This document shows positions 1 to 64,000 of a stretch of 64,000 nucleotides of DNA, in pieces (within the stretch, counting starts at the first letter, position 1; each line of letters starts with the position of its first letter). Source of the stretch: Candidatus Heimdallarchaeota archaeon (GTDB lineage: Archaea > Asgardarchaeota > Heimdallarchaeia > Hodarchaeales > Hodarchaeaceae); the NCBI GenBank assembly GCA_011364965.1, contig RDOB01000004.1, positions 392,769 to 456,768 of the forward strand, written 5' to 3'. The position numbers were made by a program, and so were the translations under genes. The notes beneath the pieces are model-generated. The model saw nothing but the letters and a program-made list of their open reading frames with translations, did not search any database and had not been told where the DNA came from.

Positions 1-1495
1 GCGAATTGATCTTCGATTTGTCGGAGATTTAAATACAACTGCTGAAATGATTGACCAAGGCTTTATTGTTGAACGCCATCTAAGGGATGGAGATATGGTT
101 CTCTTTAATAGACAACCTTCGCTTCATCGAATGTCCATTATGGCACATGAAGTCCGAGTTATGCCTTATAAGACATTCAGACTGCACTTATGCGTATGTA
201 CTCCATATAATGCAGATTTTGATGGAGATGAAATGAACCTTCATGTACCACAAAGCGAAGAAGCACGAGCTGAAACTCGAGTGCTTATGAGAGTACAAGA
301 ACAGATTTTATCTCCACGATACGGAGGTCCAATTATTGGAGCTTTACACGACTATGTGTCAGCAGCTTTTCTTTTAACTCGTAAAAAAACTTTAATCACC
401 AAAGAAGACGTTTGGCAATTATTGCTAGCTGGAAATTACGAAGAAGAGCTTCCCCCTCCTGCAATTTCTCATCCCAAGGAATTATGGACTGGAAAACAGG
501 TATTTGGTCTTCTTCTACCTCCAGATGTTAGTGTAACAAGCAGATCCCGAACCTGTAAGAAACATGACATATGTAAACTCGAACTTTGCGAAAATGATAG
601 TTATGTGTATATAAGATCGGGGCAGTTACTTTCTGGGGTTATTGATCGCAGAGCAATTGGTGCTGACGAATCTGAAAGCGTTTTGCATGTTGTGGTTAAA
701 GATCATGGGAGCGATCGTGCTCGAGAATTTCTAGATTCCTTGACACAAATGCTCTTGGAATTTCTTTCCCATGAGGGATTTAGTCTCGGTTATTCTAATG
801 TAAATATGCCTGATGAAGGTAAAAAGCGAATTAAAGCAATAATTGCAGAAAATGAGAAAGCTGCTGCTGATATCATTGGAGCATATCATAGGGGTGAGTT
901 AGAACCCCTTCCTGGAAAATCATTAGAAGAAACACTAGAAATGCGAATAATGAGTGTATTAGCAAAGGCAAGAGATAGTGCTGGAAGCATTGCTAATGAT
1001 TATATGGGTATATCGAACTCTGCAGTTGTAATGGCCTCAACAGGGGCAAAAGGTACTCAACTTAACATCGCCCAAATGGCTGCTTGTGTAGGTCAACAGT
1101 CTATAAGAGGAGAACGCATTTTGAGGGGCTATCGGAAGCGGTCTCTTCCTCATTTCCAAAAGAATGATATTGGACCTATAGCTCGAGGTTTTGTAAGAGC
1201 AAACTATCGTGTTGGCTTATCACCAACAGAATTCTTTTTCCATGCTCAAGGAGGTCGAGAAGGACTAGTAGATACAGCTGTAAGAACATCCACAAGTGGT
1301 TATCTGCAGCGTCGACTCGTTAATGCTTTACAGGATTTACATGTCAATTACGATATAATTGTCCGAACAACAGAGGGTGATGTGGTTCAGTTAAAATACG
1401 GGGAAGATGGTGTTGATCCAATGAAATCCTATCACGGAAGACCTGTAGATATCGATGCAATTATTGAAGAAGTGCTTTCTTCAGAAGAGAATTGA
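1..1495 (+). CDS. rpoA1: DNA-directed RNA polymerase subunit A' (Rpo1N), 5'-truncated by window edge
   Basis: Catalytic NADFDGD motif, NRQPSLH, GREGLVDTAVRTS bridge helix. The frame is open back to base 2. Confidence 0.99.
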   Translation, partial: RIDLRFVGDLNTTAEMIDQGFIVERHLRDGDMVLFNRQPSLHRMSIMAHEVRVMPYKTFRLHLCVCTPYNADFDGDEMNLHVPQSEEARAETRVLMRVQEQILSPRYGGPIIGALHDYVSAAFLLTRKKTLITKEDVWQLLLAGNYEEELPPPAISHPKELWTGKQVFGLLLPPDVSVTSRSRTCKKHDICKLELCENDSYVYIRSGQLLSGVIDRRAIGADESESVLHVVVKDHGSDRAREFLDSLTQMLLEFLSHEGFSLGYSNVNMPDEGKKRIKAIIAENEKAAADIIGAYHRGELEPLPGKSLEETLEMRIMSVLAKARDSAGSIANDYMGISNSAVVMASTGAKGTQLNIAQMAACVGQQSIRGERILRGYRKRSLPHFQKNDIGPIARGFVRANYRVGLSPTEFFFHAQGGREGLVDTAVRTSTSGYLQRRLVNALQDLHVNYDIIVRTTEGDVVQLKYGEDGVDPMKSYHGRPVDIDAIIEEVLSSEEN

Positions 1496-1502
1496 GGAGT
1501 GA

Positions 1503-2702
<1,200 letters not shown>

Positions 2703-2704
2703 TT

Positions 2705-3004
2705 ATGAAACCAGATTTAGAAAAAGCCATAAATATGGCTGTAAGTACAGGAAAAGTAAAATTGGGGTACGAGAGCACGATTAAGAGTTTATTAACAGGT
2801 AAGGTAAAAGCAACAATAATCTCAAGCAATATCCCGTTAACTGCTCGAAATACAATTGAAAGACACTGCCAGCTATCAAATGTACCTATAATCGAATATG
2901 AAAAATCTGGTATAGATCTTGGAGCAATTTGTGGTCGTCCACATAAAATTACTTCAGTTGTGATACTAAATCCGGGAAATTCAAAAATTCTGGATTATAT
3001 ATAG
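2705..3004 (+). CDS. rpl30e: 50S ribosomal protein L30e
   Basis: TGKVKLG...DLGAICGRP...GNSKIL; canonical position after rpoA2. Confidence 0.96.
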   Translation: MKPDLEKAINMAVSTGKVKLGYESTIKSLLTGKVKATIISSNIPLTARNTIERHCQLSNVPIIEYEKSGIDLGAICGRPHKITSVVILNPGNSKILDYI

Positions 3005-3009
3005 GATGT

Positions 3010-3456
3010 TTGATTTTGTCAAATATTCGTATGTCTCAAGAAGAGCTCCGATTTATTTCTATTCTTGAGGGATTAACAGGAGCCCTAGCTGTTGATTGCA
3101 TATGGAACAAGGAAGAAGGGAGAGTGATATTTATAGTTCGTCGTGGGGATACAGGTAAAGTAATAGGAAAAGGAGGAACAACAATTCGTCGTCTTCGGGA
3201 ACATTTTCAAAAAGCTGTTGATATAATCGAGTATTCAGATTCCCCTGAACGATTTGCCTCAAATACAATCGCTCCTGCAAAATCACAGAATGTTGAAATT
3301 TTCGAAAAATCTGGGAAAAAAACTGTGGTTATTACAGTTATTCCAAAAGAGAAAGGAAAGGCAATAGGTAAAAATGGTAGGATTATTCAAAGATCCCGTT
3401 TACTTATGAAGAGACATTTTGGAGTGAATAATGTCATTATCCAGAGTACTGCATAA
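3010..3456 (+). CDS. nusA: Archaeal NusA (two KH domains)
   Basis: IGKGG and IGKNG KH GxxG loops; canonical operon position. Confidence 0.95.
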   Translation: MILSNIRMSQEELRFISILEGLTGALAVDCIWNKEEGRVIFIVRRGDTGKVIGKGGTTIRRLREHFQKAVDIIEYSDSPERFASNTIAPAKSQNVEIFEKSGKKTVVITVIPKEKGKAIGKNGRIIQRSRLLMKRHFGVNNVIIQSTA

Positions 3457-3594
3457 ACGAAATTCATTCTACTTAGAACAAATCTTTCATATAGCCATTG
3501 AAAAAAAGTATCAAGTGCTTGTAGATAAGGAAAGAAAATACGATTTACGATCACAAACATAAAAAAGTGCTTTAGAGTAATAAGGCGATAAATT

Positions 3595-4038
3595 ATGACA
3601 GGATTAAAGTCACCACGCGGTGAATTTGCTGCAAATAAGTTAGTACGCAAAAGAAAGCGATTTCGATGGAAGAGTACCCCCTATAAACGCAAAGTACTAC
3701 GATTAAAAGAAAAGTTCGACCCTTTGGAAGGAGCTCCTCAAGCTCGTGGAATTGTTATTGAAAAAGTAGGAATTGAATCAAAACAACCAAACTCCGCAAT
3801 TAGAAAATGTGTTAGGGTACAATTAATTAAAAATGGAAAGCAAGTCACTGCTTTTGTACCAGGTGATGGAGGATTATTATTTATAGATGAACACGATGAA
3901 GTAATTATTGAGGGAATCGGGGGTGCAAAAGGCGGGGCAATTGGAGACCTTCCAGGCGTTCGATACCGCGTAGTACATGTTAATGGAGTCAGTCTTGATG
4001 CTTTGCTTTCCGGAAGAAAGGAAAAGCCCATGCGTTAA
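3595..4038 (+). CDS. rps12: 30S ribosomal protein S12 (uS12)
   Basis: [23 protein letters not shown]. Confidence 0.99.
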
Positions 4039-4046
4039 AGGAAAAC

Positions 4047-4061
4047 ATTTTTTTCCTTTTT
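4047..4061 (+). terminator. Oligo-T tract, probable archaeal terminator after rps12
   Basis: T-rich run (T7-CC-T5) immediately after the rps12 stop. Confidence 0.4.
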
Positions 4062-4079
4062 ACTGGTGAGTAGCCTTTT

Positions 4080-4778
4080 TTGACTTTTCCCCCCCAGAAA
4101 ACCTTCCGTATTATTTCTCCGAAAGATTTATTCCTCTCTCGTGAACAAAAGGAAAATTTCTTTCTGATTCAGGATTATCTAAAAGGAATTCAATCTTTTC
4201 TAGAACCTCAGATAAGGTTAGAGCAATATTCTCTTCCAGATGACTTAATAGCCTTTATTCTAACATTAGTATCCAAAGATCTATCAAACAAGAGAATAAT
4301 CGATTTTGGATGTGGAACGGGTCGATTCACGCTTCCTATTGCAAAATTTTTTGCTCAAAGAGTGATCGGGGTCGATATTGATTATGAATCGGTGAAGTAT
4401 ATTAATTACTGGAAAAAAAGGCAAAATTTATCAGTAGATCTCATAATTACTCCTATAGAATTTTTGGAACCAGAAAAATGGAAGAATCTGTTTGATATGA
4501 CAGTAATGAATCCTCCATTCGGGACTAAACGACGAAGATTGGATACAGTATTTCTTAAAAAGGCTTTAAGCGGATCAGAAACAGTAATATCTATTCATAA
4601 ATCAAATTTATTAACAAGAAAATTGTTAAGTTCCATAGGGGACGAGTACGGAAAAGTTAATGAGATATTAGTAACAATTTCATTTTCTATTCCTCCTATT
4701 TTTCGTTCCCATCGCAAAAAAGCACATTTTGTAACAATTGATCTATATAAGTTTGCCTCTAAATCCCCTAAACGTTAA
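4080..4778 (+). CDS. METTL5-family N6-adenine RNA methyltransferase (start uncertain)
   Basis: LEQY, DFGCGTG SAM motif, MNPPFG, SIHK, FRSHRKK. Confidence 0.88.
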   Translation: MTFPPQKTFRIISPKDLFLSREQKENFFLIQDYLKGIQSFLEPQIRLEQYSLPDDLIAFILTLVSKDLSNKRIIDFGCGTGRFTLPIAKFFAQRVIGVDIDYESVKYINYWKKRQNLSVDLIITPIEFLEPEKWKNLFDMTVMNPPFGTKRRRLDTVFLKKALSGSETVISIHKSNLLTRKLLSSIGDEYGKVNEILVTISFSIPPIFRSHRKKAHFVTIDLYKFASKSPKR

Positions 4779-4898
4779 ATAAAATAAATCTTAAAAGATA
4801 AGATCACCCAACTCTCAAGAAATAGAAAATCGATGAATAAAGTTTATGACTAAGAGAATATTAAAATGATTATAAAGAAGCAATGAACGGGAATAGAA

Positions 4899-5510
4899 AT
4901 GAATAAAAGTAAGGAAATTGAATCTGAGGAGGATCTAGTTCTACCTGGAGATAAAATTGCTGTTATTGAAGAATTTGTGCCAGATGATACCTGTTATGAA
5001 GACGAGGGTGTAATTTATTCAACTTTCTTAGGCAAAGTTAATCCAGATTCAAAAAAACATAAAATCTCAGTTCAGCCTTTAAAAAAGTATCAAGAAGTAA
5101 AGGTTGGAGATATGGGAATAGGGCTTGTTCAATTCATAAAAAAGCAAATTGCTTCAATTGATGTTTTCTATATTAACAATGAATATTTACCCGTTCCATT
5201 TTCCTCTATTTTGCATGTTTCAGAAGCTTCAAGACGTTTTGTAAGAAGTATGTTTGAAGTTACGCGTCCTGGGGATTGGATCAAAGTTCGAATTATTAGA
5301 ACTATGAAACCAGTTTATGTTAGCCTTGTTGGTCACGATTTAGGAGTAATTATTGCATATTGCGTTCAATGTGGATATGAACTCGAATTTAAAAGACGAA
5401 ATACACTTCTATGTCCAAACTGTGATACTCTTCAACCACGAATTACGTCACGCAATTTCGGCAAACCTTTGAAACTAAGTTTGGGGTCATCTTTGAATGA
5501 AACCCGATGA
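4899..5510 (+). CDS. csl4: Exosome complex RNA-binding subunit Csl4
   Basis: LVLPGDKIAVIEEF N-terminus, S1 domain, LGVI-AYCxxC...CPNC zinc ribbon. Confidence 0.93.
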   Translation: MNKSKEIESEEDLVLPGDKIAVIEEFVPDDTCYEDEGVIYSTFLGKVNPDSKKHKISVQPLKKYQEVKVGDMGIGLVQFIKKQIASIDVFYINNEYLPVPFSSILHVSEASRRFVRSMFEVTRPGDWIKVRIIRTMKPVYVSLVGHDLGVIIAYCVQCGYELEFKRRNTLLCPNCDTLQPRITSRNFGKPLKLSLGSSLNETR

Positions 5511-6321
5511 TAAATTACTCTGGAAAAAACTAGATAGAAATACAGAGGCATGGCGGAAAAGAAGAAAAGACACCAAAGATTACCAAACAGTGGATGCAGT
5601 TATAGACGCACAAACGATACAAGAAATTGAAAAATTGCAAAATAAGGGGATTTTAGGGGAATTAACAGGCACAATCGCTTCTGGAAAAGAATCAGGTGTT
5701 TTTTTAGCTAATGTTGGGCTCCTAGGAGATAGAATCTGTCAGGAAAATCAAATAGATCCTCCAATTGTCATTAAAATCTTCCGAACTAGTACAATGAATT
5801 TCAAAAAAATGTCTCAATATATTATTGGAGACCACAGATTTTACAAACAAAGCAAAAAGACTCGTAAAATAATCCATCTCTGGACAGAAAAGGAATTTCG
5901 AAATCTTCAACGAGCATCCTTTGCAGGTTTGAATGTTCCTAAACCAATTCTGGTTAAGAAAAATCTCCTTTTGATGGAATTACTCGGAGAAAATGGGATT
6001 CCTTATCCTCTTTTGAAAAATACTCCTTCTGCATATACTCAAGCCATCTTAACCAAAATTCTAGATCAAGTTAAGCATTTATTCAAGATTGGTTTGGTGC
6101 ACGCTGATTTATCTCCATTCAATATCCTTATAGGAAGAGACACTCCCTTTCTCATTGATATGAGTCAAAGCGTAATAACCTCACATCCAAATGCATTAAA
6201 ATTCCTTGAAAGAGATATAAACAATATTTTAACTCCTTTCTCCCAGTCAGGAGTGAATACCCCAGATTATGATGAATTATATGATGAAATCATAAAGCTC
6301 ACCCCTCAAGAATCATTCTAA
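5497..6321 (+). CDS. rio1: RIO1-family serine/threonine kinase
   Basis: ASGKES P-loop, WTEKEFRNL, LVHADLSPFN, IDMSQSV, FLERD. Confidence 0.95.
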   Translation: MKPDDKLLWKKLDRNTEAWRKRRKDTKDYQTVDAVIDAQTIQEIEKLQNKGILGELTGTIASGKESGVFLANVGLLGDRICQENQIDPPIVIKIFRTSTMNFKKMSQYIIGDHRFYKQSKKTRKIIHLWTEKEFRNLQRASFAGLNVPKPILVKKNLLLMELLGENGIPYPLLKNTPSAYTQAILTKILDQVKHLFKIGLVHADLSPFNILIGRDTPFLIDMSQSVITSHPNALKFLERDINNILTPFSQSGVNTPDYDELYDEIIKLTPQESF

Positions 6322-6364
6322 AGCTAATAGAAATAAAGAAATTATATGGCAGGAGTAGAATAAA

Positions 6365-6961
6365 TTGACCATTGAAAGTAATATCCGGATCCCTAGGAGT
6401 CGAATAGGGGTTCTAATCGGTAAAGGTGGGAGTACAAAGAAACAATTGGAAACCCTTACTGGTGTAGAACTTACAATTGATAGTGAAGATGGTTCTGTAA
6501 TTATTCGGTCTACTCCAAACATTCCAGATCCTAGTTATATCTGGAAAACTCGAGAGATTATCCGTGCTATTGCACGAGGATTTAACGCTGACCGTGCGTT
6601 CCTTTTAATCGATGATGAGATCTATCTCGAAACAATAGAGCTTGAAGGGACAAAAAATAATATTAAGAGATTGAAATCGCGTCTAATTGGAGAAGGAGGC
6701 AAAGCAAGAAAAATGATTGAGATAAGCACTTCTGCATGTATTTCAATATTCGGTAACCAGGTTTCAATTATTGGCGAGTTAAATGAAATTGGGAACGCAA
6801 AAGAAGCAATAACACTTTTAATAAATGGCTCTAAACACAGCACTGTATTTCGATTCTTAGAACAATTACGTTTCCGTTCACGGATGAAACCTCCCAAGAT
6901 TTGGAAAGATAAATCTTTTGATGAAGAACTGACTATATCAGAAACTGAGGAAGAAGAATAA
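6365..6961 (+). CDS. KH-domain pre-rRNA processing protein (Dim2/Pno1/Krr1 family)
   Basis: RIGVLIGKGG, AIARGF, RLIGEGGK, GSKHSTVF; follows rio1 as in other archaea. Confidence 0.92.
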   Translation: MTIESNIRIPRSRIGVLIGKGGSTKKQLETLTGVELTIDSEDGSVIIRSTPNIPDPSYIWKTREIIRAIARGFNADRAFLLIDDEIYLETIELEGTKNNIKRLKSRLIGEGGKARKMIEISTSACISIFGNQVSIIGELNEIGNAKEAITLLINGSKHSTVFRFLEQLRFRSRMKPPKIWKDKSFDEELTISETEEEE

Positions 6962-7123
6962 AAAAGAAATCTTCTCTTCAAACGAAAAATGAATAAATTC
7001 CAATTAAAATACTCTAAATGTTGGCCATTCTTATTTAAAAAGCTCCATTACCGTTTAAAATGTAATTGAGGCCTAGGATTCCAATTAATCATTGGTATTT
7101 GCCATCAAAGGCTAATAATATTG

Positions 7124-7197
7124 GGGCCGATAGCTCAGCTTGGTAGAGCGTCTGGCTTGCACCCAGAAGGTCGCGAGTTCAAATCTCGCTCGGTCCA
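7124..7197 (+). tRNA. tRNA-Ala(TGC)
   Basis: GGGCCGA/TCGGTCC acceptor with G3:U70, anticodon arm TCTGG-CT-TGC-AC-CCAGA, TTCAAAT T-loop, A73. CCA not encoded. Confidence 0.97.
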
Positions 7198-7274
7198 TCT
7201 TCTTTTTTAAAGATAAGAAAACCAAAAGTTTGTACATTTAGGAATATTATTGAAACTTCGTTCAATAGGATCTA

Positions 7275-7475
7275 CTACGAGAAAATAGAGGTTAATCGTT
7301 GAAGTAACTCATCTGCATTTACTAATAACCAATCAAGAACTCCAGTTACAATACTTAGGATCAATAAAAAACCAAATAAACTTAATCCAATTAATATTCC
7401 TTCTTCCACGAGTGGAGATCCTCTTCTTTTTTGAAACAATAATTTGATAGTTCTCTTAGAAAATGACAAGATCAT
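7275..7475 (-). CDS. Small type IV/Flp-like prepilin with class III signal peptide
   Basis: MILSFSKRTIKLLFQKRRG/SPLVEEGILIGLSLFGFLLILSIVTG: basic leader, G at -1, E at +5, long hydrophobic helix. GGTGAGG SD-like motif before ATG 7475. Confidence 0.7.
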   Translation of the reverse strand: MILSFSKRTIKLLFQKRRGSPLVEEGILIGLSLFGFLLILSIVTGVLDWLLVNADELLQRLTSIFS

Positions 7476-7570
7476 TTTCCTCACCACAATACAAAACTTC
7501 AAGTTGTTTATAATGTCCCAAAAATCGCAAAATGTATGTAAAATTTAGGTAATTATAACTGAGAAAAATT

Positions 7571-8206
7571 ATGGAAGTATCGGTGTGCTTAGTGAAATTT
7601 ATTCCAACAAAACAGGTTAAGCCATTAAAAATAATTGTTTTAGGGGAAGGAGGTGTTGGAAAAACAACGATTTCAAAGACTTTCACTAGTAATTCGTGTT
7701 TTAAAGACGCTAGACAAACTATTGCAGTAGAATTTCATTCTATAATTTTTAATCTGGATTCAACCAAATTCAAGCTTCAAATATGGGATTTGGGAGGTCA
7801 AGAGCAATTCAAAAACATGGGAGTCTTTGGAGATTTTTGTAGAGGAGCAGATGCTGCTATCCTATGTTTTGATCTCACTGACTTATCCACTTTATTTTCG
7901 ATTCCTGATTGGTTAAAGTTCATAGAAAATGACACACCTAAATTTTTAGTCGGAACAAAGTATGATCTTGCTTCAACTGAAGAAAAAACATTTGATATAA
8001 CTTCATTCGAAGAAAAGTTTCATTGTGTTGATTCATATATTTGTTCCTCTAAAGAAATTAGTTCTGTTATCCAGATCTTTAAGGGCGTTATTGACTTTCT
8101 AGAAAACGGGAAAAATAGTCTACAATTGCCTTCCAAGACATCTGTTAAGATATCTAAACCTCTAGTATTATCACAAGGTGAGTTATATGCAAAAATTAAT
8201 AGGTAA
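7571..8206 (+). CDS. Rab-like small GTPase (Ras superfamily)
   Basis: G1 GEGGVGKT, TIAVEF, KLQIWDLGGQE, FCRGA, LCFDLT, G4 GTKYD, G5 CSSK. Confidence 0.93.
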   Translation: MEVSVCLVKFIPTKQVKPLKIIVLGEGGVGKTTISKTFTSNSCFKDARQTIAVEFHSIIFNLDSTKFKLQIWDLGGQEQFKNMGVFGDFCRGADAAILCFDLTDLSTLFSIPDWLKFIENDTPKFLVGTKYDLASTEEKTFDITSFEEKFHCVDSYICSSKEISSVIQIFKGVIDFLENGKNSLQLPSKTSVKISKPLVLSQGELYAKINR

Positions 8207-8930
8207 AATGAATAATAAACATGAAAATAAGAGAATTGTAAGTGGTGTGCCAGGATTCAATCGTTTAGTTGAAGGTGGTTTTAGGGAAAATTCAGTAAAT
8301 GTCGTCATTGCTGACCCTGGTTGCGGAAAATCAACTTTTTGTTGGCAATTCTGTGCTGAAGAGCCAGAAGCCCCTGCATTATATGTCTCCTTAGAACAGA
8401 ATCTAGATTCAGTGCTAAGAGATTGTCGTGATATTGGCCTGAATAATTTTGAAGACAAATATAGGAGAGGTCGTTTGCAATTCCAAGTTGCGTTTAGCGA
8501 GGATTCTGATATGACCTCTGGAGAAATCGGTTTGAGATTTTTTATGTCTGAACTCCCTAAATATCTTGAAATAATCAGGGAAACAGCAGAACATTATCAT
8601 GGAGGAATACGAATAGCAATAGATCCCCTTACTCCATTATTATTGGAAATTCCAGATTTGAACCAGCAACGAAATGCCATAAATCGAATATTTACATCTT
8701 TAAGAAAGATTGGTACAGCTGTTGTTACAATAGAGAAAGGATTTGGGGAATCTTTAGCGAAAGTGCCATTATTTCTTGCAGATTCCATTCTTGAATTAGA
8801 ACATATTGGTCTTGGTGGTATATACAACCGAACACTCCGTGTTCGTAAGTTTCGAGGTTCTGCACATGCTGAGACTCCTCAACCGATTCATTTTGAAACT
8901 GGAAAGGGGTTATCGGTATATGAAATCTAA
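8178..8930 (+). CDS. Single-domain KaiC/RAD55-like ATPase
   Basis: SGVPGFNRLVEGGF, Walker A ADPGCGKS, YVSLEQ, Walker B IAIDP, LADSIL, VRKFRG. Confidence 0.9.
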   Translation: MSYMQKLIGKMNNKHENKRIVSGVPGFNRLVEGGFRENSVNVVIADPGCGKSTFCWQFCAEEPEAPALYVSLEQNLDSVLRDCRDIGLNNFEDKYRRGRLQFQVAFSEDSDMTSGEIGLRFFMSELPKYLEIIRETAEHYHGGIRIAIDPLTPLLLEIPDLNQQRNAINRIFTSLRKIGTAVVTIEKGFGESLAKVPLFLADSILELEHIGLGGIYNRTLRVRKFRGSAHAETPQPIHFETGKGLSVYEI

Positions 8931-9351
8931 TATTTTAGAATTGAAGCCCTCAATACCCTCTCTTCTTCGAACTATAGATCAGGAATTAGGGCATTTGAAC
9001 AACTTCATCGATATTCAGGCTGTTTTCCTCTTTAGAATCGATGGATATGTTTTGAAGTCCCATTATAGTACAAATCGCTCAAATAATCTCTTGCATGTCA
9101 TAGGTTGGGTTAAGCAAATTATCTCTAAAACTATGGAGGAATTGCAGAGAGGATCCAGATCCGTTAAATATGACAAAGAAATAAACGTAAATGAGTCTAT
9201 TCCAGTCTATTTCTATCGTGCAGGTCAATCCAGTATTTTAGTAACCTTTCTTAGGTCAAAAGCAAATACTGGATTAATGGAAATTGAGATGAGTCGAACT
9301 GCAAAACGTTTGAGCTATATAATTGATAATTTTGATAGTTTAGAGGTTTAA
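8920..9351 (+). CDS. Roadblock/LC7 (MglB-like) domain protein
   Basis: IQAVFLFRIDGYVLKS, beta-meander, ANTGLMEIEMSRTAKRL C-terminal helix. ATG 8920 overlaps the upstream stop, so it is preferred over the 8806 start. Confidence 0.75.
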   Translation: MKSNILELKPSIPSLLRTIDQELGHLNNFIDIQAVFLFRIDGYVLKSHYSTNRSNNLLHVIGWVKQIISKTMEELQRGSRSVKYDKEINVNESIPVYFYRAGQSSILVTFLRSKANTGLMEIEMSRTAKRLSYIIDNFDSLEV

Positions 9352-9353
9352 AA

Positions 9354-10730
9354 ATGATTAATGCCTCGGTTGGTCTATTTATTAATCACGATCTAAATTA
9401 TGCAACACAAAAAGCCTTAGAACAGGCTGAAGCGAAGTTGGATGGGGATCCCTCTCTCATTCTATATTTTACCGGGACTCATCTTGGGGGTTCCCAGACA
9501 TACGATAGAGCATTAAGGATTATCAAGCAGAAATATCCCAGAATTCCCTTGGCAGGATGTTCAGGAATCGGAATATGTGATAAACATGATTATGGTCTAA
9601 AAGGGGCTGGTATTCTCCTAGTAACAGGGATCACCGCTAGAACTTCACTTATAAAGCGTTTTAGAATTGGTACGAGTCTAAAAGCTCGCAAAATTCGACG
9701 GAATTGTAATAAAATAAATCGTATTGAAAAAAAAAGAGGATCGAACACAACTTTCCTTTTTTTTCCCCCTGGACTTGGTTTTCCCAAATTCTTAATTAAT
9801 TTACTAAATCATAAGATTGAAGGCTTTAATCCCTTTTTTCCTCTGAATAATCGCATTTGGCGATTGTTTCCTTTATTATCGAAACTTTCTGGTAAGTTTG
9901 CTGGATTCGCTATGGACATTGCTGGGATTGGAATCTCCTACTCGGCGGCTTGGCCTCTGTTTTCACAATTATATGAGGATGGTATTCATTTTACCGGCAC
10001 ATTTGGTACCGATCCTCTTACCATGAATAAATCATATCAATTCAGTAATTTTAAAGCATATAAGGACTCTTTAGTTTATGTTTCCATTAGTTCTCCTTTT
10101 TTACACTTTACAAGTCAAACTGATAGTGGTGCTCAAATAATTCCTCAAAAAACTTTCGATTTGGATAGTTATCTAAATGGGGGTTTTATTCCCAGAATTA
10201 GAAAGAAATGGGGAAAACTTGCATTATTAGAGCTTTTTGACATGGAAAAAACTCCTGAAATCTTAGAAGAATGTATTCAACGATATTTCTACTATCATCC
10301 ATTTCGACCATTGTGCGTGATTGATAACTCAAACAATCAAAATATTTATTGTTTAGCAGTAAATCCAAATCTCAATCACGCGCTGATTACAGCGCCTAAC
10401 CAAGTTGCTAAGCAATTAATCAAAACATCTAGAAATAGATTAAATGCATATATTTGTGATCAGAGTTCTCAAACTATTGAATCCTTACTAAAGGAAACTT
10501 TGTCAAAACAGGTTTCAAAAAACACCCTATTCGGTTTATTTTTCGATTGTGGGAATAGAGCAATGATCATTGGTGATAGATTCGACCAATACTCAAAGGT
10601 TTATGCTGATAACTTAAATATTCCTTATTTGGTTGTCATATCTGGAGGTGAAATAAATTCGCAGACATTCCCTATTGTTAACATGAGTTTAATCTCCAGT
10701 TTGGCACACGGAACCATAAATTCTCCCTAG
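9354..10730 (+). CDS. FIST N/C-domain sensory protein
   Basis: PSLILYF, IPLAGCSGIG (FIST_N); GLFFDCGNR and SGGEI (FIST_C). Confidence 0.78.
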   Translation: MINASVGLFINHDLNYATQKALEQAEAKLDGDPSLILYFTGTHLGGSQTYDRALRIIKQKYPRIPLAGCSGIGICDKHDYGLKGAGILLVTGITARTSLIKRFRIGTSLKARKIRRNCNKINRIEKKRGSNTTFLFFPPGLGFPKFLINLLNHKIEGFNPFFPLNNRIWRLFPLLSKLSGKFAGFAMDIAGIGISYSAAWPLFSQLYEDGIHFTGTFGTDPLTMNKSYQFSNFKAYKDSLVYVSISSPFLHFTSQTDSGAQIIPQKTFDLDSYLNGGFIPRIRKKWGKLALLELFDMEKTPEILEECIQRYFYYHPFRPLCVIDNSNNQNIYCLAVNPNLNHALITAPNQVAKQLIKTSRNRLNAYICDQSSQTIESLLKETLSKQVSKNTLFGLFFDCGNRAMIIGDRFDQYSKVYADNLNIPYLVVISGGEINSQTFPIVNMSLISSLAHGTINSP

Positions 10731-10749
10731 AATGGAGGATTAAACCAAA

Positions 10750-12126
10750 TTGGCTGTAATTCATTCTATACTAGGAATTTCAGCAATTCCAAATGAATTT
10801 CAAATATTAACAATGAAATATTTTGGATTACAGGTAGTAGTATCAGGTATCTATCTAAGTTATGCTTGGATTTCTCTTTATTATTTAGTAATATTGAACT
10901 CGGTTTCATTGTATAGTTATATTGTTGCAATAGGTATGCTTTGCGGAGCATTATTAGATTTTCCTTTGGGACTAATAACTGACCGTTTTGGCCAGAAGAA
11001 AGCTTATTGTGGGGCTTTATCATGTCTTTTAATTTATTATTTAGGGTTAATATTTGCTAAAAGTGCATTTGACCTTCTAGTATTGGAAATTATTGTAGGA
11101 GTTTATTCAGCTTTAATTTCTGGATCCTTCATTACTTGGTTTATGAATTCTTGGGAACTAATCTCTATGAATATAGGAAAAGAGTCAAAAATCCAATTTA
11201 ATGCAATTATGAGTAATATTAATTCTATTAAAACAGTCCTAGTAGCTACAATGACTATCTTTGGAGGTTTTTTATTAAATAAATTAGCTATTCCTCCTCA
11301 AGGCATTTTTCTCTTACAATCTGCAATAGCAGGCTTTGGAATTCTATTAGGAATTCGATTTTTGAACACCCCAATCACAGAAAGCAGAATGGAATCTGAA
11401 GTTCCAAGATCTGATAGGACTAATGGTTTTCATACATTAGCTAAAATTAGAGAACTGATATTACTTCTTCAATCACGATATGCCAAGGTAACAATCTTCT
11501 TTCTCAGCTTATCCCTTTTGGGTTTTACATCAATGGCATTTCAGACACTGCTTTTCACGCCATTATTATACGAATTAACCACTCACTCCCCTATTTTTAA
11601 ATCCACTGAGAAAATTTTGATAACATATACTACATTATCAATATTTCTAATTTCCTTTATACAAGCTGGTTCCGATTTTATCCACGCGATTGCATGTAGG
11701 CTGTCTGGACGAATATTCAACAATGTTATTTCCCCTTATCGAATTTTAATTGTCATTTATTCATTGATTTATCCAGTTGTGTGGTTATTTCTCGTATTTC
11801 TCCTCTCATCTAGTGTTCCAAAGTATTTCAAACTTATTGGCGTAATAAGTATTTACTTAATACGATTAATTATAGTTGGTCTAATTTCAAGTTTGTATTG
11901 GCAATTTTATATGAAAATTACTATAGTTAAAATTCGAAGTTCTCAAGAATCGTTATTTAATACTATTTACCTAGTAGTTTCAGTTTTGGGATTTGCTCTA
12001 ATTGGTATTATCATAGAAAGATTCAGTTTGGAATCTAGTCTTCTTAGTCTTTTTATAATTAGTACCCTTGGCATTTTCCTTTTAATTATTGGGGATTATG
12101 CTGAAATTTCTATTAAAAATAATTGA
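10750..12126 (+). CDS. MFS transporter
   Basis: About 12 hydrophobic segments; motif A-like DFPLGLITDRFGQK; SALISGS. Confidence 0.85.
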   Translation: MAVIHSILGISAIPNEFQILTMKYFGLQVVVSGIYLSYAWISLYYLVILNSVSLYSYIVAIGMLCGALLDFPLGLITDRFGQKKAYCGALSCLLIYYLGLIFAKSAFDLLVLEIIVGVYSALISGSFITWFMNSWELISMNIGKESKIQFNAIMSNINSIKTVLVATMTIFGGFLLNKLAIPPQGIFLLQSAIAGFGILLGIRFLNTPITESRMESEVPRSDRTNGFHTLAKIRELILLLQSRYAKVTIFFLSLSLLGFTSMAFQTLLFTPLLYELTTHSPIFKSTEKILITYTTLSIFLISFIQAGSDFIHAIACRLSGRIFNNVISPYRILIVIYSLIYPVVWLFLVFLLSSSVPKYFKLIGVISIYLIRLIIVGLISSLYWQFYMKITIVKIRSSQESLFNTIYLVVSVLGFALIGIIIERFSLESSLLSLFIISTLGIFLLIIGDYAEISIKNN

Positions 12127-12141
12127 TTTGCCAGTTATATT

Positions 12142-13338
12142 TTATAGATATTCACTAGGAGTACTTGGGGGTCTACTACCAGATAGAACTTTTTTAATAG
12201 CCTTCTTGAAATCATTAAAAGTAACACGTGTTCGTTTTTCTCTAATCGCAAACATCCCTGATTCCTGTGTGATCGCTCGTATATCTGCACCAGAAGCGTT
12301 GGCTGTTTCACTTGCTAAATATGAATAATCAACTTTTGAATCCACATTCATCGTACGTGTGTGAATTTTGAATATTTCTTGTCTCTCCTCATGTGTAGGT
12401 AAGAGAAACTCAATATGTCTATCAAATCGACCTGGTCGTAATAGCGCTGGATCTAAAATATCAACTCGGTTTGTTGCTCCGATAATTTTCACATCCCCTC
12501 TTGGAGAGAAACCATCCAATTCACTTAGAAGCTGCATTAAGGTTCGTTGTACTTCTCGGTCTCCGCTTGTAGCAATATCAAGACGTTTACTTCCAATTGC
12601 ATCTAATTCGTCAATAAACAAAATACTCGGGGAATTGTCCCGTGCGAAAGCAAATACCTCTCTAACCAGTCTTGCTCCTTCTCCAATATACTTTTGAACC
12701 AATTCGGATCCGATGACTCGAATAAAGGTAGCTTTGGTTTCATGAGCCACTGCTTTGACCATTAATGTCTTACCTGAACCAGGAGGTCCATGTAATAGTA
12801 CTCCTTTTGGTGGTTCAATTCCAACTTTCACAAACAATTCTGGTTGTAATAGCGGTAGTTCAACAGTTTCTTTAAGCTCTTGTAGTTGTAATTTAAGGCC
12901 GCCGATATCCGTATAGGTCTCTGTTGGCTTTGAATCAACCTCCATGGAGCGTACTAGCGGGTCTCGTGATTGAGGTAGTACTTCAAGAATTGCAAAATTT
13001 CTTTGATGAAGTGCTACTCTTGCACCTGCTATTAGTTCCTCTCTGGATATTGAAGAATCAATTACAACAACAAAAGATGGACCTGTAGAGCTTTTTACAA
13101 TAGCTTTCCCATTTTCCAGTATTTCTTGAATAGTCCCTGTAAACAATGGAGGTTGACGGAGTTTTTGCAATTCTAGCTTAAGATTATCTCTCTCCTCTTC
13201 TAATTTGTTACGCTGTACCTCAAGGAGCTGTCTTTCAGTTTCTAAGGCACGAATTCGTCTTTCCATGGTACGCGTATAGCTATCAGTGAAATCATCATAT
13301 GATTCTTTATTATCCACACTCTCAGGCATCAGTTCCAC
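12142..13338 (-). CDS. pan: Proteasome-activating nucleotidase
   Basis: Coiled coil-PP-OB domain, GPPGSGKT, KYIGEG, FIDELD, LLRPGRFDR. Confidence 0.98.
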   Translation of the reverse strand: MELMPESVDNKESYDDFTDSYTRTMERRIRALETERQLLEVQRNKLEEERDNLKLELQKLRQPPLFTGTIQEILENGKAIVKSSTGPSFVVVIDSSISREELIAGARVALHQRNFAILEVLPQSRDPLVRSMEVDSKPTETYTDIGGLKLQLQELKETVELPLLQPELFVKVGIEPPKGVLLHGPPGSGKTLMVKAVAHETKATFIRVIGSELVQKYIGEGARLVREVFAFARDNSPSILFIDELDAIGSKRLDIATSGDREVQRTLMQLLSELDGFSPRGDVKIIGATNRVDILDPALLRPGRFDRHIEFLLPTHEERQEIFKIHTRTMNVDSKVDYSYLASETANASGADIRAITQESGMFAIREKRTRVTFNDFKKAIKKVLSGSRPPSTPSEYL

Positions 13339-13393
13339 TACTTCAATCGATTGTTACTGTTTTAATAATGACTACTTTGATGAATTACTACAA

Positions 13394-13415
13394 AAAATCC
13401 TCTGCAGAGGATTTT
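13394..13415. promoter_or_regulatory. Perfect 22-bp palindrome in pan/mbf1 divergent intergenic region
   Basis: AAAATCCTCTGCAGAGGATTTT. Confidence 0.55.
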
Positions 13416-13759
13416 AATTTCTTAATCCTTTAACTGGATAGTTTGACATTAAATTTCTCTGTCAATTTATCAAACCAAAGCATTCTTTATTTATTTTTTG
13501 AAACAAACATTGGTTTTTCAATACACATTTAGCAAAAGATCTCTAGTAGGCATCCATAAAAATAAGTAATTTGCTAGTAATATATACGTCTAGTATATGT
13601 CTCGCTCTTCATGAGCTATTATTGTTTTAGGTGCGGTTCTCATCACACTCAAAAACCTTTACTGAAATTGAAACATGTGAGTTTGAAAAAAAGTTCAACA
13701 GATTAGCACCTTTATAACAATAAAATAACTTTAATCCAGATTAAGAGGAAGTTACGGAA

Positions 13760-14272
13760 TTGAACCGTATACAAACTTGCGAGATGTGTGGAATAGAAGC
13801 TCCAGTAACCCTTGTTGAAATTGATCATGTTGAGTTATATGCATGTCCAAAATGTGCAAAGTTTGGTAAACCCATCATTAGTTATCCACCAAAGAAATCA
13901 TCTACCCCTACAAAGAAACCAGTAGGAATGAAAAAATCTGAACCTCGTACGCTTAAACCTCCACGAAAAGATTTTCTTCACGATAAGATTTTAATTGATG
14001 GTTATGGAACCTTAATCCAAGAATCTAGAAAAGCTAAAGGTTTAGGCCGAGCAGAATTTGCAAAAATTATCAAAGAGAAGGAAACCCTTCTCGCTAGAAT
14101 AGAAACTGAAAAAGTATTACCAACTGATCGCATTGTGGCAAAAATCGAGCGCGAGCTAAATATTGAACTTAAAACTGAAGTTAGTGACGAAACTTCTACA
14201 ACTGACAGTTTTATTTCTAAATCAACCACATTAGGCTCGATCGCGAAGATAAAACGGAAAAAAGGTAAATAA
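13760..14272 (+). CDS. mbf1: Archaeal multiprotein bridging factor aMBF1
   Basis: CEMCG...CPKCAKFG zinc ribbon, Cro-like HTH, TTLGSIAKIK C-terminus. Confidence 0.95.
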   Translation: MNRIQTCEMCGIEAPVTLVEIDHVELYACPKCAKFGKPIISYPPKKSSTPTKKPVGMKKSEPRTLKPPRKDFLHDKILIDGYGTLIQESRKAKGLGRAEFAKIIKEKETLLARIETEKVLPTDRIVAKIERELNIELKTEVSDETSTTDSFISKSTTLGSIAKIKRKKGK

Positions 14273-14441
14273 TCTCGATTAAATATGCTCTTAGCTCCTC
14301 TCAATTAATCTAAAGGTCTATTGCTTAAGATCACGATAAACTTTAACAACTTGTCATAAAGACGGTAAAAATGAATATTTAGAGGTTTTAGCCCTCCCTC
14401 ATAAACTAGATCGGTAAAATATACCGTCTACAATCATAATA

Positions 14442-14849
14442 ATGGTTAAAGAGAAGATAAAATTGGTTATGCTTGATCCTCTAGCGAATGCGATGTCCTC
14501 TATAGCGAACGCTGAAGTTTTAGGTCGTAAAGAGGTGACCATAAGGCCAGCAAGTCGAATTATAGCAAATGTCCTTCGTGTGATACAGAAATATGGAGCA
14601 ATTGGTGAATTCGAAGTAATGGAAGATCTTTGGATTATTAATGTTCAATTGCTTGGTCGAATTTCAAAAATAGGAGTAATCAAACCTCGTTATCCCGTGA
14701 AAGTAACAGATTATGTTGAATGGGAAAAAAGATTTCTTCCTGCTCGAGACATGGGGATTCTTGTTGTTTCCACATCTGAAGGTGTAATGTCCCATCAGGA
14801 AGCAAAAGAACGAAATCTTGGCGGCCGTTTACTGGTCTACGCATACTAG
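14442..14849 (+). CDS. rps8: 30S ribosomal protein S8 (uS8); start may be the second Met
   Basis: [42 protein letters not shown]. Confidence 0.98.
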
Positions 14850-14874
14850 AAACTATACAAAGAAGGTTACCTAT

Positions 14875-15426
14875 TTGACACATTATACAATTGAAAGAAT
14901 CATCGAGGTTCCTGAAAATATTACTGCTACGTTGACTGATGTACGTGGCGGCAAAAAAGTCTCCATAAAAGGAGATAAAGGCGAGTTAGAAAGAACATTT
15001 GTTAGGCTAACCGTTCAAATTACATATGAAGACAATAAATTCATCATTCAGAGTCATTTTGGCAAAAAAACAGAAGCTTCGATGGTTGGTACGATCACTG
15101 GTCATATAAAAAATATGATCAAAGGAGTTACAGATGGATTTACCTATAAAGTTCGAATAATAACCTCTCACTTTCCTGCGACCGTAGAAGTTCAAAAAGA
15201 TGTAATTCTAGTGAAGAATCTTTACGGAAGACGAGATCCAATCCGTGTCCCATACAATCAATCATTGAAAGTCAAAGTAGAAGGAGATCTCGTAGTTATA
15301 AGCGGAATAGACATCGAAATAGTTTCTCAGACTGCTGCTCGATTAGCAGAAGCTACTCGTCTCCGTGGTAAACGTAGTAAAGACCCAACTGTATTCCAAG
15401 ATGGGCTTTACGTGGTATATCCTTAA
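14875..15426 (+). CDS. rpl6: 50S ribosomal protein L6 (uL6)
   Basis: HIKNMIKGVTDGF, SHFP, DPTVFQDGLY. TTG 14875 chosen to avoid overlap with rps8. Confidence 0.96.
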   Translation: MTHYTIERIIEVPENITATLTDVRGGKKVSIKGDKGELERTFVRLTVQITYEDNKFIIQSHFGKKTEASMVGTITGHIKNMIKGVTDGFTYKVRIITSHFPATVEVQKDVILVKNLYGRRDPIRVPYNQSLKVKVEGDLVVISGIDIEIVSQTAARLAEATRLRGKRSKDPTVFQDGLYVVYP

Positions 15427-15527
15427 GTATGAACATAAATATCAAACCACCTTAGGCTCATTTCAAACAAAAAGTTCAAGAAATCTTGATCACCCTTTCA
15501 TATACCAAGATCATTAAGGAGCTTTAA

Positions 15528-15602
15528 GGGCCTGTAGCTTAGCCCGGTTAAAGCGTCCGGCTCATAACCGGATGAACGTGGGTTCAAATCCCCCCAGGCC
15601 CA
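15528..15602 (+). tRNA. tRNA with CAT anticodon (non-initiator; probably tRNA-Ile2, possibly elongator Met)
   Basis: GGGCCTG/CAGGCCC acceptor, TCCGG-CT-CAT-AA-CCGGA arm. Lacks initiator A1:U72 and the GGG/CCC anticodon stem. Confidence 0.92.
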
Positions 15603-15617
15603 TCATTTGCAACAAAA

Positions 15618-15723
15618 GGCATCATAGCTCAGTTAGGTAGAGCGTCCGGCTGTTACATTCTCTCTTGATTGGGGAGATACTACAGACACCGGGTGGTCGC
15701 AGGTTCAAATCCTGCTGGTGCCG
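15618..15723 (+). tRNA. tRNA-Asn(GTT) with 32-nt intron (15656-15687) at position 37/38
   Basis: GGCATCA/TGGTGCC acceptor, G73, anticodon GTT 15652-15654. BHB-like junction: CTGT/ACAG helix with TAC and ACA bulges. Confidence 0.93.
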
Positions 15724-15726
15724 TTT

Positions 15727-17580
15727 TTATTCTTTTTCTTCATTATCTGAAGGTAAAAAGTTACTCATGACCCTTTGGATTTTCGAAAAAGGAACACCCT
15801 TTGTAGCCACTAAACTACTGACCAAAATCATATTAATCTGTTCTTCTTCTTCCTCATTTATTTTTGCATCAGCTAATTGAATATTTGCAAATTGAGCAGC
15901 TAAAATTGGAAATTCTGGATTTGTATGGGGTACTTTTGTCAGTACAATTTTAATTCCTCTTATAAATTCAATTCCTAACTCAATTGTGTTATTTGATAAA
16001 GGAACTTCAAAGAAATCAAGGTTAAATGACATTTCCTCAACTTCAGCAACCGTTGGTTCTGTCTCGGAAGAGTAGATTGCAGTTTTCCCCAAAATTTCTA
16101 ACTTTATAGCCAATTGCTTTTGTTTAAAATCACTTTCACTTCTTAGGAGTTGTTTTAAAGTCAATCGTATAGAATGGTAGTATTTAGCATCACATTCATC
16201 CCCTAAATAATTGATCGCTTGAAGAAGTGCAAGTATTGCACGTGCAATGTCTTTTTCTGTCTCCTGATTGGAAAAAACTACCTCTCTTAAGTCCTGGGTT
16301 AGAATCATAATACTAACTTTCAGCAAATTTTCAAAAAATTGAGCATGAGTTAAATCCTCTGATTCCATAATAGATTCGTCTAATTCTGCAATTTCCTCCT
16401 CATCTATATGATAACTCTTCATCATTGCGGCTAATGCATCAAAATTATGTTTTTGTATTCCTGAAGGATATTGTTTACCATGGAGATATGCTGCCTTTAA
16501 AATAGGTGCAATTGCTGCGTTTAAACGATCCTTTGCCTCTTCTCCCTCTTTTTCTTCAAATACTGTCTCAATGAGTTCCGTGGCCTTGGACAGATGATAG
16601 AAAACAAAATCCTCTCCAAGAATATATTCTAGAGCCAAATTAAATATCGCGCCGAACCATTTTAAATGAAATCCTCTAGAAAATGAGAAACTGGTTAGGA
16701 AAATGTTTTCTAGATGCCACATTTCCCGGGTAATTAACGAGGGATTTACATAATATCTATCAAAAACGTAATGTTTTAATTCTCTCGAAGGAGAGTAATT
16801 TCGTGAATCTACTTCTAATACCATTGAAGGAAGCCAAATCGGAATTAAAGATACAGTATAGTTAAAAGCTCGAGCAAATTCCTCTAAATCGTCAGTTCTA
16901 ATCTTACCTTTAATAAAAGGATCACCAAAACTTGGAGGAGATATAATTGCATTATTATCTCCATAACCTAATTCAATCTTATAATATTCAAGTAAGGAAT
17001 CACTTAACCCTCTTTTCATCATTTCTACGTTTACGTAAATATCTTTTAAACAATATAAAGCCATTTGGGATATATCTGTCAAGAATTTGTAGACAATTTC
17101 CTTAGAAAAGTTCTCTGAAGGAATTAAATCAGCTAAATCTTTGAAAAAAGTTAGAGTTCTAGCTAATGAAGCTTTTAGTCGTACTTCTATCCCTCGTTGT
17201 CTTTGAACGGAATGTAAAAGTTCATGGGTTAATAAACCAAGAAATCCGTTATTATTTTCTGGATTCAATAGAGGTGTGTCAGCTTCCAGCTGAATGAAAA
17301 CAAATTCTTTCTCTTCATAACCATAGGAAAATGAAGTTTGAAATGGATCTAGAAAAAAAGACCTTAAAGTTTTCATTTGGGCTTCAGGTAAATCTAATGA
17401 ATTTAAAAAATTCTTTACTTCTTTAGAATCATTAATATCTGAAAAAACTATCGTCAAATTCTCAATATGTTGACAGAAAGATTCAATAATTGGATTTGAT
17501 AACTTAACTAGAATTTCTGATTCAGATGGCCTTAGAAAGTCAAGAAAGATTATCTTTGGTTGTTTTACTAATTCTTCCAA
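15727..17580 (-). CDS. Hypothetical acidic, helical protein with HExxH (zincin-like) motif
   Basis: 617-aa ORF; GLLTHELLHSVQR followed by KDIYVN. Confidence 0.6.
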   Translation of the reverse strand: MEELVKQPKIIFLDFLRPSESEILVKLSNPIIESFCQHIENLTIVFSDINDSKEVKNFLNSLDLPEAQMKTLRSFFLDPFQTSFSYGYEEKEFVFIQLEADTPLLNPENNNGFLGLLTHELLHSVQRQRGIEVRLKASLARTLTFFKDLADLIPSENFSKEIVYKFLTDISQMALYCLKDIYVNVEMMKRGLSDSLLEYYKIELGYGDNNAIISPPSFGDPFIKGKIRTDDLEEFARAFNYTVSLIPIWLPSMVLEVDSRNYSPSRELKHYVFDRYYVNPSLITREMWHLENIFLTSFSFSRGFHLKWFGAIFNLALEYILGEDFVFYHLSKATELIETVFEEKEGEEAKDRLNAAIAPILKAAYLHGKQYPSGIQKHNFDALAAMMKSYHIDEEEIAELDESIMESEDLTHAQFFENLLKVSIMILTQDLREVVFSNQETEKDIARAILALLQAINYLGDECDAKYYHSIRLTLKQLLRSESDFKQKQLAIKLEILGKTAIYSSETEPTVAEVEEMSFNLDFFEVPLSNNTIELGIEFIRGIKIVLTKVPHTNPEFPILAAQFANIQLADAKINEEEEEQINMILVSSLVATKGVPFSKIQRVMSNFLPSDNEEKE

Positions 17581-17762
17581 GATTCACTCATCCTAAGAAG
17601 TAAAGCTCGAGTTTAGTAGCACTACTCCTTTATGTTAAATAATTTAGCTTGCTCTACAAAACAGACCGAAAGAGAGAAGTTGAAACCTCAATTTGTTATT
17701 TTAAGTAACCAAAAATAACCAAAAACAATAGTTCCAGCTTCTTTATGAATTTAAAACCATAT

Positions 17763-19934
17763 TTACGGATTTTTATACCTATCTAGAGATAAAGGATCTA
17801 TATGAGCAAGGTTATATTGCTCTTGGAGAGCTTTTACAGCGGGTTGTTTTTGAATCAGCTTGATGTCTGAAACTAATTCAGGTTTTAGATGAAATTCATT
17901 TGATTTCATAAGTGTGACTTCTCCATTTACAGAAATAATAAATCTTCTTTCATCAGGTTTTATTTTCAAAAGACTCTTTAAATGTTCATAATTCTCAAGG
18001 GATATACCTAATAGGGTTGACACTGCTCTTGGATCATGTTTAGTATAAAAAAATACCATTACACCAGCATTAGAAAGCATCGATTGATCTACCACTGGAT
18101 CTGTCCCAATAAAAATCATTGAAACATCGTATGCTCTTAATGTCCAAGGTCCACGGGCTATCATGGATCCTGATGATTTTGTATATGAATGAGGAGCTGG
18201 TATAAGTTTTTGTATCTCATCTAAAATAAAAATATTCTTTGGAAGCCCTTCTTCTTTGAATGATAATCGAGAAATGCGTAAAAAATAATATAAATATTGA
18301 AAAACTATATCTAAAAAAATTTGTCGTCCTTTTTGATCTTCCATGGCTTCAAAAGCTGATAAATCAATGATTACATTTTCCTCAATTAATTTAGTAATCG
18401 CAAAAGTTGTTTCTTTGACGCATAGACATCTCCCAATGTTTCCAAACATAAGTTTTTCTACTCGGTTTAGTACACTAGCAGAGGTACTCTCAATATAGGC
18501 GCCTCTCATATTAACCTTTTCGGGATACTCAATAAAGTGTGTAAAATCCTTAAAATTTCCCTCTTGGTTGATTGTTCTAATTATCGCTAAACGCAATAAC
18601 TGTCTCATTTGAGGTGAAACTTTATCTTGATTATCATCAAAAATTTGTTCAAAAACAGAGATAACAAAGTGAATGTGATCTTCTTTGTCAATAATGTACT
18701 CACCTTGATCATTTTTGGGGATTTGGAAAACATTAATACCCCATGGAAATGAAGTCGATCCTGGTTTTAAAAAAGAAAAATCTTTGCAGAATGTGGAAAT
18801 CGGGAATAGATATTCTCCTTTTGGATCGAAAATTAAGAATTTTGAGCTTTGGGTATAAAATTCTCGAATTAAACCGAAAATAAATCTACTTTTCCCCTCT
18901 CCAGTCATCCCAAAAACTGCGATGTGTCTACATAGATCCTTTCCATTTATTGTTAATTGCTCATCTGATGTTTTGCCACTAAAAATGGGGATGCCGATAT
19001 TAATTGACTGTCTCATGTTCTGTGAAAAAACCCGAGTTGAAAGTTGATATCGTGATTTGTGGGGAATAAGTGAATAACCATTCTTGGTAAATTGCCTTTG
19101 CGGAGGACTGATATACGACATTAAAGAAAAACCATCAACAACAATGGGTAACACTAATTTTCTTTTCCGACAAATGTTCATGAAAGAAGAAATTCGATTC
19201 CAAAATGATGGATAAACTTTACTGGACAGACCATACGATGAGAAAATAACTGTAATCCTTTCTATTTTCGATCTTAAAATTTCTGAATCAGTTTCCACTA
19301 AAATGATACGGGGAGAAAACTCAAAACAACCTAATTCATTCATTATATCTTCTATTGTCGTATTATAATGCCTATCTATCCTTCCTTCTTGGATATTGAA
19401 CTTAATCTGAGTTATCCTTGGCTCTTCAGGTAAAAATTCCTTCGGAATTTTCTTTTTTGATCTGAAAATAAATTGGATGAAAGCAAAATGGGGGGAATCA
19501 GTGAGAATTTCTAATAAAGCTTCCGAAAAATTGATTGTTGTACTCAATGGCAATTTAATATCATATGAACGTCCTATTAGTCCCCCAGTAAAGAATTGTT
19601 CCCTTTCTGGATCCAAAGCAAACTTATTTTGTAAGATATTCAGAACAATAGAAATTGGGTAGTTTCCCAAGCTTTGAAAGTCTGGATGTAACCCTAAATC
19701 AGTAAGAAATTGCTTTATGCTAGCAAAACCATGAGTATCTCTATTTTTTTTCAGGATTCCTTTTGTATTACAGGTTATAGTCACATATATCGCGTCTGGA
19801 GAGAATATGGAATATTCAAGACTAAAGGTGGAATGAGATGCTTTCAATGCTTGAATTGCGTTGATTTTGGCGTTTTCTGGAATGTAATCGAGGAAAACTG
19901 CTTCAGCACTATAATCCATAAAACCATCACACAT
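17763..19934 (-). CDS. HerA/VirB4-like (DUF87) P-loop ATPase
   Basis: RHIAVFGMTGEGKS, LIFDPKGEY, GINVF, VIIDLS, FILDEIQ. Confidence 0.85.
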   Translation of the reverse strand: MCDGFMDYSAEAVFLDYIPENAKINAIQALKASHSTFSLEYSIFSPDAIYVTITCNTKGILKKNRDTHGFASIKQFLTDLGLHPDFQSLGNYPISIVLNILQNKFALDPEREQFFTGGLIGRSYDIKLPLSTTINFSEALLEILTDSPHFAFIQFIFRSKKKIPKEFLPEEPRITQIKFNIQEGRIDRHYNTTIEDIMNELGCFEFSPRIILVETDSEILRSKIERITVIFSSYGLSSKVYPSFWNRISSFMNICRKRKLVLPIVVDGFSLMSYISPPQRQFTKNGYSLIPHKSRYQLSTRVFSQNMRQSINIGIPIFSGKTSDEQLTINGKDLCRHIAVFGMTGEGKSRFIFGLIREFYTQSSKFLIFDPKGEYLFPISTFCKDFSFLKPGSTSFPWGINVFQIPKNDQGEYIIDKEDHIHFVISVFEQIFDDNQDKVSPQMRQLLRLAIIRTINQEGNFKDFTHFIEYPEKVNMRGAYIESTSASVLNRVEKLMFGNIGRCLCVKETTFAITKLIEENVIIDLSAFEAMEDQKGRQIFLDIVFQYLYYFLRISRLSFKEEGLPKNIFILDEIQKLIPAPHSYTKSSGSMIARGPWTLRAYDVSMIFIGTDPVVDQSMLSNAGVMVFFYTKHDPRAVSTLLGISLENYEHLKSLLKIKPDERRFIISVNGEVTLMKSNEFHLKPELVSDIKLIQKQPAVKALQEQYNLAHIDPLSLDRYKNP

Positions 19935-20260
19935 AAGAACAGAATAGCTATCAACTGAAATTTTGAAGGTCGAATACTTCGTTTTATTAAATATTCATAA
20001 GATATTTATTTAAGCACCCTAGAATTCCCAATAATGCTAATTCAAAGGATATTTTTACTTTTTTTCGTACTTTGATAAGTTTGGGTGGTTAAAAGAGAAG
20101 TTGTGTCTTCAATCTTGAGTTTGCATAGAACTAAATCCAAACTCAGGAAGTTAAATCAAAGATGCCCCCATTTGGAAAACCACCAGGAACTAGCTAAAGT
20201 TTTTGTATAAGCAGGAACTCCCCTCTTCCTTTTCTTTTTTTCTCTTTCATGGTTATGAGA

Positions 20261-20647
20261 CTAACACTTTTTGACAACAATCTTGAAGTCTGTAGCGTCA
20301 GGACAACAAGATTCAATAAAACCGAGAACTCGACTCATTCGGGAAGTTATCTTTAAAACCATGCTTGAACCTTTGGAAGTTAATTTGTATGTCTTGATCC
20401 TCTGATCCTTAATACCATCCTTTGTGGTTCGAATATTTGGATCATCTTCTGTTTTCTCTTCGATTAAACCTTTCTCAACTAAGGATTGAATGATTTTGTA
20501 CGTTGCACCTGTGGAAGGAGACCAATCTTCCCCTAGGCTCTCCTGAAGCCGATTAACGATTTCATAACCAGCTAGAGATTCAGAATTATGAAGCACTAGA
20601 AGGAATAAAGCTTCTGTGGGAGTAATGTCCAAATTTTTCCCAAGCAA
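20261..20647 (-). CDS. PadR-family transcriptional regulator with C-terminal cysteines
   Basis: AGYEI, WSPSTGATYKIIQSLVEKGLI, YKLTSKG; ends SCCP...KKC. Confidence 0.88.
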   Translation of the reverse strand: MLGKNLDITPTEALFLLVLHNSESLAGYEIVNRLQESLGEDWSPSTGATYKIIQSLVEKGLIEEKTEDDPNIRTTKDGIKDQRIKTYKLTSKGSSMVLKITSRMSRVLGFIESCCPDATDFKIVVKKC

Positions 20648-20723
20648 ATTAAACAGTCGCTCCTCTTGAAGGAAATCCAGCTACTGTTTTATTCAAAAAA
20701 TATTTAAACTTTGTGCCGATTGA

Positions 20724-20758
20724 ATATTCCAAAGGAATATACTTTAGGAATATACTTT
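20724..20758. promoter_or_regulatory. Candidate PadR operator array upstream of arsM
   Basis: Inverted repeat ATATTCC-AAA-GGAATAT overlapping the tandem repeat AGGAATATACTTT x2. Confidence 0.6.
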
Positions 20759-20776
20759 CTCTTTCCTAAATAGTAA

Positions 20777-21742
20777 ATGGAGATCGAAGATATAATGAAA
20801 GATGAAAAAAGTCTTGAAAAACCAAGGAATTATTCTTGTTGTGGGTCTACTCCCTCAGAATCAGCTAAGGATGACCAATCAATTATAGAAGATGAAAAAA
20901 TTCGTCAGAAAATACGACAACAATATGCAAATTTTGCAAACCAAAGTACATCATCCCAGACTGAAGTGGTCAATCCTGGTAATTATACTTCCTATACTGA
21001 GGAGGATTTACAAAAGCTTCCTGAAGGAGCTGATTTGGGTTTAGGCTCTGGAAATCCAGTAGCGTTGGCTGATATTCGTGAAGGAGAAGTAATCGTAGAT
21101 CTAGGGTCGGGTGCAGGTATTGATTGTTTTTTAGCTTCGCAAAAAACTGGGGATAGTGGTAAAGTTATAGGAATTGACATGACAGCAGAGATGATCAGCA
21201 AAGCGAGGAGTAACGCTAGAGGAAGTGGATTAAAAAATATAGAATTCAGATTGGGGGAAATTGAACATCTACCTGTCGCAGATAGCTCGGTCGATGTAAT
21301 AATTTCAAATTGCGTTATCAACCTTTCTATGGATAAGCTCCAAGTTTTTAGAGAGGCATACAGAATTTTAAAACCCGGAGGAAGATTAATGATTTCGGAT
21401 ATAGTCTTGCAGGAGGAATTTCCAGAAGTGGTGAAAAAAGCTCTGGCTGATGCACCAGGTTGTGTCTCTAGAGCTTGGGTTAGAGAGGATTATTTGACTG
21501 TTATTGAAGAAGCTGGTTTTGAAGCGGTAGAAATGATTGAAGCTCAAGTAATTCGACCTCAAAAAAAAATAGAAGAACAAGCAAATGGAACATTCAAAGG
21601 TAAAATTATTAGTGATGGTCAAGCTGTTGAAGTTGATTTAAGTCCTGATGAGGCAACTCGTTTAGCGAATACAATTATGAAAGCCCATATTAAAGCTATC
21701 AAACCCTTAACCCCCTCAGATTACGAAAATTTGAACCATTAA
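20777..21742 (+). CDS. arsM: Arsenite S-adenosylmethionine methyltransferase
   Basis: LGLGSGNP, VDLGSGAGIDC, EFRLGEIEHLP, IISNCVINL, GCVS. Confidence 0.9.
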   Translation: MEIEDIMKDEKSLEKPRNYSCCGSTPSESAKDDQSIIEDEKIRQKIRQQYANFANQSTSSQTEVVNPGNYTSYTEEDLQKLPEGADLGLGSGNPVALADIREGEVIVDLGSGAGIDCFLASQKTGDSGKVIGIDMTAEMISKARSNARGSGLKNIEFRLGEIEHLPVADSSVDVIISNCVINLSMDKLQVFREAYRILKPGGRLMISDIVLQEEFPEVVKKALADAPGCVSRAWVREDYLTVIEEAGFEAVEMIEAQVIRPQKKIEEQANGTFKGKIISDGQAVEVDLSPDEATRLANTIMKAHIKAIKPLTPSDYENLNH

Positions 21743-21836
21743 GCTTATTTTTTGAGAAAATAACTTCTGTGAGGTGTTACAGTACTACCGAAGACTAATA
21801 TGGTAAGACAAAAAAAACAATATCGAGGCATTCTGT

Positions 21837-22454
21837 GTGATTATTACAAATCCACTCCCTGATATAATCGTATACACAAAGTTCATAATCATTGCTGACA
21901 TCGCTAATCCTTATACACTTAATATTCCCTTTTTTTGTCAACGCTGTGGACAGTGTTGCAGGGATATTGCCTTTCCAGAACCTAAACAATTCATGAAACT
22001 GGCTCAGAAATTTTCAGACCAGATTCAGGTCTTCCTTGATGATCCTGATCTCGCAGATAGAGGGTTAAAGAAACCTTGTTTCTTTTTACAAGTCAATAAC
22101 CTTTGCTCGATCTACCAAGAGAGAACTAAACTTTGTCGGGAGTGGTTCCCTCGTAGTGGAAAAAAATGTCCAGCATATCTTCAACACATTAAGATATGCA
22201 GATATTTTTTAAAAAATCAAGCATACCAAGTAGGAGTACGGGAGCTTATCTACATAGGAGAGAAATCTTACGATCCCAATTATCCTCTAGTTAAAAATCT
22301 GGAAGAAATCAATCGAGAATTAATAGACTACATTTATCCATCCGAATCCATTGCAAGGAGAATTTGGAGACAAATACTTCAGCTGCGACTCAAAGAAGAG
22401 GAAAAACTAATTTTTCGTGCAATAAATCCGATTTTTACACACATTTTAATGTGA
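21837..22454 (+). CDS. YkgJ-family cysteine-cluster protein
   Basis: CQRCGQCC...PCFFL...CSIYQER..LCREWFP. Confidence 0.8.
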   Translation: MIITNPLPDIIVYTKFIIIADIANPYTLNIPFFCQRCGQCCRDIAFPEPKQFMKLAQKFSDQIQVFLDDPDLADRGLKKPCFFLQVNNLCSIYQERTKLCREWFPRSGKKCPAYLQHIKICRYFLKNQAYQVGVRELIYIGEKSYDPNYPLVKNLEEINRELIDYIYPSESIARRIWRQILQLRLKEEEKLIFRAINPIFTHILM

Positions 22455-22467
22455 AAATCCAAAGGGT

Positions 22468-22935
22468 TTAGGTTCTCATCCTGTAAGTCATTTCATTGTG
22501 GATACTTTCAAAACCAAATTTCTCGTATAACTTCTGCCCAGTTTCAGTTGTGTGGAGACGGATGAGAGAAACTCCTTGCTCCTGAACATAATTCACTAAG
22601 GTTTTAAATAATAACGATCCAATACCCTTATTTCGCCATTTTGAGAGTGTAAACATGTTCATAATATATGCTTCTTTACCTGATGGATTATTGGGAGAAG
22701 GAGGTTTCTGAAGAAAAACAAGACCACTGACTGCAATCACTGATCCCTCTGATTCTGCAAGCCATGCAATAAACTCATTTCTTTCAATCGCAGATTGAAA
22801 ATAATCAAAACAAGCTTGGGAAAAAGGTTTTTCCTCTTGTACCGATGAAATTAGATTCATTTCACGAAATAATTTAATACGAAACATGATCAAGGATGGA
22901 ATATCTTTAGCAGTGACTTGCCGAATGGTATACAT
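22468..22935 (-). CDS. GNAT acetyltransferase
   Basis: NMFTLSKWRNKGIG, LYEKFGF. Confidence 0.9.
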   Translation of the reverse strand: MYTIRQVTAKDIPSLIMFRIKLFREMNLISSVQEEKPFSQACFDYFQSAIERNEFIAWLAESEGSVIAVSGLVFLQKPPSPNNPSGKEAYIMNMFTLSKWRNKGIGSLLFKTLVNYVQEQGVSLIRLHTTETGQKLYEKFGFESIHNEMTYRMRT

Positions 22936-23318
22936 CTACTTTCAATCCATTAAAATAATAATAATACCGAGTAATAACATTTGACTGAGAAATTTTAGAA
23001 TTGGTAATATCCCGTAATTTATTTGGTAATAAGTTTTTGTTTATAGGGATTCAAATTTCAAATGAATAAATTTTCTGATTTTAAGTTTGGTATTCGTGGA
23101 ATTATTTAGGGGATATTCTCTTGAAATAACCTAAAGGAGACTCTTTTTTATGAAATTATATCCAGAATGTAAAAAATGGCCTAATAATCTCTTCTTAAAT
23201 AATTAATGACTAGAATCTTAGCTAGTAGACGTCCGAACATCAATTCTCGAATGTCTCGTTTCCGAAGGAAAAAAGAACCCAGTTATTAGTTTCTTGAATA
23301 GTATGAATATGTGTGCAT

Positions 23319-24146
23319 TTATTCAAACCTAAAGTGGACAATTCGAGACATTTTTCTGATGAAGGGAATGAACCTTAAGATCTTGAAGATTCCTATTCTC
23401 GCTTCTCTTTCATTAAAAAAAGACCATTCACTGACGAATTGAAGTTTTGGGCTCCAATTCTCAATTTCATGTATATCTTTCAACCCCCATTTGAATTCTG
23501 CTTGAAACTCTTTAAGACCGATATTCTTATTGACATCTTTGACCATAAAATTAGTATAAACATCAAAAAAAATCTCTGCTTTCGGAAATGAATTCACCAT
23601 TTCTCGGAAGAGGGATTTCACTTTTATCAATGGGAGATATACCAGAACTGCTTCTGCTATAAAAAGAACTGGGTCTTGAATTTTAGATGAAAGTGAAAGA
23701 ATCCTTGGAATCCAAGAGTAATCAAGAAGTGAATATCCAAGAAATGGATTTCTTGGATTTTCAGATAGGAGTTTTTTTCTGATATTGATAACCTCGGGAA
23801 GATCAAGATCAATAAAAGTAAGAAAGCCATTATCTATCCGTTCAAAACGGCTGTCCAATCCTGATCCAAAACTAACGACTAATCCCTTAGGATATTTTTC
23901 GAGATATGATCTGACTTGGTTATCAAAATACCTAGCACGCAAGGCATGTCCGACAATCGCGGGTTTTTCTAAGGAATTTTGAAGAGATAGAAAATCAAAA
24001 TCAATATGCTCTATAAGTTCTAAGGCCTTTTTGTCATTCAAAATAGATTTTTGCGCCTTTGCATCAAGTGCTCGAGAGAGTAGGGGCATTAACAAGGTGT
24101 TTTCCACTCCTGTTAGCTGGTCGACTTTAACATATTGATTTTGCAT
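23319..24146 (-). CDS. Class I SAM-dependent methyltransferase (LCM/TcmP-like)
   Basis: TLLMPLLSRA, FGSGLDSRF, DLDLPEVI, IAEAVLVYL. Confidence 0.88.
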   Translation of the reverse strand: MQNQYVKVDQLTGVENTLLMPLLSRALDAKAQKSILNDKKALELIEHIDFDFLSLQNSLEKPAIVGHALRARYFDNQVRSYLEKYPKGLVVSFGSGLDSRFERIDNGFLTFIDLDLPEVINIRKKLLSENPRNPFLGYSLLDYSWIPRILSLSSKIQDPVLFIAEAVLVYLPLIKVKSLFREMVNSFPKAEIFFDVYTNFMVKDVNKNIGLKEFQAEFKWGLKDIHEIENWSPKLQFVSEWSFFNEREARIGIFKILRFIPFIRKMSRIVHFRFE

Positions 24147-24487
24147 GATTTTTATCCTACTTTATTGAAATTAAAAAGGTACTATTGTTCTCTATGTAAA
24201 TGCTCCAGACTTCAGAAATGTGAAATAGAAACAGTAAAGTGATTTATACTCTCATAAAGAATAACTAAAAATTGTATCTGATTTGAAAATCGATTGAGAA
24301 TTTATTAAACTTAGAGAAAACAATTTGTAAAAGAGTAAAGAATATTTAATCAAAGGAGATCTTAATTTTTTCAATTTCTAAGCGCAAGGTTTAAATAAAA
24401 GAAAAACGCATTACTAACCGACGAATTTTACTAAGAAACAGTAAGAAGAGTCTCAACTATCATCAAAAGGTTAATCGAGGTGATATT

Positions 24488-24556
24488 GTGGCCGAAGAAA
24501 AGAAAAAAGAACAGATTCCTAAAAAGCCCCAAGAAACCAGAAAGCCTAAGAAATAA
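24488..24556 (+). CDS. Putative 22-aa Lys/Glu/Pro-rich small protein (MAEEKKKEQIPKKPQETRKPKK)
   Basis: GTG start just after a strong GAGGTGA SD-like motif; a downstream hairpin. Below the ORF-track cutoff. Confidence 0.45.
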   Translation: MAEEKKKEQIPKKPQETRKPKK

Positions 24557-24600
24557 CAGCTCTCTATGGTTGGCATATTGCTTTAAATTTACTTAAATTT

Positions 24601-24633
24601 TGGATAGGAAGTGTGTTGAACACTTCTTATCCA
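24601..24633. terminator. 14-bp stem-loop between convergent small ORF and MFS gene
   Basis: TGGATAGGAAGTGT-GTTGA-ACACTTCTTATCCA with one G:U pair. Confidence 0.5.
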
Positions 24634-24652
24634 TTCATTCTCTATTATTAAT

Positions 24653-26116
24653 CTATTTGCTGATTTTCTCTTTTTCAATACGTTTTATTTGCTGGTAATT
24701 CTTAAGAATACTTGAAGAGATATTTGTCATCTGTTTAAAACCTATTGAGATAGGTAAAACTCTAAAAAATTTCTTCATTTCTATAAAAACCTCTTGAATG
24801 ACAATTTTTTCGTCTACTTCTCCAACTTCTTGAATATTAGTTAGGAAAAATAAGGTAGTAGATCCTAGGAGCGCAGCTAGCAAAAATAATATATCAAAAC
24901 TATTGAATATCCAGAATGAAAACTTTAGAGTTGTCAACCCCTCATCTATTATTCCAGCTAATAAGGGTGCTATACCCGAAGCAAATGCAATAACAATATT
25001 TCGAACAGCCAAATAGGAAGTTGCATTTCCCCTAGGTGCAAGTTTTAGTCCAATATTTGCTGTTGCTAGATTTATTCCTGCAATAGAAATACCGATAAAA
25101 AGATAAATAAGAATTAATAGCGCTATAAGAACCAATCTAACCTTTATTAAGGGAGTAAAAATCCATAAGAAAATACTGAATAATAATAACGGACACGAGA
25201 TAAGTAGGACTGATTTATTACTGAATTTGTCAATAATATTTCCCCAAATCCTAAAGAAGAATACATTTACTAATTGGGACATCATTTGAAAGATAATAAT
25301 CAGACTTAGATCCAATTTCAGGATGTTTATTAAATAAACTGTAAAGAAAGGAGTGGCTAAATTAATGAAAAAGTTCCAAGTGAAAAGAAATAGAATCAAG
25401 TGCTTGAAATTGATGTCTCCAAAAGGAGTGAGAAAAATCCGTGTGTAATTATTACGAGAAATTATAGGTTTGATTTTCATCTGAGGCTCGAATATTAAGG
25501 AAACGATGCCCACTCCGATCATGCCTACAATAAATCCCCCTAGAAAAAGAATAGAATAAGCATATAATAAAGTTGAAGGAGATGTTGCACGCCAGTAGTC
25601 AAGGAAAAGTCCAGCGATAAGCGCAACCACGATACCAAAACCCATGGCCCAAGTCATTCTTCGGGAAAAAAAATGTCCCATCACTTCTTCAGGAATTAAA
25701 TCTCTCATCCAGGAATCCCAACTGCAATTACCTATGGCTCCAATTGAATAGTGCAGAGCAATTAGAACAAGTAATGTTGGAATTGCTAATTCTATTGAAT
25801 ATAAAACAGGCACAAATATCATAGGAAGAAGAAAAAATCGAGAAAGTGAGGTGGCAATAATATTGATTCTTCTTCTAACTTGATATTTTTCAATTAAATA
25901 AATAGCTGGAATTTGAATAAGTTGGGCTAAAAAGGGAATAGCAATGATAAAACCAATAATTATACTGTTGGCACCTAAATCAAGAGCAAAAGAAATTAAA
26001 AATACTCCACTAGTTAAAGTAAGCATGATTTGGGTAGTGATCCCATCTCTAAGAACTCGGATTAAGCTCTGTCGGGTCTCCTCTTCTGATAATGACTCCT
26101 TAGTTCGAGATTTCAT
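24653..26116 (-). CDS. MFS transporter
   Basis: About 12 TM segments; WDSWMRDLIP, WGNIIDKFSNK. Confidence 0.88.
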   Translation of the reverse strand: MKSRTKESLSEEETRQSLIRVLRDGITTQIMLTLTSGVFLISFALDLGANSIIIGFIIAIPFLAQLIQIPAIYLIEKYQVRRRINIIATSLSRFFLLPMIFVPVLYSIELAIPTLLVLIALHYSIGAIGNCSWDSWMRDLIPEEVMGHFFSRRMTWAMGFGIVVALIAGLFLDYWRATSPSTLLYAYSILFLGGFIVGMIGVGIVSLIFEPQMKIKPIISRNNYTRIFLTPFGDINFKHLILFLFTWNFFINLATPFFTVYLINILKLDLSLIIIFQMMSQLVNVFFFRIWGNIIDKFSNKSVLLISCPLLLFSIFLWIFTPLIKVRLVLIALLILIYLFIGISIAGINLATANIGLKLAPRGNATSYLAVRNIVIAFASGIAPLLAGIIDEGLTTLKFSFWIFNSFDILFLLAALLGSTTLFFLTNIQEVGEVDEKIVIQEVFIEMKKFFRVLPISIGFKQMTNISSSILKNYQQIKRIEKEKISK

Positions 26117-26450
26117 TGCTTAATCTCCAATATTCCTCAATACCTCTGTTAAATTAACCCAACATAAAAAGCTGTTTCATCCTACCTGAATGCAAAATTC
26201 ATCAATATAACCTGATGAGGCCTCTTCTTTCTGAACATTAAATTGGCCCCTACTATTGATAACATTCAGATCCCTAAATTAATTAAATAATAATAATGGG
26301 GAAAAAAACTAATAGATTAACTAAAGTAAGAATCTAAAGATATATACCGCGAAAACCAGTTTAATAATAAGATTCAAGACCGATTAAAATGAATAGAAAT
26401 TCAAGTTAAACGATATTTATAGGTCAAAACGCGCTTAAATGTGATTTCCT

Positions 26451-28031
26451 GTGATAAATCACTCAAAAATAGAATTTAAGAAAATTGAAACCCTTTTACA
26501 GAAAGGAAAATTTTCTTTAGCATATAATATAATTATAGAAAATCTAAAAGAAAATAATTTGTTAAATAGAGATCAAGTAACACTAAAGCTCCTGATGGGT
26601 CAATGTTTTGTCAAACAGGGAAAATTTCAAGAAGCCATTGATATCATTACAAGCATTTCAACTGAATGTGAAAGATTAGGAGAAATTAATTTAACAATTC
26701 AAGCTTTTCTTCTCCTTACAGAAATATATTGGCGTATGGGAAAAATAATCGAGAGTAAAGAAGTCCTCACCCAATGTGAAGTCCTTCTAGAAGGATTGAG
26801 TGAGGAAAAATCCAAAAGGAAAGGGGAATACTTTCACCAGAAAGGAAGCATTCAGATGCGACAAGGAGAGCTGGATGACGCTCTCTCCTCATTTCAAACA
26901 GCTTTCGAATATCAAAAAGAAAATGAGCAGCTATATAATTTGGGGCAGACATTAAATTCTATTGGAGTAACCTACTTCTTCAAAGGAAAATTAAATGAAG
27001 CATTAAAAAGCTATAACCTATCCATAGAGTTTAAAGAGGAATTAGGAAATCCCCAGCAAATCGCTATTGCATATAATAACATTGGAGACGTTTATCATAC
27101 TCAGGGAGAATTAAAAAAGGCATATGAATATTATACAAAAGCTTTAGACCTCTTCAAAGAATCAGGAAATAAAGAACACATTTTTTCAGGATATCACAAT
27201 ATTGGAAAATTTTTTCATCAAAAACGCGATTTTGTGAACGCGAGAGATTATTTTACTAAAGCTGCAGAAATTGCAGAAGAATCAAAAAATGTTTTCAGTC
27301 TTTCAGAAAATCTATTTCACCAGATTTTGGTGAGTCTGGATTTAAAGGACCCAAAAACAACAAATATCTATTTAGAACAATTGCAGAGAATATCTAAGGG
27401 AAATCCTAATAAAATCATACAACTGAGACTTAGAGTCGCTCAAGCATTAGTACAAAAGACAACGACCCGAATCAAAGACAGGATGACTGCCTTGAGCTCA
27501 TTGCAATCGCTTATTGCAGAAAAACCTGTAAATCACGAATTATTGGTTATAGCTATGCTTCATACAACTGAATTATTGCTATACGAACTAAAGCTTTCAG
27601 AAACAAACGAAGAAGAGGTGCTACAGGAATTAAAAAATCTAGCCAGTTCTCTAGAGAAGATAGCTCAAGACCAACAACTCCATTCACTCCTTGCAGAAAC
27701 CTACCTATTGCAATCACGACTTGCTCTCATAGATTTAGACATCAAGAGGACAAAAGAGCTCCTGATGACAGCACAACTAATAGCTGATGAAAGAGGGTTA
27801 ATAAAATTAGCATCCACCATTAAAAATGAATTAGAATTATTGAAATCACAATTAAACAATTGGGAATTCATAATCGAGCAAAAACCAAACGTGAAAGATA
27901 TCTCTGCACTTAGCCTGATCGATGACCTAGTTCAAAGGATGATCAGACGCAAAGTATATCTGAGTGAGAGGGAAGCGATGGATTATTTAACGGAGGCAAA
28001 GCGTCTATTGAAAACTTGGGAAAAAACGTGA
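26451..28031 (+). CDS. Tetratricopeptide-repeat protein
   Basis: Tandem TPRs (LNSIGVTY..KG, AYNNIGDVY..QG, YHNIG). Confidence 0.88.
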   Translation: MINHSKIEFKKIETLLQKGKFSLAYNIIIENLKENNLLNRDQVTLKLLMGQCFVKQGKFQEAIDIITSISTECERLGEINLTIQAFLLLTEIYWRMGKIIESKEVLTQCEVLLEGLSEEKSKRKGEYFHQKGSIQMRQGELDDALSSFQTAFEYQKENEQLYNLGQTLNSIGVTYFFKGKLNEALKSYNLSIEFKEELGNPQQIAIAYNNIGDVYHTQGELKKAYEYYTKALDLFKESGNKEHIFSGYHNIGKFFHQKRDFVNARDYFTKAAEIAEESKNVFSLSENLFHQILVSLDLKDPKTTNIYLEQLQRISKGNPNKIIQLRLRVAQALVQKTTTRIKDRMTALSSLQSLIAEKPVNHELLVIAMLHTTELLLYELKLSETNEEEVLQELKNLASSLEKIAQDQQLHSLLAETYLLQSRLALIDLDIKRTKELLMTAQLIADERGLIKLASTIKNELELLKSQLNNWEFIIEQKPNVKDISALSLIDDLVQRMIRRKVYLSEREAMDYLTEAKRLLKTWEKT

Positions 28032-29050
28032 ATACCTCATATAAACACGAATCTCTTCTCTATGAAAAATTAGGTGAAAAGAAAGTCCAATGTCTCACCT
28101 GTGAACATCAATGCCTCATTCAACAAGGAAAAATAGGGAGATGTAATACACGGATAAATGAAGAGGGAATTTTATATACGTTAAACTATGGTTTGGTGTC
28201 CTCCTATTCAATTAATCCCATTGAAAAAAAACCGTTATTTCATTATCATCCAGGGACATATGCTGCCACTTTAGGATCGTTATCGTGTAATTTTAGCTGT
28301 TTATGGTGTCAAAACTGGGAAATAAGCAAAACAAATCCATTTGAGACTGCAACTACTAGTTTTTTATCCCCAAATGAAGTTGAAAGGAGAATAATTAAAA
28401 ATAGTGCGATAACTGGAGTTTCGTTTTCTTTCAATGAACCTACTTTGTCACTGGAATACGCTCTTGATATATTTAACCTTTTAGATGACAATATCTACAA
28501 AATGCTTGTAACTAATGGGTATATGACGATAAAAGCACTAGATTTATTGATCAAGGGAGGACTAACAGGGGTGAGCGTTACGATCAAAGGGGATGAATCA
28601 ATGGTAAAAAAATATTGTAAAGCGAATGTGAGTAAAGTATGGGAGAAAATTGAGTATCTAGTGGAGAAAGGAATTCATGTTGAAATTATCTGCTTAATTA
28701 TCCCCACCCTAAACGATAACATTGCTTTTTATCAAGAAGTATCCACAAAAATCTTGACTATAGACAAAAAAATACCACTGCATTTCACTCGATTCTTCCC
28801 GAGTTATAAATTTACCCAAGTGGAAGCTACGCCAATTAGTACTCTAGAGAAAGCTCATGGAACAGCAAAAAGGATAGGTTTAGAGTACGTATACCTTGGA
28901 AATGTTAACGGTCACACACTGGAAAATACATATTGTCCTAAGTGTCAGGAACTCCTGATCCAGCGGACTGGTTATCGCCTCAAGATGTATTTAGATCTCA
29001 AAAAAGCCCAATGTCCGAAGTGTGGTTTGATGATTCCACTCCAAACCTAA
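28028..29050 (+). CDS. amrS: AmmeMemoRadiSam-type radical SAM enzyme (PFL-activase-like)
   Basis: CLTCEHQC, NPIEKKPLFHYHPG, CNFSCLWCQNWEIS, PLHFTRFFP, YVYLGNV, C-terminal CPKC. GTG overlaps the TPR stop. Confidence 0.88.
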   Translation: MNTSYKHESLLYEKLGEKKVQCLTCEHQCLIQQGKIGRCNTRINEEGILYTLNYGLVSSYSINPIEKKPLFHYHPGTYAATLGSLSCNFSCLWCQNWEISKTNPFETATTSFLSPNEVERRIIKNSAITGVSFSFNEPTLSLEYALDIFNLLDDNIYKMLVTNGYMTIKALDLLIKGGLTGVSVTIKGDESMVKKYCKANVSKVWEKIEYLVEKGIHVEIICLIIPTLNDNIAFYQEVSTKILTIDKKIPLHFTRFFPSYKFTQVEATPISTLEKAHGTAKRIGLEYVYLGNVNGHTLENTYCPKCQELLIQRTGYRLKMYLDLKKAQCPKCGLMIPLQT

Positions 29051-29307
29051 ATTATAAAGATGAAACTTGAATATCAAATAAAAATCAGATAATATTCGTT
29101 GAAATATGGCATCTGGATACAATGAGATCCGAGCAGACACGTTATTTATTTTTTTGGTCTACTGCCTTTATGAATAGCATGGATTTATACCTAATTTATC
29201 AATAAATTAGCTGAATTGAACTAGCACATAATTACCTAATTTAAGTCAGAAAATCCTCTTATTGAAAAATTTATTAGACCATCCTATTTTTAAGAAATTG
29301 AACAATA

Positions 29308-30123
29308 ATGGTTGAGATCATAAAATCCCATCCCATATTCTTCTATTTCTTTTTTGCCCTTACTTTTGCATGGATAATCTGGATCCCAATGGCTTTACAT
29401 ACACTAGGAGTCATAAATTTCCCTTTTCCTATAATAATTGGACAATCATTGGGCACAATTAGTGTTCTAGCAGCATTATTTGTGTTGGAAAAGCTTACTA
29501 AGAAAGAAGTAACATTAAATGAAATTTTTAATAAAGCAAAAGTTAAAGATGTTAATATATTGTGGTTTGTCGTAGCAACTTTTTTATTACCGCTATTCAC
29601 CGTCCTAGGTAATATGTTAGATTATATTTTGACTTTGGAACCTAGTTATCAATTATTTAAGGCCGAAGTATTTGATACAGTGGGAATAACCATAATAATT
29701 TTAATACCCCTCACTCTAGTGGCAGGATTATTGAGTAGTCCCATATTGGAGGAACCTGGTTGGCGAGGATTTGCTATTGAGCGACTCCAAATGCGATATG
29801 GGGTGTTTTTGGGGAGTCTTATCCTTGGAACTCTCTGGTGGATATGGCATCAGCCAATAAATATAGCAAATGGACTCCCAGTAACAATTTATTCCTATTT
29901 AGGAATGGTCATCATGTCTTTTGCCATTGATACGATTTATAATCTCTCAGACCATAATTTATTAAGCGCAATGATAATGCACAGTTCAGCATTCGTGAGA
30001 CTTAGTTATTTTTATTCTAATTCTGAGAGTATTGGAGTATTAGTGGTCAGTATTGTAGGGGTCGTGGCGTTGAAAATTATTGCTAGAAATCAGCAAAAAT
30101 CAAGTCAAGAAAAACAAATTTAG
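29308..30123 (+). CDS. CPBP (CAAX/Abi) intramembrane glutamic protease
   Basis: EEPGWRGF, WWIWH, AMIMH. Confidence 0.9.
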   Translation: MVEIIKSHPIFFYFFFALTFAWIIWIPMALHTLGVINFPFPIIIGQSLGTISVLAALFVLEKLTKKEVTLNEIFNKAKVKDVNILWFVVATFLLPLFTVLGNMLDYILTLEPSYQLFKAEVFDTVGITIIILIPLTLVAGLLSSPILEEPGWRGFAIERLQMRYGVFLGSLILGTLWWIWHQPINIANGLPVTIYSYLGMVIMSFAIDTIYNLSDHNLLSAMIMHSSAFVRLSYFYSNSESIGVLVVSIVGVVALKIIARNQQKSSQEKQI

Positions 30124-30129
30124 GGCATA

Positions 30130-31635
30130 TTATATCATTGGAATTTTAATTTGAAAGAGGGTTCGTTCAGAATTAGAATGAACTGCGATTTTCCAACCAT
30201 GAGCCTCAATAATTTTTTTGACAATTGGGAGGCCTAATCCCATACTGTCCTTGGAGGTGCTGAATCCATAATCAAAGATCTGATTCTGAATTTCTTGAGG
30301 AATAGGAGTTCCATCATTCAAGATCAGAATGAAAACCCCCTCATCATCATTCACACTTTGGACAGAAATCTTATTGGGTATGCCATGGATAACCGCATTT
30401 TCAAAGAGATTCTTAAACACTTGGGCTAGTCGTTCTTCATCACAGAGAACTGAGGGAAGAGGTTGAACCAAAAAGCTTATAGTTTTAGGAATAGTAACTT
30501 TAGCGACTCGCTTCACTAAATGATTTAGATCTACTACTGCATTTTTCTCAATCGATAATCCTGCATCTGCAAGCATCAAAGAACGACTCATTAACCGTTT
30601 CATATAGTCAACCTGATGATCAATAATGGTACTAGCATCATAATCGAGGTCTAAAAGACCAATGTAACCTTCAATTAAGGTTAAGCAATTATTGATATCA
30701 TGAGAAATAAAATGCGCAAACTCACTTAATTCTTCTTTCTGCCGTCGGAGGGTGTTTTCTACCTGTTTTTGATCCGTAATATCAATAACTGAGACGATCA
30801 CCTTTTCTAAGGTATCTTCATACCCTGGAATGACAGATAAGCGGACAATCACATCAATCATTTCCCCCGTTAACTTGTAACCCGGAAATTCACTCTGATA
30901 CACCGTTTCTCCATTAAAAAGGGCATTTAATTCTTCTTTAAAAAGCTCCAAGGCTTGATCATTGAAGAAAGCAGGTAAACCAGCATAAAATTCCTCCTTT
31001 GTACGAGCATTATACAATTTGAGAGTCGTATTGTTCACATTGATAATTCTTACCATTTTTGAGAGTTTTGCAACTTCCTCAGGATTCTGTTCCAAGTATC
31101 GCCGTAAATCAGAAACACTCTGAGCCTTTAAACTTTGAAAATACTGCTTGACTAAGGAAAAATCTTCCTCCCACAGACTCACTGGAGACTCATTAAAAAT
31201 AATTCGATAACGCTCCTCACTTTCAATTAAAGCGCGTTCCATCTGTTCATGGTGAACCACTTGCCGAATGATATGATATAGCTCTCCACAGAGCATTTTT
31301 ATTTCCCCCCGCTTCTCCAAGTAATGATTGGCTCCAAGATTTAAAGCCTGAATAGCAACTTCTTCTCGGCCTCGGCCTGTCAGAAATATCACGGGAATAG
31401 TATTGTTTTGAGTCCGTAGCTGTTGTAAGAGCTCTAATCCATCCATCCCCGGCATTTGATAATCAGTAATAATCACATCAATAGAATGTGACTCTAGGAC
31501 TTCAAAAACTTGGAAAGGGTCAGTAAGAGAATAGATAGTGAGTTCATTATTACCAACGCCTTTCATATATCGTTTAATCAGCTCTAAAAACGTAATTTCG
31601 TCATCAATATGAAGGACAGAAATCAAATGATCCAT
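30130..31635 (-). CDS. Hybrid receiver-PAS-histidine kinase
   Basis: VLHIDDE, TDYQMPGMDG receiver; PAS-like middle; SHDINN H-box, NLFENA, GLGL. Start at Met 31635 is likely. Confidence 0.9.
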   Translation of the reverse strand: MDHLISVLHIDDEITFLELIKRYMKGVGNNELTIYSLTDPFQVFEVLESHSIDVIITDYQMPGMDGLELLQQLRTQNNTIPVIFLTGRGREEVAIQALNLGANHYLEKRGEIKMLCGELYHIIRQVVHHEQMERALIESEERYRIIFNESPVSLWEEDFSLVKQYFQSLKAQSVSDLRRYLEQNPEEVAKLSKMVRIINVNNTTLKLYNARTKEEFYAGLPAFFNDQALELFKEELNALFNGETVYQSEFPGYKLTGEMIDVIVRLSVIPGYEDTLEKVIVSVIDITDQKQVENTLRRQKEELSEFAHFISHDINNCLTLIEGYIGLLDLDYDASTIIDHQVDYMKRLMSRSLMLADAGLSIEKNAVVDLNHLVKRVAKVTIPKTISFLVQPLPSVLCDEERLAQVFKNLFENAVIHGIPNKISVQSVNDDEGVFILILNDGTPIPQEIQNQIFDYGFSTSKDSMGLGLPIVKKIIEAHGWKIAVHSNSERTLFQIKIPMI

Positions 31636-31823
31636 AAGAGACTCCACACTCATAGAAGGGCAATCCAAGATGGAGGATTGCAACGGAACAAATCCACTAT
31701 GGAACTTTTAGGGATGTCTTCCTTAAAAAAGTACTACAAACCATGACTTGATTTCTCCCTAGGTTTTGAATGTTTTTAATTTTGATTTTGAATATATAAA
31801 CTCCAGACTGAATCTAGATTGAG

Positions 31824-34421
31824 ATGGAAATCGCTATTGAAATGCTCGAGGATAAAACCACATTACTGCAGCTGCAAAAACCTGCACGGGAAGCTTCTGT
31901 AGCTCTCAAAGCACCTATTGCTCAGCTAATATCAATGTTCGCAGTTCAACCATCAGGAGATATTGCTGATGCAGCCAAAAATCTTCATCGTGTCACTAAT
32001 CAATCAGGAGTACAACTTATTCGGCAAATCTTTCCTGTAACGCTCAGAAAAAATAACAACAGGTCTGATCCTCCTTATACCGCATTGATGATCCTCGTAC
32101 GTGTATATAGGATGTTTCATCTTAAATCCGAGGCATTTTTACCTGTTATCCTACGAGAAGAACGGAAATTGTTTTTACGCCAAAGATCGATGATTTATAC
32201 CATGTTGGAAGCCAGCGGTTGTAAAGTAACGTTGATTTCGGGAAAAAAGCTTATAGGAACACATCTACACGGAGACAAGGTAGCAGAAGGTATCTCGGTC
32301 TTTAAGGGGAGGAAGGGGTTTCATTCAAAATTAACTGAACCATTTCTTAGGTTAGATCGTGTTCCCACCCGACAGGTAATCGATTATGCTGTACCTACAC
32401 TGCCCGTAACCCATCGACTTGGAAGTCGGTTAGATAACCCCTCAATCCCTGTGGGGTTACCACAGGTGAGTACAGGAAAGATCGTAGTCTGTGGGTCCAG
32501 TAACACGGAGTTAATAAGTACCTTACAGGAGTTAATTCACTCGATTAGTAAAACCCCCACTATTAAGCGGATCTTTGTGATTGATACAAGAAGTGAACTC
32601 AATGGATTCATCTCATATATCCTACAGAATCCACAACTATCCCACATCCCGCAAATGTTTCGTTTGGGAGAGAATGTCCACCTCAACCTATGCGACATCC
32701 TCGTACCTCTCTCTCCAAGTGGTGAGACACAAGATAAAGATGCTAGAGCTGCGTGGAAAGCACACGTTATCAGTCAAATCCTCCTTAATTCCTTTCACAC
32801 AACAGAATACCTCGCGTCGAGATATGCAGTACCGCTTGAATCGCAAATTCGTAAGGTTGCGGAAACAAACCATCTGTTTTCATTACGGGATGTCGCCCGT
32901 AGCTTGAGTGGCGTGAATGACGCGAACCAACAAATTAGTGGTGAGGGCACAAATATGTTATTCTCAGATGTGATGACTATAGAGGCACTTGTGGGGCTCT
33001 TGGAACAGTTTCGGTCGTTTCCAGAGGTGAACTACCAATCATTTAGCGGTCATTATGGAAATCTGATGGTGCAGGAAGGTAGTTTGTCTTTCTTTCAATT
33101 TGGAGCCCAGCCACCCCTCATTCGTCGAGCTACTGTCGGTTTCTTGCTCCATTACCTCTCACAGACTATGCAAGGGGGGTGTGTAGTTCTCACGCATGCA
33201 GATGAGGTGTTTCAAAAACAAACAGGATATAAACGTGATCAGGAAATCGGAACTTCCACCATCCTTGAGACATGGAAGACTATTGCGGCAAATAACGTAT
33301 TAATCCTAGGAAATACGCGCCTGCAGCCCCTTGCGGTGAATATGGACAATTTCGAGGGGGTACGGAATGCAGTGTACCTCAGACTGGTCAACGCACAAGA
33401 CAGGGATATAATCATCAATAAACACGAGCTAACAGGGCAAGATCCACAAATTCAGGCCAAACCATATCTAAAACAACAAACGCTCGGGATCGCGGAAGGT
33501 GAGGGGTTGCTATTTCGGGAAGATGTTCCGCAAACCGTAGGATTCCATTTTAAGCTAGAATCATTACTGCCATTCGATCCTAAACCAATCCCAGTGCGGA
33601 CAACAAAGCAGCGAGGAGCAGAAACACTGGGATTAACTCCTGAGAAGTATGAACTACTCATGCAACTGCTAAAACTAATGATTCATCATCCCTGTAACTC
33701 TGATGAAGCAATGGCACTTATCGAACCTACGAAACACGGAGAGCTAACACTCGATTATTTTACCCCGTTAGAATTATACGAAACACAAATCGATGGGGGA
33801 AATAACTACTGGATTATCACTTCGAAAGGACGAGAGTACTATGCTAAACAAAACGACTTCCTGAATTCTCTACCCCCACCGTTACCCCATGAGAAAGTAT
33901 CACATGTACAGGACGAGTTGAAGCGCTTAGAAGCTATCTATGACCTCAATTCTCCACAAGCTGAGCGACTTGCGATTAATACTAAGGTGAAACTACTAGT
34001 AGGACAATTATTGAGCCTGTACCGCCACCTACGAGTTACATCAACTCCATGGAGTCGTGTGGCGGAATACCATGACTTAATAACGATCAATTCATTAGAC
34101 TGGCAAGATTTTCGTAGTCTGTTTAGTCTAGCTTATAATATGGTTACAAATCTAATGCTGGAAATAGATCAGCTACAGAAACAGCAGTCGGAAGCGGCCC
34201 TAGAAGATCAGCTGCGTCAAACTGTGTTACGAGCGGAATCCCAGAGGACAAATTTAGACAGTTTTTTGCCTCCTGCAACCCTAATGAAACTCCAAGAGCT
34301 ATCAACGGAAATTGGAGTAGCTATTTATCCTGAAACTGGTATAGTTGATCTTACTTATGCACTTAAACTTCAAGGCCGTTCATTATTTGAAGAACTAGCA
34401 ATAAAGAAGGAGAGAGGGTAA
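31824..34421 (+). CDS. Large protein with degenerate HerA/VirB4-like ATPase domain
   Basis: KIVVCGSSNTE (eroded Walker A), IFVIDTRSEL, FRLGENVHLNL, VVLTHADEVF, GEGLLF; C-terminal wHTH-like WIITSKGREY. Confidence 0.55.
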   Translation: MEIAIEMLEDKTTLLQLQKPAREASVALKAPIAQLISMFAVQPSGDIADAAKNLHRVTNQSGVQLIRQIFPVTLRKNNNRSDPPYTALMILVRVYRMFHLKSEAFLPVILREERKLFLRQRSMIYTMLEASGCKVTLISGKKLIGTHLHGDKVAEGISVFKGRKGFHSKLTEPFLRLDRVPTRQVIDYAVPTLPVTHRLGSRLDNPSIPVGLPQVSTGKIVVCGSSNTELISTLQELIHSISKTPTIKRIFVIDTRSELNGFISYILQNPQLSHIPQMFRLGENVHLNLCDILVPLSPSGETQDKDARAAWKAHVISQILLNSFHTTEYLASRYAVPLESQIRKVAETNHLFSLRDVARSLSGVNDANQQISGEGTNMLFSDVMTIEALVGLLEQFRSFPEVNYQSFSGHYGNLMVQEGSLSFFQFGAQPPLIRRATVGFLLHYLSQTMQGGCVVLTHADEVFQKQTGYKRDQEIGTSTILETWKTIAANNVLILGNTRLQPLAVNMDNFEGVRNAVYLRLVNAQDRDIIINKHELTGQDPQIQAKPYLKQQTLGIAEGEGLLFREDVPQTVGFHFKLESLLPFDPKPIPVRTTKQRGAETLGLTPEKYELLMQLLKLMIHHPCNSDEAMALIEPTKHGELTLDYFTPLELYETQIDGGNNYWIITSKGREYYAKQNDFLNSLPPPLPHEKVSHVQDELKRLEAIYDLNSPQAERLAINTKVKLLVGQLLSLYRHLRVTSTPWSRVAEYHDLITINSLDWQDFRSLFSLAYNMVTNLMLEIDQLQKQQSEAALEDQLRQTVLRAESQRTNLDSFLPPATLMKLQELSTEIGVAIYPETGIVDLTYALKLQGRSLFEELAIKKERG

Positions 34422-34581
34422 CGTACTTAATATAAATCATTCAAATTGAAATTAGAGTAATAATTTAGCATTTTGCGTCAGAATATTGAAATGAAGGGTA
34501 CAGGGAATATAGTATAGATGGCAATATTCACTTTAACCTGTCTATATTTTTTCCAGAATATCTTGTTTATATCCCTATGGG

Positions 34582-35982
34582 GTGTTTAAAATCTTTAATC
34601 TTGTAGAAGAAGCATATGAGTCGTTTGATCAGCTTTCATACAACGAGCTTATGCATATACGAGGGCAAAATCGAGTTATATCCCTTTACTCAATGAAAAA
34701 TAGAGTCTTAGAAGAAGCATCACGTAACTTTTCACTGGGATTGGGAACCCGAATATTATCAAATGGAGCTTGGGGGTTTACTAGAACAAATATCATGGAT
34801 TCAGACAATATACGTTCATCCATGGTAATGGCGAAGAAACTTGCACAAACCGCTTCCAATTATCAAAGAACCAAAATCACTCTTTCAGAAACACGTCCCG
34901 TACATGACTCTGTTAAGAGTCAATGCCACAAACCCATAGAAATCGCTTCTCAGGATCAAATTATAAAAACACTCCAAGAAATTTCCACTGGGATATCCAC
35001 TTCTTTAACCGAATTAAAAAATATAAATTTAAGCCTCCTCGGTTTGACAGATAGAAAAATCTTTTTGAGTTCAGAAGGATCAAGGATTCAAGAAGAATTC
35101 TCCAAGGTGCAACTGAAAATTGATCTCCTCCTAAAAAAGCATGATCAATTAATACCGTTTTCAGAAACTTACGGACATACAGGCGGAATGGAGCTTTTTG
35201 ATAAAATTGATACAGATAGTATAGCAGAAAATATAGTAACAGAAGCAAAACCACTATTAGAAGCCAAAGCATGTCCAGCTGGGATCTTTAAAGTGATAAT
35301 TCAGCCTTCTTTATGTGCAACGTTATTACATGAAGCAATTGGGCACCCATTGGAAGCAGATCTCGCTATGGCAGGAGGAGGGTTTAATGAAACTTTAATG
35401 GGAAGAAAGGTCTCTTCAGAGCTAGTAACAATATATGATTCAGGATTAGTGGAGGGGGGTTTGGGCTATTTCAATTATGATGATGAAGGAGTAAAATGTA
35501 GTCCAACCACGTTAATTGAAAATGGAACCCTTGAATCTTATATGCATGATAGGACATCAGCAGCTATTTCAGACGTAGAATCCACAGGAAACTCTCATGC
35601 CTGGGATTATAGCGTACCACCTTTGATACGACAAACCAATATTGGAATGAAGGCGGGGGATTGTACTATGGATGAACTAATTGAAGATATAAACCAAGGC
35701 CTTCTCCTCGAGGGTACTTTTGGAGGGATGGCCAACTCAAATGCCGATTTTACTTTTGGTTTCCAACAGGCATTTCAGATAAGACAAGGGCATATTGATC
35801 AGGTATATTTAGGGGCCAATGTGTCAGGAAACGCCATCGAAGTCTTTCAAACAATAGATGGAATCAGTAACAAAGCGATATTACGACCTGGGGCCTGTGG
35901 GAAGGGGCAGTTCGCGATCCAAGGACGTATCGTGCCTGCGATACGCTGTAATATTATGATCGGAGGTAAAGGAGGTACATAG
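34582..35982 (+). CDS. tldD: TldD-family metalloprotease
   Basis: GAWGF, LLHEAIGHPLEAD, YDDEG, IRQTN, PGACGKGQ. Confidence 0.93.
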   Translation: MFKIFNLVEEAYESFDQLSYNELMHIRGQNRVISLYSMKNRVLEEASRNFSLGLGTRILSNGAWGFTRTNIMDSDNIRSSMVMAKKLAQTASNYQRTKITLSETRPVHDSVKSQCHKPIEIASQDQIIKTLQEISTGISTSLTELKNINLSLLGLTDRKIFLSSEGSRIQEEFSKVQLKIDLLLKKHDQLIPFSETYGHTGGMELFDKIDTDSIAENIVTEAKPLLEAKACPAGIFKVIIQPSLCATLLHEAIGHPLEADLAMAGGGFNETLMGRKVSSELVTIYDSGLVEGGLGYFNYDDEGVKCSPTTLIENGTLESYMHDRTSAAISDVESTGNSHAWDYSVPPLIRQTNIGMKAGDCTMDELIEDINQGLLLEGTFGGMANSNADFTFGFQQAFQIRQGHIDQVYLGANVSGNAIEVFQTIDGISNKAILRPGACGKGQFAIQGRIVPAIRCNIMIGGKGGT

Positions 35983-37386
35983 ATGGCAATTAATCAAACT
36001 TGGGAAATTCTCAAGGAGAACGTTCAGTGGGCGTTAAGACTTATAGAAGAGCATATTGTTGCAGCAGAAGCATTCTACACACTAAAAAACCTCACCCAGA
36101 TTCAAATTAGAAATTCAGAGATAACAGGGAATAATCAAGGTATAGATGGAGGAATCGGATTCCGAACATTAATTGGAGGCAATCGATTAGGATTTACTTC
36201 TACCAACAACTTTTTGAAAAAAGAAGAAGTCCTTAAAGCAGTAGAAAATGCCATCAACCTCGCTCAGATTAGTACTCCCAATGAACATGTCTGTTTTCCA
36301 GAAAAATCCAACCCTAAAATTATTAAGGGCCTATTTGATAATGAATTTGTCACTACTACTATAGATGAAGCTCTAGATATTGCAAAATCAGGATTAATCG
36401 CAACAGAAGCAGTTGATAAACGAGTAAAAGTGAAACGAGGAGAATTGTTTCTCGAATATGGATGGAAAGGAATTCAAAATACTCTAGGAGTAGAGGTGGA
36501 AACCAAAAACAGTCGGGGAGTCTTCTATCTCGGCGCAATTGCACAGGAGCAAGATCAAGTGACTGGATTATGTTCAGAGATAAACCGTACTACCTCCTTG
36601 GATTTTGATGCACAAAAACAGGGAGAGACAGTGGCGAGAAAAGTATTAAACCTTTTGAATCCAAAAACAATTACGAGCTTCACCGGGCCAGTGATTTTTT
36701 CCCCTGAAGTCGTTGCTGATCACATTTTTGCAGTCATAACAGAAGCATTGAAAGGAGACAATGTAATTGCGAACTCCTCAGCTTGGACAGATAGGATAGG
36801 AAGCCCAGTAGCCATAAATAGCCTTACAATTTCTGATAACCCCTTATTACAGGCTAATTTTGCCTCTCAACCATTTGATGATGAAGGAGCAGCAACTACT
36901 CAAACACTCCTAGTCAAGAATGGAGAATTAAAACAATTTTTACAACATTCCAGTAGCGCAAAAGCTTTCAACGATAAAACGACAGGAAATGCATCCCGAT
37001 ACGGTACGGGTTGGGACATTACACGACTGATTGTAGGTTCGGGCTATAAGGTACAACCCATAGTATACCCCCACAATTTAATCATTGAACCAAGCCAATA
37101 TACTTTAACTGACCTTATCGAAGAGGTGAGTCATGGGCTTTTCATTGATTCGGTTGCAGGTTTCCCCCATCCAGGTTCAGGACTGGTGAGTGCACAAATA
37201 TCCAGAGGATTTTTTATTGAAAAAGGAGAACTTACGCAGGCAATAAAGGATACTATGGTTGTAGGAAATGTTTTTGAGTGGTTACAGCATATCTCAGGTG
37301 TCTCGAAAGAAACTAAACAATTTGATTTCTGTCATATGCCTGCCCTCCGTGTTGAGGAGGTAAAAATCGTAGGAAGAGAACAATAA
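35983..37386 (+). CDS. pmbA: PmbA/TldE-family protein
   Basis: GIGFR, PFDDEG, TTGNASR; no HExxH; directly follows tldD. Confidence 0.9.
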   Translation: MAINQTWEILKENVQWALRLIEEHIVAAEAFYTLKNLTQIQIRNSEITGNNQGIDGGIGFRTLIGGNRLGFTSTNNFLKKEEVLKAVENAINLAQISTPNEHVCFPEKSNPKIIKGLFDNEFVTTTIDEALDIAKSGLIATEAVDKRVKVKRGELFLEYGWKGIQNTLGVEVETKNSRGVFYLGAIAQEQDQVTGLCSEINRTTSLDFDAQKQGETVARKVLNLLNPKTITSFTGPVIFSPEVVADHIFAVITEALKGDNVIANSSAWTDRIGSPVAINSLTISDNPLLQANFASQPFDDEGAATTQTLLVKNGELKQFLQHSSSAKAFNDKTTGNASRYGTGWDITRLIVGSGYKVQPIVYPHNLIIEPSQYTLTDLIEEVSHGLFIDSVAGFPHPGSGLVSAQISRGFFIEKGELTQAIKDTMVVGNVFEWLQHISGVSKETKQFDFCHMPALRVEEVKIVGREQ

Positions 37387-37460
37387 CTGAATTAAAGATG
37401 AAAACTAAAAAAAAATCATTTGTGTCAATAATTTACTTCGAAACATCCTGATTCGAGGGT

Positions 37461-38358
37461 TTGAATGTGCATATTAAGAAACATACATCTTTTTTTGGTG
37501 TGTTGTTATCCCTTTCGTTTTCTGTCCTCTACCTCAGGACATGGGGGAAAAATAAGTAGTAATAGCACTGTGACTCAGGAAACTACTGGGCCTCCGTACT
37601 ATATAATCTCATACTAGTATTATGTTTATACTGCGTGTTATAAATGGGGGTTTCCAATTATCGATTATTCCAACCTCAGTTGTCCCAAAGTGGTGAATCG
37701 GATTCCCCTTAATACATGGCATTCTTTTAAAAATATTCAGGTTCAGAAATATGGAGTATATATTGGAGATTATCGATATGGGATTTACGGTCTTAGTTAT
37801 GATCCTATCCACCCACTCTGTCTATGGACTTATGACGTAAAACGTGGAAAAATAGGGCCAAAAGCCATTAAACAAACAATTTCTAATCGATTCTTCGTTT
37901 TGAACTTCTAGCAAAAAATTGCGGAGGAAGAAGAAGCTTTAATGTTCTATATTATTCCCCGAGTAAACTCCACGATGTGCGGTCAACCATATAATGTTTA
38001 CTATCCCATTGAGCAGCAATATAACCACTTTACTCTACTGGAAGAGAACATTCTTGCTGTGGGTGATGAGAATAATACACTCATTTTCTTTGAAATCACT
38101 GAAAAACAGCAATTAGAGTACATAACTGCAATCTGTCTCGGCTCTAATGGAACGATAAGAGATCTTTGTCCCCTTACGAATACGAAAGAAATCTACATTG
38201 TGGACGGAGCTAATGGTTTACTGAAATTAGCCATTCAGGTTGAATAATCAACACAATCGGGGCTTTATGGTTTTGAAAGTCGGATCTTAATTCTTGGAGG
38301 GTGTCTCATTATCTTAAACAAAAAACGAAAGCAAGAATTCTACCTTCCTTCTGATTAA
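37461..38358 (+). pseudogene. Disrupted LVIVD-repeat surface protein with C-terminal membrane anchor
   Basis: One frame reads YVYTACYKWGFPIIDYSNLSCPKVV...IYIVDGANGL...YGFESRILILGGCLIILNKKRK through TAG 37615, TAG 37909 and TAA 38245. A signal-peptide-like N-terminus lies in another frame. Confidence 0.7.
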
Positions 38359-38510
38359 GAGGGAGTAAAGGCTCTTCAGCCCTAAAAAAGGGAGCATAAT
38401 CACTAAGAAATTTCCTTCAAAATAAACAGAACTCTCCTCTGGGGAGCAATCGACTTCTCAGATCATATATTATTTAATCAGGAATTCCGAAAAAGGACTG
38501 AGATTCGACT

Positions 38511-39260
38511 ATGGTAAAATTGAAAATGTGGGCCAATCTTTCTACTCCTGTTCAACAAATAGCGTTTTTAATGAGTAGTATATGGGCTATTGCTCCATTA
38601 ATTGCCCGAATTATCGCTATCATGATTACAGGTGCAACTGGATTGGTCTTAGTATCATATTATTTCTGGAACATTGCAGATTTAACACTGGGATTATTTT
38701 TCCGGGCATTCCGACTAAATACATTGGCTTATAGTTTTTTAAATTTTCATTCTGTTCCTTACTTGCAGTTTTTATTTGTAATTTTTGTGCAAATCTCCCG
38801 TTTAGGAGGTATCGTAGGGATCCTGCTGTTTATTGGAGCTGTGATCGAATTAGCACGAAGTAAACAGCGGAAAGAAAGCATAACGACCACAAATATCTAT
38901 AGCATAATCCGTCATCCTCAAAATGTAGCGTTTATCTTGATGGGATTAGGATACCTTTTTCTTCTAGAAGTACGCTTAGGAGATGTCTTCTCATGGTCAA
39001 TTTTTACCTTTATAGTCATTATGGAGGCCCGATGGGAGGAAAAACGGTTACTAAAGCAGTTTCCAACGGAATACACATTATATAAAACAAATACTCCATT
39101 TATGATCCCTTTAGTGCGGTTTCCTGCTTTCCAGAGGGTACACAACCTGTCGTACAAACAAGAATTAGGAATCGGGATACTAATCTATTTGATTCTTTCA
39201 ATTCCAACATTTACTTTTCTAGAATCGTTTTCTATGGGCACATTCGGACTTATCAGCTGA
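38511..39260 (+). CDS. Isoprenylcysteine carboxyl methyltransferase/PEMT-family membrane protein
   Basis: IYSIIRHPQN, EEKRLLKQFPTEYTLYK.TPFMIP. Confidence 0.85.
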   Translation: MVKLKMWANLSTPVQQIAFLMSSIWAIAPLIARIIAIMITGATGLVLVSYYFWNIADLTLGLFFRAFRLNTLAYSFLNFHSVPYLQFLFVIFVQISRLGGIVGILLFIGAVIELARSKQRKESITTTNIYSIIRHPQNVAFILMGLGYLFLLEVRLGDVFSWSIFTFIVIMEARWEEKRLLKQFPTEYTLYKTNTPFMIPLVRFPAFQRVHNLSYKQELGIGILIYLILSIPTFTFLESFSMGTFGLIS

Positions 39261-39475
39261 AATTCTAAAATGCCAACTCTTATTAGGCTATTGGAGTCAT
39301 TATTTTAGCGTGATATTGAAGGGGGAAAAATCTCTTTTTATTCTTTGAATGCAGAGAAAATATAGGGAGAGGTTTATTGAATTTTAAACAGCTTTCATGA
39401 TTGTTTCTATTTCCCCTTTTAAAAGGTTATAAAGGGGGAATCCCTTAATTGACCACTTAAGGAAGCTAAGGCCAA

Positions 39476-39790
39476 ATGAGGAAACATGAAGAATTAGAAG
39501 AAAAATCAGCCCCATGTATCACGAGAAGTGTCGCTTTTTGTATCGATGGCTGTTTTAATTTTGTACCCTGTTATTTTTTCTGGAAAGATAATCTTAGACA
39601 CGGACAGAGCTTTGGAAAAAGACTCTTCGGACTCCGCGTTGTCAACTTCTCAGATGGAAAACCTATCACCCTCTCAACCTCCTGCATGAGGAACTGCTGC
39701 TTCTGCTGTCCTTGCTTAGCATTAAAAACCAAAAGTAAAAGACGCTTGGGGGATTATTTCGCAGGAACCATTGTTATAAAAGATACTTAA
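39476..39790 (+). CDS. Short cysteine-rich RDD-family protein
   Basis: R..AFCID, GQSFGKRLFGLRVV, RRLGDYFAGTIV. Confidence 0.82.
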   Translation: MRKHEELEEKSAPCITRSVAFCIDGCFNFVPCYFFWKDNLRHGQSFGKRLFGLRVVNFSDGKPITLSTSCMRNCCFCCPCLALKTKSKRRLGDYFAGTIVIKDT

Positions 39791-39823
39791 CTTAAATCAC
39801 CCAATCGTGGCTGAATCTAGATT

Positions 39824-40416
39824 ATGAAACGACTAGCCATTCCAATTATCGAGTGTTTTTTGACGATTTTATTCTCACCTAGTAAGTTCAACAGTTTGTA
39901 CTGAACCATTCACTCTTCAGATTATCGGTTGTCATCATTATGCAGGATTAATTCCTCCCAATATCACGTGTACATATGATGCACGGGGATAATGACGAAA
40001 TTATTTTCGAGCTTCAATACAATGAGAAAGAAAGCATTAATATTACCAGCATAGAGATTTGGCAGACGCTACATTTCTATAATTCATATTGGAACGTAAC
40101 AACCAGAAAGACGATTGAAATCCCTGATGTTCCCTTGTCTCAAGGAGACCAGTATTATTTCCTAGCATCAGGGTTATTTATATTCATAGATCAAGGGAAG
40201 ACATTTACACAAGGACCTTTTTATGCGAAAATAATAGTGTCAGATGTTGACTATTGGATAACATTAGAGAGTTTTCCAGATACAATTCAAGAGGTTACTG
40301 AAGCAAACCTTCTGCCAAATACCCAGCTCTCAGAGAGAATCTCTTCAATCCGCATTTCCATATTACTTCCAAGCATTAGTTTCCTTGCGCTTCGGAAGAA
40401 AATCCATAGAAAATGA
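39824..40416 (+). pseudogene. Secreted, C-terminally anchored hypothetical protein; 5' part apparently frameshifted
   Basis: MKRLAIPIIECFLTILFS signal-like start at 39824 is out of frame with the 39976-40416 ORF, which ends in a hydrophobic plus basic tail. Confidence 0.45.
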
Positions 40417-40532
40417 CCAAAAAGTAAACATATTAAGCTAGAGAGTACAAAGTTGCCACTAGCTTTAACCTTATAATCAAAGAGTCTAAATCAAAACACG
40501 CTTCTAAGACCAAATCCTTACAAGGTGATAGA

Positions 40533-41558
40533 ATGAGTAATGATGATCAGCAATCCTCACGGAAAACACTCCTTGAAAAGATTAGTGTGAGATATGGAGT
40601 ATCTAGCAATGATTTTCACTTTTTAGCGGAAGCTGACAACAATTTCATTTATGAATTCATCTTAGAAGGAAAAGAATATATTTTAAGGGCAGGAACACGC
40701 CATAAAGAGGAGTTAATACAGGCAGAAATAGAATGGATTCTCTTTCTTCACTCTCAGAACATTAAAGTATCAATTCCTGTTCACTCAAAAGTTAAAAAGT
40801 ACCTAGAGCAAGTAGAACACGAAGGAAAAATCTATCAGGTTGTGGCATTTGAAAAAGCTCTTGGAGATCGCGTTGAACTCCGAAATCCAGCTGAATGGAA
40901 CGAACAATTCTGGGAAACCATGGGGAAGGTTATGGCAAACCTCCATCAGGCCTCAGTTTTATATAATAGTCACGAACCTCAATACCGACGCCCCATGTAT
41001 TACGAGGATGAGTATGTGGTAGGTTTGGACGACTATTTAGATTCTGAAGAGGACAAAGCAATATTTCAAATTGCAAACCGTTTGTTAAAACACTTTGAAG
41101 AACTACCTACCAATCCCGATGCATTCGGGGTGATCCACACGGATCTTCACACTGATAACTTCCATAAACACGGAAACAATATGATTATATTTGACTGGGA
41201 CGATTCATACTATTTTTTCTTTATATATGACCTTGCTGCAGCATTTCACGAAACAATCTGGGATAATCCAGTAGAGAAACGACAAGAATTTGCTGATCGA
41301 TTTATACCTGTTTTTTGGAAAGGTTACTCATCAGTTTATCCTCTGGATCGTAAATGGTTAAATTATCTGTCGGAATTTTTCAAATGGCGAGAGTTCATCA
41401 TTTATGTCTGTGTAGTAAAGGATTTGAAAAAAGGGCCGCCTAATAAGCAAACGAAGTTATTTTTAAACAATGTGAAGACTGAATTTCGAGACTTGCTTGT
41501 GAACAATAAGCAAATGGTAGACATTCCTAGTGATTTGGCAAAATGGTTTCCACATTAA
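40533..41558 (+). CDS. APH/homoserine kinase type II-like phosphotransferase
   Basis: AEIEWILFL, GVIHTDLHTDNF, IFDWDD, YDLA. Confidence 0.9.
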   Translation: MSNDDQQSSRKTLLEKISVRYGVSSNDFHFLAEADNNFIYEFILEGKEYILRAGTRHKEELIQAEIEWILFLHSQNIKVSIPVHSKVKKYLEQVEHEGKIYQVVAFEKALGDRVELRNPAEWNEQFWETMGKVMANLHQASVLYNSHEPQYRRPMYYEDEYVVGLDDYLDSEEDKAIFQIANRLLKHFEELPTNPDAFGVIHTDLHTDNFHKHGNNMIIFDWDDSYYFFFIYDLAAAFHETIWDNPVEKRQEFADRFIPVFWKGYSSVYPLDRKWLNYLSEFFKWREFIIYVCVVKDLKKGPPNKQTKLFLNNVKTEFRDLLVNNKQMVDIPSDLAKWFPH

Positions 41559-41633
41559 AGGGAAGTATCCTACCCAGAGGAGGTATACGATATTTTGAAT
41601 AAATCCCAATAAAGTAGAAAAGGAGCTCAAACG

Positions 41634-42455
41634 ATGGAAACAAGAAAAGAATACATAAAGGAATTATTTAAAAAGAATAGAAGTATACTTAAAGCCCCTG
41701 ACTGGGCTACTATGCCACCCCCTGAAGATTGGGAATCAGATCAACAGAAGGGAGTGGAAGAACCTCCCGCTCAAAAGGTTTATGCAAAAGATGCCCAAAT
41801 TACAAACCTCATCCCTCATACAGAGTTTAATTCAAAAAATTTTCCTATCAGCTTAATAGAGGCCATTACAAATCGACGCAGTCGTAGAAATTATAGCGAA
41901 AAACCATTAACTCTAAAAGAACTGTCATTTTTACTTTATACAACCCAAGGTGTGCAGAAAATAGGGATTGATGAACGCCACGGACAAAAAAGGGCATTAA
42001 AACGAACTGTACCATCAGGGGGATCGCGGCATCCCTTTGAAACTTACCTAGTCGTACAACGCGTAGAGAACCTATCGCCAGGAATCTATCGTTATCTTGC
42101 TATAGAGGAGAAGCTGTTGTTCGTAAAACCAATTGAGGAAACAACTATTGGAGAGACGTTATCGAGATTTACTAATGATCAAACTTTTTCAGGTAGAAGC
42201 GCAGTTTTCTTTATTTGGACAGTTACACCTTATCGGACGGAATGGCGGTACTCACTGATTTCCTACAGAACCATACCGATCGAAGTGGGGCATATCTGTC
42301 AAAACTTATATCTAGCATGTGAGGCTATTAATGCAGGGATGTGTGCGATTTTGGCATATGATCAAAAAGGGATCGACGACTTAATTGGAGTGGATGGGGA
42401 AGAAGAGTTTGCTACTTACGTAGCTCCGGTAGGAAAGAGGAAAGAAAAAGAATGA
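41634..42455 (+). CDS. SagB/ThcOx-family nitroreductase-fold dehydrogenase
   Basis: RRSRRNY, RTVPSGGSRHPFETY, EVGHICQNLYLACEA. Confidence 0.92.
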   Translation: METRKEYIKELFKKNRSILKAPDWATMPPPEDWESDQQKGVEEPPAQKVYAKDAQITNLIPHTEFNSKNFPISLIEAITNRRSRRNYSEKPLTLKELSFLLYTTQGVQKIGIDERHGQKRALKRTVPSGGSRHPFETYLVVQRVENLSPGIYRYLAIEEKLLFVKPIEETTIGETLSRFTNDQTFSGRSAVFFIWTVTPYRTEWRYSLISYRTIPIEVGHICQNLYLACEAINAGMCAILAYDQKGIDDLIGVDGEEEFATYVAPVGKRKEKE

Positions 42456-42529
42456 GTAAAAGATTTTAAACCAGTATGACCAAAAGAATGGAAGAGTCCA
42501 AAAAATGTAGGTCTTCCTTGGAAAGTAAG

Positions 42530-42763
42530 ATGAAGAATATACTCAATATGAATAACAAACTTCTTATAATCATAATATTAGTACTTGTTGGAATATTCAC
42601 TCCTTCCATTATTTTAGTGACAAATAAACCATTTTTACAGTAGGAAAAGTTGAATACTCAACATAAATATTCCTTCAAACAAATAAAAGGGAGTATTTTC
42701 AAAGAATCAATCCCTTTATGCATTGAAAATAACACTGATTTTCACACTCTACATTTTAGTTAA
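42530..42763 (+). pseudogene. Remnant of a secreted protein
   Basis: MNNKLLIIIILVLVGIFTPSII signal peptide, in-frame TAG 42641, continues to PLCIENNTDF before TAA. Confidence 0.4.
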
Positions 42764-42938
42764 AAATGTACGGTACTGCACATGGGTAAATAGAGATTAT
42801 TATCCTAATTTCTCTTCACCTAATGATCGACAATTATTCGATAGTTATTTTTTATTAATTAAATATTACAGAAAGAAAAGGATCAGAAAGAAATGTTTAA
42901 GACAATCGAATGCTACTTCTTAGATCCCTGAAATATTC

Positions 42939-43985
42939 CTATTCTTGAAATTCTTGAAATGCCTCAAACACGACATATTCATCTAAAGGCTTTCGAGGAG
43001 CGGCCTCAGGCCAAACCTCAGGTTCTCCTAACGGACTGAAACAAATCAAACGGTATTTCTCAGGAATTTGAAGAAAAGTTTTAAGTTGAGATTCAGGGAA
43101 AAAAGTCGTATAAAATCCTGTACCATACCCCAGATTGCGAGCTGCAATCATAAAATACGCAGCTGCAAACATACCATCTTGAAGAGTATACTCAGGATAT
43201 TTCACAGTGGTATCAACTAAAATAACAATATATAGGGGAGCAGAGAAGATTTTATCAAGGGTTTGGGTTAAGGAAGTCTTTAATTCATCAATTTCTGCAG
43301 GAGAAGAAGTTCGGTGTTCCTGATACCTCTGGAGGTACCAGCTAAGCACTTCTGTCTTCAATTTCCTCATAGTTTCTGGATTTTGCATGACAAGGAACTT
43401 CCAAGGTTGTTGGTTCCCTGCACTGGGAGCATACTTCACCGAATCTAGAATTTTCAACAGATGGGCTTTAGGAATAGATTTTGATTTAAATTTACGAATA
43501 GTACGTCTACTTTTGAGAATAGAAAAGAGATATTCTTGATCAGTGGAATAACGGATTGCTTCCACTGGATTGGTACTAAAACGAGTGATAGGGGAGCAGA
43601 TATCAGAAAATACTTTCCATAAGCCATTTTCACGACGGAAAAGTAAAGTAAAATAGGAATCCAAGCCTGTGATTTGTTGAGTGTCTGGATCTTGCTCTCT
43701 ATAATAAAAAAGAGCCATAGTATAACCAAAAGATGGAGATTCAAATATCTTAATTAATTCAGCAGACATTTCCCAATTCCTCGTTTTGAACCATTCATCA
43801 TGGAAATTATAATAATCCTTGAGTGAATCAATGAGAACTCCTCGGGCAGAAATGAAAAAGAAATCTTCCTTATCAGTGACGGTAGTAAATAATCTCTGAA
43901 GATCTGCTTTTTGAACTGCATCTACATAAAGAGAAAAAACTTCTTTTAAAGAAAGAGAAGGATGATTTTCCTGCGGAATAGACAT
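42939..43985 (-). CDS. SnoaL/NTF2-like plus nitroreductase fusion protein
   Basis: N-terminal FTLLFRRENGLWK (NTF2-like); C-terminal RRTIRKF, APSAGNQQPW, ARNLGYGT. Confidence 0.85.
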   Translation of the reverse strand: MSIPQENHPSLSLKEVFSLYVDAVQKADLQRLFTTVTDKEDFFFISARGVLIDSLKDYYNFHDEWFKTRNWEMSAELIKIFESPSFGYTMALFYYREQDPDTQQITGLDSYFTLLFRRENGLWKVFSDICSPITRFSTNPVEAIRYSTDQEYLFSILKSRRTIRKFKSKSIPKAHLLKILDSVKYAPSAGNQQPWKFLVMQNPETMRKLKTEVLSWYLQRYQEHRTSSPAEIDELKTSLTQTLDKIFSAPLYIVILVDTTVKYPEYTLQDGMFAAAYFMIAARNLGYGTGFYTTFFPESQLKTFLQIPEKYRLICFSPLGEPEVWPEAAPRKPLDEYVVFEAFQEFQE

Positions 43986-44109
43986 AGAATCAACAACCTG
44001 ACCTACAACACTAGTAAGTAAACGTAAAGTCTTAGCAATTATACCTATTTAAGAAACAAGATACTGGTAAAAAAGCTAGTGTTAATTTTATATAATTTAC
44101 TAACTAATA

Positions 44110-45102
44110 ATGAACCGTAATAGGTTATTTTCCAAAAATATAAGTTGTGATTTATCGATGAATCTTAGGAAAAGGATTTTCAGTTATGATAGGGATTTAG
44201 ATTTAGCTAGAGAATTTTTATTAGAAGTTTACGAGGAACTTGGAGATTTAAATTATTTAATACCAACTAAAATAGAAAATCATAAATTTGGGCCTTGTGG
44301 ATCGATCTATACAACAGAAGATGACAAAGATATTTTAATTTGGGAACTAAACGATCACGATGGTGTTAGTAACATTATTGCGGTTTCCCATAGAGGTGGA
44401 GCGGCTAATTACCATTTAGAAATTCTTCCTCAATTCAAATCCCTTGAAAAACAGATCTTCTTAGACTTAGAGGACTATGAGAGATCAATAAGAGGGAATA
44501 GCAAACGAATCATTCATTACACAGTCGAAACTGACACAGATAGATCAAAAGTATTAGAAGAATTAAACTATCACTTAGTTGAATTACATGAATTTAATTA
44601 TAAAATATCACTAGTACATTCGATTTCAAAAGTAGATTTACCCCCAAAATTCAAGATATATAATATTAAAAGTTCAAAAACAGATATTAATAAATTTCAG
44701 AAATGCTTAGGAGCAATATATCCTCATTGCGCAGAATATGCCTCAATAGAAAGGATACAATTCCTTCATAACGCGGAATTTTACCATGAGGACTTAGACC
44801 TTGCAATGGTATCTACTGAAGGAGACTTTATTTCGGTTTGTCAATTCCGATTAGATCCATATACAAGGATAGCTGAATTAGAATTGATTGGAACATTAAA
44901 AGAATATAGAGAACATCATATAGAGGAACATTTAATTAATGAGGGATTACAGAGATTAAGGAAATATAACCCAAGAGAAATATACTCGGTGGAAATAAAC
45001 ATTAATGATGAATATTATAATTCCATACTCCAATCAATAGGATTTATTATCACTGAAAAGCTGTATATGTGGGAGAAACCATTGAATAAATCAATATCGT
45101 AA
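44110..45102 (+). CDS. Tandem GNAT-like acetyltransferase
   Basis: AELELIGTLKEYR, EGLQRLRK, QSIGF. Confidence 0.65.
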   Translation: MNRNRLFSKNISCDLSMNLRKRIFSYDRDLDLAREFLLEVYEELGDLNYLIPTKIENHKFGPCGSIYTTEDDKDILIWELNDHDGVSNIIAVSHRGGAANYHLEILPQFKSLEKQIFLDLEDYERSIRGNSKRIIHYTVETDTDRSKVLEELNYHLVELHEFNYKISLVHSISKVDLPPKFKIYNIKSSKTDINKFQKCLGAIYPHCAEYASIERIQFLHNAEFYHEDLDLAMVSTEGDFISVCQFRLDPYTRIAELELIGTLKEYREHHIEEHLINEGLQRLRKYNPREIYSVEININDEYYNSILQSIGFIITEKLYMWEKPLNKSIS

Positions 45103-45360
45103 ACATTAATGTCCGTTCGTTTTCTTTACATGCTTTTATTCTGAAAAAACTCGTCCACACTAATCCCTAGCTAAAATATGAGTGAAAGACCAGGAAGAAA
45201 ATATACTGGGATCTCTAGCTTCAAAGATAGCTAATTGAAAAAGATTGAGAATATAAAATCACATCTTAGAATATTCTAGGATTGTATGTATCCTAGGCTA
45301 GTGGGATAATTTACTTAGGCAATCCAACAGAAAATTGTTTCTTTGTCTCTGAGTTTGATT

Positions 45361-46647
45361 CTACTGAGTAGATTGGTATTGCATCTTCAATACATTCCAT
45401 AACTGAAAAAACACATAACTTGCTGCTGTACAGAAGAATAGGATCAGAATCCCAGGGATTAGGTAAAATTCAACGACCTTATTCATATGATAGGGACTTT
45501 CAACTTCTCCAGAATTATAATACCCAAGTTTATATTCCAAATCGTCTTCTGATTCCCAAGGAATATCTTTCGAAATATTGTAAGGAAAATAATCATATTC
45601 AAAAAGCAAAACAATAATGAAAATAACTGAAAATGTTATAGCAAGAATTCCAGAATATTTACAGGTTTTAAAACTGCGGAGGAGGTTAGGTAATTCTTGA
45701 TTGTTCGAAACATCTTTCATTTTGAAGAAATGAGTAAAAGAAGGAATACCAATCGCTCCAAATGCAACCATCAACCGTCCTGCATGAACACTCGAAAATC
45801 CAAAGAGAAGACCTAGGCCAAAGATCCCAGTCAAGTAAAATATGTAGTTTTTTGGAGAAAGGTTTCTCCTCATCCAAGTACAGGAGAATAAATAGACAAA
45901 TCCAAACCCAATCGAGATTGCAATTCTGAGGGGAGATAGATAGATTCCCTCCTCGTAAGTCATCAACGCCAACCAATACTTCCCAAGTAAAGGAATAGGA
46001 ATTAAGAAAGATAATATGATATCTTGATAAATCGTTATAAGGAATAAAACTGAAGGGAGAACTAATGCTAGGTAATATCGATTTAATTTGCTTAACACCA
46101 AACCCACAATAGGGATTAATGGGACCATCACTACAGTTTTATGAATTGACCAAGCTAATAATAAAAATATCCCCGCTTTTTTATACTGCTTATTATAAAA
46201 GCTCTGAATTGCTAATAGAGAAACAGCAACGGAAGAGATTTGTCTTAAAGCAATGCCAAAAATACCAAAAAGGAGGAAGAATAACACAACTGTTCCATCT
46301 TTTTCACTTTCCTCCAAATCCTGAATAAAGAGAAAAAGAGAACCATAAGTGATAAGGGCGAGAATTCCCCAGAAAAATCTTGGTTCTCCAATTTGGTTTG
46401 TTAAAAAGTAGATAAATTCTGTGAGAGGTTCAATTAGGGTGAACTCAAATTCAGTTGCATTGTTAATAATCCCTAGATACCTATTAAAGTCAGCACCAAC
46501 TTGCCACGCAAACGCAGTCACTAAGGCACAATAACTTAAGATCCCATATCTCAGATTGTCATTGTTGAATTTTAGGTTAATTAACGCAACAAAAACAGGT
46601 AATAAATAGACGCAAAAAGTGCTAAAGATATCAAAAACCATTCTCAT
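45361..46647 (-). CDS. EpsG-family (Wzy-like) membrane protein
   Basis: VGADFNRY, EP, LRQISS, SIHKT, GRL; multi-TM. Confidence 0.75.
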   Translation of the reverse strand: MRMVFDIFSTFCVYLLPVFVALINLKFNNDNLRYGILSYCALVTAFAWQVGADFNRYLGIINNATEFEFTLIEPLTEFIYFLTNQIGEPRFFWGILALITYGSLFLFIQDLEESEKDGTVVLFFLLFGIFGIALRQISSVAVSLLAIQSFYNKQYKKAGIFLLLAWSIHKTVVMVPLIPIVGLVLSKLNRYYLALVLPSVLFLITIYQDIILSFLIPIPLLGKYWLALMTYEEGIYLSPLRIAISIGFGFVYLFSCTWMRRNLSPKNYIFYLTGIFGLGLLFGFSSVHAGRLMVAFGAIGIPSFTHFFKMKDVSNNQELPNLLRSFKTCKYSGILAITFSVIFIIVLLFEYDYFPYNISKDIPWESEDDLEYKLGYYNSGEVESPYHMNKVVEFYLIPGILILFFCTAASYVFFQLWNVLKMQYQSTQ

Positions 46648-46938
46648 AACCTAAATCTGCTGTTAGAAGGTAAAACAAACATAGTCATAGCATATGGATT
46701 TCGATCAGGTATGTTGCAATTTTACCTTGAGTAGTATTGCTTGATTATATATGAATATCACTCCCTGCAATCAATTCAACCTCCCATCGATTATTAAAAA
46801 AGCGTTCCACTTAATAACTGAGGGGAGTCATTTTTTAATTTTAAAGTTTATTTCTATTTTCAGGTTGAAATTTAATAGGAAATACACCGAAAATAGAGTG
46901 CTTTCAAAAGGAGATGAAAAGCTCTGAACTTCTGGGAA

Positions 46939-48057
46939 ATGGTGAATGATTTTCATCAAAAAGTGTACATGCATTACGAGAATGGTAGAGAAGGTCTAGC
47001 AGCAATCGAAACACTACAAAGTATCTTAGGAGAGTATACAGACTATACATACTCCATGCGTCACCCAATAGGGGCTAAATTGCTCAGAGCATCCCCAGAG
47101 GATTATCAGTGGAACATCCAATTTGCCAAGAAAATAACCCTCTTCAGCACAATATATGGAGCGGACAAAGTTCTTGCCCGTTTAGATAAACCTACAGAGG
47201 TGTATCAGGCGCTAACGGAAATAGAAGTTGCTCTAAAATTAAAAATTGCAGGCTTAAATATCTCATTTATAGAACAGTCTCCTACAGAGCAACGACCAGA
47301 TCTAGTAGTAGAAGCTAACTCTCAGGAGTATAATATTCTAGTAATCCCTCTCAATACACCAGAACATGATATCCAACTCAACGACTTCTATTTTGTGATA
47401 ATTAACAACTTGATTAAGGCTCGAAAACCCATCCTCTATGGCGGAGTCATAACCAAAGCCCTAAAAGATGCAGAACTCAAGCTCTTTCTGCAAAAACTAA
47501 AAGAAAAAGTTAATGAGGCATTAGAAAAGGATCAAATCATCATCGTAAATGAAGAGGGGTATGTAACGATTGGGATTGCACCAGAACATCTACAGGAGAG
47601 CCTACCAGAAGAGTATGCCAATGGATTCCGATTTAGTCCGATAACTGCTAGAGTAGTGGAGGAGCGAATTGTCGATATAATTACTAAGAAAAAAACTCAT
47701 TTAGATCTAAAACAATTCAAACAACACCCCAACATTCTGGTGATACATAACCATACAAGTGGGTGGAAGCCAGAAGAGATTTTGAAGAACGCGGGTCCAA
47801 CTATTGACCCCCTCCTAGGTACCTCCACCAATTTAATAGGCCTCATCCTAATCACGCAGCAACGTTGGTGGAGGACTGGAGAAACCCCAAGGAAAGAGAC
47901 TTTAGAGAATAAAATCCTCGTGACACAAGCTCCCGCCATTCAGGAATCGGAAGCAACCCTGATCTGGCCAAATCCGCAAACTAACAAATCAATTCCTGAG
48001 AGAATAATTGAGGCGTTTACCGACTATCAACCACATCTAGAGGAGTTTTTTGCATAG
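46939..48057 (+). CDS. Hypothetical protein with degenerate PD-(D/E)xK-like fold
   Basis: EIEVA...RPDLVV followed by a beta strand lacking the ExK. Confidence 0.45.
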   Translation: MVNDFHQKVYMHYENGREGLAAIETLQSILGEYTDYTYSMRHPIGAKLLRASPEDYQWNIQFAKKITLFSTIYGADKVLARLDKPTEVYQALTEIEVALKLKIAGLNISFIEQSPTEQRPDLVVEANSQEYNILVIPLNTPEHDIQLNDFYFVIINNLIKARKPILYGGVITKALKDAELKLFLQKLKEKVNEALEKDQIIIVNEEGYVTIGIAPEHLQESLPEEYANGFRFSPITARVVEERIVDIITKKKTHLDLKQFKQHPNILVIHNHTSGWKPEEILKNAGPTIDPLLGTSTNLIGLILITQQRWWRTGETPRKETLENKILVTQAPAIQESEATLIWPNPQTNKSIPERIIEAFTDYQPHLEEFFA

Positions 48058-48307
48058 CTATATCTATCCATATAATTCCATGAATGGAAAAAAGAACAGT
48101 AAAAAAAGCGTTAGATCAAAAGCCAATTTGTGTAAACATCCATAATGCGATTTCAATAGCTATCTAACAAGGGAACCTCTCAGTTTTCACACTTTTCTTG
48201 AAATAGGAGCCCTCCTTCGGTTTGGTACATGTATCAAGGGATAATGCCAAGACATTAAGAAGGTTGAAACGTATGGGACGATAAGAAACTCTTCCACCAT
48301 TATCCCG

Positions 48308-49558
48308 TTAGAAATATTTTAGAACCGAATTTGGGAACTTTTTCTTCCATTTCTGGAATTCTAAGCAGCAGGGATATAGAAGTATAAGTCCAAGAATCCA
48401 AACAATCAGAGTAATTTGGACTGAAAAACCTTTTACCAAATTTGTAACCTCAGGAATAGCGGCATATAAGAGCAAATGCGTACAATAAAAATATAAGGCT
48501 GAAGATCCAAAAACTAGGATAGGTTTCACTAATTTCTGAAATCTTAAGTCTTCCTCGAAATAAAAACCAAAAGCTAAAGCGAGACACATGCCCCCAAGTG
48601 TCCAGAGTAAAAATACCATTGAAGGGGGGTATTTGGACATAAAAAAATAATTCTGAAAAGCAAAAGCATTATCAATCAGAACTCCTGTATCTTGCCAGAT
48701 TGGGAAGTAATTAAAGGGAAATCCTTGAGTTGTACGAAGGATGAAGAAGGATAACAGGAACGCTCCCCCAATGGTAAATAACTGTTTTGAAATAGTTCGA
48801 TTTGAAATCGCATCTTGTTTTTGCTTTAATATCCACCGGCCTAAGACTATACCCATACCCATGACGCCTAGCCATGGATCAAGGGGATATAAGCCGTAAG
48901 GCCACACTGGATTATATGTCATGGCATTAAACCAATTTTTAAAAAATTCATTTTGAAAAAATCCCCCCAAATTTCCCATATTAAAAATTGAGAAACTAAT
49001 AGGATGAGCACCTGGATTAAATATGGGGTTCCATATAAATTCAGCAAAAATAGGTGATAAGAGAAGAAGAAGGGAGAAAAAAAGGATCACTTTTGTATTA
49101 AGTTTACGTATAAATGCAAAAAGGATGAAACCAACACCAATGGCTGCAAGAACTCCGAAATATAAAAATCCAGCCTCAAATAGGGGAGCAATTAAGAGCC
49201 ATTCAATCAGGAGAAGAATTACCCCCCGAATAATATAATGTTCTGTGATCTCCTTTTGGGAGAGTCCTTGCTCTAGTCTTCTTGATTCGAAAAATACCAT
49301 TGAAGTACCAGCTAGACATATAAAAGTCGGAGCACACCAATGGGATACAAATCGGATAAAGAATTGTAACAAATCAGGTAAAATAGGAGGACGACTAGCA
49401 TAGTAGAATTCACCAAAGAGTCTTCCTGAATTCCAGTAAGTGGATGCATGATCAAGTGCCATTAAGACCATTGCTAATCCTCGTACAAGATCAATAGCAG
49501 CTATTCGTCCGATTAATTTCTCATATTTCGGAAAGGGAGATTCACCTTCGACTGTCAT
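48308..49558 (-). CDS. DUF1624/heparan-alpha-glucosaminide N-acetyltransferase-like membrane protein
   Basis: RIAAIDLVRGLAMVLMALDH, SHWCAPTF, KYPPS. Confidence 0.88.
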   Translation of the reverse strand: MTVEGESPFPKYEKLIGRIAAIDLVRGLAMVLMALDHASTYWNSGRLFGEFYYASRPPILPDLLQFFIRFVSHWCAPTFICLAGTSMVFFESRRLEQGLSQKEITEHYIIRGVILLLIEWLLIAPLFEAGFLYFGVLAAIGVGFILFAFIRKLNTKVILFFSLLLLLSPIFAEFIWNPIFNPGAHPISFSIFNMGNLGGFFQNEFFKNWFNAMTYNPVWPYGLYPLDPWLGVMGMGIVLGRWILKQKQDAISNRTISKQLFTIGGAFLLSFFILRTTQGFPFNYFPIWQDTGVLIDNAFAFQNYFFMSKYPPSMVFLLWTLGGMCLALAFGFYFEEDLRFQKLVKPILVFGSSALYFYCTHLLLYAAIPEVTNLVKGFSVQITLIVWILGLILLYPCCLEFQKWKKKFPNSVLKYF

Positions 49559-49754
49559 CCTACAAAGATCCTATGAATTTTTTCCTCAATGGCTCCTGAT
49601 CTTCCTTTCTAATTCGTGATTGATTTAAATATATTGAATGTGGAAGAGAAAAAAGTGAATCAGGTGGATTAATTTTACTTACAGGAATAGAGGGGAAATT
49701 ACCAGATAAATGTCAAGACAATTGCTTTCATTTTAATTACTTATACCTACTTAT

Positions 49755-50746
49755 TCACTCAATACCAATCACTATTCGTCCTTTAGCATGGCCTGTTTCG
49801 TAATGGCGGTGTGCCTCAGATACTTTACTTAAAGGATAGACTGTATCAATCACTGGTACAATTTTACCCTCCTCAATCCATTGACGAATTTGTTCCATAG
49901 CTGTGGCACTCTCATCTGCTGTTCCTGATTTTAATCTCTTAATCCCTGTAATCATATGGAAAAGAGACCTTGGATTAGTTACGGGATTATTGGAGACAAA
50001 GACTCCCGTTTCTGTAAGAATATTCTTACATTTCGACAGATTAGATGCTCCTATGGTATCAAAAATTATATCATACTTGATTTCCCCCTTAGTGTAATCT
50101 TCCTTCGCATAATCTATAACAAAGTCTGCTCCAATGGATTTTACCATATCCATATTTGTAGGGCCACATACTCCAGTAACTTCCGCACCATATACATTTT
50201 TAGCCATTTGAACGGCAAAAGTTCCAATTCCTCCAGAAGCACCAATAATTAAAACTTTATCCCCTTCTTTCGGGGTCGCTAGATCTCTAAACGCAATTAA
50301 TGCCGGTGTAGAACCACCTGGGACTGCTGCAGCTTCTTGAAAGGTTAAATTTTTAGGTTTCTTTGCAAGAATATCTGAAGGAACACACAAATATTTCGCG
50401 TATGCCCCTCCAGTTTCGGAGAAACCATAAACCTGATCTCCGATTTTCCAATCGGTTATCTCTTCACCCACAGCTACAATTTCTCCAACAAATCCTAAGC
50501 CTGGAACTCTCATCCTTGGTTTTCTAATTCCAGTAAGCCCTATTCGCAAAAAGGAGTAGTAATCTGTCTCATCGGTGAGAAAATTGCTTTAGGAGCTTTA
50601 CCGCTCCTATAAAGTATATCTCCTGTGTTAATTGATGAACCATAGTTACGAATTAAGACTTCCCTATCTTTTGGACGTGGTTGTTCTATTTCTGCTAACT
50701 CAAGGACATTTGGTGACCCAAACTTTCTCTGTACAATTGCTTGCAT
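49755..50746 (-). pseudogene. MDR-family NAD(P)-dependent oxidoreductase split by a 1-nt frameshift
   Basis: MQAIVQRKFGSPNVL N-terminus and GASGGIGT...GHAKGRIV C-terminus join as TPFLRIG if the A5 run at 50548-50552 has one more base. Confidence 0.85.
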
Positions 50747-50759
50747 CGTATAAGTATCC

Positions 50760-51809
50760 TTAACTAGCTGAAGAATGGTTTCCTTCCTCAAGCAATCCAT
50801 AGAGCTTGATATTCCTGGAAATTGTACTGAAAATATCAACAAGTCCCGCAAGAACTCCTAGTACCGCAAAAAATAGTAAAATGTTTTCCGATAATGGTAA
50901 AACTTCAAGAAGCAAGTGGAGATTTACCAAAACGTACAAACTTAAACCCAAGTCCACCACCCCTCCAATAAGCAGGATAATATTCATGTTGAGATGGAAT
51001 TTCATATCATCTGTTCTTATTTTCGCCAAATTAGTGATTCCAACAATTACTGAGACTATTCCCATGATAACCAATAATGTTTGCAATTCTACCGAAATAC
51101 TGACAAGTTCGGTGCTAAAAGCTGACGGATCGGAACCAACCAATCCAATGATAAATCCCACGATAATTCTGAACAGATTCAATAAATCAATTGGTAATAT
51201 AATGATAATTAAACCAAAAAAGATACCTAATATCCCACTAAGTACAAATTCATCAGGTTTATAATACTGCGATTTAGGGTCTTCTTCCTTATCAGCTTTT
51301 TTATCCTCATCCAGCACCAGATCCTTCGGGAAATAACCTTCATCAGATAAACCAACGAAGATGGCTATTACCACCAGTATGAATGTAATTATAACAGGAT
51401 AAGAGGTTGTTAGCGTATTAGCTACAGCCTGTTGAAGATTGTTAGGTTCAACAATAACTATTTGAACAATCATAATCAAACCGAATAAAATAGCAATAAG
51501 ATACAAATTCACTTTCATATAAATGGACCATAATTCCTCCGAAATGAAATATTTGGGATTTCCCCGCTTTTTATAATTTCTTGCGATCTCTTTAGGATTC
51601 CCGAGGCGAGTGATCGCTTCTTGAACGCTGGCTGTATTGGGTTCTTCTGATCCAGCAATTTCTTGAGCGCTATCCCAGATATGGGAGCTAATTTCTAGCA
51701 TAATATCGTCTAATTTTTCCTCATTGCTTTTGAGCCAATCTGGTAAATGTTTCTTAATTTCCTTGAGGAAATTCTCTACTAGTTTTTCGTTTTCTAATGT
51801 CATTTTCAA
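50760..51809 (-). CDS. HAAS-domain membrane protein (PadR-associated)
   Basis: FLKEIKKHLP...EISSHI...AITRLGNPKEIARNY followed by about 6 TM segments. Confidence 0.75.
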   Translation of the reverse strand: MKMTLENEKLVENFLKEIKKHLPDWLKSNEEKLDDIMLEISSHIWDSAQEIAGSEEPNTASVQEAITRLGNPKEIARNYKKRGNPKYFISEELWSIYMKVNLYLIAILFGLIMIVQIVIVEPNNLQQAVANTLTTSYPVIITFILVVIAIFVGLSDEGYFPKDLVLDEDKKADKEEDPKSQYYKPDEFVLSGILGIFFGLIIIILPIDLLNLFRIIVGFIIGLVGSDPSAFSTELVSISVELQTLLVIMGIVSVIVGITNLAKIRTDDMKFHLNMNIILLIGGVVDLGLSLYVLVNLHLLLEVLPLSENILLFFAVLGVLAGLVDIFSTISRNIKLYGLLEEGNHSSAS

Positions 51810-51820
51810 TTCTCCTAATG

Positions 51821-52357
51821 TTAAGTACTTAGCTTAAATCCACAAATTTCACAGTATTGAGCATCTTTCTCCGAATACTCAATTCTAGTCTTACAGTTCT
51901 GGCAAAAAATATATTTTTCATCATTCAAGATGATTTGGAAATCAGTTATCGCTGAGATTGCTTCAAGTAGTTTGAGGAAAAACCCCTCTAAATGGGACAA
52001 CACTCTTGCACCTTCCTCTGTAAGATAGTAATATTTTCTAGGGCGATCTCCCTCAATATGTTTATATGATTGAACTAAAGAAAGCTCACTATTTTTTGAT
52101 TGCCATTTCTCAAGATTTCTCAATAGTGGATAGAGAGTGCCTTCTTTAATAATCAACATATCATTTGTTAACTCCTTGAGATCTTTGAGGAGTTGATATC
52201 CATACACCCCAGTTTTTCCATGTTTTTTAACTACCTTAAGAATACAGATCTTACCTATTCCGCGTAATAGATCACTTTCAAAGTTTTCCAAAAATTTACG
52301 ATGAGCTTCAGACTCTATTACGGTAGATAAGTCGTTACCTTTGATGTTATTAATCAA
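51821..52357 (-). CDS. PadR-family regulator with C-terminal zinc ribbon
   Basis: YGYQL, EGTLYPLL, PRKYYYLTEEG; CQNC...CEICG. Confidence 0.9.
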   Translation of the reverse strand: MINNIKGNDLSTVIESEAHRKFLENFESDLLRGIGKICILKVVKKHGKTGVYGYQLLKDLKELTNDMLIIKEGTLYPLLRNLEKWQSKNSELSLVQSYKHIEGDRPRKYYYLTEEGARVLSHLEGFFLKLLEAISAITDFQIILNDEKYIFCQNCKTRIEYSEKDAQYCEICGFKLST

Positions 52358-52370
52358 AATGTATCACCTA

Positions 52371-52421
52371 CAATACTGTATTTACAATTATACTGTATCT
52401 GATACAATACTATATTACATA
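52371..52421. promoter_or_regulatory. Three ATACT(G/A)TAT repeats at 17-bp period upstream of padR
   Basis: Cores at 52373, 52390 and 52407; includes the TGTATC-T-GATACA palindrome. Confidence 0.6.
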
Positions 52422-52718
52422 TTTATACTTTTGCATTTCGTCATTAAGTGCTTTTCTAACGAAGCACCCCTCGGATTCTAAACCAGATGTTGTGAACACC
52501 TATTCTGTGGCTTCTCTATCTAACGAGGGTTGCTACAAAAAAATCTCGGTTTCCCCACTATTCGGAAAGGATCTACCTTAATATTCACCTGTCGGTTAAT
52601 CTGAAAAATTTCAAGTTAAGAAAACAATTAATGATGCTAAAAAAAGAATATTTTAAAGAAAATAATGATAAATGATAGAAAAACCACAAATCCTGACATT
52701 TGGTTAACGTTCTGTCAG

Positions 52719-53669
52719 TCAACAGTGGTTCTGAGGTTTTCTTTGAATATACCTCAAGAAGAGGTTATGAAGATGTTGCAAACCATGAGATTCAAGAGTA
52801 ACCATTGTTAAAAGGACAAAAGCACTTCCAATAAGAATCCAAGCAGAATAAGTTATTCTTAAAAAGACTATTTCATAAGAAAAGGGCACGAGGATCTGTA
52901 AGAGTAAATAGAATGCAGTATTAACTGCTCCCATTTTAGATAAGGCATATTGGTACAATCCAAATGTGATAATTGATCCAAAAATCCCTAGAAAGAGGAA
53001 AATAGGAAGAACATTTAATATGATGTCAGTCGGAGGTGGGGCTAAAAAAAAGGATAATACAAAGAGAGGGAGAAATGTATAGATAAGACTTGCATAGAGA
53101 AAACTGAGATAATCAAAGGTACCAGTCTGTAATCGCATATCAGTCATAAATTTATCAGTTAATACTATATTTAATCCCCAAGAAACAGCTGCAACCAACA
53201 AGTATAATGTGCCAATACTGGTGATATTTGAAAAATTATTCCAGTCACCATTATATGAAATAAAAAACATTCCCACTAATGCTAAAAATGCAAGGAAGAT
53301 TATTTCTTTAGAAAGGTTGCTGTGCTTAAGTTTCCAAGTCATAAAAGGCACCATCATAACATAACTGGTAGATAACAGAGTAGCTAACCCCGCAGTGGTT
53401 AAATTTTGGCCAATGGTGGATGATAAATACCCCATAGATATCAAAAATCCAATAACCATAATAGTAGGAGTTTTTAAATAAAGAAGTCCATTTCTATGTT
53501 GTATTTTAGGAATAAACACGCTCATGACTAAAACAGCAATACCAAAACGCATGGTCATGATGAATAATGGGGTACAAGAATCTAAGGCTACACCCACGAA
53601 AATGGGTGCAACCCCCCAAAGAAAGGAACTAGTAAGCATGGCTAATTGAGCACGAGTCATAAATGGCAT
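52719..53669 (-). CDS. DMT/EamA-family transporter
   Basis: LWG, RF, two EamA repeats, about 10 TM segments. Confidence 0.88.
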   Translation of the reverse strand: MPFMTRAQLAMLTSSFLWGVAPIFVGVALDSCTPLFIMTMRFGIAVLVMSVFIPKIQHRNGLLYLKTPTIMVIGFLISMGYLSSTIGQNLTTAGLATLLSTSYVMMVPFMTWKLKHSNLSKEIIFLAFLALVGMFFISYNGDWNNFSNITSIGTLYLLVAAVSWGLNIVLTDKFMTDMRLQTGTFDYLSFLYASLIYTFLPLFVLSFFLAPPPTDIILNVLPIFLFLGIFGSIITFGLYQYALSKMGAVNTAFYLLLQILVPFSYEIVFLRITYSAWILIGSAFVLLTMVTLESHGLQHLHNLFLRYIQRKPQNHC

Positions 53670-54269
53670 AATAATAACAAAGGAAAAAAAGTATTAGTAT
53701 TTATACCAATGCTTCTGCCAATCTCAAGCTTGAACATGGTTAACTTATTTGCTAATACACTAAAACGAAAACTCTTATTCAAGAAGATCCTTACTGCGAT
53801 CAGAGTTTTTAAAAAAAAGATAGGACGAGCTAATTGGTTAGCAACAAAGACAACTGAATACCTAGTTAATCGAAACAATTCGTACCTTAAAGAAAGGTAA
53901 TTCTGGGTTAAACTGGCAATATAGAGAAAATAATTTTATTAAAACAGAAGTATAATGAAATATAATGTGATCAGAATGGATGAAAATGACATATTACTCG
54001 CTGGATTTAAAGGAAATCTTCTTGAAGGAATTTTGGCCGTAATTGGTGCTTTCATTCTTGAATTTGTAATGAATTCATCAGTTACTTATCACCAGAGAAA
54101 TCAATAATATTTAATTATATTTCGGATGAGAGAAAGAGGAACAGGGACTTATTTTAAATGTGGAATCAGCAATATGTGTCATAATTACCTCGTCAGATGT
54201 GAAACTAGAACTTATGCATTTTCCCTATGGTTACCCCTCCTGTGGAGAGATAATATCTTTATACACTAT

Positions 54270-54671
54270 TCAGGGAAACAAGGGAACTAAATAGAATTGA
54301 TAGACGGCCTGCGCGAGGATCGCACAAATTATTGCAATGCTAAAACTGGACAGGGTTCCAATAAGGTAATACTCAGCAAAATCCTGTTTTTCAAGTTGTT
54401 TAAATCGAGCCATGGATTTGGCAGCTAAAACAAAAGAAATAGCACTATACTGATTTAGCAGGCCGAGTGTGAGGATGATGGTTCGTTCTAAAATCCCAAC
54501 AATAATCCCTGCTCCATGTATTCCCTCAGTTGGAGTTACAGATTCTGATTTTTTGTTGGTTCGTAAAACCTTCAAAATTAAACCTACGACTAATATACCC
54601 CCCCCAACCACAATTAGATAAACTCCCAGTAAATAAATTGCCACTATTTCTATTGGTACCATACGGTTCAC
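54270..54671 (-). CDS. Membrane protein of the SatD-associated (DUF3307-like C-terminal) family
   Basis: AGIIVGILER...LAAKSMARF...AEYYLIGTLSS. Confidence 0.8.
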   Translation of the reverse strand: MNRMVPIEIVAIYLLGVYLIVVGGGILVVGLILKVLRTNKKSESVTPTEGIHGAGIIVGILERTIILTLGLLNQYSAISFVLAAKSMARFKQLEKQDFAEYYLIGTLSSFSIAIICAILAQAVYQFYLVPLFP

Positions 54672-54683
54672 ACTGTTGGATGT

Positions 54684-55007
54684 TTAATAGGGATATACAA
54701 GATGATTCAAGGTATGAATCCCCATTGAAGCAGACTCCCATTGTGCACTTTTAAGAATATTGTAAACGGCCTGTTTAGTAATGAATTTTTCAGCTGTCGA
54801 TTTGAGCAGTTCCCCAATTTTTTCATAGGTAAGACCCTGACGTCTATGCTGGATCACTTCCCTCTGTCTTTCAGTTCAGCTAGACTTGATGGTTTCAAGC
54901 AAAATCCAACTAGTATTGACAAGAAGATCAAATTGAGTCGAAGTGGATTGTACCAAAAGAACATAATTATTCTCTTTAGCATATTGTGTAAGGTTTATAT
55001 TAGTCAA
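54684..55007 (-). pseudogene. 5'-truncated satD-family pseudogene (HTH half)
   Basis: SS*TERQREVIQHRRQGLTYEKIGEL...TKQAVYNILKSAQW aligns with KQWTNTQREVIDQRKKQLTYQEIGEL...SKQAINNILRSAKW of the 55190 ORF. TGA 54876-54878 replaces Trp. Confidence 0.85.
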
Positions 55008-55023
55008 TTAAATTCGATTGACT
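55002..55023. promoter_or_regulatory. Palindromic operator 1 (AGTCAAT-N8-ATTGACT)
   Basis: Perfect 7-bp arms; a second copy lies at 55112. Confidence 0.65.
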
Positions 55024-55111
55024 TGGCGAGAAATTTCTAATAAAATGACATTTCCAGTTTAAAAAATTATTTACAGTCAAGAAATATGATATTATATATA
55101 CAATACGAACA

Positions 55112-55133
55112 AGTCAATATTTAAATATTTACT
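55112..55133. promoter_or_regulatory. Palindromic operator 2 (AGTCAAT-N8-ATTTACT)
   Basis: Same arms and spacing as the 55002 site, one mismatch. Confidence 0.6.
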
Positions 55134-55189
55134 AACGAAAAAAATATAAAAGATGCTTCTTTCAAAAGAATCAGTGGATGTGAGAATTA

Positions 55190-56161
55190 GTGTATATTAT
55201 CATGACAGGCGATATCGTGAAATCAAGGAAAATTAAAAATCGAGTTGACGCACAACATCAATTGAAAAAGACTCTACAAACAATTAATCAAGAATACAAA
55301 TTGCAATTAGAAGCCCCGTTTGTAATTGTTTGGGGAGATTCGTTTCAAGGGGCAATTAAATCATTCAAATACACCTATGAAATATTAGAATCGATTTCTG
55401 AGCTTTTTCCGTATAAATTTCGATGTGGAATCGGAATCGGGGATATTTCAACCAGTTTTTCTACTAATGTATTAGAAATCGATGGTGAAGCGTTATTTAA
55501 TTCAAGATTTTCTTTAAAAGTGGCTACAGTATATAAGCTTGATTTCTGGATTCATTCTCCGAATATGGCATTCAATAAAACCTTGAACACGTTATTCTTA
55601 TTACTGTATACATTAACTAAACAATGGACGAATACTCAACGAGAAGTAATTGATCAACGAAAAAAGCAATTAACATATCAAGAGATCGGAGAACTACGAG
55701 GTGTTTCTAAGCAGGCGATTAATAATATTTTACGAAGCGCGAAGTGGCCTCAAATAGAATTGGCAAAACGATTACTTAGGTCAATAGATATCAATGATTT
55801 CAAAGATTCTAAGACAAATCTAGAAGAATTAATCTCTACCTCTTCCTTAGATTGGGACGAAACAAAAGAAATGAATGGTTTTGAATTTCATAATTGGTTA
55901 AGCGAAAAATTCGATATTCTCATGCTATCGACAACTCGTGATGGTGGATTAGATGGTATTCTTAGTACGGGTATTCCATGCCAAGTAAAGAAGGGGCATG
56001 TGGGACCGAAATCAGTTAGAGATTTTGCGTCTGTATTAAATGATTTAGAATCAAAAAAGGGGATTATTTTTGGAAAATCATTTTCAGAGGAGGCTAGAAA
56101 ATATTCTGTTTTTAAATTAAAGGATCAAGGTATAGAGATCAAGCTAATTGAATTTCAATAA
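55190..56161 (+). CDS. SatD-family protein fused to C-terminal Mrr-like restriction endonuclease domain
   Basis: MTGDIVKSR, WGDSFQG, RCGIGIG, DGEA (SatD); HTH; GFEFHNW...RDGGLDG...CQVKK..VGPKSVRDF...KGII...FSEEA (Mrr_cat-like). Confidence 0.82.
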   Translation: MYIIMTGDIVKSRKIKNRVDAQHQLKKTLQTINQEYKLQLEAPFVIVWGDSFQGAIKSFKYTYEILESISELFPYKFRCGIGIGDISTSFSTNVLEIDGEALFNSRFSLKVATVYKLDFWIHSPNMAFNKTLNTLFLLLYTLTKQWTNTQREVIDQRKKQLTYQEIGELRGVSKQAINNILRSAKWPQIELAKRLLRSIDINDFKDSKTNLEELISTSSLDWDETKEMNGFEFHNWLSEKFDILMLSTTRDGGLDGILSTGIPCQVKKGHVGPKSVRDFASVLNDLESKKGIIFGKSFSEEARKYSVFKLKDQGIEIKLIEFQ

Positions 56162-56417
56162 TGAGTAGTTTTGATAGATAAATCAACTGAATAAAGTTAA
56201 CGTCTTACCATATAATTAGGTGAGAAGTTCGAGGATTAATACATCTAAAAAGGAGGGAGAAAAATAGAGAAGGAAAGAAGAAGAATTATAATACCTAATA
56301 GGTAGAAAAATCCCATTAATGGCTGAAAGAACCCCAACCAGCGTAAATAATTGTTTATCCCGATTTCTATCTGAGGTAAATTTTGCACCAAGTTGTTAAG
56401 AAATTCTTGAACAAGGA

Positions 56418-56996
56418 TTAAAAATGAATAATGAATTCACAGGTCTTAGCTCCTGAAATAATGGATTGAACCAATTCGATATCGACCGATTGGTAAAGCG
56501 CAGTTTCAAACAATTGTTTATACCAGCCAATAGAGCAATAACAATAGGTCTTGGTTAAAAATTTCTCCTCTGTCTGTTTAACCTGGCCACAGTAACATTT
56601 GTTGTAGCCACCAGTAATCGTATGCGCATCTTTAAGGAGTAATCGGCCACCCCCTATTCCATTCTTGTTCAATTTCTCAAGAAATTCAGGAATGTTGTTA
56701 GATTCTCCCATGAGAGTTTTAACTCGTTTTCGAGTAGTTGTCCCACAACACATTCGTCCACACGATTCCATGATTTTTTGGCCATTCTCGGCTCCAAGTT
56801 CGATTTCCAATCGTTTAATAGCGCCTTTAATCCAGCTAGCTTTGATACGATTATTAGAGGTCGAGGTATATACGTGGGCATCTTTCATAATGCGAAATAC
56901 AACAGTGTTAGACGTTTCTTGTTGCAGGATTTTCGCGAAGCGACCAATTCTGCCTGTTTTAGGGAGTTGACTGAATTCTTGGGTTTTTGGGGACAT
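56418..56996 (-). CDS. Cys-rich V4R-like/DUF6144-type protein
   Basis: CGRMCC, KCYCG, YCYCSIGW, SIISGAKTCEF. Confidence 0.7.
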   Translation of the reverse strand: MSPKTQEFSQLPKTGRIGRFAKILQQETSNTVVFRIMKDAHVYTSTSNNRIKASWIKGAIKRLEIELGAENGQKIMESCGRMCCGTTTRKRVKTLMGESNNIPEFLEKLNKNGIGGGRLLLKDAHTITGGYNKCYCGQVKQTEEKFLTKTYCYCSIGWYKQLFETALYQSVDIELVQSIISGAKTCEFIIHF

Positions 56997-57512
56997 CAGA
57001 TGATCACTTACAAACCGGTTTCAATTACCACAGCACTAATACATTTCAGTTCTATATAATATTTTCTTGAAGTTCTGGATTCGAATTTTTTTTCCTAAAT
57101 GGGGAAATGATAAGCTTATAGAAAAGAAAAAACCAGACTGAGAGAATAATAGGATTTAGGGAGCATTGCCAATCGTTAAGGAGTAAATGAGGAAGATCCT
57201 GAGAATATTCTGGTACCCAAATCCCAGCGATATAAGGGATTGCAGAGATAAAGAAGACTGATCAAGCAAAGAAAAGCAAGGGGATGACGATAAATGCTCC
57301 AACATCCCAGTAGGATGAACGCGCATAGTAGAATAAGAGATCATTAACATAAAATTAGCCATTTAAAGTATACTAGGCAATTAATAGTTTTAAGTTATGA
57401 AAAAACCGTAAATTCAGCTATAATATTTCACACGGGGTCTTCTCTTAATTCTGTTCAAAATTAATAATTAAGGAGAACATCATCAATATAAATCCTCTCT
57501 GGATTGAGACTC

Positions 57513-59018
57513 TCATTTTTGGGAAAAACGATACCCACAGGTAATACAAAAGCTGGAATTCTCGATTCGATTGGTTCCACAAGTTGGACAAAACCTAATA
57601 GGAGAAATAATCTCTTCCTTCATAGCTACAGTAGGAGTTTCAACTTCTATTTCAGGTCTCATTTGTGATTCAGTTCTCAATTGTTGCCTGCAATTCGGAC
57701 ATGATGAAGAATGTTTAGAAAGGATTTGAGAACAGCGGGGACACCGGGAATAACTCCACTGGACAGTGGATTTTCTAAAACGAAGCTCAATGACAAGATA
57801 GTATAAAATAAATCCCCCCATAACGAAACCTACAAAAAAAGTTACAGACGAATATTGCATGCTTTCTTTGACTATAGAATTTAATCCTTTATCCATCAGG
57901 AACGAAATAAATGTCGCAAATACAAGCGATAGCCCTAGAAGGAAGGTAAGAAGAATAGAATTGGGTTGTCGGGGTAAAATTTTTTGAAAGTGAATTCTCT
58001 CTGTCACTAAAGCGATTAAAAATAGACAGAGATAACTGTATAGAAGGATTAGAAAGATATGGTTTTCAGAACTTGATTCGAAAAAACCAAGGATCAATAC
58101 TGGGAGTAAGATAAACCCAAAACAAGCAATAGTTGCCCAAATCAGAAAATTTGAATATGAAAAAGGAGTAGAAATATTAAAATTACAATTAGGGCACCAG
58201 TTTTGTGTAATGAGAAGTTTCTTTGAACAGTGAGGGCACCAGATCTCTTCGTGAATAGGGTTCAAGCGCCATAAGCGTTTAGAAAGCGCTATATGAGGTT
58301 TCACCCATGTGATCATTAATAAAAATACTAATAACTTCTGGAAGAAGGATCTTTCGTTAGAGAGGACTTTAGTATACTTTTGAAGAATCTTAACATATTC
58401 ATTGGTTAGATTAAACGCAAAATTGTCTGCGTTGTGTATTTGCCTCATCTCGTTTATTCCATTACGAGCGATGAGAATATAGTTAATAAAAAGCCAAACG
58501 AGCAATGGAAATTGAAGATCAAATTGACCCCCTCTAAGAGGCGCGAATAAACTAATTACTAAAATTAGGAATAAAATATCTAAAATTATAAGAACTAGGA
58601 AAGATCGATAAAAGGACATTTTTCGGAGAGTTATCCTTTTAAGATGTTTAACTAGTAAGATTTTGTAAATAAGAAATCCCAGCATCCCTTTTCGATCAAC
58701 AGAGGAAAAAGGTTCAGAGAAAAAGCGAGAGGAGATTAATAAGGTAGATTTCTCAAACTTGTTGTTTATCATTGAGGCTTTATCAAGAAAAATCATTTGA
58801 GGAATAGAGGAAGAATAAATTTTGATATCTAGATCTGCTAGTTCTTTTTGTTGAAGGAGCTCCTGAAGGTTCGCAAGAGAGAGGACCTCACTGGGTTCGA
58901 TTATTTCATATTGTATTCGATATAAACGTGCATTTAGGTAGAAATTCACAAACCACATAACAATAGTTGTAATAGCGTATCCTTCAAGAAAAATAATGAA
59001 GTAGTCGATCAGACTCAT
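57513..59018 (-). CDS. Membrane protein with degenerate M48-peptidase-like domain and three double zinc ribbons
   Basis: RQIHNADNFA and KPHIALSKRL echo M48 motifs but HExxH is absent; CPHC/CPNC, CPRC/CPNC, CPTC/CITC. Confidence 0.6.
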   Translation of the reverse strand: MSLIDYFIIFLEGYAITTIVMWFVNFYLNARLYRIQYEIIEPSEVLSLANLQELLQQKELADLDIKIYSSSIPQMIFLDKASMINNKFEKSTLLISSRFFSEPFSSVDRKGMLGFLIYKILLVKHLKRITLRKMSFYRSFLVLIILDILFLILVISLFAPLRGGQFDLQFPLLVWLFINYILIARNGINEMRQIHNADNFAFNLTNEYVKILQKYTKVLSNERSFFQKLLVFLLMITWVKPHIALSKRLWRLNPIHEEIWCPHCSKKLLITQNWCPNCNFNISTPFSYSNFLIWATIACFGFILLPVLILGFFESSSENHIFLILLYSYLCLFLIALVTERIHFQKILPRQPNSILLTFLLGLSLVFATFISFLMDKGLNSIVKESMQYSSVTFFVGFVMGGFILYYLVIELRFRKSTVQWSYSRCPRCSQILSKHSSSCPNCRQQLRTESQMRPEIEVETPTVAMKEEIISPIRFCPTCGTNRIENSSFCITCGYRFSQK

Positions 59019-59529
59019 ATTTTACCCCTGAAGTTCACAAACTGCGTCAAGCTTTATAAACTCTTAGAGAGAAAAAGAAAATCCATTATACTGCTTCTAT
59101 AAATATGAACCATTTTTTTCTATTTTCAACAGCTCTTTCTTAATACGTTTCCCTAGCAAACAGACATTAGATCAAGCAAGAACTGCTGTAATGGAGTATT
59201 AAGAAATACATTTTAAACATATTTTCCTTCATAATTGGCGTTTTTAAGCCATAAAAACTGGAAAAAAGCTGAAAACAAAGATAAAACTTCTTTATGAATA
59301 TTTAGGTAGTAGTTCAAAACGCGCATCATTATGACGCTCACGGGTAGCTAAGGCATTTTTTTGTAAAGACAAGAAGAATTTCCTGAGAGCGCGGGAGATC
59401 AGTTTCAGCATTGAATTCAAAATAATCAAAACTGGTGTCAGGTTCTCCAATAAGGACAATTTTCAAGAGATTTTCATTCTCAGAAGCCTGTTCAAAACAC
59501 TACTTCAGCAGCTTTATTGAAAAATAATT

Positions 59530-59677
59530 TACTTTCAATTATTATTGCTTTAATATATTTCATTCCTTTTGCTATTGGATAAAAATGGAAGAAAAGGAAT
59601 TAATCAAACGATTCGGAGAAGAACATCGAAAATATATTAAAAAAACCCATGTTTTTTCCCATATCGTAAAAATATAA
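59530..59677 (+). pseudogene. C-terminal remnant of an ICMT/PEMT-family methyltransferase
   Basis: MEEKELIKRFGEEHRKYIKK then frameshifted PMFFP. Confidence 0.55.
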
Positions 59678-59753
59678 GAAATTCATGGGATTTCCATTTT
59701 CTAGAGGAGAAAATTGAAAAAACTGTATCTCTGAAAGGCAATAAAAAGAGTTT

Positions 59754-60755
59754 TTAATCATATGGAGTGTGATCATAAGGAAAGGGAATGAGGGGTTTAT
59801 TATCTAGAATATTTTCGATTTCTTCCAAATCTTCTTGAGATAAAGAGAACTGTACGGACTGTGTATTTTCAATGATTTGAGAAGAGGTTGATGCACCTGT
59901 AATCGCAGATGTAATTTGAGGTTGCCGAAGAATCCAAGCTAGAGATAATTGGGATTGATACATCTTAAGTTCTGAAGCTAGGGTTGATAATCTAACTAAT
60001 TTTGATCGAAGATTATTTTTTTCAAGTATTTCTTGAAATCTTTTAGCTCTTTCTTCAGTTTGACCTCCCCGACTAGTAGAAGGGATATTTTTATTATATT
60101 TTCCTGTTAAAATCCCATAATAAAGTGGTGACCAAACCACAATACCCATTTCATAACGTTTGCAAATATCTATTACCTCGTTTTCGATATATCTGTCAAT
60201 CATATTATATCGAGGTTGTTCAACACTTGGCAAAGCCAAATTATGTTCCTTTGCGACACATATTATCCTTTCAAGCTCAGCAGCCGTAAAAATCGATGTC
60301 CCCCAATAATGAATCTTCCCTTGTGTAATCAGATCATCCATAGTACGAACAGTTTCCAAAAGATTAGTCCTTAAATCATATGAATGGCAAAAGTAAATAT
60401 CCAGATAATCTAGAGAAAACCGAGTCAAAGAATTCTCGATTGATTCTTTTATATGTTTTCGGCCTAATCCACGATTATTAACATTTTTACTCATTTCCCA
60501 ATAAACCTTAGAACTAATGACCAAATCTTTTCGTGAAACTACCTCGTCCTTAAGGAAGCTTCCAATAATCTCCTCTGCTTTTCCAGTAGCATATATATCT
60601 GCGCAATCAAAGAAATTGATTCCATTCTCGACAGCTGTTATCATACATTTCTTCGAAGCCTCTTCATCTATACTTTCTCCATAAGTCATCCAAGAGCCCA
60701 AAGCAATTTCACTTAAAAATAATCCTGTACTACCCATGCGTCTATATTTCATCAT
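59754..60755 (-). CDS. Aldo/keto reductase (Kv-beta-like subfamily)
   Basis: LGSWMTYG, FFDCADIY, SSKVYW, DYLDIYFCH, WSPL. Confidence 0.95.
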   Translation of the reverse strand: MMKYRRMGSTGLFLSEIALGSWMTYGESIDEEASKKCMITAVENGINFFDCADIYATGKAEEIIGSFLKDEVVSRKDLVISSKVYWEMSKNVNNRGLGRKHIKESIENSLTRFSLDYLDIYFCHSYDLRTNLLETVRTMDDLITQGKIHYWGTSIFTAAELERIICVAKEHNLALPSVEQPRYNMIDRYIENEVIDICKRYEMGIVVWSPLYYGILTGKYNKNIPSTSRGGQTEERAKRFQEILEKNNLRSKLVRLSTLASELKMYQSQLSLAWILRQPQITSAITGASTSSQIIENTQSVQFSLSQEDLEEIENILDNKPLIPFPYDHTPYD

Positions 60756-60914
60756 TACTCTTCCTAAAACATAAATTGATAAATTAAATTAAATTTAACA
60801 ATTATGGTTAATGGTTCGCAATGCTAGTATTTATAATTTACCTCACTGGTAATTGATCAACCTTCATATACAAAAATTTAAATAAGCAGAGTTATAGTTT
60901 ATAATGAACAGTAA

Positions 60915-61574
60915 ATGCATCAAGAACCAGATCAGACACAGGATTTCATCACATATGAACCTGAGATAGTTAAATATCTCACGGAAGATCAGATAAAGTT
61001 AGTAAATGAGTACGATAGAATTATCAAAGCATTAAAGAATAAATACTTGACTGTTAAAGAAATTCACGAACTTTATTTTAATTTCGACTTAAAAAAGTAT
61101 AGATACAGTTTGAAAACCATCTATAAACATCTTGATAAGCTAGATAAACATGGACTTGTTAAAATCGCAGGTTATAGAGCGGTCAAAGGAAAAAGAGTGT
61201 CTGAAAAGATCTATACTCGAACAGCTCATTTATTTTATCCAATGTTTATTACCAAACCATCCAAAGAAGAGGAGGAAAAGCACTGGCATAATGCAAATGG
61301 AATTTATCATATATTATCTTATTTAATGAAGAAACAAAATATACCTTCAGGTCAAAAGGAACAATTTTTCGATTTCTATGGCCATTTTCAAAAAATAAAA
61401 TTTAATATCCTCCTTGAGATCTTGGAATCCCTAACAAGTAATATGGAGATTGCTGCTTTCCTTAGTTCCATCAGTGTAGATGAAGTAAATGATGTTAATG
61501 ATATTATTACAATTTTAGCTTACTTCATTCGGTTCCCTGAGATGTTAGAGCAATTAAAAGGCATTTTTATTTGA
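60915..61574 (+). CDS. Winged-helix domain protein
   Basis: LTVKEI...KTIYKHLDKLDKHGLVKIAG...EKIYTRTA. Confidence 0.75.
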   Translation: MHQEPDQTQDFITYEPEIVKYLTEDQIKLVNEYDRIIKALKNKYLTVKEIHELYFNFDLKKYRYSLKTIYKHLDKLDKHGLVKIAGYRAVKGKRVSEKIYTRTAHLFYPMFITKPSKEEEEKHWHNANGIYHILSYLMKKQNIPSGQKEQFFDFYGHFQKIKFNILLEILESLTSNMEIAAFLSSISVDEVNDVNDIITILAYFIRFPEMLEQLKGIFI

Positions 61575-61809
61575 AAAATTTACCCTATTTACTTCTCAAA
61601 ACCCTTTAATAAAGGAATATCAAGCTTTTTCTTTGAATAAAATGTTAGTTTAAAACTTCAATATAAATCGATACTCCCAAATTCCTATCTTAATACTAAG
61701 GTCCTAATCAATATAAATTATTGCCAATTTTTTTTTTCACCTTTGAAAAATCTTTTTTTCAAAAAAAAATATAAGAAATGAAATTTCTAATCTATTTGGT
61801 GATAAAAAT

Positions 61810-62364
61810 ATGTCCATTCCCTCGGAAAGTGTGATTATTAAGGCCATTTCACATGATATTAGACGAGAGATTTTAAGAATGGTTAATATCGAACCACGAA
61901 AATTTACTGATCTTTTAAACTTTTTTGATATTTCAACAGGAAAATTAAATTATCATCTAAACCAGATTCAGGGTTTTATAATGAAAAATGAAGAGACGTC
62001 ACTCTATGGAATTTCTTCGTTGGGTTTGAAAGCTCTTGAAATACTGGATATGATTAATCAAGATATTCAAGATACAGATCAGTCATTATTGAAAAAAGCT
62101 TTTATCTCTCAAAAAGAAGCAAGTAGTCCGTTAGCTCTTCAAGGAATAAACATTAGTATTGGAATGATCTGTTTTTTTATTATAATTCATATTTTATTAT
62201 CAATTATTGTCATCACTGATCCAAAGACTCCATTTATTGTTCCTTTTTTATTGGCAGCAATATTAATTGGAGAAGTATTAATTTTAATATGGCTTTTTAG
62301 GATAAAAAAATCAATCCCAACCTTCTTAAACCGTTTTTTTAAACATTTGAATGAAAATCAATAA
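61810..62364 (+). CDS. ArsR-like wHTH regulator with two C-terminal TM helices
   Basis: KAISHDIRREIL, STGKLNYHL, YGISSLG; two hydrophobic segments near the C-terminus. Confidence 0.8.
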   Translation: MSIPSESVIIKAISHDIRREILRMVNIEPRKFTDLLNFFDISTGKLNYHLNQIQGFIMKNEETSLYGISSLGLKALEILDMINQDIQDTDQSLLKKAFISQKEASSPLALQGINISIGMICFFIIIHILLSIIVITDPKTPFIVPFLLAAILIGEVLILIWLFRIKKSIPTFLNRFFKHLNENQ

Positions 62365-62399
62365 TAATTTAGATTATTGAGATAAGTGAGAACACTAAT

Positions 62400-63158
62400 A
62401 TGCAAAAAATTCGCTTTAGAAAGAGAAAAATCTCAATAGAAAGTTATTTCTCTTTATTACTCATTTTCTTTATGTTATTGCCTATCGTACCTCTTATAGC
62501 GTTTATTAATATGTTTGCTCATGAGGGTGGTCATGGCTTGGTAATAGTACCAGCTATCATCATTAATCAGGAAATTCCAGGTGTTCCCACGGAAGGAATG
62601 CAAGAAAATCCATTTAAAAAATTTCCAATGGGTATATTCTCATTGATTCTAGCGTTTCCTTTGGGCATTATAGCAAATGGAGTTTTATTATATCTTGCTA
62701 TTAAAAATATATTATTAATTAGGAATTATGAATCAATAAAAGAATTAATCCAGTTCTCAATTCTATTATCATTCTCGATTCTTAATTTCAGCGCCATATT
62801 AACCAATTTTTTCGGATCTGATTTTGCATTCCTTGTTAAAGATATTTTACAGGTTCCTATTGAGGAACAGTGGTTTAAATATACGTTACGTATCATTTCA
62901 TATTTAGTTTTTCCAATCCTCTTAACAATCCTCCAAGATTTGGAGCTCGAAAAAATACTAATTATTATTGTTGCTACATATTTATCGAATCAGATTACAG
63001 TTGAGCTAATTGTCCCTTTGGTCACACCACTGTTAATGGTTAACTTTTGGTGGCTGTTTATCATTGGATTGCCAGTATTAATTATTGTAATGTTGTTTCT
63101 AATTAAGAATCTTGAATTATTACAAGATAGGAGGAGTGAGGATTTGGGAATGACATGA
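62400..63158 (+). CDS. Multi-pass membrane protein with HExxH (M50/site-2-protease-like)
   Basis: NMFAHEGGHG at the end of TM1; later NFFGSD. Confidence 0.6.
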   Translation: MQKIRFRKRKISIESYFSLLLIFFMLLPIVPLIAFINMFAHEGGHGLVIVPAIIINQEIPGVPTEGMQENPFKKFPMGIFSLILAFPLGIIANGVLLYLAIKNILLIRNYESIKELIQFSILLSFSILNFSAILTNFFGSDFAFLVKDILQVPIEEQWFKYTLRIISYLVFPILLTILQDLELEKILIIIVATYLSNQITVELIVPLVTPLLMVNFWWLFIIGLPVLIIVMLFLIKNLELLQDRRSEDLGMT

Positions 63159-63276
63159 TTACAGGAGACTTCAATTATGATAATTTCGTGTATCAAGTTA
63201 TAAAAAGGTTACAAATTTGACATAAGAAATTATATAGATTTTTATTCATGAAATATAAAGCAGAAGTTGATAAAAC

Positions 63277-64000
63277 ATGACAATAATCCAAGTAAATGAT
63301 ATTAATATGTATTACGAGATGATTGGAGAAGGTTCCCCTCTATTATTTATTGGAGGTTTAGGATCAAGTTGTCGTAACTGGGATTATCAAATGCAAGCGT
63401 TTTCAAACAATTTCAAGGTTATTACCTTTGATTTACGAGGACACGGAGAAACGGATAAGCCTGAAGGACCTTATACAATATCTTTATTTACAAAAGATGT
63501 CGCAGAATTAATTAAATTCTTAAAATCTTATCCTGTCCATGTTGTAGGCCTTTCCATGGGTGCTATAATAGGATTTAAACTAGCAATTGATTATCCTCAA
63601 CTTATTAAAACACTTACAGTGGTAAATATGGGTACTTCGTTTGAAAAAAAATGGTATTATTTATTTTTAATAGGTCTAAAGCTATTAGGTGTTAAAAAAT
63701 TTGCTAAAGTTGTAGGACCAAAACTATTTATAAAAACAGAACACAAAGAAATAGCACAAAAATGGATGGAAAGATTTTCGAAGAATGATAAGAAAATCTT
63801 GCTATATTCATTAAAAGCATTGAAGAATTGGGATATTACTAACCAACTTCCCAGAATTCAATGTCCAACTCTAGTGATTAGTTCTGATAGAGATCAAACA
63901 CCTTTAAAATCGAAAAAAAGATGTGTTGCCTTGATACCAGACGCAAAACTCATTATTATAGAAGATGCTGGTCATGTATTACCAATGGAAAAACCAGAGA
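63277..64000 (+). CDS. Alpha/beta hydrolase, 3'-truncated by window edge
   Basis: FDLRGHG, GLSMG nucleophile elbow, AGH; frame open to the end of the window. Not in the ORF track. Confidence 0.92.
   Translation, partial: MTIIQVNDINMYYEMIGEGSPLLFIGGLGSSCRNWDYQMQAFSNNFKVITFDLRGHGETDKPEGPYTISLFTKDVAELIKFLKSYPVHVVGLSMGAIIGFKLAIDYPQLIKTLTVVNMGTSFEKKWYYLFLIGLKLLGVKKFAKVVGPKLFIKTEHKEIAQKWMERFSKNDKKILLYSLKALKNWDITNQLPRIQCPTLVISSDRDQTPLKSKKRCVALIPDAKLIIIEDAGHVLPMEKPE

What the first reader, a model, noticed from the sequence alone, without database searches (positions are those of the whole stretch)
7571..12126. Rab-like GTPase / KaiC-like ATPase / Roadblock / FIST / MFS operon: candidate nutrient-sensing switch
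Seen: five co-oriented genes that overlap or are at most 19 nt apart. Established: Roadblock proteins regulate small GTPases (MglA/MglB control type IV pilus polarity; Rag-Ragulator relays amino-acid signals). FIST domains are proposed small-ligand or amino-acid sensors. Archaeal KaiC-like ATPases (e.g. ArlH) act as hubs at type IV filament systems and transporters. Inference: a solute imported by the MFS is sensed by FIST and relayed through KaiC and Roadblock to a Rab-type (not MglA-type) GTPase, possibly controlling the divergent pilin. This would be a prokaryote-style sensory operon wired to a eukaryote-type GTPase. I do not know a characterised system with this exact composition.
Basis: partly seen in the sequence, partly recalled or inferred. 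Interest (0 to 1): 0.85.

Follow-up and report, generated by a model that had tools for sequence, protein, structure and literature searches.

The report
KaiC-Roadblock-FIST operon with Rab-like GTPase
A Hodarchaeales (Asgard) archaeon keeps five tightly packed genes together: an old archaeal trio (KaiC-type ATPase, Roadblock-fold protein, FIST protein) plus a Rab-like GTPase and a membrane transporter, which names concrete candidate regulators for one otherwise unassignable Asgard GTPase, although its function is untested.

Summary
Five co-oriented genes (7571-12126, +) overlap or lie at most 19 nt apart. They encode a Rab-like GTPase, a single-domain KaiC-like ATPase, a 143-aa protein, a FIST protein and an MFS transporter. 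The 143-aa protein has no Pfam hit in the local library, but it models as a Roadblock fold and is a profile-level relative of Roadblock/LC7. The FIST fold is also confirmed.

The order is kept in 14 of 18 same-genus loci. A rearranged KaiC-Roadblock-FIST-GTPase set occurs in other Heimdallarchaeia. KaiC-Roadblock-FIST-MFS occurs in another Asgard class, and KaiC-AF0774-AF0772-UbiA in Euryarchaeota. The core is therefore the triad. The GTPase and the MFS are lineage-specific additions.

New here: the closest paralogue of the module GTPase sits directly behind a canonical Roadblock gene in 10 of 22 genus genomes. One relative fuses this Roadblock type to a degenerate Ras domain. Both point to Roadblock-GTPase pairing.

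The complex prediction gave no answer.

This scan has flagged the same module before on other DNA. I found no paper describing it. I class it as a new variant of known kinds (KaiC hubs, Roadblock-GTPase systems).

The parts
7571..8206 (+). Rab-like small GTPase, 211 aa. G1 GEGGVGKTT, G2 Thr50, G3 WDLGGQE, G4 GTKYD, G5 CSSK. No C-terminal Cys prenylation motif.
   Evidence: Pfam Ras 1.5e-26. Best PDB matches are all Rab, led by Rab33B at 3e-20. Motifs conserved in orthologues. Falls in a Hodarchaeales-specific clade with 100/100 support.
8187..8930 (+). Single-domain KaiC-like (RecA-superfamily) ATPase, 247 aa. Walker A ADPGCGKST (first Gly replaced by Ala). SLEQ in place of the KaiC EE pair. 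Walker B IDPLT. Lacks the ~65-aa C-terminal tail found in non-Hodarchaeales orthologues.
   Evidence: Pfam PF06745 2.4e-27. PDB KaiC 1.4e-29. NCBIfam hits, including ArlH, are all far below their cut-offs. Alignments.
8920..9351 (+). AF0774-type (PF27410) Roadblock-fold protein, 143 aa. Its start overlaps the KaiC stop by 11 nt. Family invariants: L37, R39, D41, W63, F98, E123.
   Evidence: AF2 pLDDT 86.9 with topology a-b-b-a-b-b-b-a. Foldseek top hits are Asgard Roadblock3 9jue, MglB 3t1r/1j3w, MglC and LAMTOR, at E around 1e-6. hhalign against this genome's own Robl_LC7 paralogues gives 95.5%, E 1.6e-8. Homologues carry PF27410 and JGI names them 'Roadblock/LC7/MglB'.
9354..10730 (+). Stand-alone FIST protein (FIST_N + FIST_C), 458 aa. 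Conserved C399-x-N-R ... G407-D ... G431-G-E433 block. No invariant His.
   Evidence: Pfam. AF2 pLDDT 81.8, pTM 0.85. ESM Atlas TM 0.73-0.79 to FIST_N/FIST_C clusters. PDB top hit is the FBXO22 FIST domain, E 1e-6. hhalign to euryarchaeal AF0772-type proteins gives 88%, E 3e-6. Invariant columns.
10750..12126 (+). MFS transporter, 458 aa, substrate unknown. A lineage-specific accessory of the module.
   Evidence: MFS_1 30.9 bits, below cut-off. Motif A and hydrophobic segments. Atlas features 0.99. Present after FIST in all same-genus loci that reach that far. No PDB sequence match.
7275..7475 (-). Neighbour, not shown to belong to the module. A divergent 66-aa membrane protein with a variable basic leader ending [KR]R[GA], followed by a near-invariant SPLVEEGILIGLSLFGFLL... 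segment (looks like a class III / prepilin-type signal).
   Evidence: Alignment of 17 orthologues. No Pfam hit. The family is found in 68 of 81 genomes of the class and lies about 21 kb from the module in family f3.

Best explanation
This is a chromosomal signalling operon built around an old archaeal triad: a single-domain KaiC-like ATPase, a divergent Roadblock-fold protein (Pfam AF0774 type) and a stand-alone FIST protein (AF0772 type).

Proposed mechanism (inferred, not shown):
1. The FIST protein is the input. It binds a small ligand, cofactor or protein and modulates the nucleotide or phosphorylation state of the adjacent KaiC-like ATPase. This mirrors the stand-alone FIST protein NosP, which binds and controls its neighbouring kinase NosK.
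2. The Roadblock protein, probably a dimer made in fixed ratio with KaiC (their genes overlap), couples the KaiC state to a small GTPase. It would act as a GAP or GEF-type platform, as MglB and CvnB do.
3. In Hodarchaeales and Heimdallarchaeaceae a dedicated Rab-like GTPase was recruited into the operon as the output switch.
4. The MFS transporter is a lineage-specific accessory. It may be a membrane target or a supplier of the ligand. It is not a constant part of the system.

Shown here: the genes, the folds, the tight spacing, and the conservation and modularity across lineages.
Inferred: every protein contact and the direction of signal flow.
For: - Families and folds.
- Tight spacing.
- Conserved order GTPase-KaiC-Rbl-FIST-MFS in 14 of 18 same-genus loci, plus the window itself.
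- GTPase-KaiC-Rbl-FIST without MFS in a divergent relative, L115, at 36-65% identity.
- KaiC-Rbl-FIST-GTPase in nine loci of two other families.
- KaiC-Rbl-FIST-MFS with an unrelated MFS in another class, L046.
- KaiC-AF0774-AF0772-UbiA in Euryarchaeota.
- KaiC and Rbl are always adjacent and overlap by 4-11 nt.
- The Rbl family is small and specific: 96 clusters among 1.84 billion representatives. In the phylum it is strong only in f1 (19/20), f3 (26/29), f4 (1/11) and f22 (1/1).

Roadblock-GTPase link:
- A Rab-like GTPase joins the triad at two different positions, 5' in Hodarchaeales and 3' in f3.
- The module GTPases of both groups fall on one side of a branch (SH-aLRT 93).
- P0083 fuses an AF0774-type Roadblock to a degenerate Ras domain and is seen on two contigs.
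- The closest paralogue of the module GTPase (50-57% identity, same 100/100 clade) lies 10-40 nt behind a canonical Robl_LC7 gene in 10 of 22 genus genomes. These include the two genomes whose module lacks the GTPase.

Precedents:
- NosP-NosK (PMC12570481).
- Conservon CvnA-D (PMC13343842, PMC13621833).
Against: - No interaction, expression or phenotype data exist.
- The ancestral triad works without any in-operon GTPase (Euryarchaeota; L046; L028 and L029). The Roadblock's primary partner may therefore be KaiC or FIST rather than a GTPase.
- In both arrangements the GTPase and Rbl genes are separated by KaiC or FIST.
- The Hodarchaeales KaiC deviates in Walker A (first Gly replaced by Ala) and in the second catalytic Glu (now Gln), so its activity is uncertain.
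- FIST has no invariant His, so NosP-like heme ligation is not supported. The only solved FIST domain (FBXO22) binds a protein, not a small ligand.
- Orthology of the f1 and f3 GTPases is not firmly resolved. Reciprocal best hits are ambiguous and long-branch attraction is possible.
- This window's genome lacks the Robl-GTPase paralogue pair in its assembled part.
Confidence: 0.5

Rival explanations
1. The Roadblock-fold protein is only an accessory or regulatory subunit of the KaiC-like ATPase, the ancestral role in the triad. The GTPase then talks to KaiC or FIST directly, or is simply co-expressed, and there is no MglB-like action of this Roadblock on the GTPase.
For: - The triad exists without a GTPase in Euryarchaeota, in L046 and in two genus members.
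- KaiC-Rbl adjacency and overlap are universal, whereas Rbl-GTPase adjacency never occurs inside the module.
- Loss of the KaiC C-terminal tail coincides with the GTPase-first arrangement. This hints at a KaiC-GTPase relationship.
Against: - The AF0774-Ras fusion P0083.
- Canonical Roadblock-GTPase pairs for the closest GTPase paralogue.
- The Roadblock fold is the classic small-GTPase regulator platform (structures matched).
Confidence: 0.25
2. A solute imported by the MFS is sensed by FIST and relayed through KaiC and Roadblock to the GTPase, which controls the divergent pilin-like gene. This would be a Rag/Ragulator-like nutrient switch.
For: - An MFS gene follows FIST in all same-genus loci that reach that far.
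- An unrelated MFS follows FIST in another Asgard class.
- The small divergent gene has a prepilin-like signal.
Against: - The MFS is absent from f3 clusters, L115 and the euryarchaeal triads.
- The substrate is unknown.
- The pilin-like gene is a class-wide gene that lies about 21 kb away in f3.
- The GTPase is single-domain, without a Rag-type C-terminal Roadblock domain. Gtr1_RagA matches only 63 residues at 23 bits.
Confidence: 0.1
3. The triad is not a signal-transduction device. It would be an ATP-driven assembly or quality-control unit for membrane proteins or lipid and quinone enzymes, which would explain the UbiA or MFS neighbours. FIST would serve as a substrate-binding receptor, as in FBXO22.
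For: - Membrane-protein genes recur next to the triad: UbiA in two euryarchaeal loci and MFS in two Asgard lineages.
- The only solved FIST domain is a protein-substrate receptor.
Against: - FIST domains in bacteria are overwhelmingly fused to signalling outputs such as GGDEF, EAL, MCP, SpoIIE and HD.
- KaiC-like ATPases are regarded as archaeal signalling hubs (cited in PMC5847659).
- In f3 and L115 there is no membrane-protein neighbour.
Confidence: 0.1
4. The GTPase and MFS are neighbours without functional coupling. They would have hitch-hiked in a conserved chromosomal stretch of one genus.
For: Genus-level synteny also includes the unrelated RIO, KH and PAN genes.
Against: - A GTPase is associated with the triad in two families at different positions, and in the divergent locus L115 with different flanks.
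- The coding regions overlap.
- The Rbl-Ras fusion.
Confidence: 0.05

Closest known systems
Euryarchaeal KaiC - AF0774 - AF0772 gene triad (Pfam PF27410 'AF0774', PF27411 'AF0772_C'), uncharacterised
   Same: Same three families in the same order, with an overlapping KaiC/Rbl junction. Seen here in GCA_001914405.1 and in soda-lake contigs. The Rbl profile matches at 1e-12. The FIST proteins relate at hhalign 88%.
   Different: The euryarchaeal version has no GTPase and no MFS, and UbiA is the neighbour. Its KaiC has a canonical Walker A and a ~65-aa C-terminal tail that the window's KaiC has lost. No function is known for either version.
Archaeal KaiC-like ATPase signalling hubs (Makarova, Galperin and Koonin, mBio 2017; known to me only through citations in PMC5847659 and PMC6393860)
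   Same: A single-domain KaiC-family ATPase encoded next to sensor and adaptor proteins.
   Different: I could not read the paper because it is not held. I therefore cannot say whether this neighbourhood is listed there. No held paper contains both 'FIST domain' and 'KaiC'.
MglA/MglB (Myxococcus, Thermus): a Ras-like GTPase with its Roadblock-dimer GAP
   Same: A Roadblock-fold protein and a small GTPase in one operon. MglB structures are among the best fold matches.
   Different: The GTPase here is Rab/Ras-type with Asp in G3, not MglA-type. The two genes are not adjacent. The Roadblock is the divergent AF0774 type and falls below the PF03259 threshold. In the 2014 survey, 0 of 121 Ras-like 'Rup' GTPases were coupled to MglB (PMC4316618).
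Actinobacterial conservons / G-protein systems (CvnA-D, mfp operon)
   Same: An ATP-using sensor component, a Roadblock protein and a small GTPase in one operon (PMC13343842, PMC13621833).
   Different: The ATPase here is KaiC-like, not histidine-kinase-like. No CvnC/DUF742 homologue was seen. The GTPase is Rab-like, not MglA-like. Sensing is assigned to a separate FIST protein.
NosP-NosK (stand-alone FIST protein controlling an adjacent kinase)
   Same: A stand-alone FIST_N+FIST_C protein encoded beside an ATP-dependent signalling enzyme (PMC12570481).
   Different: The partner here is a KaiC-like ATPase, not a histidine kinase. No invariant His is available for heme ligation. There is no response regulator.
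Rag GTPases with Ragulator (LAMTOR Roadblock proteins), v-ATPase and SLC38A9
   Same: The cast resembles it: Roadblock-fold protein, small GTPase, ATPase, transporter. LAMTOR chains appear among the fold matches.
   Different: There is no Rag-type C-terminal Roadblock domain on the GTPase and no LAMTOR1-like anchor. The ATPase and transporter families are unrelated. The resemblance is by analogy only.

Membership tests
Roadblock/LC7/MglB superfamily (8920-9351 product) | alpha-beta-beta-alpha-beta-beta-beta fold | tested here: met
   AF2 model with pLDDT 86.9 and elements H-E-E-H-E-E-E-H. Foldseek probability 1.00 to MglB, Asgard Roadblock, MglC and LAMTOR.
Roadblock/LC7/MglB superfamily (8920-9351 product) | Sequence match to Pfam PF03259 at its threshold | tested here: not met
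   No PF03259 hit even at E up to 10, and the product is not among the genome's 8 PF03259 matches. Profile-profile homology to those paralogues is 95.5%, E 1.6e-8. It is a distant member, filed by Pfam as PF27410.
Roadblock/LC7/MglB superfamily (8920-9351 product) | Dimerisation and GAP or GEF-platform action on a small GTPase | not testable with these tools
   Needs biochemistry.
Rab family GTPase (7571-8206 product) | Complete G1-G5 motifs with a catalytic Gln in DxxGQ | tested here: met
   GEGGVGKTT, T50, WDLGGQE, GTKYD and CSSK, all conserved in orthologues.
Rab family GTPase (7571-8206 product) | Closest to Rab among solved small GTPases, with RabF-like motifs | tested here: met
   Top PDB hits are all Rab. 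IAVEF and KLQIWDLGGQEQF resemble RabF1 and RabF2. The RabF consensus is recalled from memory.
Rab family GTPase (7571-8206 product) | C-terminal Cys prenylation motif | tested here: not met
   The C-terminus is ...LYAKINR, and orthologues end in ...LLIS. The protein is therefore 'Rab-like', not a bona fide Rab.
MglA family | G3 lacking the conserved Asp, and genomic coupling to MglB | tested here: not met
   G3 is WDLGGQE, with Asp. All best matches are eukaryote-type Rab.
KaiC family (8187-8930 product) | PF06745 domain with Walker A Lys and Walker B Asp | tested here: met
   96.2 bits against a 26.6 cut-off. GCGKST and IDPLT are present. Deviations are the first Walker A Gly replaced by Ala, and EE changed to EQ.
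KaiC family (8187-8930 product) | Circadian-type duplicated CI-CII architecture | tested here: not met
   247 aa with a single domain. Scores 80 bits against a cut-off of 408 for the KaiC equivalog.
ArlH/FlaH | NCBIfam ArlH equivalog score | tested here: not met
   33.5 bits against a cut-off of 215.
FIST (9354-10730 product) | FIST_N and FIST_C domains | tested here: met
   FIST_N scores 36.4 bits, above 23.2. FIST_C scores 25.4, below 28.5, but the orthologue in L046 passes both. The whole-length fold matches FIST_N/FIST_C clusters at TM 0.73-0.79 and matches FBXO22.
NosP-type heme FIST sensor | Heme binding through a conserved ligand | tested here: inconclusive
   No invariant His among 13 orthologues. 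There is one invariant Cys, C399. Cofactor binding needs experiment.
Major facilitator superfamily (10750-12126 product) | MFS_1 profile, motif A and about 12 TM helices | tested here: met
   The profile scores 30.9 bits, just below the 33.4 cut-off. Motif A GLITDRFGQKK and many hydrophobic segments are present. Atlas features score 0.99, and all ten best hits are MFS.
Actinobacterial conservon (CvnA-D) | Histidine-kinase-like CvnA, DUF742 CvnC and MglA-like CvnD | tested here: not met
   Pfam finds KaiC, FIST and Ras, with no HATPase_c or DUF742. The module works like a conservon at most by analogy.
Anti-phage defence systems | Match to PADLOC models | tested here: not met
   No hit for any of the five proteins.

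The most novel reading that the evidence does not exclude
In the archaeal lineage closest to eukaryotes, an ancient KaiC-Roadblock-FIST sensor was wired to a eukaryote-type (Rab-like) GTPase. The Roadblock dimer would act as its GAP or GEF platform at a membrane transporter. This would be a prokaryotic forerunner of Roadblock-based GTPase control of the Ragulator-Rag / MglB type, and the first assignable regulator set for an Asgard Ras-superfamily GTPase.
Probability: 0.15. Interest if true: 0.9.

Novelty: new variant of a known kind. Interest (0 to 1): 0.6.

Why it matters
Asgard genomes carry dozens of Ras-superfamily GTPases. This genome has at least 28. They also carry many Roadblock and longin proteins. 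Published work notes that the two are generally not in operons, so regulators cannot be matched to GTPases from genome layout (PMC10933270). An earlier survey found no Ras-like 'Rup' GTPase coupled to MglB (PMC4316618).

This module, together with the Roadblock-GTPase paralogue pairs found here in the same genus, gives specific and cheap hypotheses to test. One Rab-like GTPase subfamily now has two candidate Roadblock partners, a KaiC-like ATPase and a FIST protein.

The module also shows that a widespread but uncharacterised archaeal triad (KaiC-AF0774-AF0772) is a modular unit. It accepts different outputs or targets in different lineages: a GTPase, an MFS transporter, or UbiA.

Tried and rejected
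- Complex prediction with two Roadblock copies plus GTPase residues 12-186 returned 'no answer' (score 0.00, controls not run). This is not evidence either way.
- The look-up of sequencing runs listed no RNA holder, so co-transcription could not be examined.
- The Makarova 2017 paper is not held under its DOI or PMC id.
- Literature searches found nothing describing the module:
  - KaiC+FIST+Roadblock+archaea gave 0 papers.
  - 'FIST domain'+KaiC gave 0 papers.
  - AF0774/AF0772 gave only unrelated accession numbers.
- PF27410 is not in the local Pfam copy, so the family could not be searched by accession.
- Reciprocal best hits between the f1 and f3 module GTPases were ambiguous. A 64-row tree puts them on one side of a branch at SH-aLRT 93, together with two long-branch paralogues, so single versus double recruitment stays open. 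The internal order of module copies and paralogues in the Hodarchaeales clade is unresolved.
- Weaker AF0774-profile hits in other Asgard families (L047-L054, L057-L065) had no KaiC or FIST neighbours and are ordinary Roadblocks.
- Pairwise BLAST of the window FIST against euryarchaeal AF0772 was not significant. Only the profile comparison linked them.
- PDB sequence searches for FIST and MFS found nothing.
- PADLOC found nothing.
- The sigma-70 promoter scan was not run because it does not apply to archaea.

Full report
**Observation**

The region 7571-12126 holds five co-oriented ORFs on the + strand. Reading the DNA and aligning orthologues fixes the genes as follows:
- GTPase 7571-8206.
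- KaiC-like ATPase 8187-8930.
- A 143-aa protein 8920-9351.
- FIST 9354-10730.
- MFS 10750-12126.

Pfam supports four of the five products:
- Ras at 93 bits.
- KaiC at 96 bits.
- FIST_N at 36 bits.
- FIST_C and MFS_1 just below their cut-offs.

The MFS call is backed by the motif A sequence GLITDRFGQKK, many hydrophobic segments and language-model features.

Base composition is even across the region. The flanks are housekeeping genes: RIO kinase, a KH/Dim2-like protein and PAN. No product matches a defence model.

The genome is a 2.97-Mb, 87%-complete assembly. Its nearest named relatives are Hodarchaeales / 'Candidatus Hodarchaeum' MAGs of the Heimdall group.

**The two uncertain folds**

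The 143-aa product has no Pfam hit. It is not among the eight PF03259 Roadblock genes of this genome. Four lines of evidence nevertheless place it in the Roadblock superfamily:
- With a 30-sequence alignment it models confidently (pLDDT 86.9) as alpha-beta-beta-alpha-beta-beta-beta-alpha.
- Its best structural matches are an Asgard Roadblock (9jue), MglB (3t1r, 1j3w, 6izw), MglC and LAMTOR chains.
- A profile of the family aligns with the genome's own canonical Roadblock paralogues at 95.5% probability, E 1.6e-8.
- The weak tail of an exhaustive profile search consists of PF03259 proteins.

Public records file the family as Pfam PF27410 'AF0774'. It is therefore a divergent Roadblock.

The FIST protein also holds up:
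- It models at pLDDT 81.8.
- It matches FIST_N/FIST_C clusters over about 375-413 residues at TM 0.73-0.79.
- Its top PDB hit is FBXO22, the solved eukaryotic FIST protein.

**The other components**

GTPase:
- Its best solved relatives are all Rab proteins.
- It has complete G motifs, including Asp and Gln in G3, so it is Ras/Rab-type rather than MglA-type.
- It lacks a C-terminal Cys motif.

KaiC-like protein:
- It is a single RecA-type domain and is not ArlH.
- In Hodarchaeales its Walker A begins with Ala instead of Gly.
- The KaiC Glu-Glu pair reads Glu-Gln.
- The ~65-residue C-terminal tail present in all other orthologues is missing.

**Conservation and anatomy of the module**

| Arrangement | Where seen |
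|---|---|
| RIO-KH-(small membrane gene, divergent)-GTPase-KaiC-Rbl-FIST-MFS | 14 of 18 same-genus loci |
| No GTPase between the small gene and KaiC | 2 same-genus loci (L028, L029) |
| Unassignable 164-aa ORF in the GTPase slot | 1 same-genus locus (L035) |
| Locus broken off inside Rbl | 1 same-genus locus (L038) |
| GTPase-KaiC-Rbl-FIST, then a PUA/PAPS-reductase gene | divergent metagenomic relative L115, 36-65% identity |
| KaiC-Rbl-FIST-GTPase, then a ~105-aa CxxC protein | nine loci of two other Heimdallarchaeia families |
| KaiC-Rbl-FIST-MFS | a genome of another Asgard class (L046) |
| KaiC-AF0774-AF0772_C, with UbiA next door | two euryarchaeal sources |

Notes on the table:
- The MFS in L046 shares only motif A with the window's MFS.
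- The euryarchaeal AF0772 proteins relate to the Asgard FIST proteins at hhalign 88%.

The AF0774 family is small, with 96 clusters at E up to 1e-3 among 1.84 billion representatives. In a 301-genome sample of the phylum it is strong only in f1 (19/20), f3 (26/29), f4 (1/11) and f22 (1/1).

I conclude that the conserved unit is the triad KaiC-Roadblock-FIST. Its KaiC and Rbl genes are always adjacent and overlapping. The GTPase, the MFS and UbiA are lineage-specific additions.

**Is the GTPase really tied to a Roadblock?**

Three observations bear on this.

1. A Rab-like GTPase has joined the triad at two different positions. In a 64-sequence tree with all paralogues of two genomes, the two sets of module GTPases fall on one side of a branch (SH-aLRT 93). 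Long-branch attraction cannot be excluded.
2. One protein cluster (P0083) fuses an AF0774-type Roadblock to a Ras-like domain that has lost its P-loop and DxxGQ motif. It occurs on two contigs.
3. The closest paralogue of the module GTPase is itself paired with a Roadblock gene.
   - The paralogue is 50-57% identical and sits inside the same 100/100 Hodarchaeales clade.
   - It lies 10-40 nt downstream of a canonical PF03259 Roadblock gene in 10 of 22 genomes of the genus.
   - Those ten include the two genomes whose module has no GTPase.
   - This window's genome has the paralogue on another contig but no adjacent Roadblock.

One GTPase subfamily thus sits next to Roadblock-fold genes in two independent contexts. 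That contrasts with two published statements:
- Asgard GTPases are generally not in operons with Roadblock genes (PMC10933270).
- None of 121 prokaryotic Ras-like 'Rup' GTPases was coupled to MglB (PMC4316618).

**Mechanism**

The proposal is inferred by analogy:
1. FIST is the input and modulates the KaiC-like ATPase. The precedent is the stand-alone FIST protein NosP, which binds and controls its neighbouring kinase NosK (PMC12570481).
2. The Roadblock protein, made stoichiometrically with KaiC, links the ATPase state to the GTPase. The precedents are MglB and CvnB, which act on their GTPases (PMC13343842, PMC13621833).
3. The Rab-like GTPase is the output.

I put about 0.9 on the triad being one functional unit. 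I put about 0.75 on the GTPase belonging to it functionally, about 0.5 on the Roadblock acting directly on the GTPase, and about 0.1-0.2 on the MFS supplying the FIST ligand.

Caveats:
- The triad functions without an in-operon GTPase in many lineages.
- FIST has no invariant His for heme, though it has one invariant Cys.
- The only solved FIST domain binds a protein.
- The Hodarchaeales KaiC has non-canonical catalytic motifs.

The divergent 66-aa gene has a variable basic leader ending [KR]R[GA], followed by a near-invariant hydrophobic segment. That fits a class III signal peptide. However, the family occurs in 68 of 81 genomes of the class and lies about 21 kb from the module in family f3. 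I see no specific link to the module.

**Known or new**

This scan has flagged the same module on other genomes.

I found no paper describing a KaiC-Roadblock-FIST(-GTPase) unit. I could not read the 2017 KaiC-hub paper.

I class the module as a new variant of known kinds (KaiC-centred hubs; Roadblock-GTPase systems). Its moderate-to-high interest lies in making an Asgard GTPase-regulator pairing directly testable.

Noticed in passing
L119:3626-4668 (G010), also L122-L129, L118, L142: A canonical Roadblock/LC7 gene (PF03259, 52-59 bits) is followed after 10-40 nt by the closest paralogue of the module GTPase. This occurs in 10 of 22 genomes of the genus. It is a second Roadblock-GTPase pairing for the same GTPase subfamily.
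   Followed up: yes
P0083; L088:6411-7424, L089:1198-2211: A 337-aa protein fuses an AF0774-type Roadblock to a Ras-like domain that has lost its P-loop (GNSNLLGLL) and DxxGQ motif. It is not next to KaiC or FIST.
   Followed up: partly
window 7275-7475 (-): A 66-aa membrane protein with a variable basic leader and a near-invariant SPLVEEGILIGLSLFGFLL... core. This resembles a prepilin or Flp-like class III signal. The family is present in 68 of 81 Heimdallarchaeia genomes and has no Pfam hit.
   Followed up: partly
L042:10588-10905, L039:10496-10816, L055:10330-10638: In the other family a conserved ~105-aa protein with CxxC and HA(N/D)DH motifs follows the GTPase. It has no Pfam or NCBIfam hit.
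   Followed up: partly
L042:6385-7152 (-), L055:6171-6941: The f3-type modules are flanked by a protein with PCI, DDRGK and UFM1-ligase-like matches. This may be a eukaryote-signature winged-helix protein.
   Followed up: no
L046:5853-6338 (-): In the other Asgard class, a 161-aa protein with weak longin-domain matches (Fuz_longin_1, Sybindin, both below cut-off) is encoded divergently from the KaiC-Rbl-FIST-MFS cluster. A LarA-like gene follows the MFS.
   Followed up: no
L093:7715-8653 (-), L094:8269-9192: A UbiA-family prenyltransferase lies next to the euryarchaeal KaiC-AF0774-AF0772 triad in both sources examined.
   Followed up: partly
G000 whole genome; C2:2166-5055: The genome holds at least 28 small Ras-superfamily GTPase genes and 8 canonical Roadblock genes. 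On contig C2 the module GTPase's paralogue sits among further GTPase-like ORFs.
   Followed up: partly
L119:4802-6178: An uninterrupted 458-aa MtmB-family (monomethylamine methyltransferase-like) gene lies directly after the Roadblock-GTPase pair in G010. There is no in-frame stop where a pyrrolysine codon might be expected.
   Followed up: no
L035:9454-9948 (-): In the 'Candidatus Hodarchaeum mangrovi' locus the GTPase slot holds a 164-aa ORF with no Pfam hit and no detectable similarity to the GTPase.
   Followed up: partly

What the first reader, a model, noticed from the sequence alone, without database searches (positions are those of the whole stretch)
54270..56161. SatD cyclase-like / HTH / Mrr-nuclease fusion with a membrane partner: candidate nucleotide-signalling defence system
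Seen: the 323-aa ORF joins a SatD domain, an HTH and an Mrr-like D...QxK nuclease. The SatD motifs (GDIVKS, GDSFQG, RCGIGIG, DGEA) parallel class III nucleotidyl cyclase motifs with both metal-binding Asp residues kept. The divergent strand carries the usual SatD-associated membrane gene. Established: cyclase plus membrane or nuclease effector is the logic of Pycsar and CBASS, and Mrr-type domains cut modified DNA. SatD function is essentially unknown. Inference: SatD loci may be autoregulated second-messenger conflict systems, and this fusion exposes the link to an effector.
Basis: partly seen in the sequence, partly recalled or inferred. Interest (0 to 1): 0.78.

Follow-up and report, generated by a model that had tools for sequence, protein, structure and literature searches.

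The report
Mobile nuclease-armed SatD regulator, Asgard archaeon
An Asgard archaeon carries a rare three-part protein (nucleotide-cyclase-like domain, DNA-binding domain, restriction-type nuclease) whose gene has moved between lineages and each time sits beside, and has replaced the front half of, the resident copy of an uncharacterised regulator–membrane-protein gene pair.

Summary
ORF 55190-56161(+) is SatD (PF16264, 83 bits) plus a sigma70-r4/YlxM-like HTH plus Mrr_cat (above cut-off, D..QxK kept). The predicted N-domain has the cyclase/GGDEF/mCpol palm fold, and both acidic residues (D8, D50) are invariant in a 60-sequence N-domain alignment. The divergent 130-aa membrane gene is the constant SatD partner in Asgard archaea, but it is not DUF3307.

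New here:
- A 5'-truncated resident satD with an in-frame TGA lies between the two genes.
- A GTCAA-N10-TTGAC operator is about 430-fold enriched upstream of canonical and fused satD genes alike.
- The fusion occurs only in a few Hodarchaeales. It is monophyletic, while the adjacent membrane genes are polyphyletic (AU p=4e-26).
- Against one relative, fusion dS is 0.13 while the flanking genes are near saturation.
- All six fusion loci with flanking DNA hold a decapitated resident satD.

Best reading: a horizontally spreading, self-regulated, nuclease-armed SatD that displaces the resident regulator in situ. I found no defence-island context, no receptor domain in the partner and no evidence for a diffusible messenger, so the second-messenger defence reading is only partly supported.

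This scan has noted canonical SatD-DUF3307 cassettes on much other DNA. Its notes on this same stretch already flag the fusion and the satD pseudogene.

The parts
55190..56161 (+). SatD-HTH-Mrr fusion gene (323 aa from GTG; gene callers use the ATG at 55202)
   Evidence: ORF. Pfam SatD 83 bits and Mrr_cat 21.9 bits. AF2 model pLDDT 93.
55190..55579 (+). Palm (cyclase/GGDEF/mCpol-like) domain, aa 1-130, with D8 and D50
   Evidence: Topology is beta-alpha-beta-beta-alpha-beta. Z 12.8 to 2qv6, 12.0 to 5mbg, 11.9 to 3icl and 11.2 to 9mnr. D8, S12, D50, G84 and G99 are invariant in 60 sequences. A sub-threshold profile alignment places the GD of GDSFQG on the GD of Rv1900c and of GCH III.
55580..55801 (+). 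Helical linker and sigma70 region-4/YlxM-like HTH (recognition helix about 55706-55747)
   Evidence: Pfam and NCBIfam HTH hits. PDB profile hits to YlxM-like 1s7o, FliA and GerE.
55802..56158 (+). Mrr-type PD-(D/E)xK nuclease domain, aa 205-323 (E239, D251, D255, Q265, K267)
   Evidence: Mrr_cat 24.7 bits alone, matched by 9 of 10 orthologues. Motif residues conserved, with D255 an E in one sequence. EcoT38I Z 8.0, NucS Z 7.4, AF1548 Z 7.4; Foldseek EndoMS E 1.2e-4. Omega 0.22.
54270..54662 (-). Membrane partner, 130 aa, about 3 hydrophobic segments, invariant LER...AKSMARFKQLE...FAEYYLIGT core
   Evidence: Alignment A3. Hydropathy. Lies immediately downstream of satD in every canonical Asgard locus examined with downstream sequence. 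No Pfam or NCBIfam family.
54684..54986 (-). Remnant of the resident canonical satD (residues about 110-202 only), with an in-frame TGA at 54876-54878 in place of the conserved Trp. The residual 57-aa HTH-only ORF is 54684-54857.
   Evidence: The close relative L030 has TGG at this codon.
55003..55022 (.). Distal operator, a perfect palindrome GTCAA-N10-TTGAC, next to the remnant's 5' edge
   Evidence: The only perfect copy in 64 kb. The motif has 29 hits in 4 kb upstream of 16 satD genes against 3 in 178 kb elsewhere.
55113..55132 (.). Proximal operator (GTCAA-N10-TTTAC), 12 nt upstream of a conserved TATA-like ATATAAAAG (55144-55152)
   Evidence: The position (-66 to -93 from the start codon) is shared with canonical satD genes.

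Best explanation
The locus is a self-regulated accessory (conflict-type) module in which a horizontally spreading, nuclease-armed SatD has displaced the resident SatD in situ.

Shown:
- The protein joins a minimal two-Asp palm domain of the cyclase/GGDEF/mCpol fold, a sigma70-r4-like HTH and an Mrr-type PD-QxK nuclease. All three parts are under purifying selection.
- Its promoter carries the same GTCAA-N10-TTGAC palindromes that precede canonical Asgard satD genes.
- The gene is monophyletic and has been exchanged recently between divergent Hodarchaeales.
- In all six fusion loci with flanking DNA, it sits next to a resident satD-membrane operon whose satD has lost its palm half.

Inferred:
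- The protein binds the operators as a dimer and represses both itself and the divergent remnant-membrane unit.
- The palm domain binds or turns over an NTP and acts as the input switch.
- When the switch flips, the outputs are the small membrane protein (the ancestral output, possibly toxic) and DNA cleavage by the tethered nuclease.
- The HTH-only remnant persists because the membrane gene must stay repressed or translationally coupled.
For: Architecture and folds.

Operator: 29 hits in 4 kb upstream against 3 in 178 kb elsewhere. Arrays are spaced 29 bp apart in canonical loci, and two sites lie about 110 bp apart in fusion promoters.

Obligate pairing with the membrane gene: every canonical Asgard locus with downstream sequence has it. 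In the genus, the 12 genomes (G000 included) with SatD all hold the membrane gene and the 9 lacking SatD all lack it.

Rarity of the fusion: 9 clusters at 90% identity matched beyond the SatD part (8 near full length), a single representative spanning the full length among 1.84 billion representatives at 50% identity, and 2 of 22 species of the genus.

Fusion clade 100/100. The membrane genes beside fusions fall in three clades, and the AU test rejects their monophyly at p=4e-26.

Each remnant is closest to the canonical SatD of its own membrane lineage.

WIN against L030: fusion dS 0.13 (omega 0.14 and 0.22), remnant dS 0.77, membrane pS 0.77. Identity is 92-100% from about 55119 to 56200 and falls to about 40% some 40 nt after the stop codon. 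The neighbouring DUF87 ATPase of L012 is 79% identical to L030's (over the 401 aa held) but only 47% to the window's.

L004 against L007: a 1.79-kb block holding the fusion replaces the intergenic region and the first 142 codons of resident satD.

All six fusion loci with flanking DNA (WIN, L030, L001, L007, L016, L026) hold a truncated remnant plus the membrane gene.
Against: No enzymatic activity, DNA binding or cleavage has been measured. The roles of the palm domain and the membrane protein are inferred from fold and linkage only. The trees rest on short proteins from metagenome-assembled contigs. Ancient paralogy with differential loss can explain part of the tree conflict, but not the dS contrast. 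Nothing in the neighbourhood is a recognised defence or mobile-element gene. A nuclease tethered to an HTH that recognises its own promoter would need tight control, and I cannot show any such control.
Confidence: 0.42

Rival explanations
1. This is the first reader's reading: a second-messenger defence system of the Pycsar/CBASS/Panoptes kind. SatD would make a (cyclic) nucleotide that controls the membrane partner as an effector, and the Mrr domain would be an added effector.
For: Palm fold with both Asp, close to mCpol OptS in size (103 of 119 residues aligned, Z 11.2). A strictly coupled membrane gene. Patchy distribution: 54 of 301 Asgard genomes and 12 of 21 in the genus. Panoptes pairs a minimal polymerase with a TM effector (PMC12657218).
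Against: The partner is 130 aa, mostly hydrophobic, and matches no known family or nucleotide-binding domain. PADLOC gives no significant hit. There is no defence island. The HTH and operator arrays point to a DNA-bound regulator. With the effector fused in cis, a diffusible signal is unnecessary.
Confidence: 0.2
2. This is a selfish, homing-like nuclease gene. The SatD-type HTH would aim the Mrr nuclease at the operator arrays of resident satD promoters. Break repair would then copy the cassette in and delete the 5' half of the resident gene.
For: The fusion sits at the 5' side of resident satD in three membrane lineages, with loss of promoter-proximal codons in each. Transfer is recent. The cassette has a sharp 3' boundary. 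The operator is shared by target and cassette. Canonical promoters carry arrays spaced 29 bp apart, while cassette promoters carry sites about 110 bp apart.
Against: Breakpoints (residues about 74, 110, 119, 139 and 171) and orientation vary. There is no defined target-site junction or terminal repeats. In L007 the block carried part of a donor neighbour gene, in inverted orientation. The cassette's own promoter holds the same sites. The deletions could be later decay of a redundant gene.
Confidence: 0.15
3. This is an ordinary autoregulated transcription factor. The palm domain would be a non-catalytic ligand sensor and the Mrr-like domain a non-cleaving DNA-binding or oligomerisation module.
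For: The HTH and operators are the best-supported functional elements. Degenerate GGDEF and cyclase domains often act as sensors (general knowledge). The Mrr_cat score is only just above the cut-off for the whole protein.
Against: D8 and D50 are invariant in the 60-sequence N-domain alignment and at least 90% conserved across 140 diverse SatDs. E239, D251, Q265 and K267 are invariant, and D255 changes only to E. This reading does not explain the horizontal spread and the displacement of the resident gene.
Confidence: 0.13

Closest known systems
SatD family (Pfam PF16264), named after satD of the Streptococcus mutans sat operon; function unknown
   Same: The N-terminal 200 aa match the family model end to end (83 bits). 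It has the same palm-plus-HTH build, and the same 20-bp palindromes at 29-bp spacing that earlier notes of this scan report for SatD cassettes elsewhere.
   Different: It has an extra C-terminal Mrr-type nuclease, found only in a few Hodarchaeales. The partner is a 130-aa membrane family that is not DUF3307.
Class III adenylyl/guanylyl cyclases, GGDEF diguanylate cyclases and GTP cyclohydrolase III (palm-domain nucleotide enzymes; e.g. 1ybu, 5mbg, 3icl, 2qv6)
   Same: Fold (Z 10-12.8), and an acidic residue at the end of beta-1 and in the beta-2/beta-3 hairpin.
   Different: About 125 aa, shorter than cyclase homology domains. No Pfam Guanylate_cyc or GGDEF hit at E<=1. Substrate-specifying residues and the dimer interface were not assessed. 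It is fused to an HTH.
Panoptes OptS/OptE (mCpol plus S-2TM-beta effector; PMC12657218)
   Same: A minimal palm enzyme of similar size (9mnr, Z 11.2, rmsd 2.3, 103 aligned) encoded with a small membrane protein in a two-gene unit.
   Different: SatD carries an HTH and operator arrays. The partner matches no known family and has no recognisable nucleotide-binding beta-barrel, CARF or SAVED domain. There is no PADLOC hit.
Mrr-type and related modification-dependent restriction endonucleases (Pfam Mrr_cat; AspBHI 4oc8, MspJI 4f0p, AF1548 1y88, EcoT38I 7e8r)
   Same: A DNA-binding domain followed by a PD-QxK catalytic domain, with the D...QxK signature conserved.
   Different: The DNA-binding module is a sigma70-r4-like HTH that probably reads a specific operator, not an Mrr_N winged helix. 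No stand-alone relative of this nuclease domain was found. Dependence on DNA modification is unknown.

Membership tests
SatD (PF16264) | Match to the family HMM above the gathering score | tested here: met
   83 bits against 29, aa 2-174 on profile positions 1-179 of 211.
Nucleotide cyclase / GGDEF / Cas10-mCpol palm superfamily | beta-alpha-beta-beta-alpha-beta palm fold | tested here: met
   Model pLDDT 93. Z 12.8-11.2 to 2qv6, 5mbg, 3icl, 1ab8 and 9mnr. Foldseek top hit 1ybu, E 4e-4.
Nucleotide cyclase / GGDEF / Cas10-mCpol palm superfamily | Two metal-binding acidic residues (end of beta-1; beta-2/beta-3 hairpin) | tested here: met
   D8 and D50 are invariant in 60 N-domains. D50 aligns with the GD of Rv1900c and GCH III in sub-threshold profile alignments. 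No residue-level structural superposition was available.
Nucleotide cyclase / GGDEF / Cas10-mCpol palm superfamily | NTP cyclase or polymerase activity | not testable with these tools
   Needs an enzyme assay.
Class III cyclase (Pfam Guanylate_cyc) or GGDEF as sequence families | Match to the family HMM | tested here: not met
   No such Pfam hit at E<=1. PDB profile hits to 2qv6 and 1ybt are only E 0.27-0.34.
Mrr_cat (PF04471) | HMM match above the cut-off | tested here: met
   21.9 bits against 21 for the whole protein. 24.7 bits for the domain alone, and 9 of 10 orthologues match, best E 2.6e-7.
Mrr_cat (PF04471) | Catalytic D...(Q/E)xK signature on a PD-(D/E)xK fold | tested here: met
   D251, D255, Q265 and K267 are conserved. 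EcoT38I Z 8.0, NucS 7.4, AF1548 7.4. The Z values are modest and the domain model has pLDDT 76.
Mrr-type type IV restriction enzyme | Cleavage of modified DNA; N-terminal Mrr_N winged helix | tested here: not met
   No Mrr_N match; the DNA-binding part is a sigma70-r4-like HTH. Modification dependence cannot be tested here.
DUF3307 (PF11750) for the membrane partner | Match to the family HMM or profile | tested here: not met
   No match in this genome at E<=10. None in the partner or its homologues. 0 of 20 sampled same-genus genomes match. hhalign probability 0.3% against an Asgard PF11750 match (31 bits, L046).
Pycsar / CBASS / Panoptes | Recognised cyclase family plus an effector with a nucleotide-sensing domain | tested here: not met
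   PADLOC gives only capH at E 0.016 on the HTH. The partner is 130 aa with no family match.
Defence island | Known defence genes in the neighbourhood | tested here: not met
   The +-5 kb neighbours are PadR, HAAS, EamA, DUF6144, a zinc-ribbon membrane protein, an aldo-keto reductase and an ADH. PADLOC finds nothing beyond a 19-bit mad2 hit on the ADH.
Homing endonuclease gene | Cleavage of the cassette-free allele and copying into it | not testable with these tools
   Only indirect evidence: the fusion repeatedly lies at the 5' side of resident satD, and transfer was recent.

The most novel reading that the evidence does not exclude
The SatD-HTH-Mrr gene is a new kind of selfish, operator-guided homing nuclease. 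It uses the SatD family's own DNA-reading head to find resident satD promoters, cuts there, and is copied in. That decapitates the resident regulator while keeping its membrane partner, and it spreads in this way among Hodarchaeales.
Probability: 0.15. Interest if true: 0.85.

Novelty: new variant of a known kind. Interest (0 to 1): 0.62.

Why it matters
SatD cassettes are widespread and have no known function. This Asgard variant supplies three handles that can be tested.

- A defined operator (GTCAA-N10-TTGAC) is shared by canonical and fused genes.
- A natural fusion ties the SatD DNA-reading head to a nuclease.
- There is a natural replacement series: in all six fusion loci with flanking DNA the fused gene has ousted the palm half of the resident SatD, while an HTH stub and the membrane gene are kept.

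That pattern argues that the palm domain is the part two copies cannot share, and that the membrane gene must stay under SatD-type control. The locus is also a clear case of recent gene flow and in-situ displacement among Asgard archaea, where mobile and conflict systems are poorly charted.

Tried and rejected
- Complex prediction of the fusion with the membrane partner gave no verdict (score 0.00), so it says nothing about binding.
- No relative of the fusion was found in viral contigs.
- Word-based and genus-wide searches for a stand-alone relative of the nuclease domain found only the fusions themselves, so its origin stays open.
- Literature searches for SatD with 'cyclase', 'GGDEF', 'SatD family', PF16264 and DUF3307 gave nothing useful.
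- The profile of the full family against PDB sequences hit only HTH proteins. The N-domain profile gave only sub-threshold cyclase hits, and the C-domain profile gave nothing meaningful.
- The sigma-70 promoter and terminator scan is not informative for an archaeon.
- I considered reading TGA as Trp in the remnant and rejected it. The long ORFs listed in 50000-60000 are open under table 11, and the close relative L030 has TGG at that codon.
- The within-window count of the operator motif alone is not significant (5 found against 2.2 expected). The evidence for the operator is its enrichment across loci.
Full report
WHAT IS THERE. The 323-aa ORF at 55190-56161(+) and the divergent membrane ORF at 54270-54671(-) exist as described. 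Pfam assigns aa 2-174 to SatD (E 3.1e-23, 83 bits against a cut-off of 29). It assigns aa 246-306 to Mrr_cat (21.9 bits against 21). Weak sigma70-r4/HTH hits fall at aa 147-200. NCBIfam and a family profile against PDB sequences agree on a YlxM/sigma-r4-type HTH. The GTG start is preferred over the ATG four codons later, because canonical homologues begin with the same strand-forming residues.

FOLDS. An AlphaFold2 model built on 140 family members has pLDDT 93.
- Residues 1-125 form a beta-alpha-beta-beta-alpha-beta palm. Foldseek's best PDB hits are class III adenylyl cyclases (Rv1900c, E 4e-4; Ma1120), followed by GGDEF, Cas10 and the Panoptes mCpol OptS.
- VIA-align against 48,161 chains gives GTP cyclohydrolase III Z 12.8, a light-regulated adenylyl cyclase Z 12.0, GGDEF Z 11.9 and mCpol Z 11.2 with 103 of 119 residues aligned.
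- D8 (end of beta-1) and D50 (beta-2/beta-3 hairpin) are invariant in 60 diverse N-domains, as are S12, G84 and G99. A profile of the N-domain alone picks out the same two structural families at sub-threshold E-values. It aligns the GD of GDSFQG and the RxGIGxG strand with their counterparts in Rv1900c and GCH III.
- The cyclase-like fold and the two-Asp site are therefore supported. Activity is not tested.
- The C-terminal 119 aa, modelled alone (pLDDT 76), match restriction-endonuclease-fold proteins. These are EcoT38I Z 8.0, NucS Z 7.4, AF1548 Z 7.4, then AspBHI, MspJI, LlaBIII and FokI, with Foldseek EndoMS at E 1.2e-4.
- On its own the C-domain scores 24.7 bits on Mrr_cat, and 9 of 10 orthologues match. 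E239, D251, Q265 and K267 are invariant, and D255 is E in one sequence.

THE PARTNER IS NOT DUF3307.
- The membrane protein has about three hydrophobic segments and a strictly conserved LER...AKSMARFKQLE...FAEYYLIGT core.
- It has no Pfam or NCBIfam family. PF11750 finds nothing in this genome at E<=10 and nothing in the 20 sampled same-genus genomes. hhalign against an Asgard PF11750 match (31 bits, L046) gives probability 0.3%.
- It is nevertheless the constant SatD partner. In every canonical Asgard locus examined with downstream sequence it follows satD directly, often with overlapping stop and start codons. A distant non-fusion locus (L010) has a homologue in the same place.
- In the window's genus the two genes co-occur perfectly among genomes covered by both searches: the 12 with SatD (G000 included) all have it and the 9 without SatD all lack it.

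A HIDDEN THIRD PART. Between the two genes, on the minus strand (54684-54986), lies the C-terminal half of a second, canonical-type satD.
- It is 53-58% identical to the SatD of related Hodarchaeales over residues about 110-202.
- It has a TGA (54876-54878) where the family has an almost invariant Trp.
- A close relative (L030) has the same truncation but TGG at that codon, so the nonsense change is recent.
- The remnant has evolved under constraint (omega about 0.2 over 74 codons).

OPERATORS.
- The spacer holds a perfect GTCAA-N10-TTGAC palindrome (55003-55022) and a one-mismatch copy (55113-55132). The second lies 12 nt upstream of a conserved TATA-like ATATAAAAG.
- I defined the motif on fusion promoters and then tested it on canonical loci. 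With one mismatch allowed it occurs 29 times in the 250 nt upstream of 16 satD genes and 3 times in the remaining 178 kb of the same loci, about a 430-fold enrichment.
- Canonical promoters carry arrays at 29-bp spacing. Fusion promoters carry two sites about 110 bp apart.
- This matches what earlier notes of this scan report for SatD cassettes in other organisms. It makes autoregulation through the HTH the best-supported functional inference.

RARITY AND HISTORY.
- The fused architecture occurs in 9 clusters at 90% identity that match beyond the SatD part, 8 of them near full length. A single representative spans the full length among 1.84 billion representatives at 50% identity. It is in 2 of 22 species of the genus.
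- SatD itself is patchy: 54 of 301 Asgard genomes, and 12 of 21 in the genus.
- On a SatD tree the fusions are one clade (100/100) on a long stem.
- The membrane genes beside them fall in three different clades, each with canonical relatives. An AU test rejects their monophyly (p=4e-26).
- Each truncated remnant is closest to the canonical SatD of its own membrane lineage.
- L007 differs from its relative L004 (80-88% DNA identity) by a 1.79-kb inverted block. The block holds the fusion and part of a donor neighbour gene. It replaces the intergenic region and the first 142 codons of satD.
- Between the window and L030 the fusion has dS 0.13 (omega 0.14 for SatD-HTH and 0.22 for the nuclease). 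The adjacent remnant has dS 0.77, and the membrane gene is saturated (pS 0.77).
- Identity between the two is 92-100% from about 55119 to 56200 and drops to about 40% some 40 nt after the stop codon. The neighbouring DUF87 ATPase confirms that the two organisms are distant: L012's is 79% identical to L030's (over the 401 aa held) but only 47% to the window's.
- All six fusion loci with flanking DNA (WIN, L030, L001, L007, L016, L026) hold a decapitated resident satD with differing breakpoints, in tandem or divergent orientation. In none is an intact canonical satD seen beside a fusion.

READING. The fusion is a mobile, nuclease-armed xenologue of SatD that takes over resident satD-membrane operons. 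I infer three things.
- It binds the shared operators and autoregulates.
- Its palm domain is the nucleotide-dependent input.
- The membrane protein and the tethered nuclease are the outputs.

The retained HTH stub suggests that the membrane gene must stay under SatD-type control, which is addiction-like logic.

The second-messenger defence model remains possible but has four gaps:
- no receptor domain in the partner;
- no recognised defence genes nearby;
- no viral link;
- no logical need for a diffusible signal when the domains are fused.

A homing-like mechanism would explain why the fusion is repeatedly found at the 5' side of resident satD. It is unproven, and the variable breakpoints and orientations count against it.

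LIMITS.
- All relatives are metagenome contigs or MAGs.
- The proteins are short.
- One match per genome is not a strict copy number.
- No biochemical property has been measured.
- The complex prediction gave no verdict.

Noticed in passing
window 17820-19910 (-); L004, L007, L012, L014, L016, L018, L019, L021, L023-L025, L030, L001: A DUF87/HerA-type ATPase orthologue lies within about 5 kb of the satD-membrane pair in 13 of 16 Asgard loci checked, in varying orientation. It often comes with a 374-aa coiled-coil protein. In this window it is 35 kb away.
   Followed up: partly
window 49755-50851 (-): A zinc-type alcohol dehydrogenase/quinone oxidoreductase is split into a 103-aa N-terminal ORF and a 264-aa ORF that overlap in different frames. 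This looks like a frameshift or a pseudogene.
   Followed up: no
window 50760-52357 (-): A PadR regulator with a C-terminal zinc ribbon is followed by a 349-aa polytopic membrane protein with an N-terminal HAAS domain, i.e. a PadR-HAAS sensor pair.
   Followed up: no
L010 922-1529 (-): In a distant non-fusion locus, a HEPN/nucleotidyltransferase (MNT) toxin-antitoxin-type pair lies 1.5 kb upstream of the SatD-membrane pair.
   Followed up: no
L007 4300-4801 (+) and L016 4707-5789 (+): L007 carries a second, partial and frameshifted copy of the 3' part of a 360-aa zinc-ribbon protein gene. It was co-transferred with the fusion block.
   Followed up: partly
L030 3880-3925 (+), upstream of the fusion: The proximal operator region is tandemly duplicated (AGTCAACATTTATATATT twice) in L030 and L031 relative to the window.
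   Followed up: no
P0029, P0057, P0060, P0068, P0071, P0092 (410-428 aa); P0103, P0131 (about 500 aa): Other SatD architectures exist elsewhere: tandem SatD-SatD proteins, and SatD with an unidentified extension of about 290 aa.
   Followed up: no
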